The notes under the pieces are model-generated. The model did no database searches. It saw only the letters and a program-made list of their open reading frames with translations, and had not been told where the DNA came from. DNA of 64,000 nt from Octopus sinensis (lineage: Eukaryota), in assembly GCF_006345805.1 (NCBI RefSeq), contig NC_043004.1:16244001-16308000 (forward strand), written 5' to 3'. Position 1 is the stretch's first letter. Every line of letters begins with the position of its first letter. The position numbers and the translations under genes were made by a program. Of the stretch, positions 1 through 64,000 are shown one piece after another.

Positions 1-480
1 AATTATTCAATGCCATTTCATAATATGAATTTTCCAAGAGTTTATTCAGTAGAACTTATGTTCTATGCAGAAGCATTCTGTATGCTATAGTTGATGTTGT
101 ATACATTTTTCGAAATTGTAAGAATTGGAAAATTTCCTCGGTTGCATACATCACATTAACAGTCACAGGAAAATTAATATCTGCATGATTATAGATCGAC
201 ATGAATTATAAGACATCCGACAGTAAAATAGTTAAGTGAAATACTGAAAGAAGTAAACATTATGAACCGCCATACTTTATTCAGTAATAAAAGATAATTA
301 GCCAGTCTATTTCATAATTCTTGATAATATATTGATTTTTATATTATATTTGAGTACGAGATTAAATGATGTCGCATCTATATTGCTGAAATATTTTTAT
401 AGATTATATATTTTAGATGAATTTCATGTAATTCGTTTACCTCTCTGTGCGCTGTCATAATATTGTTATTAAACACGTAC

Positions 481-499
481 GTCTCTCTCTCTCTCCTCC

Positions 500-531
<32 letters not shown>

Positions 532-630
532 TATATATACATATATATATATATGTATATATATATATCTAAATATATATATATATTATATATATACATA
601 TATATTTATATATATATATATAATATATAT

Positions 631-673
<43 letters not shown>

Positions 674-733
674 TGTATATATATATATCTAAATATATAT
701 GTATATATATATATATATATATAAATATATATG

Positions 734-780
<47 letters not shown>

Positions 781-958
781 GTGTGTATATATATATATAT
801 AATATATATATATATGTATATATATATGTGTATATATATATATAAATATACGCTCACATTCACATACATGTGTGTCATGCGCGTTTGTGGTTTTATATGT
901 ATACATATATACATGTATTTACATACACATAAATATATATGGGTATATATAATATGTA

Positions 959-1002
<44 letters not shown>

Positions 1003-1032
1003 AACATATATATTATATATACATATATAAAC

Positions 1033-1063
<31 letters not shown>

Positions 1064-1130
1064 CATACATGCACACACACAAACACATATATATACGCAT
1101 ATATATACATATATATATTCATATATTGTG
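481..1130. repeat. Compound (CT)n/(TA)n/(CA)n microsatellite
   Basis: Directly visible; the IY/YI-rich ORFs here are translation artefacts. Confidence 0.95.
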
Positions 1131-2639
1131 CAGATGATAAACATAAATAGGTGGTTGACTGTAATATTATTTTACTGCATACATGTCTAGGATTGATTGA
1201 AAATCTAATAAAATATTGATATAACATATCGGGAATATTCGTAAGTTTAGAATGGGGTTTGGTGAATAGTTTCAAACAAATGGTTTACAATTTGAATATA
1301 TGACAATAGTAGACAATCTACCACACAGAATATTCAATGTAACTTGAGTCAAAGAAAAAATACTGTGTACGACGTTTATATTTAGGCCAGGTTGAAAGCT
1401 GAATATTTTACACGCTAATTTCGAAACCAAAAATATTAAATGTGAAAGTGCTATCGTGATTCCACATCATTCGTCGGAACACATGACATTGACAACTCTT
1501 GTTCTTTATACCTCGGAGATAAGATGTTTGGAATGAAACTGAGATCTTACATACAGCGCTTTTTTATTATTACCTAGGATTTGACCTTTGCCTACATGAA
1601 ATATTACATACCTGAACAAAAGGTTAAAAGGGCATAGAACATTGCCGGAATATTTGTTTCATATCGTATGAAATTTCATATATTTCCAATACTTATCACA
1701 TATGGTTATGAATGAGTTAGACACGTGTTCTTTGTTCCAATACACGTCCTCGCCTTTCAGATATGATTCATAGTGAAATGTCAGATATAGCACAATAATG
1801 ATGTATACACGACGTAAGTACACTCACCAAGTGTTAGAGACAAACACATTCATCTTCATGGACAGAAAGCATTATTAACCAAAATATATATCATTAGTTA
1901 CATAGCATTCGATGGATTAGCACAACAAAAAGTTATATTACAACGAGGTGGTTATTCCAAAATTATTATTACGATTTTGAATAATTTTTTTGTACGAGCC
2001 CAGTATGAATGGGTCACATTGATTCGATTAGAAGCTGGCTGATATTTCAGATGCAAGACGTTTTGTGAGATCCCAATCGATAATCCGCAGTGAAATACTG
2101 AAATGGCCATGTTGACGATCTTGTAGTTTTGAAATATTTGATTAGAAGTAGAAGCTTCACGAATATTTCATACAATAAAACTTTCTGGCTATAAGACAAG
2201 ATTTATAGCAAACAGAAACTGAGGGATTTATTCCTAAAAAATATATAAAATATTACTTTTATTGCATTTTTAGACACTTCTTTATTTAAATGCAAAAACA
2301 AAACAAATGATGGCAGAATTTCACTGCATTTTGAAACTGTTTTCCAACAGAATAATGTTTTGTTGCATGTTCTGTATTCCATACGAACTGGAATTCATAA
2401 CATTTGTTTCTTAATTTATTCAATGTAGAAAGAACTCTTAAATGAATAATCGTAATCACACTTGCCGCTTCTGAGAGGCAATCTCAACATCACACGTTCA
2501 GTTGCAGTTCAAACCAGAGATTTTGTGCTAAACCAAACAGAGCGCCCATAGCACTTAGCGATTACGTTAAGTCAGTTGACGAAAGCACCTGAGGTATTCT
2601 ATAATTTTATTACCTTAGTTTCAGCTAATTTGCATCATG

Positions 2640-3090
2640 TTATAGTAGCGTTATTGCATTCTTCTAGTCTGGCATTCATCTTAATGTCTTCGTTGAATTC
2701 ATAAATTTCGTGTTGTAGGTATTCCTTTTGGATCTTATTCCTTCTAATGAAGCACAAGATTAACAAAACTGGAGGATAATGCAAATTTCTGGAAGATTTT
2801 AGTTTGTATGTATAGTGGATCTAATTATCTTCGTTCCAGTTTGCGTTGATATGGCCTTTATTCAATTTGTGGCTGATATATTTCGTTGGTACCATTGCTT
2901 TATTTTGACAAGATTTTCCAATAAACTGGATTGTGGAATGTGTTTAAATGGCCTTCGGTAGTCAATACAGGATATGCTAAGTATCGTGATTCTCATTTAA
3001 AATCTCCCTGCACTGCTCTATTCACCAGTATTTGATCTTGACCCAGCAATATTTCTTCCAGGACCCTTTTCTTATCAGCCGATAATATAC
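2640..3090 (-). mobile_element. Highly degraded RT fragment, R4-like non-LTR retrotransposon
   Basis: Frameshifted minus-strand pieces GQDQILVNRAV and LSISCIDYRRP resemble GCKDQLMINKAI and the following motif-A region of the element at 3594-7736. Confidence 0.45.
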
Positions 3091-3185
3091 TACAAAATAT
3101 GGCGGAGAAGCTTTGGTCTTAGTTTGCAATTAATAATCCTTCTCTCTCTGCTATGAGTTCTGAGCTTCTCAGCTGTATTTGGGAT

Positions 3186-3528
3186 TTATTACCTCCACCT
3201 TAGCGAAGGCGGGTTTATTGTTTACAGTCGTGTTTGTTTATTTGTTTGTCTGTGGGACAAATTATCTTAAGAACCGCTGGATGGATTTGGATAAAACTTT
3301 CAGGAATGTTTGTCCACGTGACTGGCACGAAGTGATTAGATTTTGAGATCTACGCAGTACCGGTTTTTTTACATAATTTTTGAGAGCGGTCGGAATAATC
3401 TTTAGTATTCTCGCTTGTGAAAGCAGTCGAGTTCATCTCAGATATACTCATTTTAAAAATAATCTCCGGCTAATCGTTGAAAGGACGTTAGTATTGCTTT
3501 GGCGGAAATTTGCGCTCTCTCTGTGCTC

Positions 3529-3530
<2 letters not shown>
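3186..3530 (+). mobile_element. Non-autonomous Helentron-type element (HINE/DINE-1-like)
   Basis: 5' TTATTACCTCCACC sub-TIR, short inverted repeat (CCACCTT..AAGGCGG), (GTTT/GTCT)n patch, 3' GGCGGAAAT sub-TIR, GCGC..GTGC hairpin and T-rich end. Confidence 0.65.

Positions 3531-3593
<63 letters not shown>
3529..3593. repeat. (TTA)n microsatellite at the 3' end of the R4/Dong-like element
   Basis: Pure TTA run abutting the element. Confidence 0.95.
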
Positions 3594-3596
<3 letters not shown>

Positions 3597-3690
3597 TAGT
3601 TTTATTTTTATAGCGTGCTTTCACTTCACTACCGAGCGCAGCTCTGTGTGCCTTGGGTATGTGCTGTGATTTGTTGTGATGCTCTGATGG

Positions 3691-6600
3691 TTATTGTATG
3701 GAAAGTGTTCTGCGTAGGATGTGTGCAGTGCCTAGTAGTGCAATTTTCTGTATGTTATATGTGTTTGTAAGTCCTGGTGTTTTTGTTATGTATTTGTCTG
3801 AATATTTTTTTATCATGCCTAATGCACCTACTATGATAGGAATTGTTTCTGTTTTCAGATTCCACATTCTAGTTACCTCTATTTCCAGGTCTTTGTATTT
3901 TGAGAGTTTCTCCATTTCTTTTAGAGACATGTTGTCATCAGCCGGTATTGATACATCAATTAGAAAACATTTTTTTCTTCATGATCTCTGACAACTATAT
4001 CTGGTCTGTTGGCCTTAATTTCTCTATCTGTGTGTATCGGCATATCTCAGATTATGGTTGCTTTCTCGTTTTCTGTGACCTTTTCTGGTGTGTGCCTATA
4101 CCATCTTTTTTCTGTTGTTATTCCATAATGTTGGTATAGCTTCCAATGTATGTAGGTTCCAAATCTGTCATGTCTGTGAATATATTCCTTCTTAGCCAGG
4201 ACTGGGCAGCTAGAGATAATATGATTTATTGTTTCTTGTCCATCTCCACATATTCTGCAGTTACTTGTAATATTTCTTTTCATTATATGTTTTTGGTAAT
4301 TTCTGGTGGGGAGGCTTTGGTCCTGTGCTGCAATTAAAAATCCCTTTGTTTCTGCTTTGAGTCCTGAGCTTCTCAACCATTGTTGGGATTTTTCTTTGTC
4401 TATTTCTTTTGCGTTTAGTTTAGTCCAGTATTTACGATGAAGGGGCTTTTCTTGCCATCGTTTTATCATGGTTCGTTGCTGTTCTATTTTTAGATTGGAT
4501 TTCATTTGTTTTATAGCTTTTGCTGTTTCTTCATCTTCTTCTTCTTCTTCTTCTTCTTCTTCTTCTTCTTCTTCTTCTTCTTCTTCTTCTTCTTCTTCTT
4601 CTTCTTCTTCTTCTTCTTCTTCTTCTTCTTCAAGTTTATTAGGTGGTATGATTTCTTGTTTGTATTTGTCAGCTTCCTTAAATACTGAGAACAGTTTTTT
4701 GTTTTGCTCGTGTTTTGCCGCTATCTGGATCAGTTTTCCTTCCTTCTGAAGTAGATATTTTTGCAGTCATATGGTGGTTATGTTATAGTAGTTTCCCAGC
4801 TGTATAAGGCCTCTACCACCTTCTATACGTTGTATATATAGTCTTTCTATGTCAGATTTTGAGTGATGCATCCTAGATCCTGTCATTATTTTTCTTGTTT
4901 TCCTATCTATTTTGGTCAGTTCATTTAGTGTCCAGTTAAGAATATTGTAGCTGTAACTGGGACGGCTAAAGTGTTGATACCTATTATCTTGTTTTTAGCA
5001 TTGAGCTCTGTTTTTAGTATTGATCTAACTCGTCTATAATATTCTTTTTTTATTTACTCTTTCATTTGTGTGTATTGTGTCTTATCTAGTTCATGGATTC
5101 CTAAGTATTTGTAAGTTTGGCTTTGGTCTAATTCTTTTATTTCAATGGTTTTTATCTAGTGTGATGTTGTTACTCTTAACTAGTTTTCCTCTTTTCATGG
5201 TTACTTTGGCGCATTTTTCTAATCCAAATTCCATATCTATTTCTTTGGTAAATCCATGAACTGTCTTTAATAGTGTCTCCAGCTGTTTGTCATTTGCAGC
5301 GTATAGTTTTAGGTCATCCATATATAAAAGGTGGCTGATCATTTTGCCGTAACATTTATATCCGCATCCAGTTCTGTTTAGCATATCCGATAGAGGTGAT
5401 AGTGCCAAGTAGAAAAGGAGTGGAGAGAGCGTATCTCCCTGGAATATTCCTCTTCTAATGGGGATGTCTTTGATTTTCACAAGTCCCTCTTTTATTTGGA
5501 GCTGTAGCACTGTTTGCCATTTATTCATAGAGTGTCCTATGAATTTTATAATTGTTGGTGCAAATTTGTTCATGGCTAGTGTTTCGAGGATCCATTTGTG
5601 GGGGATGCTATCAAACGCCTTTTTTGTAGTCGATCCAGGCCATACTAAGCCCTTTCTTCTTTCAGTGGCTGTCTTCAGTTATGGCTTTATTGATCATTAG
5701 TTGATCTTTACAGCCATATGAGCCTTTGCGGTATCCTTTCTGCTCTTCTGGAAACAGGTTGTTTTCGTCCAGGTGCTTGTTCAATGTTTGCGATATTACT
5801 GCAGTAAATGCTTTGTACATTGTAGGGAGACAGGTTATAGGTCTGTAGTTTTCTGGCTTTGCTGTCTCATTTGATTTAGGAATTAAGATGGTTTTCCCCT
5901 TCGTGAGCCATTCAGGCATTGTCTCTGGCTCTGCCAGTATGTAGTTAAAATTTTCAGCCAGCTTTTTGTGCATTCCTGTTAGATATTTCAACCAGAAGTT
6001 GGGGATCTTGTCATGCTCAGGTGCCTTCCAGTTGCTTAGTCTTTGCAGTGCCTGGGTGACCTCTTCAGTTGTTATGGGGGTCCAAAGTTGTTCAGATGCT
6101 GAGTTTGTTGTTTTAATACTCATTTTTTTGGTTGTTCGTTCGCCGACCATATTTCTCTCCAGAATTCTTCCACTTTTTCTGCCGTTGGTGCTGCAGTGAT
6201 TTCTATTTTATTTTTGCCAAGTTCTTGGTAGAACGTTTTGGGGTTGGAGTTGAACTGTTTGTTTTGTTCAAAGAAACGTTGGCGTTTCTCGTACCGGCGG
6301 ATCCTTTGTGCTTTGGCAAGGATATCTTGCTTTAGTTTTTCTTTTATCTCAGGTAAATCTTTTTCTGTGGTGTTGTATTTGCGGAGTATCTTTGTTTTCT
6401 TTTTGTTGCTCAGTAGTGCTGATTGTCTACTGATTTCATTAAGAATCGACAGATCTTTTCTCATTTTTTGTATTTTGTTTTTGATGTTATTTATCCACAG
6501 GGTTTGCTTGGGTGGTGTTACTCCTGTTTGGATGGGTTTGAGTGATTATCCAGCTTTTTTTGTGGCTGCAGTGGCTGCTGCGTATACTAAGTCATTTAGC

Positions 6601-7486
6601 TCAGTGATATCGCTTTTTGTTTCAGTGGCTATTAGTTCCGTGGCGGCTAGGTTTATGTTGTTTATAATTGATGTTGTTGTTTTGTCTATTTTGATTTTTG
6701 GGAGGTATGGTCAGTGCTCCATTTTGAGCTCTGTGGTTTCAGTTCTTTGATTATTCTACTTTTTATAGTTTCATAATCATTAGGCTCCCCTTCGTTGTTT
6801 CCAGGTTTTAGATTTGTGTCGCTTTCTTTCTCATCCGTATGTTTGTTTGTCGTGTTTTGGCTTGCTGTTTGTCATGTATTATTATGTATCCTTACGGTCT
6901 GGGTTTGTTGTTTTTTGTTTACATCGTTTTTGTTAGAAATGTTACGTTTGTCTTCGTGTTTTACTGTTTCAGTGTTTGTATTATTTGGCATTGTTGTGTG
7001 GCTTCTATCTACATTTTCCTGATGTATTTTTTTCTTCCAAATGTTCTATTTCTATTTCTGATATTTTTTGGCGTTGAGAATATATCTCCGTATATTTGCT
7101 ACTTTATTAGTGTTCATTGTTGTATCTAGATCTTTATTTATATTATTTTTCTTCCATATTTTGTATGTATGTGTTGTTGTATTTTCATTCTTTGGGTAGA
7201 GCACTGCTGTAAAGTATGCGTGTAGGATAGAAATGTATTCCTCACGTGTCCATTTATGTCTTTTGGGTTTTATTTGCGGGACATGAGGAACAACGTCCGG
7301 CCCATTATTTTGACGGTCGTCATTTTCGTAGGGTACCGGTCCGTTCATTTCTATTGTTACATTATTTTGCACGTGTAGTTTTTCGTACATTTTATGTTGT
7401 AAGTTTACAGTACGTACTTCCCGATTGTTATTCTTGGGTTGAATAATGTCGGTCTTATTTAATTTATTCGTAGTTTTTTTGTACAT
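3691..7486 (-). pseudogene. Disrupted RT-CCHC-RLE polyprotein
   Basis: ORF pieces PENYRPITCLPTMYK, GCKDQLMINKAI, RRGIFQGDTLSPLLF, HLLYMDDLKLYA, FGLEKCAK, CRICGDGQETINHIISSC..RHD and KLSKYKDLEIE..IPIIVGALG..ALLGTAHILR, with several stops and frameshifts. Confidence 0.9.
4527..4631. repeat. (TTC)n tract inside the retrotransposon ORF (in-frame poly-Glu)
   Basis: 105 nt; the minus strand reads PPNKL, then 35 acidic codons (34 E, 1 D), then TAKAIKQMKS. Confidence 0.9.
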
Positions 7487-7736
7487 GGTGTTTGGGGCCG
7501 GAGATGATCTGGTGTTGATGGATCGTAATGTATCAAGAATGTTTACATGTGTTGTGTTAGAGGTGGAGATGATATCGAGTTAAAATACATCATTTCGTTT
7601 TGAAAATAGTAATAAATTTCAATGAGTATTACTTACTTGGATATAGTCCAATCCTTTGTCAGTTATTTTTTAGCTCCATGCGATGTCTTTGTTTCCGATG
7701 TTTGTGGGTAGATTTCGGAGCACTGTTTTATCGCTC

Positions 7737-7808
<72 letters not shown>

Positions 7809-7825
7809 TATTATTATTATTATTA

Positions 7826-7907
<82 letters not shown>

Positions 7908-7917
7908 TATTATTATT
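7737..7917. repeat. (TTA)n tract with a poly-T interruption between two R4-like copies
   Basis: Directly visible. Confidence 0.95.
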
Positions 7918-10460
7918 CAGTAGTTTTATTTCTATCATGTTGCTTTCACTGCACTACAGTGCGCAGTTCTGTGTGCGTTGGGTGTGTGATTTGGTTAGTT
8001 GGGGTGTTCTTATTTTTACTGTATTGAAAGTGTTTTATATAGGATTCCTGTGGTGCCTAGTAGTGTTAATTTCTGTATGTTATATATACTTATAAGTCCG
8101 GCTGTTTTTGTTATGCATTTGACTGAATGTTTTTCTTATCATACCTAATGACCCTACTATAATAGGAATTGTTTCTTTTCGGTTCCACATTCGTGTGACC
8201 TCTATTTCCAGATCTTTGTATTTTGAAAGTCTCTCCGTTTCTTTTAGAGAAACGTTGTCATCTATTATTATTTATACATCGATTAGAAGGCATATTCTTT
8301 CTTGGATATCTCTGACAAATATGTCCTGTCTATTAGCCTTGATTTCTCTATCTGTGTGTATTAGCATATCCCAGATTATCGTTGCTTTCTCATTTTCTGT
8401 GACCTTTTCTAAGGTGTGCCCATACCATCTTTTTTGTTGTCATTTCATAGTGTTGGCATAGGTTCCAGTGCATATAGGGCCCAACTCTGTCATGTTTGTG
8501 AATGTACCCGTTTTTTAGCCAGAACCGGGCAGCCAGAGACAATATGATTGTTGAGATTTTGTCTGTTTCTTTTCTGTTTAGCTTAACCCTATAATTGCCA
8601 GGAAGGGGATCTTCTTTCCATTGTTTGATCATGATACGTTATTGTTCCTGTTTTAGTTTGGATTTCAGTAGTTTTACACCCTTCTTTGCTTTGTTTATTT
8701 TTTTATAGCTGTTAGCTACTATGACTTCGGAAGTACGTATTTCTGTAATCCTATGGTGATTATTTTATAATATTTTGCTAGCTGCATAAAGATTTCACAA
8801 TCTTCAATACGTTGTATATATTACCTTATTCTGTCAGATTTTGGGTGGTGCGTCCTAAATTCTGTCATAATTCTTGTTTCCCTATCTACATCGATTAGCT
8901 CACTTAGAGTACATTTAAGAATGTTGTAGCTGTAACTTATAACTGGGACGCTAGTGCGTTGATACATATTATATTGTTTTTGTTTTGTTTGCAATGATCT
9001 CTCATTTCAATATTAATCTAACTTGTCTGCAATATTCCTCTCTTATTTTCTCTTTCATTAGTGTGTGTTGTATCGTATCTAATTTATTGATTCCTAAGAA
9101 TTTGTATTTCTGGCTTTAGTCTAATTATTTATTTTTAATTTGCTTTATCTAGTGTGAATTTGTTACTCTTAAGTAGTTTTCCTCTTTTCAAAGTTGCTTT
9201 AGCACATTGTTCTAAGCCAAATTTCATATTTATCTCTTTGGTAAATCCATGTACTGTCTGTTGTAAAGTTTCTACGCATCCAGTTCTGTTTAGCATGTCA
9301 GATAAAGGTGTCAATGTCAAGCAGAAAAGAAGTGGAGAGAGCATGTCTCCCTGGAATATTCCTCTTCTAATGGGGATGGTTTTCCCCGGAGCTGAAGTAC
9401 TGTTTACCACTTATTCATGGAATGTTTTATATATTTTATGATTATTGGTGCTACCTTGTTCATGGCTACTGTTTCTAGCATCTATGTGTGGAGAAAATAT
9501 CAACAGCCTTTCGATGATCGATCTCTTTCCTACGGCTGTCTTCAGTTAAGTCTTTATTGATCAATAGCTGATCTTTACATCTGTATGAGCCATTGCAACA
9601 TCCCTTCTGCTCTTCTGAAAACAGATTGTTTTCTTCCTGTTGTTTGCCCATTCTCTGCGATATTATTGCAGTAAATTTTAGGGAGATACCTTATCGGATT
9701 GTAATTTTGTGAGTTTGCCGGTTAAGTGGACTTGGGTAGTGGGATAGTTTTCCCTTCCGTAAGCCATTCAAACATTGTCTCTGGCTCTTCTAGTATCTCA
9801 TTAAATTTTAACAATTACATTCAAGTTTTGGTGAGAGTTGTGAATTTTGGGGAGAGTGTCACTTTTATTCAATAGTTTCTTAAATTTTCAGCCATTCAAT
9901 TATGATTTGACTTTTTAGATCATCTAGGTTCTGCTGGGTCGATTTCTCTGTGACTTTCTTTATCTACTTGATTTTCATCTGATTTGATGTTTATGGTTGG
10001 TTCAGATACTATTTCACTTTGTTTATCAGTTACATTAACTCTTTCTATCAGACCTGGCTTGGTCAATAATTATTTCCTCTGTAGTATCTTCTTTAGCTGC
10101 AACTTCGTTCTCTTTATCCCTTACTGAATGTTTAATTTTGTCAATCTTTAATTCAGTTAGTAACTTCTATTTCATAATGTTACTTCTGACATTGGCAAGT
10201 GTCTTACTAACTATGTAGGGTCTTACATCAAGCTGCTTCTGTCTCCAGTTTAGGTAGGTTTGCTCAGTATTAGATTAATTCGTGGGGAAATACATGGCAT
10301 GATAGAAAACCTTACGAAGTTCTTTATTATCTTCCCTAGATAATTTTTTACTCTTTTTCTTTTGGTTATTTGATGACGACCGTAGATGGTCATCTGTTGG
10401 AATATTGCGATTGTAGAGTGCTTCCAGTGCCTGTGTTTCGGGAAGATTTGAAACAGTAGC
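7918..10460 (-). mobile_element. Second, older, internally deleted R4/Dong-like copy
   Basis: 3' UTR matches 3594-3670 (CAGTAGTTTTATTT..GCTTTCACT..CTGTGTGC). Peptides IPIRRGIFQGDMLSPLLF, FGLEQCAK and HKHDRVG; N-terminal REDNKEL..KTLANVR parallels REEYISI..NKVANIR. 5' boundary approximate. Confidence 0.8.
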
Positions 10461-11251
10461 TTATTTTTTGTATCCAGTGTTATTCCTCATTGAGGTACGC
10501 GACCCTTGTTTATGCGGTTGACGGCCTATCTGGTTTGTATTTTGCTTTATTATCATTGAGGTATGTCGAGCTTGGACGTTAACATTAGGAGGCGGATCTG
10601 TCGGCTTAGGGTTAATTTTCGAGACAACACCGCCTCCGAGTTCTCTGAAAAACAAAACAAATTGTAACGTAGGTTCATAAGGCTACCAGCTCTGTATTCG
10701 TCAGTATTTTTTGTTTTCGATAGATTTATCTCCGGGCATAGATATTGTGGTGATTTTAAATTTATGAATTGTTCACTTTGTGTTAGTTCGAAAAGTAAAA
10801 AAAAAATATTGTTTTGTATGTGCACGTACTTACATATGAGCGTATGTGTGTCCTGTAAATTTCACGTAGTTGTGTAAACATTGGGATATATGTGTAGTCT
10901 TAATATATGTATATATATAATTGCGTAGGCATTCGAGTGTATGCGAAATTAATCAATTTGCGTACTTACTGTTTTCTTCCATTGATATTTTATAATTTGT
11001 AAACTTTCCGATATTTACTTCGCATGTATCTTTCGCATATGTTTCACTGAGATATCATGCATGGGAAAAACTGCGTTTTGTATGGCAGTAAAATTTCGTT
11101 TTTGTGATTATTTTCGTTAAAAGGCCGCTTCCTTGAAGTCTTCCAAAGATTCATATATCCCATTCCACTGATGTTAGTAGATTAGATGTGTTTTTGAATG
11201 GAGTGCCCGGTGTAGTACATTCATGTTGTTATTCAACGAGTTCTTTATTAC

Positions 11252-11305
<54 letters not shown>

Positions 11306-11309
11306 CATT

Positions 11310-11860
11310 ATACTGGGCTTCGTATATTTTACCCCAGTGTCACTTTGATGGCATGCACTGCTCTCTGACTCAATAATAATAATAATAATGCATCTCACCC
11401 ATATTTGCGCGACATGGTGATTTCATATCAAGATAAATAGCGCATGACCTTGCAGGTGGAGCCCAGTTAGATTTTTCTTATGGTCGTGTAGCCCATCCCG
11501 CTCAAAAGGTCCCTGAATAAGGATTGCTTTAGGATGTTGAACGGACCACCCATGTTTCCAAAGGCGAATTATCCAAACCTCCAAGAACCCCTTTCAACAC
11601 ACAGCCATGATGCTCCCCACTACTTCAGCCCGTGATCAGAGATGCACATATCGTCAGCCACCAAGGGACATGCTCAACTGGTTAAGGTTAAACAACTGAC
11701 AAGCAAATTTGTGGTATTGAGCAGAATATTTGCTGTAGCCCATCTGTTATACCAGGACAAAACAATGTACATGATAACACTTCCAATCAGTTAAGATCAG
11801 AAGCCATGAGAGCCACTGTCTGGTACTGCATCAGGGCATAATGTACTGCATCAGGGCATT
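11310..11860. mobile_element. Unclassified GC-richer interspersed repeat flanked by (TTA)n/(TAA)n
   Basis: Sharp compositional contrast between TTA tracts; duplicated terminal 16-mer TACTGCATCAGGGCAT; no convincing coding motif. Confidence 0.45.
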
Positions 11861-11892
11861 TATTATTATTAATATTATTATTATTATTATTA

Positions 11893-11943
<51 letters not shown>

Positions 11944-12009
11944 CATCATCATCATCATTATTATTATCATCAATCATCATCATCATCATTATTATTATTA
12001 TTATTATTA

Positions 12010-12053
<44 letters not shown>

Positions 12054-12274
12054 TAATCTCTAATTTATTTTTCATGTTTCTTCTGACTATGAAGTGTCTT
12101 ACTTCAAGCCGCTGCTATCTCCAGTTTAGACAGGTTTAAACGAAATCAAAGAAATATAAAGTTAAAGGAAAATTTTTAATGTTTTTATAAAATGATATAT
12201 GTATTTATTTTATATAACTGCATCCAAGTAATGACATTTTAGCTTTGGTTCAAAGAAACAGGTGGTAGATAGAG

Positions 12275-12307
<33 letters not shown>

Positions 12308-12372
12308 TTATTTTTTTTCGTTCTTTCATTATTATTAATATTGTTATTATTATTATTTTTATCATCATCATC

Positions 12373-12463
<91 letters not shown>

Positions 12464-12482
12464 CATCATTATTATTATTCAT
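11861..12482. repeat. Compound (TTA)n/(TCA)n/(TAGA)n microsatellites with a short unique spacer
   Basis: Directly visible; 12070-12140 resembles 10170-10260. Confidence 0.85.
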
Positions 12483-13064
12483 TGTCTTTGCACAGTTTCC
12501 AATGCCGGAGATGTAATATGGTGTCAGCTGTTCACTACTAGTGAACTAAGGTAACACCACCTATTTTTCGAGCATCTTTCGGAGTATTCGAGCAGTTCCA
12601 AACAGTGCTGTTTTTTGCGACTACTACACCCTTATTTCAGCCCCTATTTGTTCCATGTACGTCTCAAGATTTTTATTCACTCTCCCCAGGGTTCCCACAA
12701 TTATTGGTGCTACTATCACCTTTTTCATCGACCCCAACTGCTTAACCTCGCAGTCTAACCTGTTATGTATGTTGATTTCTCTTTCTTCCTTATCGCAGGC
12801 CTTGTTGTCAGCTGGGCATGCTATATATTTGATCCAGCATTGTTTTCTTTCTTTCTCAATAATTTCCAAGATTCCTGTTATCCAAGAGTGAAATATTACA
12901 TCGTATACTTTACGATAGCCAATATATGACATGGTCAGGTTTGTGTGTCTTCTCTTGCAGTTTCTGATAATCAGATTATCAGTTAACAGCAGATCATTTG
13001 TTCCCCAGGTCCTTTCAATACCCTTTCTCTTCACTAGGTAGCAATTATTCAAAGTCAACAACAT
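12483..13064 (-). mobile_element. Internally deleted R4-like fragment (RT motif-A region fused to RLE and 3' end)
   Basis: GTNDLLLTD..MSYIGYRKVYDVIFHSWI joined to CWIKYIACPAD..PIIVGTLG..KTALFGTARILR; ends at a TAA tract. Confidence 0.75.
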
Positions 13065-14729
13065 CCTATTTTAGCTAACAGAACTATCAAGTGCAGTGAT
13101 AACACATCTCTTTAAATTTCAAGGAAATTTCTTAGTAGTCTGCGTGGAAGAAGACAGCACTTTTAAATACCAAAATTATTGAAGCTTTTCGGAAGCCCTT
13201 TAACCTTGTACTGAGTGCGCCAATCACCACCGGGAGAATTTGCACTCTTGTATTCTATAATTAGCTTATATCACTGTGTATGTTCTGATATTACACTATA
13301 TTCTTGGCTTTGGCAGGCAAAATAATTATCGTACAACGTAGCTGTCTCGGACTTTCCCGATCTGATCTAGTTTCCCTGGTTCTATACTATCATAAGATCA
13401 GAGAGAAACCATATATAAATAATGTAGTTTTCATTAACTTTCACGCTTCTTTGTTGTGTCTATAATGAACAGATGGTCAAGTTGAACAAATGAACGAAAG
13501 GAAAGAGAAAACAATTGTGTTTATTACAGAGGAGTTCGTTTCTGATTTTGTGAATCAATACGATGATGACTACGAATGAAATCGATGACAGCAAACTATT
13601 TATACCTTAAATATAGCTGGTACTAGGCAGCAGCGTATCAGTCAGGATGTAAATGAGGCAGGCCTTTAATACGTGTGTAGGTACATACCTGTAAATGTGA
13701 GCTTGTGTGTGAAAGAGAGATAGACATACAGATAGAAATAAAGTGTACGTACATATATATAAATATACATGTGAGTATATGTAAGTGTGCATGTTTATGG
13801 TTTTGTGACCGTATGAGTGGATGTATATATACTATGCATTATTTTTGTTTAATTTTGTTTATTTTAGTTTTCCATAAGCTTTAATGTAATGTAGAAAGCT
13901 ATCATCAAAGAAAGGTTCTACAATATTTGAATAGCTACGATATTGTCTTAGATAAATGAAATGGGTTTCCTCACATATTTATTAATTTTCGCAGTTTAGA
14001 CAAATTACCATTTGCAATATCTATAAGCATTGTAATATTTCCATAATGGTCTTAGACTTGATAGTAAAAAGTGCTGGACTCATGGATAGTAATTCTACCA
14101 AAACTATCACGAATCCAAATAATTCCCAAACAAGTGCCAGAAAGAAAGATCAAACAATAAGCGGAGTTTCCATCAACTGATGCGATATGTGGTTGCCGTT
14201 GTACTGTAGTTGCTGTTTTACTCTACTAGCCACAATAGTTACAAGTCATCTGATAGCGTTGAATTTCTTTGTACTGGAATAGTAATACATTAACTTCTGC
14301 TACCTTACTATCGTTGATAGCTCCACAGCACACTGATTAGAAATATCGACTATCAATACTTCGACCCTCGACTCTCTCTTGACGACCGTCTACTGTTCTA
14401 TTTATAATGGCTGTTTCCTACCACTTTTTACCGGGAGGGGTATGCAGTTCCACTATACAACAGATACTTACACTCAAACACTCTCGGACTGGATAAATAC
14501 AATATTGTAAAGATTAATTCGAACGGAAGAATATATCATGAAACAATATTGCTGTGTTTAATAACGAATACAATAATGAAGCTATTCCACCTTTTTCAAA
14601 ATTGTAAAACAACAGAAATATGCATGGGTTGTGTCTGCAAAAAGTTTATCCTGGCCAAACAAAATTATATTGCAAAATTTGAAGAGTTTATTTATCTCTA
14701 CATTCGGAAAAAGAAAAGGGATGTACATT

Positions 14730-15220
14730 TACTCATAGGAGATGTTGAGTGGCATCCGTGCAACAGTGTGAGAGAATATGCGTTGGAAGTTTTGGCCTGG
14801 CGTTTAATAATGCTGAGATAATTTGGGAAATACGTACTGAATGTTGTAACTGGTCATTAGAGCCAAATTTACTATGATTGGTGCAAGATGTATAACAGCA
14901 CGGAGAAATGGCATACAACATATACGCGAGTGGTGTCTGTATGCACATTTATATCCTGCTGTCAGTGGAATATAATACGGATATCCAGGAGCTCTAGCCA
15001 ATAGACAGAGCGGATAGAAGTTCGATCCGCCTGCTTGTGGTATGCACCCAGTTGCATACTTACATTTCTGGTTTTTCTGCTTATAAATAGACGAAAGTAA
15101 GCTTCCGAAGATGATATTGATGTTCCTTAGGCGAAGTGTGACCTCCATCAGCATAGGACATTTTCTGAAGCCTCCATGCGGCAGTGAAATACCCTCTTCC
15201 CATGATGAGTTGGAAATTGA
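14730..15220 (-). mobile_element. Possible very old CRE/RLE-type retrotransposon remnant
   Basis: Weak echoes only: WEEGISLPHGG (SLP..GG-like) and a Cys/His-containing segment (..SHCCTDATQHLL). Confidence 0.25.
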
Positions 15221-17245
15221 CTGTATTTCAAACGTTATAACATTGTATATTATTTATGATAAAATGAGGAAGACAAGAAAAATTAATTGAACCTAAAGAA
15301 ACACGTATGAAGTGGAACAGATGCAGAACAAGAATTGATTGGAAGTATGTTGTAATGATTGTAAAGATAACAGAAACGGAATAAGGAGCTGAAAATGATA
15401 CACTATTGGAGAAAATCATACGAATATTTTATACCAAGAGCTAAAGCACTACTCAAAGGATATGGAATATTTTGGTTTTTGATGATGCATTCTCATGTCT
15501 GAATCCCCAAGCCCACTTATGAAGAATGATTAGGACATTATTGTCATAGTGCACTGAGTTTGTATGTGGTACCATGTTTTGTATTTCTTTTCTCGTATTT
15601 TTTCAGTATGAAAGTTTTAGCTTATATCAAACGACTGTCATGGATGTGCATCTCTACGCGATTTTAACAGATTTTACATATATTGGGCTACGAACTTAAT
15701 GCGCAAAGGATTTATTGAGTGTATATATCTTAATATTCTTGTTCCTATCTTGTATGAATGTCGTCTCTTAATTAACTACAGTTACCATTTTATTTTTATA
15801 AAGATGGAATATAAATATCTTCCTGCTTAATAATGTCAGTCTTATCAAGCAATCTTGCTGCGAAAGGTCCCTAAAAACTAAATTTTCATTCCTGTCAAAA
15901 CACAATATGGTAACGCATTGATATATTATTAATCGAACTTCCTGCCAAAAATCCGTAGTTTAAACAAGCTGGTCTTTTGAGATTAAGTCATCTCTAATTA
16001 TAGAGGATTTACAAGTAGTGCCTCGACAGACACTTAAACATTGTATTCAATAACAGCTGAGGAAAAAGCAACTCATAGTAATAGTAGTAACGCCGACTGT
16101 CTTTTGCTCACCACAGTTATATCGTGTATACGAGCATGGTGTCTACATCTGTCAATATAAAGTGTTCGATTAAAACTTATAGTTATATTCTACAAGATTG
16201 TAATTGAACTAAGTTGCAACAATGCAAATTAGTCAATACAGCATAAACAAAACTAATGGCGTGTTTATAAGCAGTATGTATGAGAACTGTTAAAGAGAAT
16301 TTTTTGTGACTGACGCAGTATAAGTCTATAATGTATGAACTGCACATGTAAATCATTCTAACTACTGCTAATTTAATAAAGATTGTTTGGCGTGGCATTC
16401 CAATAAGAGTAAAAGTCAAGCCTCTACTTCACAATCACACACATTAATTAAAATGAATGTGAAATTGTAAATTATTAAGCGACGCCATTCCAAGGAATTA
16501 GGAGTAAGAATATTTAGTTATGCATGAGGTATGCATTGCACGTTGTGGCTGATTTAAATGAAAAATACATCGATCAAGAAGAGTGTAGTCGTTCTGAATG
16601 CAGTGATGTCACAGGTATGAATGGGCTAAGAAATGTAGCATCAAACACCGGTGCTATTGGACTAGAAATATCAAACATATTATTTGCTTAAGAACATGGC
16701 AGAAGATAATCTATCAAATCTGTGAAGTGTATTCCTTCTGTTGGAAATATATTGGTGTCATAAAAGCCAACCTTGACATCAAAACTATCGCTTCTTTTAA
16801 AGTAGCACCGCATTTATCAAATGTCACACTACAAACAGAGTTCTGCGCATGATAAGAAGTAGTAAATCACTTCCGGCTGTCAAAATCCTATGAAAATTAC
16901 CAGTCATGAGATTCCCAGCATCTAACAATTTAGACAAATCTAAATAGGATCTCTGAATGGTAAAATATCTAAATAATCCTGTGTTATTGATTTGAGTGAA
17001 CTTATGATCTACAGTTTATTCATTAGAATATTATGTACTACTTATAAAGTCATAGACAGAGCTTAATTCTAAACTGTTCTTCTGAATATATCCATAAATT
17101 TATTTAGCAAATATTGCTAGGCAGATATAAAAATAATATTCTCCACATATATTATCTTCGAGGTTAGATAATGGACACATTCGATTAGTTTCTGTCCTGT
17201 TTTGGAATATCATCAACCACGATGCACTAAATTTAACTCACCATA

Positions 17246-17253
17246 TATATACG

Positions 17254-17337
<84 letters not shown>

Positions 17338-17376
17338 GTATATGTAAGTATGTATGTATGTGTGTATGTATGTGTG
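17246..17376. repeat. (TA)n/(TATG)n/(TG)n tract, left flank of the Penelope-like element
   Basis: Directly visible; a similar tract resumes at 22980-23055. Confidence 0.95.
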
Positions 17377-18538
17377 TGACCGGTTCGCGGAACAACCTTC
17401 GTGACATCCACCTTGCGAACGACAACACCGGTCTCACGCCATTTCCGCTCCACCGGTCACTCCTTGCAACACCTATCTGTGTTCGGTTTGTCCTTACACA
17501 GAGGCCATCCGGATTCCCGTTTGCGCCGTGAACAGGAATTAATCTTCTCTCTTCGCTCTTATACGCCATTTGGTCTCAACTCTCCCCCCCTCCTCATCTA
17601 ACCCCCCCCCCCTCCTCACCTATCCTTTCTCCCACCCGACCCCTACTTCTTCAGTCCTTCATCCTTTCACCCCTACTCCTTCCCTTCTTCCCTCTTTCTC
17701 CCTCCCTCTTCCCCTTTCCCTCTGCTCCTTCCTCTCTCCTTCCTTCTCCCCATCCTCTCCTCTTCCCCCTTCTCCTCCCCCTCTTCTTCCCCTCCCCTTC
17801 TCTCCCCTCCCCTTCTCTCCCCCCTCTTCTCCCCTTCCCCCTCTTCTCCTCACTACACCACATGACTTTACACATCACATCACATATGATGTGCCATACT
17901 AATACACACACCAACTAATACATACTAATACGTACTAATACATACTAGTACATACTAATACTTACACCAACCCTATACATACACACGTCCAGACCCCGCA
18001 TACGCACTTATACTCTCTCACACACCACACACAACCTATACATACCAATACGTACTAATACATACTAATACATACTAATACATACACCAACCCCATACAT
18101 ACGCACGTCCAGACCAATCCTACGCACTAATACTCTCTCATACACACACACACACAAACACACCTTATACATACTAATACATACCAAACCCTATACATAC
18201 ACACATCCAGACCCCTCCCACGCACTTTTAGCTGGTCCCTCACCCATTTTATCAACCCTATTATCTCCCTTATTTCGCTCTCGCGTCTCATGTTTGATCT
18301 TTGACCTCTGGCGAAATCAGATCGCCATGTTGATTCGTTAGCTACTGCACGCATTTTTTTTCTCTCCTTCTTTCTGTGTTTTTTTCTCTCTCTGTGTATC
18401 TTTGTTGAAGAGCGTAGGCTCGAAACGTTAAAGACTTGTTTTATTTATATTTCCTGAGCGCCATACTAATACAATTGTTCGTTTGTTTTCCCCTGCCTTC
18501 GTCTTTTGTTTATTTTCATAAAGCTTCCCGTTATATAT
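17377..18538 (+). repeat. 5' pseudo-LTR
   Basis: Near-identical to 21830-22979, differing mostly by indels; contains a polypyrimidine tract and ATACATACTA 10-mer repeats. Confidence 0.92.
18399..18434 (+). ncRNA. Minimal hammerhead-like motif in the 5' pLTR (2-nt deletion at the core start)
   Basis: TCTTT-GTTGA-A-GAGC GTAG GCTC-GAAA-CGTT-AAAGA. Confidence 0.55.
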
Positions 18539-19151
18539 TATGCGCTCACGTGGTTCACTTTCATCCTATATTCTACCAATACCACTATCAACACTTACCT
18601 CTACCTTCGATTTTATTTACCTCTTGGATACTTACCATCGGCTGCACCTCTCTTTCGCGGATCAAAGTGACTTTGCATTGATGTGAAATCCTTAAAAAAT
18701 ATGCCACGACGTCTACACATTTCTCACTTGAACTTTCTACCTTGAACTTGTTCGCATAAACTGTCCCGTTTGTTGTATTTTTTTTTGTTCTTATATTAAC
18801 ATTTTTTTACATTCATTTCATGCTTTCCACATTTTCCTGAATTTTTGTTCTCCTTTCCGTCTTTCTTCCCTCTCTGGATGTCCATACTCCGTTCCTCTCC
18901 TGCACACCCCCTTTTTTTTGCCTCCACCTCTCTCTCTGCTTCCCTCCTTCTTTCCCTTTTCCGTTTGCCCCGTCTTTTCTGCCCCTATCGCTTACTTATC
19001 TAGTTTTTCATACGATTATTATTTTTTGGTTTTTTTGAACGTTTGTTTTTTCCCCTTTTTTCGCTATCCTTTTTTTCTATTTTTTTCATACGATAATTTT
19101 TGTTTTTTGTTTTTTTTGTTTTTTCGAACGTTTTTTTCCCGCTATCCCATC

Positions 19152-22050
19152 ATGCCGGATCCTAGGTCCTACCTCCTCACCCTCCATCACCGTTTGAAGG
19201 ATCATCTACGTTCGCTTCCTGTATATTGCCGTCAGCCGTCCGTTAATCTCTCTCTACTTCTTTTTAAAAAAACCCGCTTCTCTAGCCATGTCTCTTTCCT
19301 AAGCCGCTGCCTACATCACCGACTCATCCCTAAAGGTTTCCGCCTCCACTTCTACCCTGCTCTCCACTCGGATTCTTCCATCTTACCCATACTCCGCACC
19401 ACATCTTACCGCCTTATGCGGGCCACCATTCGCTCCAATCCTCCAAACTACATGCCATCAACCGCCTTATTCCTCCTGCTTTCTCCACCTTCTTCTCCTC
19501 TCTGCCGCCTCTCTATGCCCCAAACACGCTACGCTTCATTATCCATTTGAATCAACTCTTCCATCAATTTCTTTTGATACCAAACTTCGTAAACTCCAAT
19601 CACTCTTCCATTCCACCCTACCCGACGCCACTACCCCAACTCCTCCACCACCCTTCTCCCCTCCCGATAGGCTCCATCCACCCACACCTAACCCCACTGC
19701 CCCCCCCTACAAACCCTTCTCCCCTCCCGTTAGGCTCCATCCACCTACACCTAACCCTACTGGCCCCGCCCAACCACCCCCACACACCTCCCCAATCCCT
19801 CCCCCTCAGACCTCCACGAGACCTACACACCCCTCCTACTTCTATTCCACTCACCCCTTCTCCACTTCCGTCTGTTGTTACCATTCCCCACCGATCTTCC
19901 CCTCTCTGCGGCTGAACGCTCCGTCCTTGGTAGGGGTCTGCGTTTCATCCCCCTCACTCCATGCTGTAAGGAATTCCAGACGCGAGTTGATGTCCACATC
20001 TTTGTGCGCCGTGTCCGGTTGGGTGCGCATTACCACGACTCGCCACCCACACCCAACGAAGAAGACGACTGCTTCACTGGCCTGGGACGCCGACCATCCC
20101 CGTGGACGCCTGCCCCTGGCCAGATCCTAGCAGTGGATCTTTTCGCGGGCGCTTGTCAGCGTGCATTGGATCGGTTCAACTTCTCCAGGCGCCAACGCCG
20201 CCTCAACATCTCCCCGGCTGAGCTTTTGGCTCTTCGTTCCCTCCAACGGCGCGCTGACATTATCATCAACCGGCTGACAAGGGTGGAGCTGTAGTGGTGT
20301 GGCGCGCGGGACCTCTATAGGGCCGAGGCTTTCCGCCAACTCAATGAACACCTCCTTCTATTCCCCTCTGCCCTCTAACCCCACACGTAGCTACCAACAG
20401 ACGGTATCCTCTACTGTCCAAGACCTCATCTCGTCCTCCCGTCTCCCCCGCACCGCATCCAACCTAATTGTGCGAACCCCACGTACCCCCACCATTTACT
20501 TCCTCCCCAAAATCCACAAACCCAACAACCCTGGCCGCCCCATCGTCTCCGCCTGTAACTGCCCCACGGAGCTCATCTCTAAATACCTCGACCGTGTCCT
20601 TGCCCCCCTAGTGGCATCTTTCCCTCCCACATCCACGATACCAACCATGCTCTCCGGCTTTTAAACTCTTCTCCTTTCCTCCGGCTCCTCCAAAATCCTT
20701 TTTCTATGGACATCCAAAGCCTCTATACTGTTATCCCTCACCACGAAGGACTGCAGGCCCTTCGACACTTTCTTGACCTCCGCTCTAACCCTGTACCTGA
20801 CACCTCCACACTCATTCGTCTGGCCGAACTTGTCCTTACTCTGAACTGCTCTCGTTCGCGGGCGAGTTCTACCATCAGGTCTCGGGAGTGGCCATGGGAA
20901 CGCGAATGGGCCCCCGCTATGCGAACCTGTTCGTTGGCTATGTTAAGGCCCAAATATTCTCTAATTTCACTGGTCCACTCCTGAACTATATGGTCGTTAT
21001 ATTGACGACATTATCGGTGCCACCTCACTCTCCCGCGAACATCTAGATTCTTCCTCTCTTTCGTCCAATCTTTCCATCCAGCCCTCCACTTCACTTCCAC
21101 TATCTCCAACACCTCTGTCCTTCCTCGACATTTCGGTTAGCATTCTTCACTCCACTCTTACCACCTCCATTCACTACAAACACACAGACTCACACTCATA
21201 CCTCAACTTCTCTTCCTCCCACCCAGAACACACCAAGCTTTCCATCCCCTATTCCCAATCCTCCGTCTACGTAGGCTCTGTAGTGACGACCATGACTTTG
21301 AGACTCAGTCTCTCAACGTATGGCTCACCACTTCCCTACGTGGATACCCCCTCACCACTATCCACCCGCCCTTGCCAGAGCACGGTCCGTGGACGTGTTG
21401 TATCTGCTCTCTCTCCCCGAACCCGCCTGTAGTCTCCCGCCGCCCTTTTCCCCTCACTTACCACCCCACGACCCTACGTCTCCCCAACGCACCATTCTTC
21501 GAACTTTCCGTCATCTCCAGTCCGACCCGTCCACTTCACACCTCTTCCCTAACCGACCTCCCCTCTTTCAAACGAGCCCACAACCTTCGAGACCTTTTGG
21601 TCCATAGCTCCTTCCCTGACCCTACCTCCCAACCCGGCTCGTTCCCCTGCTCCCGCCAACGTTGCCGCACTTGCCCTTACCTCTCCAAACACACCCGCCT
21701 CACTAGCACCCACCATCGACCCTATCCCATCATCCACTCCTTCACCTGCACCTCCAGCAATATTATCTATTGCATCTCTTGCTCTCTTTGCAATTCCTTG
21801 TACATCGGACAAACGGGACGCCGCTTGGCTGACCGGTTCGCGGAACACCTTCGTGACATCCACCTTGCGAACGACTCACGGTCTCACGCCATTTCGCTCC
21901 ACACGGTCACTCCTTGCAACACCTATCTGTGTTCGGTTTGTCCTTACACAGAGGCCATCCGGATTCCCGTTCCGCCGTGAACAGGAATTAATCTTCTCTC
22001 TTCGCTCTTATACGCCATTTGGTCTCAACTCTCCCCCCCTCCTCATCTAA
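19152..22050 (+). pseudogene. Penelope-like RT + GIY-YIG endonuclease ORF, frameshifted as assembled
   Basis: N-terminal FLSRCLHHRLIPKGF; IYFLPKIHKPNNPGRPIVS; MDIQSLYTVIPH; GVAMGTRMGP; RYIDDI; Cys linker CSRQRCRTC; NIIYCISCSLCNSLYIGQTGRRLADRFAEH; ends PFGLNSPPLLI*. Confidence 0.92.
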
Positions 22051-22979
22051 CCCCCCTCCCCCCTCCTCACCTATCCTTTCTCCCCCGACCCCTACTTCTT
22101 CAGTCCTTCATCCTTTCACCCCTACTCCCCTTCCTTCTTCCCTCTTTCTCCCTCCCTCTTCCCCTTCCCTCTGCTCCCTCTCTCCCCTTCCTTCTCCCCA
22201 TCACATCCTCTCCTTTCCCCCATTCTCCTCCCCATCCTTCTTCCCCCCTCCCTTCTCTCCCCCCTCTTCCCCCCTCCCTCTTCTCCTCACTACACCACAT
22301 GACTTTACACATCACATCACATATGATGTGCCATACTAATACACACACACCAACTAATACATACTAATACGTACTAATACATACTAGTACATACTAATAC
22401 TTACACCAACCCTATACATACACACGTCCAGACCCGCATACGCACTTATACTCTCTCACACACAAACACCTATACATACCAATACGTACTAATACATACT
22501 AATACATACTAATACATAACACCAACCCCATACATACGCACGTCCAGACCAATCTACGCACTAATACTCTCTTACACACACACACACCACACACACACCA
22601 CCTATACATACTAATACATACACAAAACCTATACATACACACATCCAGACCCCTCCCACGCACTTTTAGCTGGTCCCTCAACCCATTTATCAACCCTATT
22701 ATCTCCCCTTATTTCGCTCTCGCGTCTCATGTTTGATCTTTGACCTCTGGCCGAAATCAGATCGCCATGTTGATTCGTTAGCTACTGCACGCATTTTTTT
22801 TCTCTCCTTCTTCTGTGTTTTTCTCTCACTGTGTATCTTTCTGTTGAAGAGCGTAGGCTCGAAAACGTTAAAGACTTGTTTTATTTATATTTCCTGAGCG
22901 CCATACTAATACAATTGTTCATTTGTTTTCCACCTGCCTTCGTCTTTTGTTTATTTTCATAAAGCTTCCCGTTATATAT
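21830..22979 (+). repeat. 3' pseudo-LTR
   Basis: Direct repeat of 17377-18538. Confidence 0.92.
22836..22874 (+). ncRNA. Minimal type I hammerhead-like motif in the 3' pLTR
   Basis: Stem I TCTTT/AAAGA, core CTGTTGA (A6>U), stem II GAGC/GCTC, GAAA(A), self-complementary ACGT as stem III. Confidence 0.6.
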
Positions 22980-23011
22980 GTATATGTATGTATATATAAT
23001 ATATATTATAT

Positions 23012-23055
<44 letters not shown>

Positions 23056-23458
23056 TGATGTACATATACACAGACAGTTTATAGAATCCCTAATATTAAG
23101 TTATTAACTGAGGTAAATAGAGAAATGTTCTTATTTAACGTGTTTTGAAGCAATCCTATTAATAAAATTCTATTTCGCTAGATAATGTCAGACTTTACTG
23201 TGGTGTCTATCGAGAGACGTGTACTGTATCTGGTGTAGGCTTTTTTAACATACTTCTCTATTTATAGAATATTTTCGTAAACAGAAACAAAATAGACGGT
23301 CAGTACTAGTTTCATATTATTAGCAAGTGTGTACAATTTTTAACTCTATTAGTTTCAAGAAGATCAGAAGTATATGAATTAAACCGAATCGTCCTCTTCC
23401 GATTCATGTATTACTGGTCCGGAAAGAGTTTTGTTTCAATATTTTGTCTGCAAAGATA

Positions 23459-23625
23459 TTCTTTTCTACTCTTGGCACAAGGCACGAAATTTTTTTTTTT
23501 AGGGGTGCAGTCGATATGATCGACCCTAGTACGCAACTGGTACTCAATTTATCGACCCCGAAAGGATGAAAGGCGAAGTCAACCTCGGCGGAATTTGAAA
23601 TCAGAACGTAAAGACAAACGAAACG
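23459..23625 (-). mobile_element. tRNA-derived SINE, 5'-truncated
   Basis: Minus strand has a B-box-like TTCAAATTCC and the central block GCCTTTCATCCTTTCGGGGTCGATAAATT, which recurs twice within 30188-30590. Confidence 0.8.
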
Positions 23626-26600
23626 TCTGCAAAAAATATTATAAACAAAGCATTTTATATGTTTCAACTTAAAATTTTATCTAAATGTTTATAGATATAT
23701 TCTGCAATGTTGCATATCATCGAAATATATCTCGCTAATACACCAGAAATTTAGTTATAAAGGTTGTAAAATCATGATGCTTTTGAATATTAAAAAGAAA
23801 TATTGATATTAGCGTGTATTTGCTTGTCTGCGCACGCTTATGCTACGTTTCAAAATCATTTGACCATTTCAAATGTTAATATCAAATAAAGAAAAACAAC
23901 ATAGTTATCACAGTCAAAATTGCTATTCATCTCATCTTACAAAGAGTAACATTTTTCTATTGCTCAGTAATATATGCACATCATGCGGCTTAAATGTTTT
24001 CTACGCATAATTCCACTTGACGCAATTATTATACTACATCACTTTTTAAAATTATTTACCATTATCTAATTTATAGGATAAAATCAGAAGTACAAGTAAT
24101 GTAAAGAAACCAGTAGCCGAGATATAGTACATTTGAACAGTATGGAGAGAGGATTATCCGCATGTAATAGAAATGAAATGGTATAACTGACGGAATTGAT
24201 AAAATATTTGACACAAATCATATACAGCGGCATAAGGAAACGAGGAAGGATATTTTGTGGAAAGAAAATGAACGTTAAACGAACATAGAGAAAATGTCTA
24301 TTTCGGAAAATCAAAGAAAGCTAATTGAACATGTTATAATATGAATCGAGTTGTAGTAAATGCTCTCGATGAAGCCAGAGAAATTTTGAACGATACTTTG
24401 AGCTATTATGGCATCATGTCATTTGCAAAAAGAATAGCGAGAGAGAATTAATGTTTGTAAAGTACAGAAAAGTTTCTTCTGAAAATATCAAGGAAAGTAT
24501 ATTCGAGACGAGATGAATACAAAAACAGGATGGCAAGATAAAATTCCGTAAATACACTTGGTGGGAGATAGTAACTCTGCATAAGACTAAAGAATTGTTA
24601 CAGGCGAAAAAATGTGATTTATGTCATAATTACTCTTATTACAATCAATTATTATTTTAACCTTTGTTGTTAAAAGTTCGAAATGCAACAGTTGAAGCGG
24701 AAACGAAGTTGCAAATTATTGATATTTATCGTTGCAATGACATGAATTACTCGACCTTAAACCTGAAATTCCATATAATAGTATTTTACTTTAGTTATTC
24801 TGCTAAAATATAAACCATTTTCTGTATGAAATTTTATTCCTGAACATAAATTTGAGAAGCAGGTATAAAATGAATGTGTCATAGTATATCTTATTATCTT
24901 TATATATTACATGTATGAGTTTTATCGACTTTTTTTCTGCTTCTTTTTTCGTTATTTTTTTCTGTCTATTCAGGGTAGTTAAAAAGTTTCACTACATTCA
25001 GTGAAACTATACGTAAGAAATTGTTGGAAATCCGAATATGAAACTGTAATCATGAAATAATTACTGACCATAATATCTGTCCTGCATTTCCATATCTTCA
25101 CTATAAAAATAGTAATCTGAAATTATACTTTATTAATACATCATTTATTTTTTGAATTATCTCTATTCGTGGAAATGATGTTTAACTTTCAAATACATAC
25201 AAATATAAATACATAACCATTCATATATATTGCAGAATATATCTATGGATATTTGTATGCATGCATGTATGTCTGTATGTATGTAATTCGCACAAGATCA
25301 AAATATGTTTCTTAATAGAAATTGCAGTATTCAATGAAAAATGATGAGTAATATTTTTCAAATAATTTTATCTTCCTGAGTTTCACGCCACTGCAATCAT
25401 CAAGCAAAACGTGTCGTGGTTTATTTTCTATCGTCTTTCTATCATGCTTTCTTTACTATGGGGCAGATTGCATTTTTTATCGATAGATATAATTTTCAGA
25501 GTTGTTTACGACTTCAGTTTTATGGTTGATTTATTTCACTGAGGCCATGGTCGTTCTCATTTCCTTTGCAGACTAACTAGTTTTATGTTTAATAATTTTA
25601 CAGTATCTTGTTTTAAATTATGCTTTTATGAGGTTTTAAAATATATATCAAGCACGAAGAAGCATAGCTCTCAAAATCTTATATACAAAAATCATACACA
25701 CGTTCTGCAATATTTGCAGAACACGTGATGCGTAAATGAGAATAATATGAAAAGAAATAAGAATGATATAAGAAATGCTTATGGAGACAACGATTTTCTG
25801 CCAGTGAAGCAAGAGCAGCCAAAATACCGAAATAACAACACATTCACAAAAATGCCAATATAAGCAGCATATTATTCTGTGAAAACCGGATTAGAGAACA
25901 AAGAAAGAAACTTCACTTATCAAATAGCAATTTATGAAACAGGGCTGGAATGACGCAATCAGCTGACGGACACAGGAGATCAACTCAGCAACTGAAAAAC
26001 GATTTATAGGATTTTCATCGCTTCTTGGATACTCAGATGTGGTCGAAGCAATTAATTTGTAATATTTTAGACCTCCATTGATAGGAAAATACGCATCTGC
26101 AATCGACTGGGAAATTAGTAGCTCATTGTTCATTGTGATGTACACAACAAGGACACGACATCATTTAAATTGCAAGGGAGAGCAATCATTATACACGTTC
26201 CTAATTAATTAGCCAATGATGCACAGCCCAAGTATGGTTATATTTTATACAAGAATGCCACCGAAACGTGGAAACTTCTTAGTTTGTCCCAAATTTTATG
26301 CTTATAAAGAGATAGCTGTTTGTGGTGTAAATTATTCGCTTACTGACCTCAATGAAACTAAAACGTTGTTGAGTTTGACAAATAGCATGCGAATAACATT
26401 AAAATTACTATCTATGTCTAACTTATTTCAGTCGTTTGACTGCGGTCATGTTGGAACTTCAGCATGAATGGTTGCATCGAACCAATTGACCTTATCATTT
26501 ATATATATAAGTCTAATTCTTATTCTGCACTTCATTTTGCCGAGTCGCTAAACTAGTGGAAAGTAAAGAAATTAATGCCGATTGTCAAATGGGATCGCAG

Positions 26601-26759
26601 ACAAACATAAAGGTACACACACATAAATATGTATATGTGTGTGTGTGTGCGTATGTTTGTGTGTGTGTGTGCATGCATACGTACGTATGTATGTATTTAT
26701 GTACGTATGAGTACATTCATACATGCATACACACACACACACACACACATATAAATGAG

Positions 26760-26915
26760 AAATACTTCTACACACTTCCCGTCTCTCAAATTCGCTCACA
26801 ATGCGTCGGTGGGATCAGAAATATAGATGGATATATTGCCCCAAGATGCCGCGCCGTGAACTGAATCCGAAATAACATGGCTGTAAATTGTGATTCTTGA
26901 CTTCAAAACAATCCC
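26760..26915 (-). mobile_element. Degraded SINE
   Basis: Resembles 45305-45466 (TTCCGTCT..CCCAAG..CATG.GGCT). Confidence 0.4.
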
Positions 26916-27559
26916 GCAATTAATTATAAGATATATTAAAATTACCCGAATGTATTACATCCTTTCTTAGACATTAAAATATTTGTAACCATTTAATCAT
27001 GCAGTTGACTGACGCTAATGTAAGACGAGCCAATTTAGCTGTATCACGGTTTGTTTAACGTATGGATATTTATAACGGTAACAACCTTCTTTAGTTTTTA
27101 TGAAATTTAACGAAGAGAAAAATTACAGGTTAATTAAGAAAAGAAAACTGGGATAAATTACATTCTTAATTGTGCAATGCAGTATAAAATCCGCTATATA
27201 TAAATAAACTGGAGGGCGAATGTACTCTTTTGCGAGTTAAAATGTTTAGTACCGCTAGAACTTGTACTACTATACGACCGTGGTCTGTGGAAAGATCTTC
27301 ATCCTCAAGACATGAGTCAGTTCTATATTTCCTTTTCCTATGAAATAGTAAAAGTATATGACGTTGCATTGTCTTTCCCTTATACAATATGGTAAAACTG
27401 ATTTTTATTGAAAAGGGTGTATATATAACATTTGAATTAACAGCTGTATACGCAAGAATTCATACAAACATCGGGTGAACACTTTTAGCTTTGTCCTGAG
27501 TCCTAACTTCGTGCAGACGCTCCTCATATATATGTGTATATACATGTGTGTGTGTGTGA

Positions 27560-27645
<86 letters not shown>

Positions 27646-27703
27646 GCTACAGTCTCTTGAAAATAGCAGTAATGTGATTAATGTGGCAAATACCTAATCA
27701 TAT

Positions 27704-27996
27704 AGCAAGAATTGATACCTACCTCATTGTGTTCAACCATTGATAAATTTATCGTCTGTGAATATGAAATTCCTCTTCATTTCTCTGGAAATTTACATCT
27801 ACACCATTGGAAATTGTGCACCTATACAAAGGATTAATTCACCCTCTCTGTAATGCTAATAAGCAGGAATTGATACCCACCTCGTTGTGATTAACCATGG
27901 ATAAATTTGTCGTCTGTGAGTATGTAATCCCTCCTCATATCTCTGGAAATTCATATGTACACTATGGATTAAGTCACCTTCTCTGTGATGCTATTA
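27704..27996. repeat. Diverged two-unit tandem duplication, period 158 bp
   Basis: AGCARGAATTGATACC..CTCTGGAAATT..CTCTGTRATGCTA at 27704 and 27862. Confidence 0.85.
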
Positions 27997-28442
27997 AAAC
28001 TTTTTTTTAAATCTGTGATAAGACTGTACATCATCTTTAAAGAACTTTAATGAACTTTGGAAATCTGTTTATGTTACTTAATTATCTACATTACTTCATG
28101 AGTATAGCCTCAACCACTAAGATGTCTAGAGAACTCACATGTATTTTAGCTGATGAGTACGGGACACGTTTATATGCTGCAATTTTTGCAACTTTTAATA
28201 AAGCCTGTCTTTGTATGAAACGATTGTACTAAAAACTTATCCATTCTTGTTGCTTCTTTCTCGCGTATATATATATATATATATGCAGACACACACACAC
28301 ATATATATATATATACATATATATACACACACACTTATATAAACATATACATGTATGTATGTAGGTACCTATGTATGTAAGTGCGTATATGCGTGCCTTT
28401 TTGTGTGTGTGTGCGCCGCTTTGGACATAGACCGGCTCTACT

Positions 28443-28496
<54 letters not shown>

Positions 28497-28869
28497 TGTA
28501 TTTATGTATGTATGTTTATTTATTTTGTCTTGAATAGGGTGATAAATCACGTTAGACACATTACTCCATGATTACCTGAACAGAAACACGATACAACTCT
28601 ATTTTAAATAATCACCCGAAGCACCAAAATTCTGTCATGCAATGAATATAGCTGCATTCGAATAACAGTGAGAACTTGTGTTACATTGTGATGGGCAGAA
28701 CTTTGAATAGAATTACATCGAGCAGCGTAAATGTGGACCATGAATCCCAAAAGTAATGCTACACAACGAACAGTAATAAGTTTCCTAAAATAACGCATGT
28801 CGATTATTGATATTGAACGTAACTCACGTCTTTTCATAGCGCATGCACTTCCAACGTTTTATATAGAAT

Positions 28870-29171
28870 GATCAGCGTGACCGACCAGGCTATCAGATGT
28901 TGCTACACATCGCTGGTCACAATGCGCTTCACGTTGTTTTAGCCTTTAAATGACTCCACCCCGCTGGCTAAGCGAGCAGGCCAACAGAAGAAAGAGTGAG
29001 AGAAAGTTGCGGCGAAAGAGCACAGCAGGGCTCGCCACCCCCCCCTGCCGGAGCCTCGTAGAGCTTTAGGTGTTTTCGCTCAATAAACATTTACAACGCC
29101 CGCTCTGGGAATCGAAACCGCGATTCTACGACCGCGAGTCCGCTGACCTAACCAATGGGCCATTGCGCCTC
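28870..29171 (-). mobile_element. tRNA-derived SINE
   Basis: Minus strand GAGGCGCAATGGCCCATTGGTTAG (A box) and GGTTTCGATTCCC (B box); ~300-bp GC-rich body; head resembles the copy at 43408. Confidence 0.8.
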
Positions 29172-30187
29172 AACACCAGCGTTTTATAATGTATATTAAA
29201 TATATTTTTGCTAATAGATTATCACTACATTACTCGCTTATGAATTTACTGTGAAAATGCAAACGTTTGTATCTGGGACAGCCTCCTTCATTCGACTCAC
29301 TATGAATTTCCTGCATCATACTGTATACATGACACGCTCAATTGATAAATCACTATATTATTCCTCCTGGGAACCTTTCAATGCATATAATGCACATTCC
29401 ATAAGAGGTTTTAGAATGTAATTGATTGCAGTCTCATAAATTCATCAATTATTAATGGATCTTTGTCACTTAAGAACCCTGCAGATTTTCTAACATTGAA
29501 AGAATTTAGTAATCCCAATTTGGTGAAGAGTTTCTCACAGAAAAAAACAAAAAGATTTGTGTAAGATAAACAAATAACCTATCGAAATAATTATCTAAGG
29601 GAAGTTATCACTGAGTTGTCAGATTTCGCTTCCTTTGAATTTTCTCTCATTCAACTAGTTCCGCACACAGGAAATTATATGTAATTTTTATATTTTTTTC
29701 CATGGGGTATTCAACTTATTTATTAACATGTAAATTACAAGAATTATTAATTCCGAGAAGGCTGAAATGCTAATGGCCTATTGTCGTTTGTAATTTGCAT
29801 TGGAAGACTTATAAAGCAGTTTGATATTAGTATAATGCGCTCGAAATAGTGATTAGGGTAAAATATTAATATACTATTCGAGAAAATTCAACCGTTGGCA
29901 AATATTGTATAATGTAATCATTGTAAACCATATACGTTTAATTAACTTCTTTATTCTCAGCTTGTTTATGACTTTAAATAATTGCCGACGAAATAATCAT
30001 GCTGAGAAACATAATATTAACTTCATGGCATTTTACGATGTTTTACCATTACAAAAAACAAAACAAAAAAAAAACAATACTGCCAACTTTACAATAGACT
30101 AAAAGGACTGCTATCAGCTTAGAACTTCTGTTTATATTTCGACCTAAAGAAAGAGCAGTAACTATGACACGGACTGGCATTTCAATA

Positions 30188-30590
30188 TTCTTTCCTACTC
30201 TAGGCACAAGGTGCGAAATTTTAGGGGAAGGGGCCAGTCGATTAGATCGACCCCAATAGGCAACTGGTACTTAATTTATCGACCCCGAAAGGATGAAAGG
30301 CAAAAATCGACCTCGGCGGAATTTGAACTCAGAACATAAAGACAGACGAAATATCTATTTCTTTACTACCCACAAGGGGCTGAACACTGAGATGAAAAAC
30401 AAGGACAGACAAACGGATTAAGTCGATTACATCGACCCCAGTGCGTAACTGGTACTTAATTTATCGACCCAGAAAGGATGAAAGGCAAAGTCGATCTCGG
30501 CGGAATTTGAACTCAGAACGTACTGGCAGACGAAATACGGCTACGCAATTCGCCCGGCGTGCTAACGTTTCTACCAGCTCACCGCCTTCT
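30188..30590 (-). mobile_element. tRNA-derived SINE with a duplicated B-box/central module
   Basis: Head GGCGGTGAGCTGGTAGAAACGTTAGC; GAGTTCAAATTCC plus CATCCTTTC..GGGTCGATAAATTAAGTACCAGT occurs twice, with different tails. Confidence 0.82.
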
Positions 30591-30937
30591 GGCCCTTAAA
30601 TATTAAGTAATGCAATGCGGTAATAATTCTGCATGAACATGTCGAGAAAGTAAAAATTGGGGATGAACTAAAAGAAGTCAAAAATAGTCTGGAAAAAAGT
30701 TCAGATGGCATAGTCATTTTAGGAGTAACAAAATGTGAAGCAGAAAAGTGATGGAAATAGACCTGGAAGACGAAGGTAAACAATCATAAGGCATTTATTT
30801 TGTAAGTGATATAATACTAAGAGCTGAGACAGTGCATCAGGGGAAGTGAGCAGTTTGTTGACGGCTGTCCTTTTATCAATCATTCAGCATGTCATACTTT
30901 TGATGTTCCTCTGGATGCAGTGTAGGATGTTTGTACC

Positions 30938-30999
30938 AGTAGTAGTAGTGGTAGTAGTAGTAGTAGTAGCAGTAGTAGTAGTAGTAGTAGTAGTAGTAA

Positions 31000-31046
<47 letters not shown>
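30938..31046. repeat. (GTA)n microsatellite
   Basis: Directly visible. Confidence 0.95.
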
Positions 31047-31047
<1 letters not shown>

Positions 31048-32450
31048 GGCTATAACAGATGTGGGAGTAATAGCCCTTTGTATTTTCGCCCGTGCTGTAG
31101 GGCGTCAGCCTATTCCTTTGGAGTTATAAGTATATGATGGATCTTAAACTACTATGAACAATAATCAGAACTTATGAGCCACCTCTACTGTAACGAGCAG
31201 GAATGTTTTATTTACTTATTCCTCAAGATAATATATAGTAAAACAGAAGCTTTATTTTCTATGTTATGAGTATTGTCAGCTTTGGTCTGTTGAAAGAGAT
31301 TAGATTGAATTGTTCATGAGGGATATTCACGTATATTAAATCTTGACTTAACGGACGATATGAACTTTAACAGTTACTCGTATTTATATTGAAAAGAATC
31401 GCTCATATATATTACAATCTAACTATCCTTAGTGTGTGGGAGAGAAACTAAACAGCACCTTTGCTAGCCTTCTGAGACTGGTCGAAAACCATTATCATGT
31501 ATTTCTAAACTTTTTATTAATATTCAATAATACAATCCACGCATTTTCAATATTCCATTTTTCGAAGCTCAATCGTTTTTCTGGAAAGATGTTATAAGTT
31601 CACTTTCCCAATTGCATTAACCGGTCCAGTGGCACTTAATATTTTATTAATATTGAATCTAATGATTTATTCACAATTATATTATCGAATGTACTTGTGA
31701 ATGAAGATTTATATTTGAAGGCAGCGTATTGATTCTTTTGAATAACTGCGAATTTATTGCGCGCCCTTGGGTGTCTCCACTTGTTCGTACTTCTGTGTCA
31801 AGAAAACCACACAGTCCATAGAGACATAGCGCAGTGGTTCTAAGTTAGGTGTTAGGTAGATTAATAATGGGATCATCTGGATATCCTCATTTCTACAGAA
31901 AAATTTTCAAAAGAAAAAACGTAAGTGAAGGTAGAATATGAGCATAAAATAGGGAAGTTGCATTTCCGTTCGTTAGATATTTGTCAGAAAGCAAATGACA
32001 AATTATTTCAAGGATTTCATTTTTAAATGTCACTATTAATGTATTTTAAAATATGTCACTATATCTCATGTGTATTTTATACAGTTTGCATTGTTACTCG
32101 TTTGTTCGCTATAACCTTGTTTATGTAAGTTGAAATTGATCCTATTTTCTGATGAAATATTTGTGTTACTATGTAAAGAAATTATGTGCACAGTGTTTAT
32201 GCCATTCATAAGACAAGTGACTCATGGAATATTGAACGGAATTGTGCATATACTTTATCATAAAGCTAATACTTTTTCATAAGACAATATAGTATTGTGG
32301 ATTGTCTAAGGAACAGCTATATCTTTATAATATTTGAAATATCCAGACTATCCTTTTATTTCTATTTGTCTCGCTCATAGAATTGTAGCTATGACGGGGA
32401 ACTTCGCTGGGGAGCTCAGTTGAAGAAATCGACATTAGTACTCTAGTGCT

Positions 32451-33437
32451 TACGAGGGGAGCTGAGATGTTTATAGCCTGCGGAAGATGTTTTCAGTCAT
32501 TGAAGACAAGAACTTGTAGCTGGATTTTGCTGGAACATTGTCCTAATGAAACAGGATTCCTTTCGTTAGTCTTCCTACTCGTTCGGGTTGGTAGCCTTAC
32601 TTAACGCCCTCAGGTAGTTGGCATAGTAATCTACATTGGTGTTGTGGCTATTTGAAGATCGTGAATAAAAAAAAAGCATTTTGAATTTTTTAAAATTAGG
32701 CTATCACTTCCCTGCAGATGAAATGACCTTGACCTTCTGCATGGGATGTCTTTTAGTCTCTGTCTCATGTGATGAGCTCAATATTCATCCTAGGTTAGGA
32801 AGCGTTCAAAGAAACAAGCTGGATTTGTCTTACATAATATCATATTTTCCCGTGATGTGATCAGTCTGGTGCGCTTTTGATAAGATGTTAGAAAACGTGA
32901 CAGCCACCGAGCAGAAACATTAATCAAGTCAAGTTCATTGTGCAATATATTGTCAACTCTTTCACGGGATATGTTAAAAGCATTGGCTATTTGATTTACT
33001 GTCAGCCATCTCACATCTGTCATTGTATGGTAAACACAATGTTTTCCTCGGTGCTGGCAATAACAGAATGTTCAAACCGTCGATCATCTTGAAATCTCCC
33101 CCTTTTCCTTCTACATTCAGCTACCCACAATTGCACTGTTGATAAAGCTGGAGCATCATCCACTAACTAGTATGTCTGAATGAATTTCCTTGGATGGGGG
33201 TGGGGTCTAAGCCCCTTTTCTAAAGGTATATGTTAAAACCGCAATGACAATTTTTGTCAGTTTTCAAGAGCGGTCGCTACTAGAAACTTTTGAAGTTTTC
33301 TTGGAATAGTCAGAGACCAGTTTACCTGGAATGAAAAAATACTGTTGTTAAAGTTTGAAAATAATGTATGCATGACTTCACATCTCTAGCATCATTCCTT
33401 CACAATCAGCCTATGAATGTTTCAGCCCACTTCCGTA
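32451..33437 (-). mobile_element. Degraded, internally deleted mariner (Tc1/mariner) transposon
   Basis: ILHNELDLINVSARWLSRFLT (WVPRLLT-like), FLT*DEY, ILFH*DNVPA; degenerate ~30-bp TIRs TACGAGGGGAGCTGAGATGTTTATAGCCTG and rc TACGGAAGTGGGCTGAAACATTCATAGGCTG, each with terminal TA. Confidence 0.8.
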
Positions 33438-33512
33438 AGTTTTTATCCTAGAATTTTTGATCCTGCTTTTTCCTTACCGTTATGTTACGAAAATGAAAAA
33501 AAAACAAACAGA

Positions 33513-34105
<593 letters not shown>

Positions 34106-35339
34106 GAAGAGACTGAATTGTGCATAGACCGGACTATGGTTAGCCCCTCTTCTCCACATGCAGATTCTGAAGCTTGGAATCATATGCGAACACTCTTGCT
34201 GCTTTACGGAGCTTCATGATATTTGAAATAGCATTTATATGTACCTCGATGAGGATTGGGACCACACATCGCTTGTGACTTAAACATACATACATATGTG
34301 TGTGTGTGTGTATGTGTAGTTTTCTTATCTTCCCTTTTTATTATCACGAGTGAAGATTACATGAAATGTCCTTAGTGCCTGCCAATAAAACACTCTTCTC
34401 TAATGATGTTCGACAGCAGTACTCAGTTATATTGCTACGTGACATAAAGCTCGATAGATCAAAGAAGATATATCGAATTATCTTGAATTACGCTTAGAAT
34501 TTCATATTCTATATAAATTGCTGTGTATCATCTGTGTATCGGAATAGTAACATTCTAAATATTAATTGAAATTTATAAATACCGATTCATTAAAGTCATG
34601 ATGCCCTTGCGGGTTACAATCTTATATTGAAGAAGTGAAATCATACAAGAAAATATATTTAAACTGTTTCTATTAAATATCTACAGGTTTAAATTGGAGA
34701 TAATTTCAACAATTACGACATAAATTGAAATACGATAAAGGTATATCAAAATATAATGCACGAGTTTATTAGCTTCGAGTACCAATTATGTTCAATTTGC
34801 AGATATTTATTGACAAATATATTTTAAAAACAAACCCGAAGAAAAATTTGAAAACATTCTCGATGGAAAAATATTTAGGATGAAAACGTGAATAAGTTGA
34901 AGATCATTGATTCAAAGTGACAAACATTGTAAGACAAAACATTTTCTAAATATTAACACAAATTTATTATGACAATATTCATTAAATATTCACTAGATAT
35001 TAAATTATATTGTTTCACACAAGCACACACACACACACATACATACACAAACGCATTCAGATATTATAATTAGATAGCATTAATACACGTGTCATGTTCA
35101 ACAGTACACGAATATAACTCACTGCATTATTTGCAGTATGGTGAATCACTAAAACACCAACTGAGCATAAGAAGTCTATGCCTCTATTACTTATGTTCTA
35201 TACGATCCTTTCCTTTTTACAGGAGACACGACTCACATGCATCTTTACAATAAACACTACGTTAATTTCTTGTGTATGTAAAGAGAAACATTCTCTCAGA
35301 CAACAATATAAAAAAATTGGATATGACGAAAATTAAAAT

Positions 35340-35400
35340 ATAGATAGATAGACATACAGACATACAGACAGAGTGATAGATAGGTAGATAGATAGATAGG

Positions 35401-35488
<88 letters not shown>

Positions 35489-35491
35489 TAT

Positions 35492-35522
<31 letters not shown>

Positions 35523-35530
35523 AACAGATA
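35340..35530. repeat. (TAGA)n/(CAGA)n microsatellite
   Basis: Directly visible. Confidence 0.95.
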
Positions 35531-35827
35531 AAATGAAGAAAAACGTTATCTCTGGTATTATGCAGTGCAGTTTAGTTCGGTAGCTGAAATATCTTTAAAT
35601 TCCAAATTTAGGAGCCAGAACTTACAGGATCTTCCATATGTATATCATTGCATACCTTTCTCACCTTCACTCCAGGCAGTAGAGCATCAGTTCTTGTAGT
35701 CTCTCCCACTAGCTCATGTGCTTCGCCGTGTCAATCTCCTTTGTGAAGTGGCGCTGGCCTCAAGTCCTGCCACCAATTTGAAGCATTATTGCGACCATAG
35801 TTGGGTGCACTAATGCAAACGAATGAG

Positions 35828-35892
<65 letters not shown>

Positions 35893-37543
35893 TTCGCTAG
35901 TGGGTACAATTGGTAACCAATTATATTGAAGGTATTTTACAGTGAAGGGGAGATAAATCTGTAATTTTTATATTGGTCTACATTTGATTCTTACAACATT
36001 TGGGGGTAAATCTTTAATTTTCAATAGAGTTTCTATTTAATTCCTATTGAGAGAGAGAGTTCCCAAATTTAGAAAATTAGTCCTGATATATTGTTAGGTT
36101 GGTAATGATCGAGGCTGCCCTGTTTCCCAGTGCAATACCGGATTTATGTTCAAACAGTATATATTGACTTTTACTTTTATACTGTTAAGAAAAAATACAT
36201 CTTACCTAAATAAATAGATAAATCACATAAATATATGAAATAAATGATATGATAATATTATAATGAAGGTCTAACATGGTAACTTATGACGTAAACACAC
36301 GAGTCTTGTAATATTTACACATCTTTTATCACGTGATACGTATTTTTGATGTAATGGATTCTTGAATAAATAATTATTAGGACTAACTTGAAAGTAAGTT
36401 TAAATGATTAATTATATAACAGGAGCAGTTATTATAATATCATATATTATTAACATAATCATAATATGATATAATATAATATAATAATATATGTATTATT
36501 CTCATGCGTCTTTATATATAATTCTCATGTATTTCTCATGAGTATTGACACATAAACACATGAATTGGTACATGAATAATAGTTATAACTTTAAGATTAT
36601 ATAATTTTTTCTGAAATGATGGTTTGAAATATAACTTTAATATTATATATTTTTATCTCAAACACATTTAGCGTAAACTTTGAATATATGATTTAGTACA
36701 TATGCAAATAATTTTATCGTAAAGCTTATCGTATTTATATAAACAGATTTGCTATAACTTTAAAATTAGTAAATAACCGTTTTTTTAACAAATATATTGA
36801 GTAAATTTCTATTATGATAATATGTTTTGCTGTTCTGTTTTTTGTTGTGTGTGTTTAAGAGCATAAATTTACATGAGCGTATATCTCATTTCTTTTAAAA
36901 TAGAAGTAATAAAAACTTCGTAAATTTTGATATTATTATTTTCCGTACACATGAGTATACAAAATAATAAATAATAATTATGATATAATTTATAGTATTA
37001 TTTAGTGTGGACAATTTGCAGATAAAAAATATTTTTCTAAATTTTTACGTAAGATGTATCTTTTCTTATCAATATATAAGTCAATATTTGCTGTTTCAAC
37101 ATAGATTTATAACGAAATGTTTCTGGTTTGAAATACTAACGCGCAGAAATATACATAAATATACAGACACATATTTTATAACCATTATATTAGTTTTTAT
37201 TCTTATACCCTGTTTTTTTAAAGTAAAGTTATTGAGGCTCACACTTACAAACATTGATTAGTTAATTAGTTAAACATATTGATTAATTAAGTCTGTTTTA
37301 GGATCCCAAGTTTCTAAAATATACTGCTTGTCCTGTTTTGCCCCGATGATATTTTTCTTAAAATATTTCCAAAATATGAATTTCTTATAAATTTGTTATT
37401 GGTTTTGGGCTTGAATCGAAACAATTACAAATATTAATAATATTCATATTTATATTATAATAGTAATATAATAATATGTTAATAAATTACGATGTATCTC
37501 TTTGAACTCTCCATTTTCATCTCACTACATATCTATCTATCTA

Positions 37544-38275
<732 letters not shown>

Positions 38276-38473
38276 TTGTGCTGAGAACATGCCAAATAAT
38301 GAATTATAACATGTATAACATCTCCCCACTTCAATCAGGCACGAACTACATACCATAAAGAAGTAACAATTGAAGATATATACTCATATGCATACGCAAG
38401 CACAAACATGTACGCACTTACACATATATGTAAATATACATACATATGTGTGTGTGCGTGGGTACGTGTATGT

Positions 38474-38510
<37 letters not shown>

Positions 38511-41500
38511 ATGACGGTGAGGAAAACATGTAAATATCAATTATTGGTATCAAAGATTGATTTAAGTTTAGTCCAATTTATTTTACCTTGTCTTATATCA
38601 TAGCTAAATATTTTTCCAAAACGATTTAAACTAATAGCTATCTACCTATCTGTGTTTGTATGTGTTTGAGTATGTTTGTGTGCGTAATGTGCTACTCAAG
38701 GAAATTCTGTTGGAGACTACGAAGCGTCTTTCTGCTAACGTCCAGTTTATTCGCGACATAGAAAAAAGGATCCTAGCACCTGCCTGAGAAATTAGATAGA
38801 ACACATAGCCCTTTGAAATGCCACAAAGGATTTTGTCTATAATTGTCAGAAGTCTAGAAATCCAATGTCTTCATATTGTAATTTCGTTTCTTAATCAATT
38901 GGCTGAAATGCGTTTTGATGTACGCAGGTTTTTAACCCCAAGCGTGAAGACTCGAAATAAATACCGGAACCATTTGAACCGAATTATAGCGATCCTGCTA
39001 ATTTGGCCCCTTGTCTTTGTAATAATTCAAAGGAAAATTATTAAACTAATTTGTATAATTAGAGGGAGACATGGTGATCAAATATTCCGGGATGAATTAT
39101 GTTGAATCAGTCACAGTATTGGATTGTTTATTGGGTGTGGTTCATAATTTAGGAAAAAGAAAATATTTTAAATATTAAAATGCCTGACGTAAAATACAAC
39201 GCCGTAATGACTTCAATAAAGCAACCCCTAATCCTTTTTATAATTACACATAATTTATCCGAGATAACTTTGCGGACAGTAATAAATCGCTTTCTCCGAA
39301 TCCTATGCATTGATATTGCCTTAAACGGTTTGCTCACTACAAACACATATTTTCTATAATGAAAAGGTTACACAGACCACATAAATTTTGCAACAGCTTA
39401 ATAAGTTTGTGGATTCAGGTGAAGCTGATTTCATCCTACCTTGATCTCAGCTCATATTACAGAAATTGCCATGAAATATTACACTTCATGATTTGAATGT
39501 AAAACAGTAAATCGAATTAAACTCGTTGATAATAACGAATCTCGTAACCGAGTCAATGGACTACGTTAGTGCAGAGTGTGATCGTGCACTTAGTGAGGCC
39601 CCATTTTAAATTTCATCTCATGTGGATTCGAAATTTGGATTGATTGCCTTCAGAATGTATCAGGACTGTAATTTAAATATTCTTGTAATCCAAGAAGAAA
39701 ACTTTCCTTTTATCGTTGTCAATGTATTAACAATCAGTGTGTCATACGTTTTAGGTCGCACAAGTTTTTAATATATAGTGAGGTCATTTCAAGGTTTCAT
39801 TAATTAGATCATTTGATCGGAATATTACATATTCCACTGTAGTTTCGATGCATCAGCATTTTTCATAAGCTCTTTTTTATATGAAGATTATAATTAGCTA
39901 CTTCTCTAGTGATAAATTCGAACCAGAGATACTGTATATTAATTTTATACTTGGATATTGTAAGGTTATGTCTCATAAACAAATATAGCTGAATTTTACT
40001 GAGTTACAATTAAATATCTTATATCTCTCTAAGAACGTTTGAGAATATATAACAGCTATATAATCAATGTTGTTTTTGTCGAAATATTTTGTTTTAATAT
40101 ATATAATATATATAACATATATAATATATGCCCGATTATATTCTTGCTACTATGTGTTACTATTATACTTTGCAACTGTTCCATATAAGTTATCTGTTAT
40201 CGCATGGCGTAGTATAACTACTAACGTGATGGATAATATAACGGAAATGAGTATGAGAATATTGTAACTGTGATAGATCTTTAAAAGATTTAATCCCGTA
40301 TGTTCTTTCTTGCTTCACCTTCCTGCATTGTTGCTACTACTATTCAAGCCTAGTCATGTGCCTAGAAATTTAGTGTTTTTGACATTAGGGTTTTAATGTG
40401 CTATTCTGATTCACGTATCTGCATGTGTTAATCTTAAGGGCATCATCCCAGTATCTTCCTGAATTTTAAATGTTATTCTATTTCTAAATGTAAGTTGCAT
40501 TTGCAGAATGACGAGTTTGGTATTTGCGCTCTTTCCTGGTTAACATAGATTCAGCAGAAATGATATTTCCATTGGTTATATCTATGATAGCTCGGGAACA
40601 TAATACTGGTAGTTAAAACTTTGATAATGATAGAAATAATTTCCTGCTGAATTACAAGAAATTTCAAGTTTTTCAGAAAGAACTATTATAAAACAGTAGC
40701 TTTTTGTTTCAGTTATTATATTAGTGTTTTCTTAAATAATATTATAATTTTTTTTTACGGAAAACTACTACTTGCAGTTAATGATATGAAGGACTGAATG
40801 ATTTAGTCCATTCAAATATTGAACTGAGAGATTGGTTTCAATTTGCATTCGATTAGATTGAACGCTTAACATAACTCAAATCCTGTTGTATTAGGTTGGT
40901 CTCTTTTCGAATTGTAATATCTATACAATTTAGTATGATTTTCTTGAATAGGTTTTGTTGATGTTTCTTTGAATTGTTTAATCGGCATTCAGTTTTTAAA
41001 CTTTAAGCATCAAAATCCGTTTGAAGCCTGATGCTTAAATTTGCTTTCTCAGATATTAGGAATCATAATTACATTTTATATAGTGTGACCGTGTTTTGAT
41101 AGCACAAAGCTGAGCAATTATTTTTTGCATATATTTTATGGACTCTAGTCGTAGTTGTGAAACTATAGCATTAATATTTGAGACATGAATAGTGAAGAAG
41201 TTTGACATTTAGCTGCTAATATTTATCTTGCAAATTGAATAAAACACTGATATTTAAATGATGAAAGAACATTATCAAAAATGCACTATTAAGTAGCCCC
41301 AACTGAGAAGCACTATACTGATTCACTTTTGTTTCGGAAATTTTTGACAGACTATCCTCTTCTATTGATTGCTTTAATTAATGTAATTATTTTCTCTGAA
41401 AACTTAAATTAAAATCACCTCCAGCTATTTCATCTGATAACACTTAAGTTATCTCCCTTTTTACAATTGCCTTGCAGTATCACTTTCAATTATACTCAAT

Positions 41501-41854
41501 TAATATTATCAGTTTAATTATTCCTTTTAATAATTCAAATTTTTAACCGTAATTACTATTCGTAACCTAAACGCCTGAACACGCACAGTCCCTTGTTATG
41601 CATGAATTACCCTCCTTTGCGCTTTTCATGTTAAGTTTTGTTCATTGATGACTTAATTTCTGGCGCTTGTCACACATAACTTGCTCAAGCGAATGTGCAA
41701 GCTAACATTGTACGACACCGGTTTTCAAATAATTTTTTCATCAATAATCCACAGCAAGATAGGTTTAACGAGACTGAATCTCTAACATAAGGAAATATAT
41801 GATCACTCAAATAATGTGTGTCGGTATGTGCATGTATACATATATGCATATATG

Positions 41855-41897
<43 letters not shown>

Positions 41898-43407
41898 GAG
41901 TGTGTGTGTACGTGTTTGTGTGTGTGTGTTTGTATGTTGTGAAAATTATAAGAGTAGAAAATTTAGAAAAATTCCATACCAGTGGCTAGCATGCGTAATA
42001 AAACACAACATACTGCATATTTTCATACATAGAATGTAAAGTATTTATACATAAAAGAGGCGATTACGAAAGAATATTATCAAAAACGCACTATTAAGGA
42101 GTCCCAACTGTGCTGCTAACTATATAATTGCCCTTACGCGGTTGAATTGAAAACGTAAATGTATAAGTATGCAGCATACGTGGAATTTCAGTGTGTATTT
42201 GCTATACAGTTATATGTCTTAAGCGATCCCACTGATGAAGAAGAGATGACAAATTGATTTATTTGTGCATTAATACAGAAACTCGAGTTTAGGATTAACT
42301 GAAAAAAATGTTTTTTACATTCTCTTTGGAATTACATTTTTTCGTGCAATTTCAGTCGTTGTTGATTTTATCGGTGGCTGTGTTCTGGTTGTCGTTACTG
42401 TTGTTGATGCAGTTGCTAATATTGCTGTCACTGACTCTGCAGTCACCAGTGTCAACCACTTCCTCAGCTTCACGGAGGAAACTCTCTGTGTTGCATCGAA
42501 ACCCCGCTTCCACTGAGTACTCATTTCAACCCTGTATATAAATCCAACCTTTGCACGTGGTTTAGGGCTGCTCAGTAATGCTTTTCAACGCTAGGCGCAT
42601 AACTGAAGGAGGGACTTAATTAGTGTCTGTTAAACAACCATCCGTATGTGTGACTGTGTGAACTGCTTGTCCACGAATCTAAAGAATATCCTCCCCACGC
42701 AAGTCTTGTCATTGAGCGTAAATGGTAGGGAAAGCCAAACGACTTGCCAATGATTTCCCTTTTAGTGAGTATTAGGACGAGAACATAGATGATGCGGTTT
42801 TTAAACCAACTGGACACCAAAAATCTCATTGCAATAGGATCTGAGGGGGGATCAAGATTTCAATACTTGAGCACAAGATTTGAATCCTTACTCTAAAACC
42901 TTCGTGGGTGAAAAGAGGCTTTGTTAACGAACGACATTACATTGGACCTGGGCACCAGTTCATATTGGTCAAACTAGGAACCAATCGAATATCTGTCCTT
43001 TTAAATGGTATAAGTCGGAGAAAGTCGTGGATAATAGGGTGTAAATATTGAACTAAAAATCCTATGTATGGAAACCATCGAACGCTGCCTCACATTGATG
43101 GATAAATTGAGAAATAAAAGTTCTGAAAGGAATGAAATTCCGGATTTCACCGACAGGAATAGCTTTGAGCTTAGGTGGATGTGTTATGTGTCGAGGTGGA
43201 GATATATAAAAGTTTATAAAAATAAAATCCTTTAGGAAAAACTTAATTCTGACCGCTGAAATAGGTTTTTGCAAATTCAGTTTATTTTAATGATTACAGT
43301 AATTTACCAGGTTGCTTCATATGTACTGAGAATGTGTTGTATGTGCATAGAATAAAGCGTCCCTTGTATGAGTGATTTCTATATATTTGAACCCATTATT
43401 ATATATG

Positions 43408-43640
43408 TGGAGGCGCGTTGCATAGTGGTTAGGGTATCAGCATCATGATCGTAAGTTTGTGGTTTCGATTCCGGGACCGGGTGACGCGTTGTGTTCTTGA
43501 GCAAAACACTTCATTTCACTCAGCTGGCAAAAATGAGTAACGCTGCGATGGACTGGCATCCCGTCCAGCTGGGAAACATACGCCATAGGAACCGGGAAAC
43601 CGGGCCCATGAGCCTGGCTAGGCTTTAAAAGGACGCATTT
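43408..43640 (+). mobile_element. tRNA-derived SINE
   Basis: GGAGGCGCGTTGCATAGTGGTTAG (A box), GGTTTCGATTCC (B box), TTGAGCAAAACAC block shared with the 28870 copy; T-rich tail. Confidence 0.8.
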
Positions 43641-44258
43641 ATTTTTTTTATTATTATATATATTGTAGATAGTTACTATATTCAAGTTCACTACACTATT
43701 ATCTTTCAAAAGTAGTCTACAGAAGACAAGTTATATTGTTGATGTTTCAGCGTATTGGTGGAGTTCCATTATTTCTAGATTTTTACGAACAGCTTCAATA
43801 CATATAAACCACCACTCGCATCGATGTTTATCACGTAATGAAACAGCCTGTACCATGTTTTTATTGCATAACTGCGATACATAGTATTTTGTCTATCAAC
43901 AGTTGTATATATGATGCTTACTAAAAGGAGAAAAACATGGTAAAATATTTTTACTTTCACAATTTTCTTGTTTCAACTTAAGATTTAATAATTGTTAAAA
44001 TCTTAAAATTATTCATAAATCTAATTTCGATCAACTTTACAAATTCATACAACTCTACTCTATCATAGCGGAAAACATCAAAGACTCAAATGTCTTCCTT
44101 TTTAAATTATAATGAGTAAATGAACTACATAAATGGTAGGAAAACCACCCCGCATGCGTTATTCTACTAATTTCAGCGGTATTGAGAGTTATGAATGTCT
44201 TAACAATTCCTAATTTCTTTTGTAAATGATGGAGTGGGATATTCGGAAATTGTAATAG

Positions 44259-44358
<100 letters not shown>

Positions 44359-45104
44359 TGTGTGTGTGTGTATATATATATGTATATTTGTATTGTTGAA
44401 TAAATTAAATGTTTTCATTGCAGCTGTTCTATTGGGACCATGATACGTTTTGCATAATCTTACAATCAATTCTCTGAAGTACATTATTTCTCATCATATC
44501 ATGTTTTCTTTAAATGATTTATCAGTCTTAATGTTTGTGCGTGTCTAGTCTTTCTAGTTTACACTGCTGTGTATAGAAACTGAACTGCAAGAACTTCAAC
44601 ACTGCACTGAAATATGTTTGTGTGTCTGTCTGTGTGTATGTGTGTGTGTGTGTGTTTGCTTGTGTGTGCTTGTGTGTGCTTGTGAATGTGAGTATGTATC
44701 TATAAATAATATGGGTTGCTTATTAGCAATTTAACAACCTAATGGCAAATTTATAGACGTCACTAGAGTGACAGAAGGAGCTAAGCAGTACCAACATTGT
44801 TAGAAGAGTCAAAACAACTTTATTTCCAAACGTGTGTGTGTATCAGTGTGTGTGTGTGTGTGTGTGTAACAGTGCGTGTGTGTGTGTGTGTGTAACAGTG
44901 CGTGTGTGTGTGTGTGTGTATACATCTGTTACAGAATGGAGTAGTTAAGATCCGGGCTACATATGTTTCATAGCGAGCGGAACTCAGAAGTGGGAAACAT
45001 CCAGGCAGGCTATTCTTCAGGCCAAAGATATCTAGATTATCGCAAGGAGGTACATGTTGAAACATTGAAGATGCGATCAGAATGTGCAGGTCCAAGGATC
45101 TTAC

Positions 45105-45148
<44 letters not shown>

Positions 45149-45304
45149 TATATATATATAATGTTTTACCTGTTTCCAGAACTTAACGGTGGCCATGCTG
45201 GTGCCATATATATTTATAGATAGATACACACACATATGTATATATATATATATATATATATGTACATACATATGTGTGTGTGTATGTTTGTGGGTGGGTG
45301 TATA

Positions 45305-45466
45305 CACGACGATCTTCTTTCAATTTCCGTCTACCAGTTCCACTAAAAGGTCTTTGGTCAACTCGAAGGTATAGTAGAAAACACTTTCCCAAGGTACCAA
45401 GCAGTGAGTCTCGACCAGGAATCATGTGGCTGGGAAGCAACCTTCCTACCACATTGTCAAGTCTGC
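45305..45466 (-). mobile_element. Degraded SINE
   Basis: Minus strand GTGGTAGGAAGGTTGCTTCCCAGCCACATG head; a related head occurs at 59957-60030 and 61194-61267. Confidence 0.5.
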
Positions 45467-47875
45467 TTATGTATTAAAATAACAAAATAATATCGTAAAT
45501 TTATTCATTATTTTATAGCGGACATTTGATAACAATATCGTTTAATTATGTATTTTTAGACCTTCAGTTCAAATAATGCTACAGTCGTCATCTTTACCTT
45601 TCATTATTCTTCTGAGGTCTATAAAATAAAGTACCAATCAGATCCTGCTATCGATATTATATACCATATCTCTCAGGCAAATTTGATGCTTGCTTTCTAT
45701 ATGACGAAATATTTTACCAATTTATTCATATAGGCATAATACCTAAAATTGTTCAGGAGTGTAATTTGCTTTTGTAACATCCTCAATAATTGCAAACGTA
45801 AATCGGGATATTAATCATTATTCTTCACAATACACACGTACAAATATATATGCACACAGACATAATCACAAATAAACTGAGATACACAAACCCTTATAAT
45901 TCACCACTTCCAAACTCGCTATTGGTGCAATTAAATTTACCTCACATTATAACTGCATTATTCATTATTTCATCTTGAATAATTATCTTAATGCGTGGTA
46001 CGGCGCTGGAAGTTGGAATATTATAAATCGGACTGAAGCTAATCACCAATGAAACAGTTGGAGTTGTTCTTGAATAAAGCTGCTAGGAGATGGACATAAT
46101 TTGCTAATTATTGGAAATACAGAGGAAAACAATAAATAAAGTTACTCCTTTAAATTTAGTTATATCACCCGATTTATAAATGTGTTTCTTCATACTGAAG
46201 TTCAAATGTTACATCGCTAATGACATAATAATGACATATATTTATTCACCCGTTCAACTAATTTTTATTAGTTCTTTTGTGGTATGCCGAATTTTGTACG
46301 TCGGCAAAATACGAGCGGAACAAACGATATTCAACGTCAATATGATATTTCTTGATATAATATAGAATATTTAAACTATGATAACCATGGCAACCATGAA
46401 AACCATTTACCAAGGATCTACATGTTCGATTACGGCTAATAATCATATTTCATAAGCAGACACAACACATTCGAAACATGAGATGCTATATCGTTAGAAA
46501 ATAATACATAAATAGGTGATATAATAAGGTCTTCAAGATATTATCAGCCCGCTAAATTTAATTATTTTTCTCATAAAGCAGTTGTGTCACTTTTGATTAT
46601 ACACGAAGTTAAAAAAATATATATATATATTTAACAGGCAAGTATTCTTTTAGCTATCTATTTTGGTTCGTCTGTAAATTCTTCAAATATTCTTTTTCCT
46701 GTATCCTTTTCGTTAGAATAGGATTTAATTGTTGTTAGTTGCTGGGGGTTCCTTTGTTTATTTGTCAACAATTGCTATATTATTAGCCCGAAGAATTGTA
46801 TTGCTTTCGTAATTTTCTTGGCACCGACATGAACTCAAAATTGTCTGTAGCATTTTATTTGCTTCATACCCCTTTTCAAATTCTCTTCAAATTTAGTTTC
46901 CGTTCTCATCAGTGAGAAAATTATTTTTTTCCATTCGAAAATCTTTTCAACCAATATTATTTCAATAGTTTGTATTAAACGTTCAGTAGCTTCTATCTAA
47001 AAATAGATAGAGACATATTAGTCTCATACACTTTACACAAATACTTGTAATATATTTTTTCTTTATAAACTAATGTGCATAGCATTATTAATTAGGAAAA
47101 TATCTAAATGTCGAATGAATGTAAGATAATTAAACATAAATATTCGTTACATGTTACTTACTAAACGACACTGAGAACGAGAACTAATTTTAATAAAATT
47201 TGAATGAACAGCAACTAAAGATCATATAACCATCTACTGTGAAATAGTCATTCTATATTGGGGAGAAACATTATAGTTGTATTTTGAATCTCATGTTCTA
47301 AAAACCCCAACACTTCAGTATAAGGACCGATGTTCACACGACACTCATGCAAAACATCTGTTTTTCAGTTACGTCCGAATAGACAAGCAATAAAGGGTTC
47401 CTCTATCAAGCGCGTATACTAAGAGCAATGTAGTTCTAATCACACAAAAATATAGGATGACACTCGATGGAATTATCTTGATCAACTCTCAGTTTATTAC
47501 ATACCAATGACGAAATCTACATTCCATACATAAATAATCGAGTAACAAATGTTCTATATACATTGATTCTTCACCATGTGTTACAGTGCTGCATGCCAGA
47601 TGTCGCAATTACTCTTGCAGAAGATAATCAACAGCATATAATGGTTACATATTTCATAATTTCTACGTAAAATGATATAAAACATAAAATAGTTTTATAT
47701 CATATTCAACGCTTACTATCTCACAATATTCAGTCACCCAGGACACATTTCCTACTTTCTGTGTTATAATGCACGATGAAAACATTTAAGTCTAATGTTA
47801 ATATTATGACTAACACATTGATAAACAATAGCATAATAGGTGAAATGTTGCAGGTAGTTTCTTACTAATATATAC

Positions 47876-47968
<93 letters not shown>

Positions 47969-48049
47969 AAATGCATATATATTTTATGTGTGCGTATGTA
48001 TTTATGTATCTATGTATCTATGCATATATGTATGACATTATTCAGATTT

Positions 48050-48540
48050 TATGCCTATAGAGTAAGAGCCGCTTCCTAACCTAGATCCAAGGTGCCTTCA
48101 TTGGAATTTCAAAAATATCAACAGGGTATTATTGTATGTATATATGTATATGTACAGAATCTTATGTTTTGTGTATGTATTTTAATGCATATAGTCGCTT
48201 ATATAGACATCCTTATATATACTTAAATTATAAACTTCTAGAAACTTTTGCAGATTTCTACAGTTCCAGTGATGGATTGGATCTGTAGTCTTCAAATCGG
48301 CTTTCTGGTTTCTTGTTTTAAGAAGCCTAATTTCTCAAGATTGGTATTTAGGCAGTGTGTTACATATCTCAGTGCTCCAATAATTACAGGTATAAACCTG
48401 AACTTGTAATTTGGATAGCTTAGCTGCAAATTACTCAATAATTCTGCGTAGGCATTTTCTTTTCCGATGGGGAACTGATTCCCACAGGTGCATTGTTTCT
48501 CTTCTCTATCCCAAATCCTTACGTCAAGTCTATTGTATTT
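48050..48540 (-). mobile_element. 3' fragment (RLE + 3' UTR) of a distinct RLE non-LTR retrotransposon
   Basis: NRLDVRIWDREEKQC..KENAYAELLSNLQLSYPNYKFRFIPVIIGAL..LQIQSITGTVEICKSF; flanked by TATG-type repeats. Confidence 0.7.
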
Positions 48541-50119
48541 TCACTATGTATGTATTTAAATATTATGTATGCATTCATGTATAATATCGACGCAGACATA
48601 ACTAATTACACACTATAACTTGGAGGATAGGTGTGTGTAAATCATGACGGGGATATATATACACACATAAATACATACATACATGCATACATGCATTTAT
48701 GTATATATGTATGTCTGTATGCATATGCATATATATATAGAACAAGTGTTTATGGATCCACGCTTTGGAAGTGCAGTGTGTTGTCTTGTGGCAAACATCC
48801 CCAATACACGCTGTAGCCATGTCTGCCTTCCACAGAAGTCAAAGCAACCCCGATTTAAATATGTGGACCCCAAATGCAAATAAGGTTTGTAATATCTGGT
48901 TTGCTTCTTCAAAGAATGATTCTTATATACACAGGGTTTAAATAAATCCTCGAGTGACTTATCAGTTGTATAATCACTGGATATAAATTGCACAGATTTA
49001 CTTAATAAATCGGGACTTTTTGGAGAACAATATAGTATACGTAGAGTTCTTCTCTTTAAAAATATAACGGATCATCAATTATTTTCTCCTGTTAGAGCCC
49101 TAAGAATTCTGTTAACAACCACAAAATGTGTTACCTTATCACACATAGTTTTTATTATTTTTTTACTACGCAATATGCCTCTATACCATAAACTATACGA
49201 CGCTTTTTCTAACCAATGTTTCAGATTCTGTGCTTCATGTTTTTTTTTATTTTTCCCTTAGAAGTTCTGATGTTGCTAAAAAAATTGAAAAACTCTCCTA
49301 TAGCTTGTATAAATATCTCTTCATCAATCACTTCAGCCGAAACATTTACGTTTCACTACTTTCTGTTTTATTTTTTCTAAATATTCCCAGACTTCTGCGC
49401 TTAGTGAATTTGTTAGTTTGAATATATTTACCATCAATATTATTTCATGTTTCGATATAATCATTTTATCTTGACTGATATTTTATAAAATAAATGGATT
49501 TGCATTTTGGCTTTTGATGGTTTTGTATCTTTCATTTTTATTTTTATCTTTATATCTATTTTCATTTTGTTCATTTTTGGAAACATTTTTTCTGACCTTT
49601 ACAATACGGTCCACTCAGCTGTTTGCTGACATCAACAGCTGTTGATAAATCCAGCGTAAGCCAGTCATTTGCAAAATATAGTATTAAGAATAAACGAAAG
49701 GACAAATAATAAAACCAAAAAAATATAGAAATACCAACAAAACACAATCCGCTTTGCAGAAAAAAAAAAGAAATATAACTTTTTGAATTATTCTTCAATA
49801 ATTACATCGTTGAAAATAATTCAAACTAATCAACCTAATCATTTATTAGACAAATGTCAATGCTATGAATGAAAAATATCAAGAAAATATTATGACTTCA
49901 CCACGCTGAAAACATCGTGTCAGTATTATAATTATTTTACTATCTGTGAATGTGATGGGTAGTGCAATATTGAAAGATATTCACTAAATGTTTTGCCGAA
50001 TATATTTACGCTTCTTTATGCTGTTTGCTCAAATCCGGCAGTGTTCAAAAAACTCGATTGCCGATTATTTATTGGAGCTCATATAATCGACAATTTCTTC
50101 TTAATAAATTTATTAAGAA

Positions 50120-50218
50120 ATGATGATGACGATGATGATGGTGATGACGACGACGACGACGACGACGACGATGATGATGATGATGATGTTGATGATGATG
50201 ATGATGATGATGATGATA
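50120..50218. repeat. (GAT/GAC)n microsatellite
   Basis: Directly visible. Confidence 0.95.
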
Positions 50219-50599
50219 TTTCAAATAATGTTATTGTGTTACTAAGTGTACTACCACGTTTTAGAGGTCATAAGTTCTGACTGAATTTTGCTGTAACAGT
50301 AAAATCTCGTTCAAACATTTACATTAAATATGATACGTAGATGGCTATTTTATTCCAATACAGCGTCTATGTCATATAACGGAATTCTATGACTATTAGA
50401 GACACGAGCAAATTATTTTTCAGTTTCCTTTATATTGGTTGCGGCAAGTCTCGTTCACGCATATACATCTGATAACACGCTATTAACTTTCACCGAGGAA
50501 GAAATCAATTCTGTGGTCTCACTATCAATGCTAGGGTGATTTTCCTCTCTCTTTCATATATATTGTCGCTTAAAATATAGCAGCAGCACAGCACATCCT

Positions 50600-52230
50600 T
50601 AAGATATGTTATCTCTGTAAAAATATAGTATTAAATTGCCGTTCAACGATATATTTACAATAGGAATGATACAACGTTGGCTATTCCATCAATTATATTT
50701 CCCTATTTCGCTATGCTTTCTATCTCTTCTTTCGACTTTTGTTTTACAATTTTGTATTGATGATATGCTGATATATTTAGTGTGTCCCAATTTCCAGTCT
50801 AAAACCCTTTACTTTCTTCTGCATCCAAAATAACAACATCATTCTTATTATCTTCTAGTTCCTGAAGCAGTTTTGAGAAATTTGAATTTAAAAAATGTTT
50901 ATTCTGACTGTGCCGTTCATTTCTAGTCATTTTCAATGACTTTTCCTGTAAACTCATTCCGACTTTTTCGTGTAACTCGCTAATTTTCAATTTGTCTACT
51001 CTACAGAAGATGACTTTCAGTGTGTTTAACTAAAAAAACATATTTTCTTCATTGTGGTTCTTATAAGTTCTATTACTTCTTTCCTTAAACCCTACTGCTT
51101 CCGCTACGTCATTTGCTGCAGTGCCTGTCAAAGTATTTTTACGGTTACATAATTTTGACACCACTGTCTCCAGCTTTATTTTCTAGTGTTTCAAGTCTAA
51201 TACTTATTCCTAGCCATATATCTTAATTTCTGATGGATTTCCTCAGAATTTTCTTGCATTTTTCCCAGAACTTTCGTGAAAACAGAGTATTCTTCTTCAT
51301 CTATCCCTACAAATTGTGCATTCCTAATTATTGTATTTTCATCTATCGTTTAAATTAACTTTAATTCTTCTGATTTCGTCAGCGTCTTCGCCTACTTCTT
51401 CCCCTTCTCGTTCGTGCCCAATTTTTCTTCTGATCTCCTCCATTTCAATTTTAGTTAGCCATTTATGACTTGTAATTGCTCTAGCTTGGCAATTTTGCCT
51501 TTGCTATGTGACTTCAAAATGACCTTCTTCCTCCCATATTTGCTTCATCCTTTGTCTGAAGCCTCTCTCATTTGCTACACTTCTAATAAAACACTCAGTG
51601 ACAATTTTCTTGACATCCTTTTCCCATTTCTTCCCAAGTTCATTCGAGCAGTGGCTTCAGTAAAATGTTCAAAAGTATTTCTTCCGGCACCTTACATTCC
51701 GAGTTCAAACCAGGAGTTTGAAAAAGTTGTGTACCAGTCAATTACCTGTTCAATGTAATCGACTAACTGCTTCCTCTAAACTAAGCTTGTGCTAAACCTC
51801 GATACCATCAATATTATTATTTCCATTTCACGTCTCAAAGATCTTCATTTCACTTCCTCCAACTATTGTCAAGAGCCTTACAGTATCTTTCCAAGACACT
51901 TAACATGCATGTACCAATCACAGATTGTTGTTCCCAATAAAGTAGAATTCTGAGCAGTTCTACCCTCATGTCAATCCCAAACTGCCAACAGATTTCTTAA
52001 ACCTGGTTGTTAACACTCTCATTGCCAAACAACTACTGGTATGAGAGTTACTTTCTTCATTGCCTACATTCGTGCAATCTTATATTTTAGTGGCTTGTAC
52101 ATTTTAATCTTTTCGACTTCGTTGTCATCAACTCGTTCATCCTCAGGTATGGAAATGTATGTGATGTTGGTGACTTTCGTAATTTTGTCAACTACAAGGA
52201 TGTCTGGGCTCCGAGCATCAATCACTGAAT
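50600..52230 (-). mobile_element. Very degraded R4-like sequence (RLE piece followed by an N-terminal piece)
   Basis: ARSPDILVVDKITK..EKIKMYKPLK near 52090-52225; KSLKMTRNERHSQNKHFLNSNFSKLLQEL parallels KAQRIRRYEKRQRFFEQNKQFNSNPKTFYQEL. Confidence 0.5.
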
Positions 52231-52549
52231 CACAAAAGCACAGACACGAATTCTTATCGAAGCCATTTCACATAAATTAATTATACATTTCTCTAAAATC
52301 AGAATCCTTGCCTTGCAAAAAAGAAAATATCAAAAAAGAAAAGCAGTTTCATATAGAATCTCAAAATGAATGATTTACCTTAAAAATTATAAGTAGATTA
52401 GAATATAATTTTGTTCTATTTTAGGCACTGTTAATTCATAGCTAAATCAGAAATATTCGGGGGCACCTAAAGACCTATGCAAGCTCACTGAATACGTATC
52501 AAGCAAGGCATTTGAAGCTCAGTTTATATTAGAGGTAATTTGATACCTA

Positions 52550-52808
52550 AGGCGATGGATTGGCAAAATCATTAGATCGTTGGAGTTTTAATGTATGTAT
52601 AATTGTTCTTTATGTTTTCAGTTCAACTTCTGTTAAGACCAAAGTTGCTTTTAACATGCTGCAATTAAGAGAATTACCCGTTAGTCCAGATAAATGGCTT
52701 GGTGCAGACGCTTCTGCAATAAAAAAAAATTACTTGTGCTTGTTATATAATGCTGCTCCTGGCAAATATGGACACTACGTATGCAGCAGCATACATGGTG
52801 ACATGTAA
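52550..52808 (+). mobile_element. Degraded SINE
   Basis: GGCGATGGATTGGCAAAATCATTAG head and CAGTTCAACT resemble the head of the 30-kb SINE. Confidence 0.35.
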
Positions 52809-54219
52809 ATTCAAAACTAAGGCGGGCAACAGTAAACAAACTCTTTTTTCTTCTCCTAAAATATTATGACATTGTTTCAAAGGAGACATCCTGGTTTGGC
52901 AACGCTCAGAACCTTGAATGAAATGCTATGAATTATAATGAGAAAGTAAAAGCATAATGGTTTTAATTATGCTGCTTAATGACTTTGCATAAAAAACCAA
53001 CTGCGACAAACTAGTACGAATCCAGTTTCAGAAAAACTAACCGTAGTATATGGAGGTTTCATATCATCGATTATACTATTTTCAGTGCATGAAGGTAAAG
53101 GAAACATATAAATACTTCCAAACTAGAATATAAATCATAGTTATAGAGATCGGCTAATACATCTACACTTCTTACAGTCTGAAGATAATTCTAGATATCA
53201 AGTAGAAACAATATTGCGTTATTGCTGAAAAATACAGACCGAGAAAAACAAAGAAAACAAAAGATCTCATCATTATATGTCCTAGATTTCAGCAGGATAG
53301 TGTACGATACTAAGAATTGAGCAGTTGCTGTGCTGGAGGAAATTTAGTAAATAAATGGAAGTCTGTATTGTGTTCAATATCGGAAATTTAAGCAATACGT
53401 TAGCCAATGGATATCACACTTTCTTTTTCTAACAGTAGAAACAATAGTTATCAATATTCCGAATATTGTCGACGATTAAAGGGAACAAAGGAAATAAATA
53501 TAACCTCCTCAAAACTTAGCATTACAGCCGTTTGATGTTAATGTGATGCATACCAAATAATATATATGAAAATAGACACGAACGTAAATCGGGAAAAGCT
53601 TTAAAGACACCGATACAGGAATTAATCAAACCCAGATTATGATAAATATGAATACATGGTTGAAAATACTGCATGGGAGATTATAGGAATGATGGAATTG
53701 ATAGATGTGTGCAGCTTTTGTATGGTTTACTGTATAAAAACGAATCATGAAATCATTGTTAATGTCACCACAAAAACAGAGTGAAGTGGAACATATTCTC
53801 GTATTTTATCGTCGCAATGTATTGACGATGAAGTAAGAGACAACCGAGGGAAACTATGCAAGCTAAAATATTAAACGAGGAAATTTATATTGACTTCGAT
53901 AATACATTTTAGTGTGCAATTACCTGCTGAATCTGGAAATTCTCCCGTTTACACAAATAAAGGAATTATATTCCTGGTATATAAAGAGAAACAATAATTT
54001 CCTAACAGATACACAGATACATGTACATGTTTGTTTCTTGTGATAGAACTAATCCATTCCACAGTCTATCGAAGGGTGTCTTTAATCAAATTCAGTCTTG
54101 CGAAATTTCGAACCAAGCTTCCACTAGGAAATCATGTTCGAGTTATTAATGCGAGGTTAGCTACAACAGATTTCTTTAGTCCTATAGTTTGTCTGTGAGT
54201 GAAAGCTAGAGATACACTA

Positions 54220-54268
<49 letters not shown>

Positions 54269-55498
54269 TTAAAAATTCATGAAACATTTATTTTCACTGT
54301 TGAAGAGAACAGTTAACTATTGACCTGTCTTTATTTGCAGTCAAGATACAGCTATAAACATATGTTTCAATCCGCCATGTCAGCATAGTACAATATAATT
54401 TAGTTTAAAGAAGATGAAATAGATTGCTGAATATAATAGAAAGTTTAATGTGTGTATTTTGGCCAAGGTTAATGGGAAATAATTAGATAGTAAAGAAACA
54501 AAGGAAATAACTGTAATTAATCGATAATATGAATTTAGATAATTAAGTTAAAAGGTGATATGCTTAACACCGTATATATAAATTCGTAATTCAATGAAAA
54601 TTCTCTTTGCAATAGTTGCAGATCATAAAACGCCTAACGGCAGTCCTTCATATGTCTCCGGGGTAGATATTTTCAAGAAATTCTAAAATTTTCTAAATTT
54701 AGTTATCAGGAAATATGTGTGATACCTGCTTGAAATTATGTAGTCTTCACCTGTCTTTATGCTTGAATGTTTGCTGATGTCGTTATTACATTGCTGCAGA
54801 ATGACATAATAACTTGGGTATAACAAGCATCCTTAAAATGTCAAAAGAATACACACTTCAGGTTACCAGAATGCTACCCTTAACGTAGTGAAAGAGAGAG
54901 AAAAACAAATACACGGAATTCATGCTAGAAAATAATTATAATTTTTCATATTGTGAAGCTCCGTTGAAACAAGCAAATGATCAAAAAGCTGCTCCTATCA
55001 AAATTTCCTGTACGGATTCCAATTTTGTTCACCTTCAAGGAAATGTAACACTTCTGACGATCAATCACAACATGTTGTTGAAAAGGGAAAATTGTCATTG
55101 ACATTCACGTTATTTAAATAATATATTTTGGGACGCTAAAAATGAAGAGTATGTGTTTAATTCACTTCCGATGTATTCCGTTCTATTTAAAATATACACC
55201 ATTATTACAATAGCTGCAATAATCCCAACACGTCACATGAAATCAGAATTCCGAAAAAATCACTAAGTCCGGGTGAGCTGGAGATAAGAATTAGAACGAG
55301 AACTTACGTCAGTAAATTCAAATGTCATATTTGGTGATGAACTGCAAGTAGCTTAGGAATTTTGCTATGGAAAATCGGGGAAAGTGGGGAAAGTTGCACT
55401 ATCTCAAGAATATATATATATATGTATGTATTTATATATGTATATATTGCATACATGTAATATATGTATTTATTTCTCTGTGCATACATGCATGCACG

Positions 55499-55529
<31 letters not shown>

Positions 55530-56985
55530 TTATTTATAAAACATGTACATATGTGTTTGTATGCATGTACGTATGCAAGTATGTTTATATTAGCAGCCAA
55601 ATGTGGAACAGGAGACCTCGATTATTTTAAATATACAAAAATCCAATCTAGTCATAATATTGATTATACTATAAGACACGACATAAAGCAGTAGAATTTC
55701 TTATGAAAAGATATGAAAGATTCTAGACATGCACAAATGCAAAAGCATACAGGGTTGTGTGATCAAAGTAGATATAAATATTATAAACAATATGAAATAA
55801 TCTAATAAACACAACCAGTAAAATGGCATTAACAAATATAGAAATGTCACGTTCGTTTGATGTTTTCTTTTTCCTATATATTTCGCTGTTAGGCTCACAA
55901 AGATATACGTGCTACAGTGCTAAAATATAAAAGATGTTGTTCATATACATATTGTAAATAATGGACCTACATAAAATAATTAATTCTAAAACTTTGAATA
56001 CTACGTATCAGTAGACGTTACTGAAATAGGGATGTGAGAATTGAAAATAATACGCAACGAAGACACATGTATATCGCCGTATATGTGAATATTGAATTAG
56101 TTTATATTTTTAACAATATTTTCATATAGAGACAGGGTAGTACTGTAATTAAACTAAATGAATCTTTGATCATGGAAACCCCTACGTGAATTCCGATTAC
56201 AAATCATTCGATTGCCGATAGATGATAATGCTTAAATATTTTCAGATATGTAATAACACTTGTCATTAGGCAGAATTATTTAGACAGGAAACATGTAATA
56301 ACTTATTAAATGCCACTGATCGTTCTGTCCACTAAACATTACACTGACAATTTTATATACAGTTTTCAGAACTTCCCAAAGTATCAATGATAAAAAAGTA
56401 TTATATTAATGTAATATTGGTTTTTGCCTTCCACCATTACGCTACTTATATATTACTAAGATTTTATGACTTCCAAGTGACCACGACACAAGGCCAAATA
56501 TATTACACAGCATGTTTTTATTAGCGCGCTTTAGAAAATATCGAGGGTAAAATAATTTCTGTGTGTCAGTAATAAGTTAGTGCTAAACTTTTCCATATTC
56601 CCTTTTGCTCGCTATGATTAATAGAAATAGGAAATAACAAGTGATTTTCAGAATATATATATACTTTATTGTCGACGATTAATAACTTCTATCGATTCCG
56701 ACTATTATCGTTGAACGGAGAACGTCTAGGATCGTAAAATTCCCCTGCTAAGTCGAAAATATATTAATCAAACCATGTTCAAACAATGAGGCGATTACAT
56801 ATATATTTCTTTTAAGAAATACATGCTACCCGTGTAATACTTTCATGAATTATACTGGTATTCATGACATTTATCACAACTTACAAAAGCTATATACATA
56901 TACGTATGCATGCAAACATAAACATAACTACGCATATACATACACAAAAACAACACCGATGCACACACACGCACACACATATATA

Positions 56986-57178
56986 TAGGGAGAAATCACA
57001 AAAAAACAAAAGACGAAGACAGGTGGTATATACAACAAACAGATGCATTAGTATAATGCTTGGGAAGTGAAAAATTCTTTACCGTTTCAAGCCTACACTC
57101 TTCCACAGAAAGGAACACAGAAAGAAACAAGGAGAGAAAATAAAAATGTGTAGTGGCTAGCGATCTATTATGCCGAAT
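56986..57178 (-). mobile_element. Solo Penelope-like pLTR 3' end with hammerhead-like motif (57077-57112)
   Basis: Reverse complement aligns to 22770-22979 (TAGC.ACT.CAC, TTCTCTCCTT, CTTTCTGTGGAAGAGTGTAGGCTTGAAACGGTAAAG, ATACTAAT, CCACCTG.CTTCGTCTTTTGTT); ends in TATATAT. Confidence 0.8.
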
Positions 57179-57509
57179 ACACACACACACGCGCGCGCGT
57201 GCGCGCGCGCAAACACGCACACATGTATGTATATATATATATATTATCTAAGTCTATGAACTATATTGGGAATACAGGAAAATATAACGGATTTTACACA
57301 TAGCTATTATGGATTATTACAGAAGACTTACCAAAGAAACATATATGAATTTAAAGAGTCTCATACTAAAGTGTACTTACCAAAATCAAAAGCAGTAAAT
57401 TTCAAGTTTTAGTTTATATTTCAAACAAACACCATTTTATCATATTACATCATATTTTTAAAAAAACTACCGTTCGATATATGAAGATATATATATATAT
57501 ATATGTATG

Positions 57510-57567
<58 letters not shown>

Positions 57568-57768
57568 TTAATCCAAACAAGAAAACACAAAAAACACAAC
57601 AACGCGAGGACATGGAACAAATATAGTATTATTGGACGCTCAGGAAAGAAGGGAAGAAGGAAGGTTTAACGTTTCGAGCGGAGCTCTTCGTCGGAAACAT
57701 AGGAGAAGGAAAGATCCCGCGAAGGGAAGACAGAGGGAAAAAATCGCCAACGGTCCACACGAGGTCAT
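57568..57768 (-). mobile_element. Solo Penelope-like 3' end of a second subfamily, with hammerhead-like motif (57664-57698)
   Basis: rc GTTT-CCGACGA-A-GAGC TCC GCTC-GAAA-CGTT-AAAC followed by TTCCTGAGCG..AATAC..TTGTT as in the pLTRs; abuts (TA)n. Confidence 0.72.
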
Positions 57769-57769
57769 A

Positions 57770-58796
57770 TCTTTATATATATAAAACTGAGAATGTGTCT
57801 GTCTGTCTGTCTGTGTGTTTCCCTAACACTTGAGAACTACACAACCAATTTCATTCAAATTTTACACATGCCTTACTTAGGGTCCATGTAGTTTCATGGG
57901 CAAAAAAATGTTCAACTTCTTGCCTAGAGCGAGCCCATAGCAATATCATATCTTCTCCACTATTTCAGTATTACGTGTTAAAAGTGAAACAAAAACATTT
58001 CTCTATTTTATGTCAGATACTTTCACTTTAACAATAAAAATAATAACAATTGAATTATATGTAGTAAGTAATAATTAAAATCAAACTAAAGTATAATATA
58101 ATCGTAACATAACAACAGTAAAAATAGGAATTGGTATAAAATTGCATCAATGACTTGAATTTGAATAAGTGGTTTCAAATGAATGGGAATAAATTAAATA
58201 TAAAATTAGCGTGCAGAAATGGAATAGTCCAGATGGATAATAAAAAAATTAAATTAAAGAAAAGACTATTGTCTATAAAGTATACAATGTAGAGAAAAAA
58301 GATTTGAACACATGGAGGAAAGCAACTTCTATAAGTGACTTGGTGCGACTATGAAAGATATCTAATCAGAGTCGGTAAATTCGCCACAATAGAAGCAAGG
58401 TTCGAGTCAACGGAGCGTGCAAGGGAGTACTCGACTCGAACTTGCAAAGTGGAAATATTTTATTTATACCTTCATATCTGGGACGTAGGACGTCCCGGAA
58501 AAAAATTAAAATGTCCCCCCCACCGAAGTAGACGTAGGTTGGATTGTAGCCACACTTCTATACAAGAGGGAGGACAAGATACAATTCATCGAAATTACAT
58601 GAGACGGGCTAACAATTCCGGTCTTTTATATATTTTGAGTATTGTTATCACTAGCGATATCAAGATATAACTTTGTATTTTGTATTTTATGTGTAGATGT
58701 ATATATATAGATGTACATGTAATATGTACACACATATATACACATATATACATACACTAGCACTATGACCCGGCAACGACGGGTCTTTAATGCTAG
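57770..58796 (+). mobile_element. Non-autonomous Helitron
   Basis: A|TCTTTATATATATAAAA start, (GTCT)n patch, subterminal hairpin GACCCG-GCAACGA-CGGGTC, then CTAG. The base after CTAG is C rather than the usual T. Confidence 0.72.
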
Positions 58797-58797
58797 C

Positions 58798-58839
<42 letters not shown>

Positions 58840-59070
58840 CAATTAAGGACAACTTCTTAATAAGGAAAACTTAACAAGAAATTATCGGGTAGATAGCGTG
58901 AAAAACCTCATAAGAGAAAACATTTCGAAAATAATTATTTCTTATTGAACATATTAAATTTATATATAGATACATGCCACACGCTAAGAGGGAAAAATTA
59001 GTCATTTCTACCAAAAATTTTACTAATCCCACCGAATGCAATTTTTCAAAGTAAGACATTTAAAAACATG

Positions 59071-59117
59071 GACTTGTATCACCTGTGATTTCATACCTCT
59101 GTATTCATCAGCAAGTC
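59071..59117 (-). ncRNA. Type I hammerhead ribozyme (minus-strand copy)
   Basis: Exact reverse complement of 59438-59484. Confidence 0.88.
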
Positions 59118-59437
59118 TGGACGTATTATAAATAAACGACCCTACATCGTCAAAGCCGGGCAGCCAACTGGCCAACATCAACGACGCACATGGGTTAGTT
59201 TACATATATTACATCCGGTAAATGGCAAACTTTTACGAATTGCATTTCGGGAAGGAAAAAGTTTTTTCGGAATAAAAATTTATTCCGAAAAAACTGTTCC
59301 TTTCCCGAAATGCAATTCGTAAAAGTTTGCCATTTACCGGATGTAATATATGTAAACTAACCCATGTGCGTCGTTGATGTTGGCCAGTTGGCTGCCCGGC
59401 TTTGACGATGTAGGGTCGTTTATTTATAATACGTCCA

Positions 59438-59484
59438 GACTTGCTGATGAATACAGAGGTATGAAATCACAGGTGATACAAGTC
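59438..59484 (+). ncRNA. Type I hammerhead ribozyme
   Basis: Stem I GACTTG/CAAGTC, core CTGATGA, stem II ATAC-AGAG-GTAT, GAAA, stem III ATCA(C)/(G)TGAT; cleavage triplet AUA, cut predicted after 59478. Confidence 0.9.
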
Positions 59485-59614
59485 CATATTTTTAAATGTC
59501 TTACTTTGAAAAATTGCATTCGGTGGGATTAGTAAAATTTTTGGTAGAAATGACTAATTTTTCCCTCTTAGCGTGTGGCATGTATGTATAATAATGCCCT
59601 CTATATATAAATTA

Positions 59615-59923
<309 letters not shown>

Positions 59924-60127
59924 ATTAATTATAATATATTATAATATATATATATGGGTGTGTGGTAAAACGTTTCTTTCCCAACCACATGGTGCCATTA
60001 TGTGACACATTTGACAAGTTCCTTCTAATAGATCTTCAGGCAATACCTTCAAAGATTATACTATTTTTCTTCATGATATTTATCGCAATTTACTAAAGCT
60101 ATATACACATATCAACGCATTCGCCAT

Positions 60128-60315
60128 GCTGGACCGCTGGAATCTACAAGTTTTTTTTTTATTCTGTCTTTGTTTATTTTCTCTTATTCCTATCTGTTGA
60201 ATAGAGTAGGCTCGAAACGTAAAAGACTTTTTTCAGTTTTCCTGAGCGTCAAAATAATACACTTGTTTGTTGTTCATACACCTGTCTTTAGTTTTTATAT
60301 AAATTATAACTATTT
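60128..60315 (+). mobile_element. Solo Penelope-like 3' end with hammerhead-like motif (60190-60225); duplicated at 61365-61552
   Basis: CTGTTGAATAGAGTAGGCTCGAAACGTAAAAGAC..TTCCTGAGCG..AATAC..CACCTGTCTT matches the pLTR end. Confidence 0.75.
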
Positions 60316-60810
60316 ATATATACACACAAAGTATGGCGGGGTAGTTCACTGCTGACCTAAACAATTAGATACGCTAGGAAAGTGCTTTTACGGATTAATA
60401 AGTCTCCAAGTTTGCAGCCGAGATGATAGTAATGGAGCTATTGCAGATTTCCGATATCGCGGATATATAATTGTTAAAGCGGACAACCTTCTGTCCTAGC
60501 TTGATTTATGCGTTCGCCAACACAACTACGTTTAGGCTTAGCAGCCCTCCTGTTTGTTTTCACTATCCTTTTTGTGTTACCTATTTTGACACTCTGCCAA
60601 ATCACAAATTTTATGTAATTTGCTTCTGGAGCAGCTATTTTATCGGAAGCGTATAGTGTTGTTAAATACTCGAAATACGAGACTAGAAAAACAGCCAGAA
60701 GGGTAATTTTTTTATGTCGTTTGCTTTGCTTTCCATTTGCGTATTTCGTTGTTCACGTTCCATGTACATTTTTGTTGTACACCCTCCGTGACCTCATGTG
60801 CCCACATATG

Positions 60811-60860
<50 letters not shown>

Positions 60861-60870
60861 ATATATATAT

Positions 60871-60962
<92 letters not shown>

Positions 60963-61022
60963 GAAATCAATATTAGAAAATTCTTCAGAAAGACATATAC
61001 GTGCGTAATATTATTGCTGTAT

Positions 61023-61092
<70 letters not shown>

Positions 61093-62049
61093 TTAATACA
61101 ACAATTATTTTACACACGTATATATCTTTCTGAAGAATTTTCTAATATTGATTTTCTGATATTAATTATAATATATTATAATATATATATATGGGTGTGT
61201 GGTAAAACGTTTCTTTCCCAACCACATGGTGCCATTATGTGACACATTTGACAAGTTCCTTCTAATAGATCTTCAGGCAATACCTTCAAAGATTATACTA
61301 TTTTTCTTCATGATATTTATCGCAATTTACTAAAGCTATATACACATATCAACGCATTCGCCATGCTGGACCGCTGGAATCTACAAGTTTTTTTTTTATT
61401 CTGTCTTTGTTTATTTTCTCTTATTCCTATCTGTTGAATAGAGTAGGCTCGAAACGTAAAAGACTTTTTTCAGTTTTCCTGAGCGTCAAAATAATACACT
61501 TGTTTGTTGTTCATACACCTGTCTTTAGTTTTTATATAAATTATAACTATTTATATATACACACAAAGTATGGCGGGGTAGTTCACTGCTGACCTAAACA
61601 ATTAGATACGCTAGGAAAGTGCTTTTACGGATTAATAAGTCTCCAAGTTTGCAGCCGAGATGATAGTAATGGAGCTATTGCAGATTTCCGATATCGCGGA
61701 TATATAATTGTTAAAGCGGACAACCTTCTGTCCTAGCTTGATTTATGCGTTCGCCAACACAACTACGTTTAGGCTTAGCAGCCCTCCCTGTTTGTTTTCA
61801 CTATCCTTTTTGTGTTACCTATTTTGACACTCTGCCAAATCACAAATTTTATGTAATTTGCTTTCTGGAGCAGCTATTTTATCGGAAGCGTATAGTGTTG
61901 TTAAATACTCGAAATACGAGACTAGAAAAACAGCCAGAAGGGTAATTTTTTTATGTCGTTTGCTTTGCTTTCCATTTGCGTATTTCGTTGTTCACGTTCC
62001 ATGTACATTTTTGTTGTACACCCTCCGTGACCTCATGTGCCCACATATG

Positions 62050-62109
<60 letters not shown>

Positions 62110-62227
62110 ACGCATAGATGTAAGTATGCACATATACGTATGTATATATTCATATATATAATTCATATTATTATATGATTGAACTTCACCCATTCTCTTC
62201 CAAGTAAGTTTTATATCTATATGTATA

Positions 62228-62333
<106 letters not shown>

Positions 62334-63193
62334 TGGTGTGTGTGTGTGTGTGTGTGTTATGTATGCACGTATGTATATATATATATTATATAACAAAAGT
62401 ACAGATAGAAAATATCACATCTTTAATTGTTGAATTCCCTTTATAAGCCGACGATCGTTTCTGTCGTATCAACATATTTAGATACAAAAAATATAACTCA
62501 AATTAATATATATTAAACAAAATTTATCAGGGACCAATGCAAATAATAACAAAGTAGAGAAAAACATAGATTAACCAGCTGATCGATAGGACAACAATTT
62601 AAATCATATTTATTGATACAATGCATGACGTAACAAACGGCTGTTGCTAAACAAAATACCTTAATGCAGTCTACACATAAATGGGAGAATAAAATTATTC
62701 ACATTCATGGGGCATTCGAATTAAGGCAACAGATCTTCATCAAAGTGAAAAAAGAAGAGCATACAGTATAAACAGGCGGAAGAAGGAAAAAGAAAGGAAA
62801 ACATGTCTTCGGCAATAAGTCTAGAAGCCTAGTATGTTAAATGCACATCAGGTTTCAAAGAGCGTAGGTGTGAGAGCGAGCTATTAAAGGACTAAGGAAA
62901 ACTACGAACTATTAACGGGAGAAAGCAGTTAGGAGTGGGTGTCAGGGTGTTATAAAAAATAAGTTATCAAGTTGTAAAGGAAATACAAACATAAATGTCA
63001 AAGTTCAAACGTATGTTAACGGAGAAAACTTAAATGAAGGTAAACGAATTAACGTAGATTACTAAAGAAAAAAATTAACTCACAGGAAATTAATACCAAG
63101 AAACCGCCTATGGTCCACAATGGGGTAAGTGTAAGTTCAATGGTCTCTACATTGTTCAGTAACAATTTAAAACAGGTCATTTGTTAAAGCCGT

Positions 63194-63313
<120 letters not shown>

Positions 63314-63327
63314 TTATTTTATAGAAG

Positions 63328-63380
63328 GAGCTTCTACAGGACTAGAACTGTTTCATTCAAATGAAATCATCAGGAAGCTC
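63328..63380 (-). ncRNA. Type I hammerhead ribozyme (minus-strand copy)
   Basis: Reverse complement of 63383-63435, with one difference in loop 3. Confidence 0.8.
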
Positions 63381-63382
63381 AT

Positions 63383-63435
63383 GAGCTTCCTGATGATTTC
63401 ATTTGAATGAAACAGTTCTAGACCTGTAGAAGCTC
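63383..63435 (+). ncRNA. Type I hammerhead ribozyme
   Basis: Stem I GAGCTTC/GAAGCTC, core CTGATGA, stem II TTC/GAA with a U-U first pair, GAAA, stem III ACAG/CTGT; cleavage triplet GUA, cut predicted after 63428. Confidence 0.82.
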
Positions 63436-63519
63436 CTTCTATAAAATAAATTAATTTACTCTGCTATGTATTGAGTACCTTATTTATTGTGGTTAACCCC
63501 GACTCAACCCGGGACCTAC

Positions 63520-63578
<59 letters not shown>

Positions 63579-63599
63579 GTTTATGAATTTGTGTTGAAA

Positions 63600-63655
63600 G
63601 ACTCCTGAAGTGAAACCGTGTGTTGAAACCGATATCGTAATATTTCGGTATAGTC
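63600..63655 (+). ncRNA. Degenerate hammerhead-like motif
   Basis: GACT(C)/(T)AGTC stem I, CTGAAGT core variant, AAC/GTT stem II, GAAA, ACCGA/TCGGT stem III, GUA site. Confidence 0.4.
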
Positions 63656-64000
63656 ATGTTTTTGCGCCAAATAAACACACGCACTATATATTCGTTCTTC
63701 ACTGGTTTATTACTGTTCTTATTTTAACTCATGTCCATTGTCATGACATCGTTCGTCACACATGCGTGACGTCTTCATTGAAACTTTCCCCTCATCCTGT
63801 GTGCTCCCGCTCCGCTTTCTCGATTCTGTTCTTCTATGATGTGTATCCTTACATGCGCCTACTTTTGCATCTGTCTTTGTGTGTGTTTGTGGGTGTGTGC
63901 GTATGTGTTTGCGTGAGAGTGTGTCTGTGGTTCTTAGTAGCACTACAACTGTCCTTTCATACTGTCCCCTTCCCCCCGTAACCGATGTTGCTGACCTTGA

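What the first reader, a model, noticed from the sequence alone, without database searches (positions are those of the whole stretch)
63314..63520. Two hammerheads joined head-to-head with only 'AT' between them
Seen: a 136-bp spacerless palindrome whose centre lies one base before stem I of a type I hammerhead (63383-63435 +, 63328-63380 -), with a ~70-bp tail ending at (TA)n. Outside the core the sequence shows no evident similarity to the 59-kb element, so the same architecture appears in a second family. Inference: fold-back or template switching at the ribozyme boundary is part of the insertion mechanism, possibly aided by GAGCTTC/GAAGCTC self-complementarity.
Basis: partly seen in the sequence, partly recalled or inferred. 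Interest (0 to 1): 0.85.

Follow-up and report, generated by a model that had tools for sequence, protein, structure and literature searches.

The report
Penelope stub marks likely transcript start
The back-to-back ribozymes are a common stub of a Penelope-type jumping gene, and hundreds of sister copies break at the same base, likely because the element's RNA starts there and two DNA copies of that RNA were joined head to head.

Summary
The palindrome (63314-63449, one mismatch), both type I hammerheads and the 70-bp tail are real. They are the end piece (pLTR) of an autonomous Penelope-like element with the protein motifs of the Hydra clade, with over 1,260 copies. An inverted short copy plus a one-sided tail is a published PLE pattern, and this scan met it before in other genomes.

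The break point is not random. In 88 position-sampled copies, 33 of 58 inverted arms end at the 5' strand of stem I; 1 of 88 direct arms starts at the cleavage site. 452 loci share one junction. The 59-kb family lacks this hotspot (2 of 30).

The hotspot base lies 29 nt after a TATAAA box, and about 680 arms carry an extra C there, as a capped RNA end would give. The 'AT' is one of many filler sequences. Best reading: two cDNAs, primed at two sites on one uncleaved RNA, ran off its 5' end and were joined. This argues against the published antisense self-priming idea but is inferred from DNA only.

The parts
63314..63379 (-). Inverted short arm: element positions 2-67 (hammerhead plus the AT-rich second end site)
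   Evidence: the outer end fell at positions 61-75 in all 58 inverted arms of the 88-copy sample
63328..63379 (-). Type I hammerhead, minus-strand copy; H17 at 63335
63380..63383 (.). Junction filler CATG: one extra C at the end of each arm plus AT; not present upstream of stem I in read-through copies
63384..63435 (+). Type I hammerhead, plus-strand copy (stem I AGCUUC/GAAGCU, core CUGAUGA..GAAA, U-U opened stem II, stem III ACAG/CUGU, H17 at 63428); its first base is the likely transcript start
   Evidence: TATAAA or CATAAA at -29 in 120 of 132 read-through copies
63384..63519 (+). Direct long arm: element positions 2-137, the 3' part of the pLTR, which in full copies lies 46 nt before the ORF's ATG
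63450..63519 (+). One-sided 70-bp tail between the two end sites (about 69 and 137)
   Evidence: tail defined in PMC8557442 and PMC11167929
63197..63313 (.). Left flank, (TA)n then (GATA)n target microsatellite
63520..63573 (.). Right flank, (TA)n target microsatellite
   Evidence: 80 of 88 sampled copies continue with ATATAT

Best explanation
This is a short insertion of the end piece of a Penelope-like retrotransposon with Hydra-clade protein motifs, likely made of two cDNAs copied from one uncleaved sense RNA and joined head to head where that RNA is predicted to start. Shown: the family has a single ORF (RT with YRDD, C-terminal GIY-YIG-type endonuclease), a 3.4-4.0-kb microsatellite-rich 3' region, and the hammerhead-plus-tail piece both at the 3' end and 46 nt before the ATG. 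Insertions sit in (TA)n; one arm ends at position 137 and the other near 69; short copies stop at the first bases of stem I. Inferred: the endonuclease cuts both strands of a (TA)n target. One end primes reverse transcription at position 137 (CCTAC|ATAT) and the other near 69 (AT-rich). A TATA box at -29 starts the RNA at the A of AGCUUC. When priming happens in this 5' leader, both cDNAs run off the end after about 136 and 68 nt, gain a C opposite the cap and sometimes a few more bases, and are joined. Most often they join through the self-complementary AGCT (452 loci); here through filler. The stub has no promoter or ORF, and if read through, its RNA would form a 67-bp hairpin that is predicted to lock both ribozymes.
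For: Element identity: against the Hydra definition in PMC8557442. Hotspot: 33 of 88 direct arms and 33 of 58 inverted arms end in -3..+10 (binomial p about 1e-20 against an even spread); 452 loci with the AGCT-centred junction. Start site: TATAAA (112) or CATAAA (8) at exactly -29 in 120 of 132 read-through copies across subfamilies; 6 of 30 sampled copies that run on into the ORF leader begin at positions 2-10. Extra C: 706 of 4,675 arms, only 1 of 30 sampled being read-through, against an estimated 180 arms with non-read-through A or G (11 of 30 sampled from 497); 18 of 23 other junctions in loci not selected on that base start with C (4 of the 18 come from a query that began with G). C-ended arms also join straight to (TA)n (L328, L340, L341). 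Full-length L1 insertions carry a cap-derived extra G (PMC11702581). Two cDNAs: 13 of 58 inverted arms reach further 5' than the direct arm, some direct arms stopping at 62-77 where the inverted arm begins; both arms end in C at 9 loci; arms agree in subfamily type at 19 of 20 loci, chance 0.29; one clear 15-bp target duplication (L105). In vitro, a Poseidon PLE cuts and extends both strands, starts at two sites bounding the tail, and needs no ribozyme cleavage (PMC11167929). Hairpin -119 against -50 kcal/mol with one hammerhead forced.
Against: No transcript start was measured: only assembled contigs were available, none on record as RNA. The extra C has another reading: a cDNA ending in T can slip back onto a UGA in the template and add CA without any cap, and 18 of 30 sampled C junctions can be read as plain joins to a C of the partner arm. 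Perfect AGCT-centred palindromes alone cannot tell twin priming from fold-back, and off-centre deletions after insertion could mimic unequal arms. 16 of 30 leader-bearing copies read through upstream of the proposed start, so longer templates exist. The D. virilis Penelope promoter is TATA-less and internal (PMC2377424). The second family shows no such hotspot. A clear target duplication was seen in only 1 of 52 copies, the rest lying in (TA)n.
Confidence: 0.6

Rival explanations
1. Two cDNAs are joined as above, but the RNA end at stem I is not a transcript start. It is made by 5'-to-3' decay stopping at the folded or protein-bound hammerhead, or is tied to splicing at the AG of positions 2-3, and the extra C comes from slip-back.
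For: The stop coincides with the edge of a stable stem. The sequence before it looks like a 3' splice site (pyrimidines, then TAG, CAG or AAG), and in D. virilis Penelope an intron ends at the 5' end of helix I (PMC4209133). Slip-back products such as a re-copied CATCAGGAAGCT are seen (L330, L319).
Against: TATA sits at a fixed -29. No constant upstream exon follows the C: after CA come T, G, A or C. No donor site within 700 nt upstream would give the observed letters in 4 long copies checked.
Confidence: 0.16
2. One reading: the ribozyme boundary itself triggers fold-back or template switching, helped by stem-I self-complementarity.
For: The hotspot is at stem I. One junction uses the GAGCTTC match (L004). 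Five of 88 copies turn at the stem II hairpin (position 15).
Against: A stem-I snap-back would leave one hammerhead in a loop, not two whole ones. C-ended arms also join plain target DNA. The cleavage site is no hotspot. The 59-kb family does not turn at its hammerhead. Naiad PLEs make the same inverted structures without canonical hammerheads (PMC8557442).
Confidence: 0.1
3. Self-priming (fold-back) on one strand, as proposed for PLE head-to-head palindromes using an antisense template (PMC3846280), with AGCT as the turning point.
For: 452 perfect AGCT-centred palindromes; the arms almost always share subfamily type (19 of 20).
Against: An extra C on both arms with a 1-nt spacer (L272/L273) cannot be a fold-back loop. 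13 of 58 inverted arms hold sequence missing from the direct arm. A second AGCT at positions 49-52 is no hotspot. The extra base has the polarity expected from copying a sense RNA.
Confidence: 0.12
4. The palindrome is an assembly or library fold-back artefact.
For: Exact inverted repeats can arise in library preparation; no reads were laid on this locus.
Against: Hundreds of loci share fixed unequal ends and the same junction class. The arms differ at one base. The AGCT junction also shows as a loose contig end in a separately filed public run (X1).
Confidence: 0.02

Closest known systems
Hydra-clade EN+ Penelope-like elements (Craig et al. 2021, PMC8557442; e.g. Hydra-1_Obim, Penelope-13_HM)
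   Same: DKT, CxCX5C, CxxC and CxH motifs, no CCHH; hammerhead in the pLTR, often with U-U at the base of stem II; (TA)n targets; a 5'-truncated inverted copy is noted for Penelope-13_HM.
   Different: A separate family: its hammerhead and N-terminal words are absent from that paper's supplement, and its ORF differs from Hydra-1_Obim by eye. It is about 6 kb with a 3.4-4.0-kb microsatellite-rich 3' region (the clade is generally under 3 kb). RWR for RWK.
Inverted pLTR with one-sided tail and junction palindrome (Adineta Penelopes, PMC3846280; dual opposite-strand hammerheads, PMC4209133)
   Same: Head-to-head inverted copy, tail on one side, palindrome at the junction, two hammerheads on opposite strands.
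   Different: Here the junction is concentrated at one base next to a TATA box and carries an extra C; the tail is about 70 bp, not 30-40. The published reading was self-priming on an antisense template.
L1 twin priming and cap-derived 5' G (PMC11702581)
   Same: Second priming from the other target end gives a 5' inversion joined by microhomology or filler; an extra G marks the capped RNA end.
   Different: Both priming sites are fixed, and the two cDNAs usually copy the same stretch, so the product is a palindrome rather than an inversion of adjacent pieces.
Poseidon element of Anolis in vitro (PMC11167929)
   Same: Two internal RT start sites bound the tail; both target strands are cut and extended; uncleaved RNA is the template.
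   Different: There the ORF starts inside the hammerhead; here it starts 46 nt after the tail. That work did not address how head-to-head junctions form.
Non-LTR retrozymes (bioRxiv 10.64898/2026.07.22.740005)
   Same: Type I hammerhead, short non-coding PLE-derived units.
   Different: This stub is head to head, not a head-to-tail array, and belongs to an ORF-bearing family.

Membership tests
Hydra-clade EN+ Penelope-like element | Single ORF with RT and C-terminal GIY-YIG endonuclease | tested here: met
   652-aa frame with YRDD at 286 and LVY..YIG-type motif at 525; Atlas neighbours carry PF01541 in 26-50% of members; Pfam and PDB sequence scans gave no relevant hit
Hydra-clade EN+ Penelope-like element | DKG motif changed to DKT | tested here: met
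   SDKTKN at residue 55 of P0001
Hydra-clade EN+ Penelope-like element | CxCX5C linker; CxxC and CxH near the C terminus; no CCHH between GIY and YIG | tested here: met
   CNCPDKTTC 506, CDLC 606, CMH 634; one Cys only between LVY and YIG
Hydra-clade EN+ Penelope-like element | N-terminal RWK motif | tested here: inconclusive
   RWR at the matching place
Hydra-clade EN+ Penelope-like element | Hammerhead in the pLTR; pLTR before and after the ORF; inverted copy; tail | tested here: met
Hydra-clade EN+ Penelope-like element | Insertion into (TA)n | tested here: met
   80 of 88 copies continue with ATATAT
Hydra-clade EN+ Penelope-like element | Placement inside the clade on an RT tree | not tested
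   Only compared by eye with Hydra-1_Obim, Hydra-2_Amil and Hydra-1_Ajap in the supplement
Type I hammerhead ribozyme | Core CUGANGA..GAAA..UH with stems I-III | tested here: met
   core positions 9-11, 13, 14, 27-30, 45, 46 vary in under 3% of 381 copies
Type I hammerhead ribozyme | Covariation in stems | tested here: inconclusive
   Stems are invariant, so no compensatory pairs; all 5 recurrent variants fall on N7, loop II or loop III (p about 0.001)
Type I hammerhead ribozyme | Rfam model score | tested here: not met
   No gathering hit; Hammerhead_3 15.9 bits against 48.5
Type I hammerhead ribozyme | Self-cleavage after H17 | not testable with these tools
   Needs an in vitro assay
Non-LTR retrozyme | Head-to-tail tandem units with a hammerhead in each, no ORF in the family | tested here: not met
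   Head-to-head stub of an ORF-bearing family
Twin-priming 5' inversion (L1 type) | Inverted arm templated independently of the direct arm; junction with microhomology or filler | tested here: met
   13 of 58 inverted arms reach further 5'; both-arm C at 9 loci; later deletion is not excluded
Twin-priming 5' inversion (L1 type) | Target-site duplication around the whole unit | tested here: inconclusive
   1 clear case in 52; the rest lie in (TA)n

The most novel reading that the evidence does not exclude
In this family the hammerhead's stem I begins at base +1 of a capped, TATA-driven mRNA, so cleavage at position 46 would cut off the cap and act as an off-switch. Hundreds of genomic stubs record that uncleaved, capped sense RNA is copied twice from two fixed priming sites and the cDNAs are end-joined. 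That would explain PLE head-to-head palindromes without antisense self-priming, and give a genomic way to map PLE start sites.
Probability: 0.45. Interest if true: 0.62.

Novelty: new member of a known kind. Interest (0 to 1): 0.45.

Why it matters
The locus itself is ordinary debris. The family is useful because two questions are listed as open in PMC8557442 and PMC3846280: how PLE tandem and inverted structures form, and what their hammerheads do. This family gives over a thousand young junctions with a sharp signature (fixed stop 29 nt after TATAAA, extra C, two fixed outer ends). That turns twin priming versus self-priming into a test with one 5' RACE and one RT assay. If the start site holds, the ribozyme sits where cleavage would decap the mRNA.

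Tried and rejected
Rfam: nothing at gathering score in the window; the hits are hairpin matches to miRNA models. Pfam and PDB sequence scans of the ORF: nothing relevant. The homologue search gave 801 hits among 7,997 scored candidates, with no informative names among the 120 listed. Expression: no RNA holder listed; contigs of 4 runs cover the pLTR-ORF stretch but cannot show a start, strand or level, so their depth is not used. Cleavage-site truncation as the source of short copies: rejected (1 of 88). Descent of all AGCT palindromes from one master: unlikely, since they occur in at least 4 hammerhead sequence types, though some re-copying is not excluded. A fixed upstream exon or spliced leader as the source of CATG: rejected, the letters after C vary. 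Neptune or Naiad assignment, my first guesses from memory: dropped. 'Non-autonomous element', my reading: dropped when the ORF was found. No PLE ORF was found near the 59-kb family (30 loci). Literature: none of the searches listed a paper that, by title or abstract opening, reports a start-site hotspot, cap-derived base or twin priming for PLE junctions. The two hits for Penelope plus twin priming were seen as listings only, most subscription papers are not covered, and the Anolis paper's supplement was not read.

Full report
Coordinates. Element position 1 is window 63383 and position 137 is 63519. The host is an AT-rich animal genome of 2.72 Gb; I did not determine the species.

Observation. 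The palindrome spans 63314-63449 with one mismatch, in loop III. Each arm holds a full type I hammerhead core. The right arm runs on 70 bp to (TA)n. Rfam does not call it and the 53-nt fold is not beyond shuffles. Among 381 copies pooled from my overlapping, partly selected samples and de-duplicated by flank, the 5 recurrent variants lie at N7, loop II (3) and loop III (1); stems and core are nearly invariant (p about 0.001). There is no covariation because the stems do not vary.

Family. An exact 31-mer from the tail end occurs 1,260 times and a 17-mer of the hammerhead's 5' half 4,675 times. Long copies contain an ORF followed by 3.4-4.0 kb of microsatellite-rich sequence and then the hammerhead and tail. 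The same hammerhead-plus-tail piece lies 46 nt before the ATG (45 exact hits). The protein has YRDD, DKT, CxCX5C, a GIY-YIG-type motif without CCHH, CxxC and CxH, the motifs that PMC8557442 gives for the Hydra clade. It is not Hydra-1_Obim. No tree was built. The window holds no ORF fragment of this family.

Breakpoints. I took the first 90 of the 1,260 tail hits by position and dropped 2 duplicates (L056, L067). This sample leaves out the subfamily with a variant tail. Of 88 copies, 58 had an inverted arm by an automatic rule that missed at least one (L082, seen). All 58 outer ends fell at 61-75. Inner ends fell at -3..+10 in 33 of 58, and direct arms began there in 33 of 88; 18 direct arms read on beyond -100; 1 began at 44-50, the cleavage site. 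Genome-wide, 452 loci have the perfect junction centred on AGCT (904 hits). In a position sample of the 17-mer, 23 of 30 hits were read-through, 4 were that palindrome (2 loci) and 3 ended in C.

The extra base. Read-through copies mostly have T, A or C before AGCTTCC; the G seen in the window is rare there. Yet 706 arms read GGAAGCT then C, and 1 of 30 sampled was read-through. For A or G followed by a non-G there were 497 hits, of which 19 of 30 sampled were another read-through subfamily, leaving about 180. After the C, a purine follows in 198 hits, and it was A in 97 of the first 100 listed. CATG as in the window follows in 37 hits, joined to many different partners. Nine loci among 80 rows examined have the C on both arms, with 1-11 filler bases, so 'AT' is one filler among many. 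Against this: 18 of 30 C junctions can also be read as joins to a C of the partner, and slip-back onto UGA would give CA with no cap.

Likely start site. In 120 of 132 read-through copies TATAAA or CATAAA begins exactly 29 nt before position 2. That this is the usual TATA-to-start spacing is my own knowledge. Six of 30 sampled copies that continue into the ORF leader begin at 2-10, 16 read through upstream and 8 begin elsewhere. Full-length L1 insertions carry a cap-derived extra G (PMC11702581). I infer that the RNA starts at the first base of stem I. Public runs could not test this.

Two cDNAs rather than fold-back. Thirteen of 58 inverted arms reach at least 10 nt further 5' than the direct arm, and several direct arms stop at 62-77, where the inverted arm begins, as L1 twin priming predicts. 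Arms agree in subfamily type at 19 of 20 loci (chance 0.29), which fits one template. One copy has a clear 15-bp target duplication. A Poseidon PLE in vitro cuts and extends both strands from two start sites that bound the tail and needs no ribozyme cleavage (PMC11167929). PMC3846280 read such palindromes as self-priming on an antisense template and left the question open.

Second family. The 59-kb element has 73 exact hits of a 23-mer. In 30 sampled hits the arms begin mostly far upstream of stem I, with 2 of 30 within -3..+10 (Fisher p 0.001 against this family). The window's own copy turns about 160 bp upstream of its stem I. The architecture is shared; the turn at the ribozyme is not.

What is known. 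Inverted truncated copies with a one-sided tail (PMC8557442), junction palindromes (PMC3846280) and paired opposite-strand hammerheads in PLEs (PMC4209133) are published. U-U at the base of stem II is common in Hydra-clade hammerheads (14 of 25 families, by eye). If read through, the stub's RNA is predicted to fold as a 67-bp hairpin about 69 kcal/mol below the fold with one hammerhead. Earlier notes of this scan describe the same kind of stub in other genomes as ordinary; none matched this sequence.

What I saw of each paper. PMC8557442: passages, sections 11 and 15, supplement parts 2 and 52 and searches. PMC11167929: parts 1-2 of 4 of the text. PMC3846280: passages and Discussion. PMC4209133: passages and section 5. 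PMC11702581 and PMC2377424: passages. bioRxiv 10.64898/2026.07.22.740005: part 1 of 5. Others: listings only.

Verdict. Observation confirmed; interpretation partly supported. New family of a known clade, ordinary locus, with a family-level signature worth a bench test. Interest 0.45.

Noticed in passing
window 58965-59612: Second hammerhead-bearing family: 312-bp arms, 73 exact hits of a 23-mer, several same-strand pairs about 460 bp apart, (TA)n ends; no PLE ORF found in 30 sampled loci.
   Followed up: partly
window about 59700-62100: Tandem duplication with a period near 1,237 bp, each unit holding a roughly 260-bp inverted repeat around (TA)n.
   Followed up: no
L023 and L059, just upstream of the direct arm: Pieces of RT coding sequence are captured at the junction: in L023 a piece of this family's own RT, in L059 a different RT-like frame. 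This suggests template jumps after run-off.
   Followed up: partly
G000 C9:87.42 Mb (L366-L370) and C16:42.88 Mb: Short arrays of pLTR plus ORF leader (about 420-bp and 250-bp units) in both orientations, retrozyme-like.
   Followed up: no
L122, L289, L319 (one locus): Repeated short re-copies of the stem I end at the junction, which look like several rounds of slip-back.
   Followed up: partly
Hydra-2_Amil consensus in the supplement of PMC8557442: A TATATA run lies about 30-38 nt before stem I of its hammerhead (by eye), a lead that the layout may be shared in the clade.
   Followed up: no
window 21141-21980 (+): Frame ending in a GIY-YIG-like endonuclease with a CxxC linker (IIY..C..C...YIG), probably another Penelope-like element.
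   Followed up: no
window 4047-4766 (-): Frame resembling a non-LTR retrotransposon C terminus, interrupted by a long (GAA)n run read as poly-Glu; the label is recalled, not searched.
   Followed up: no
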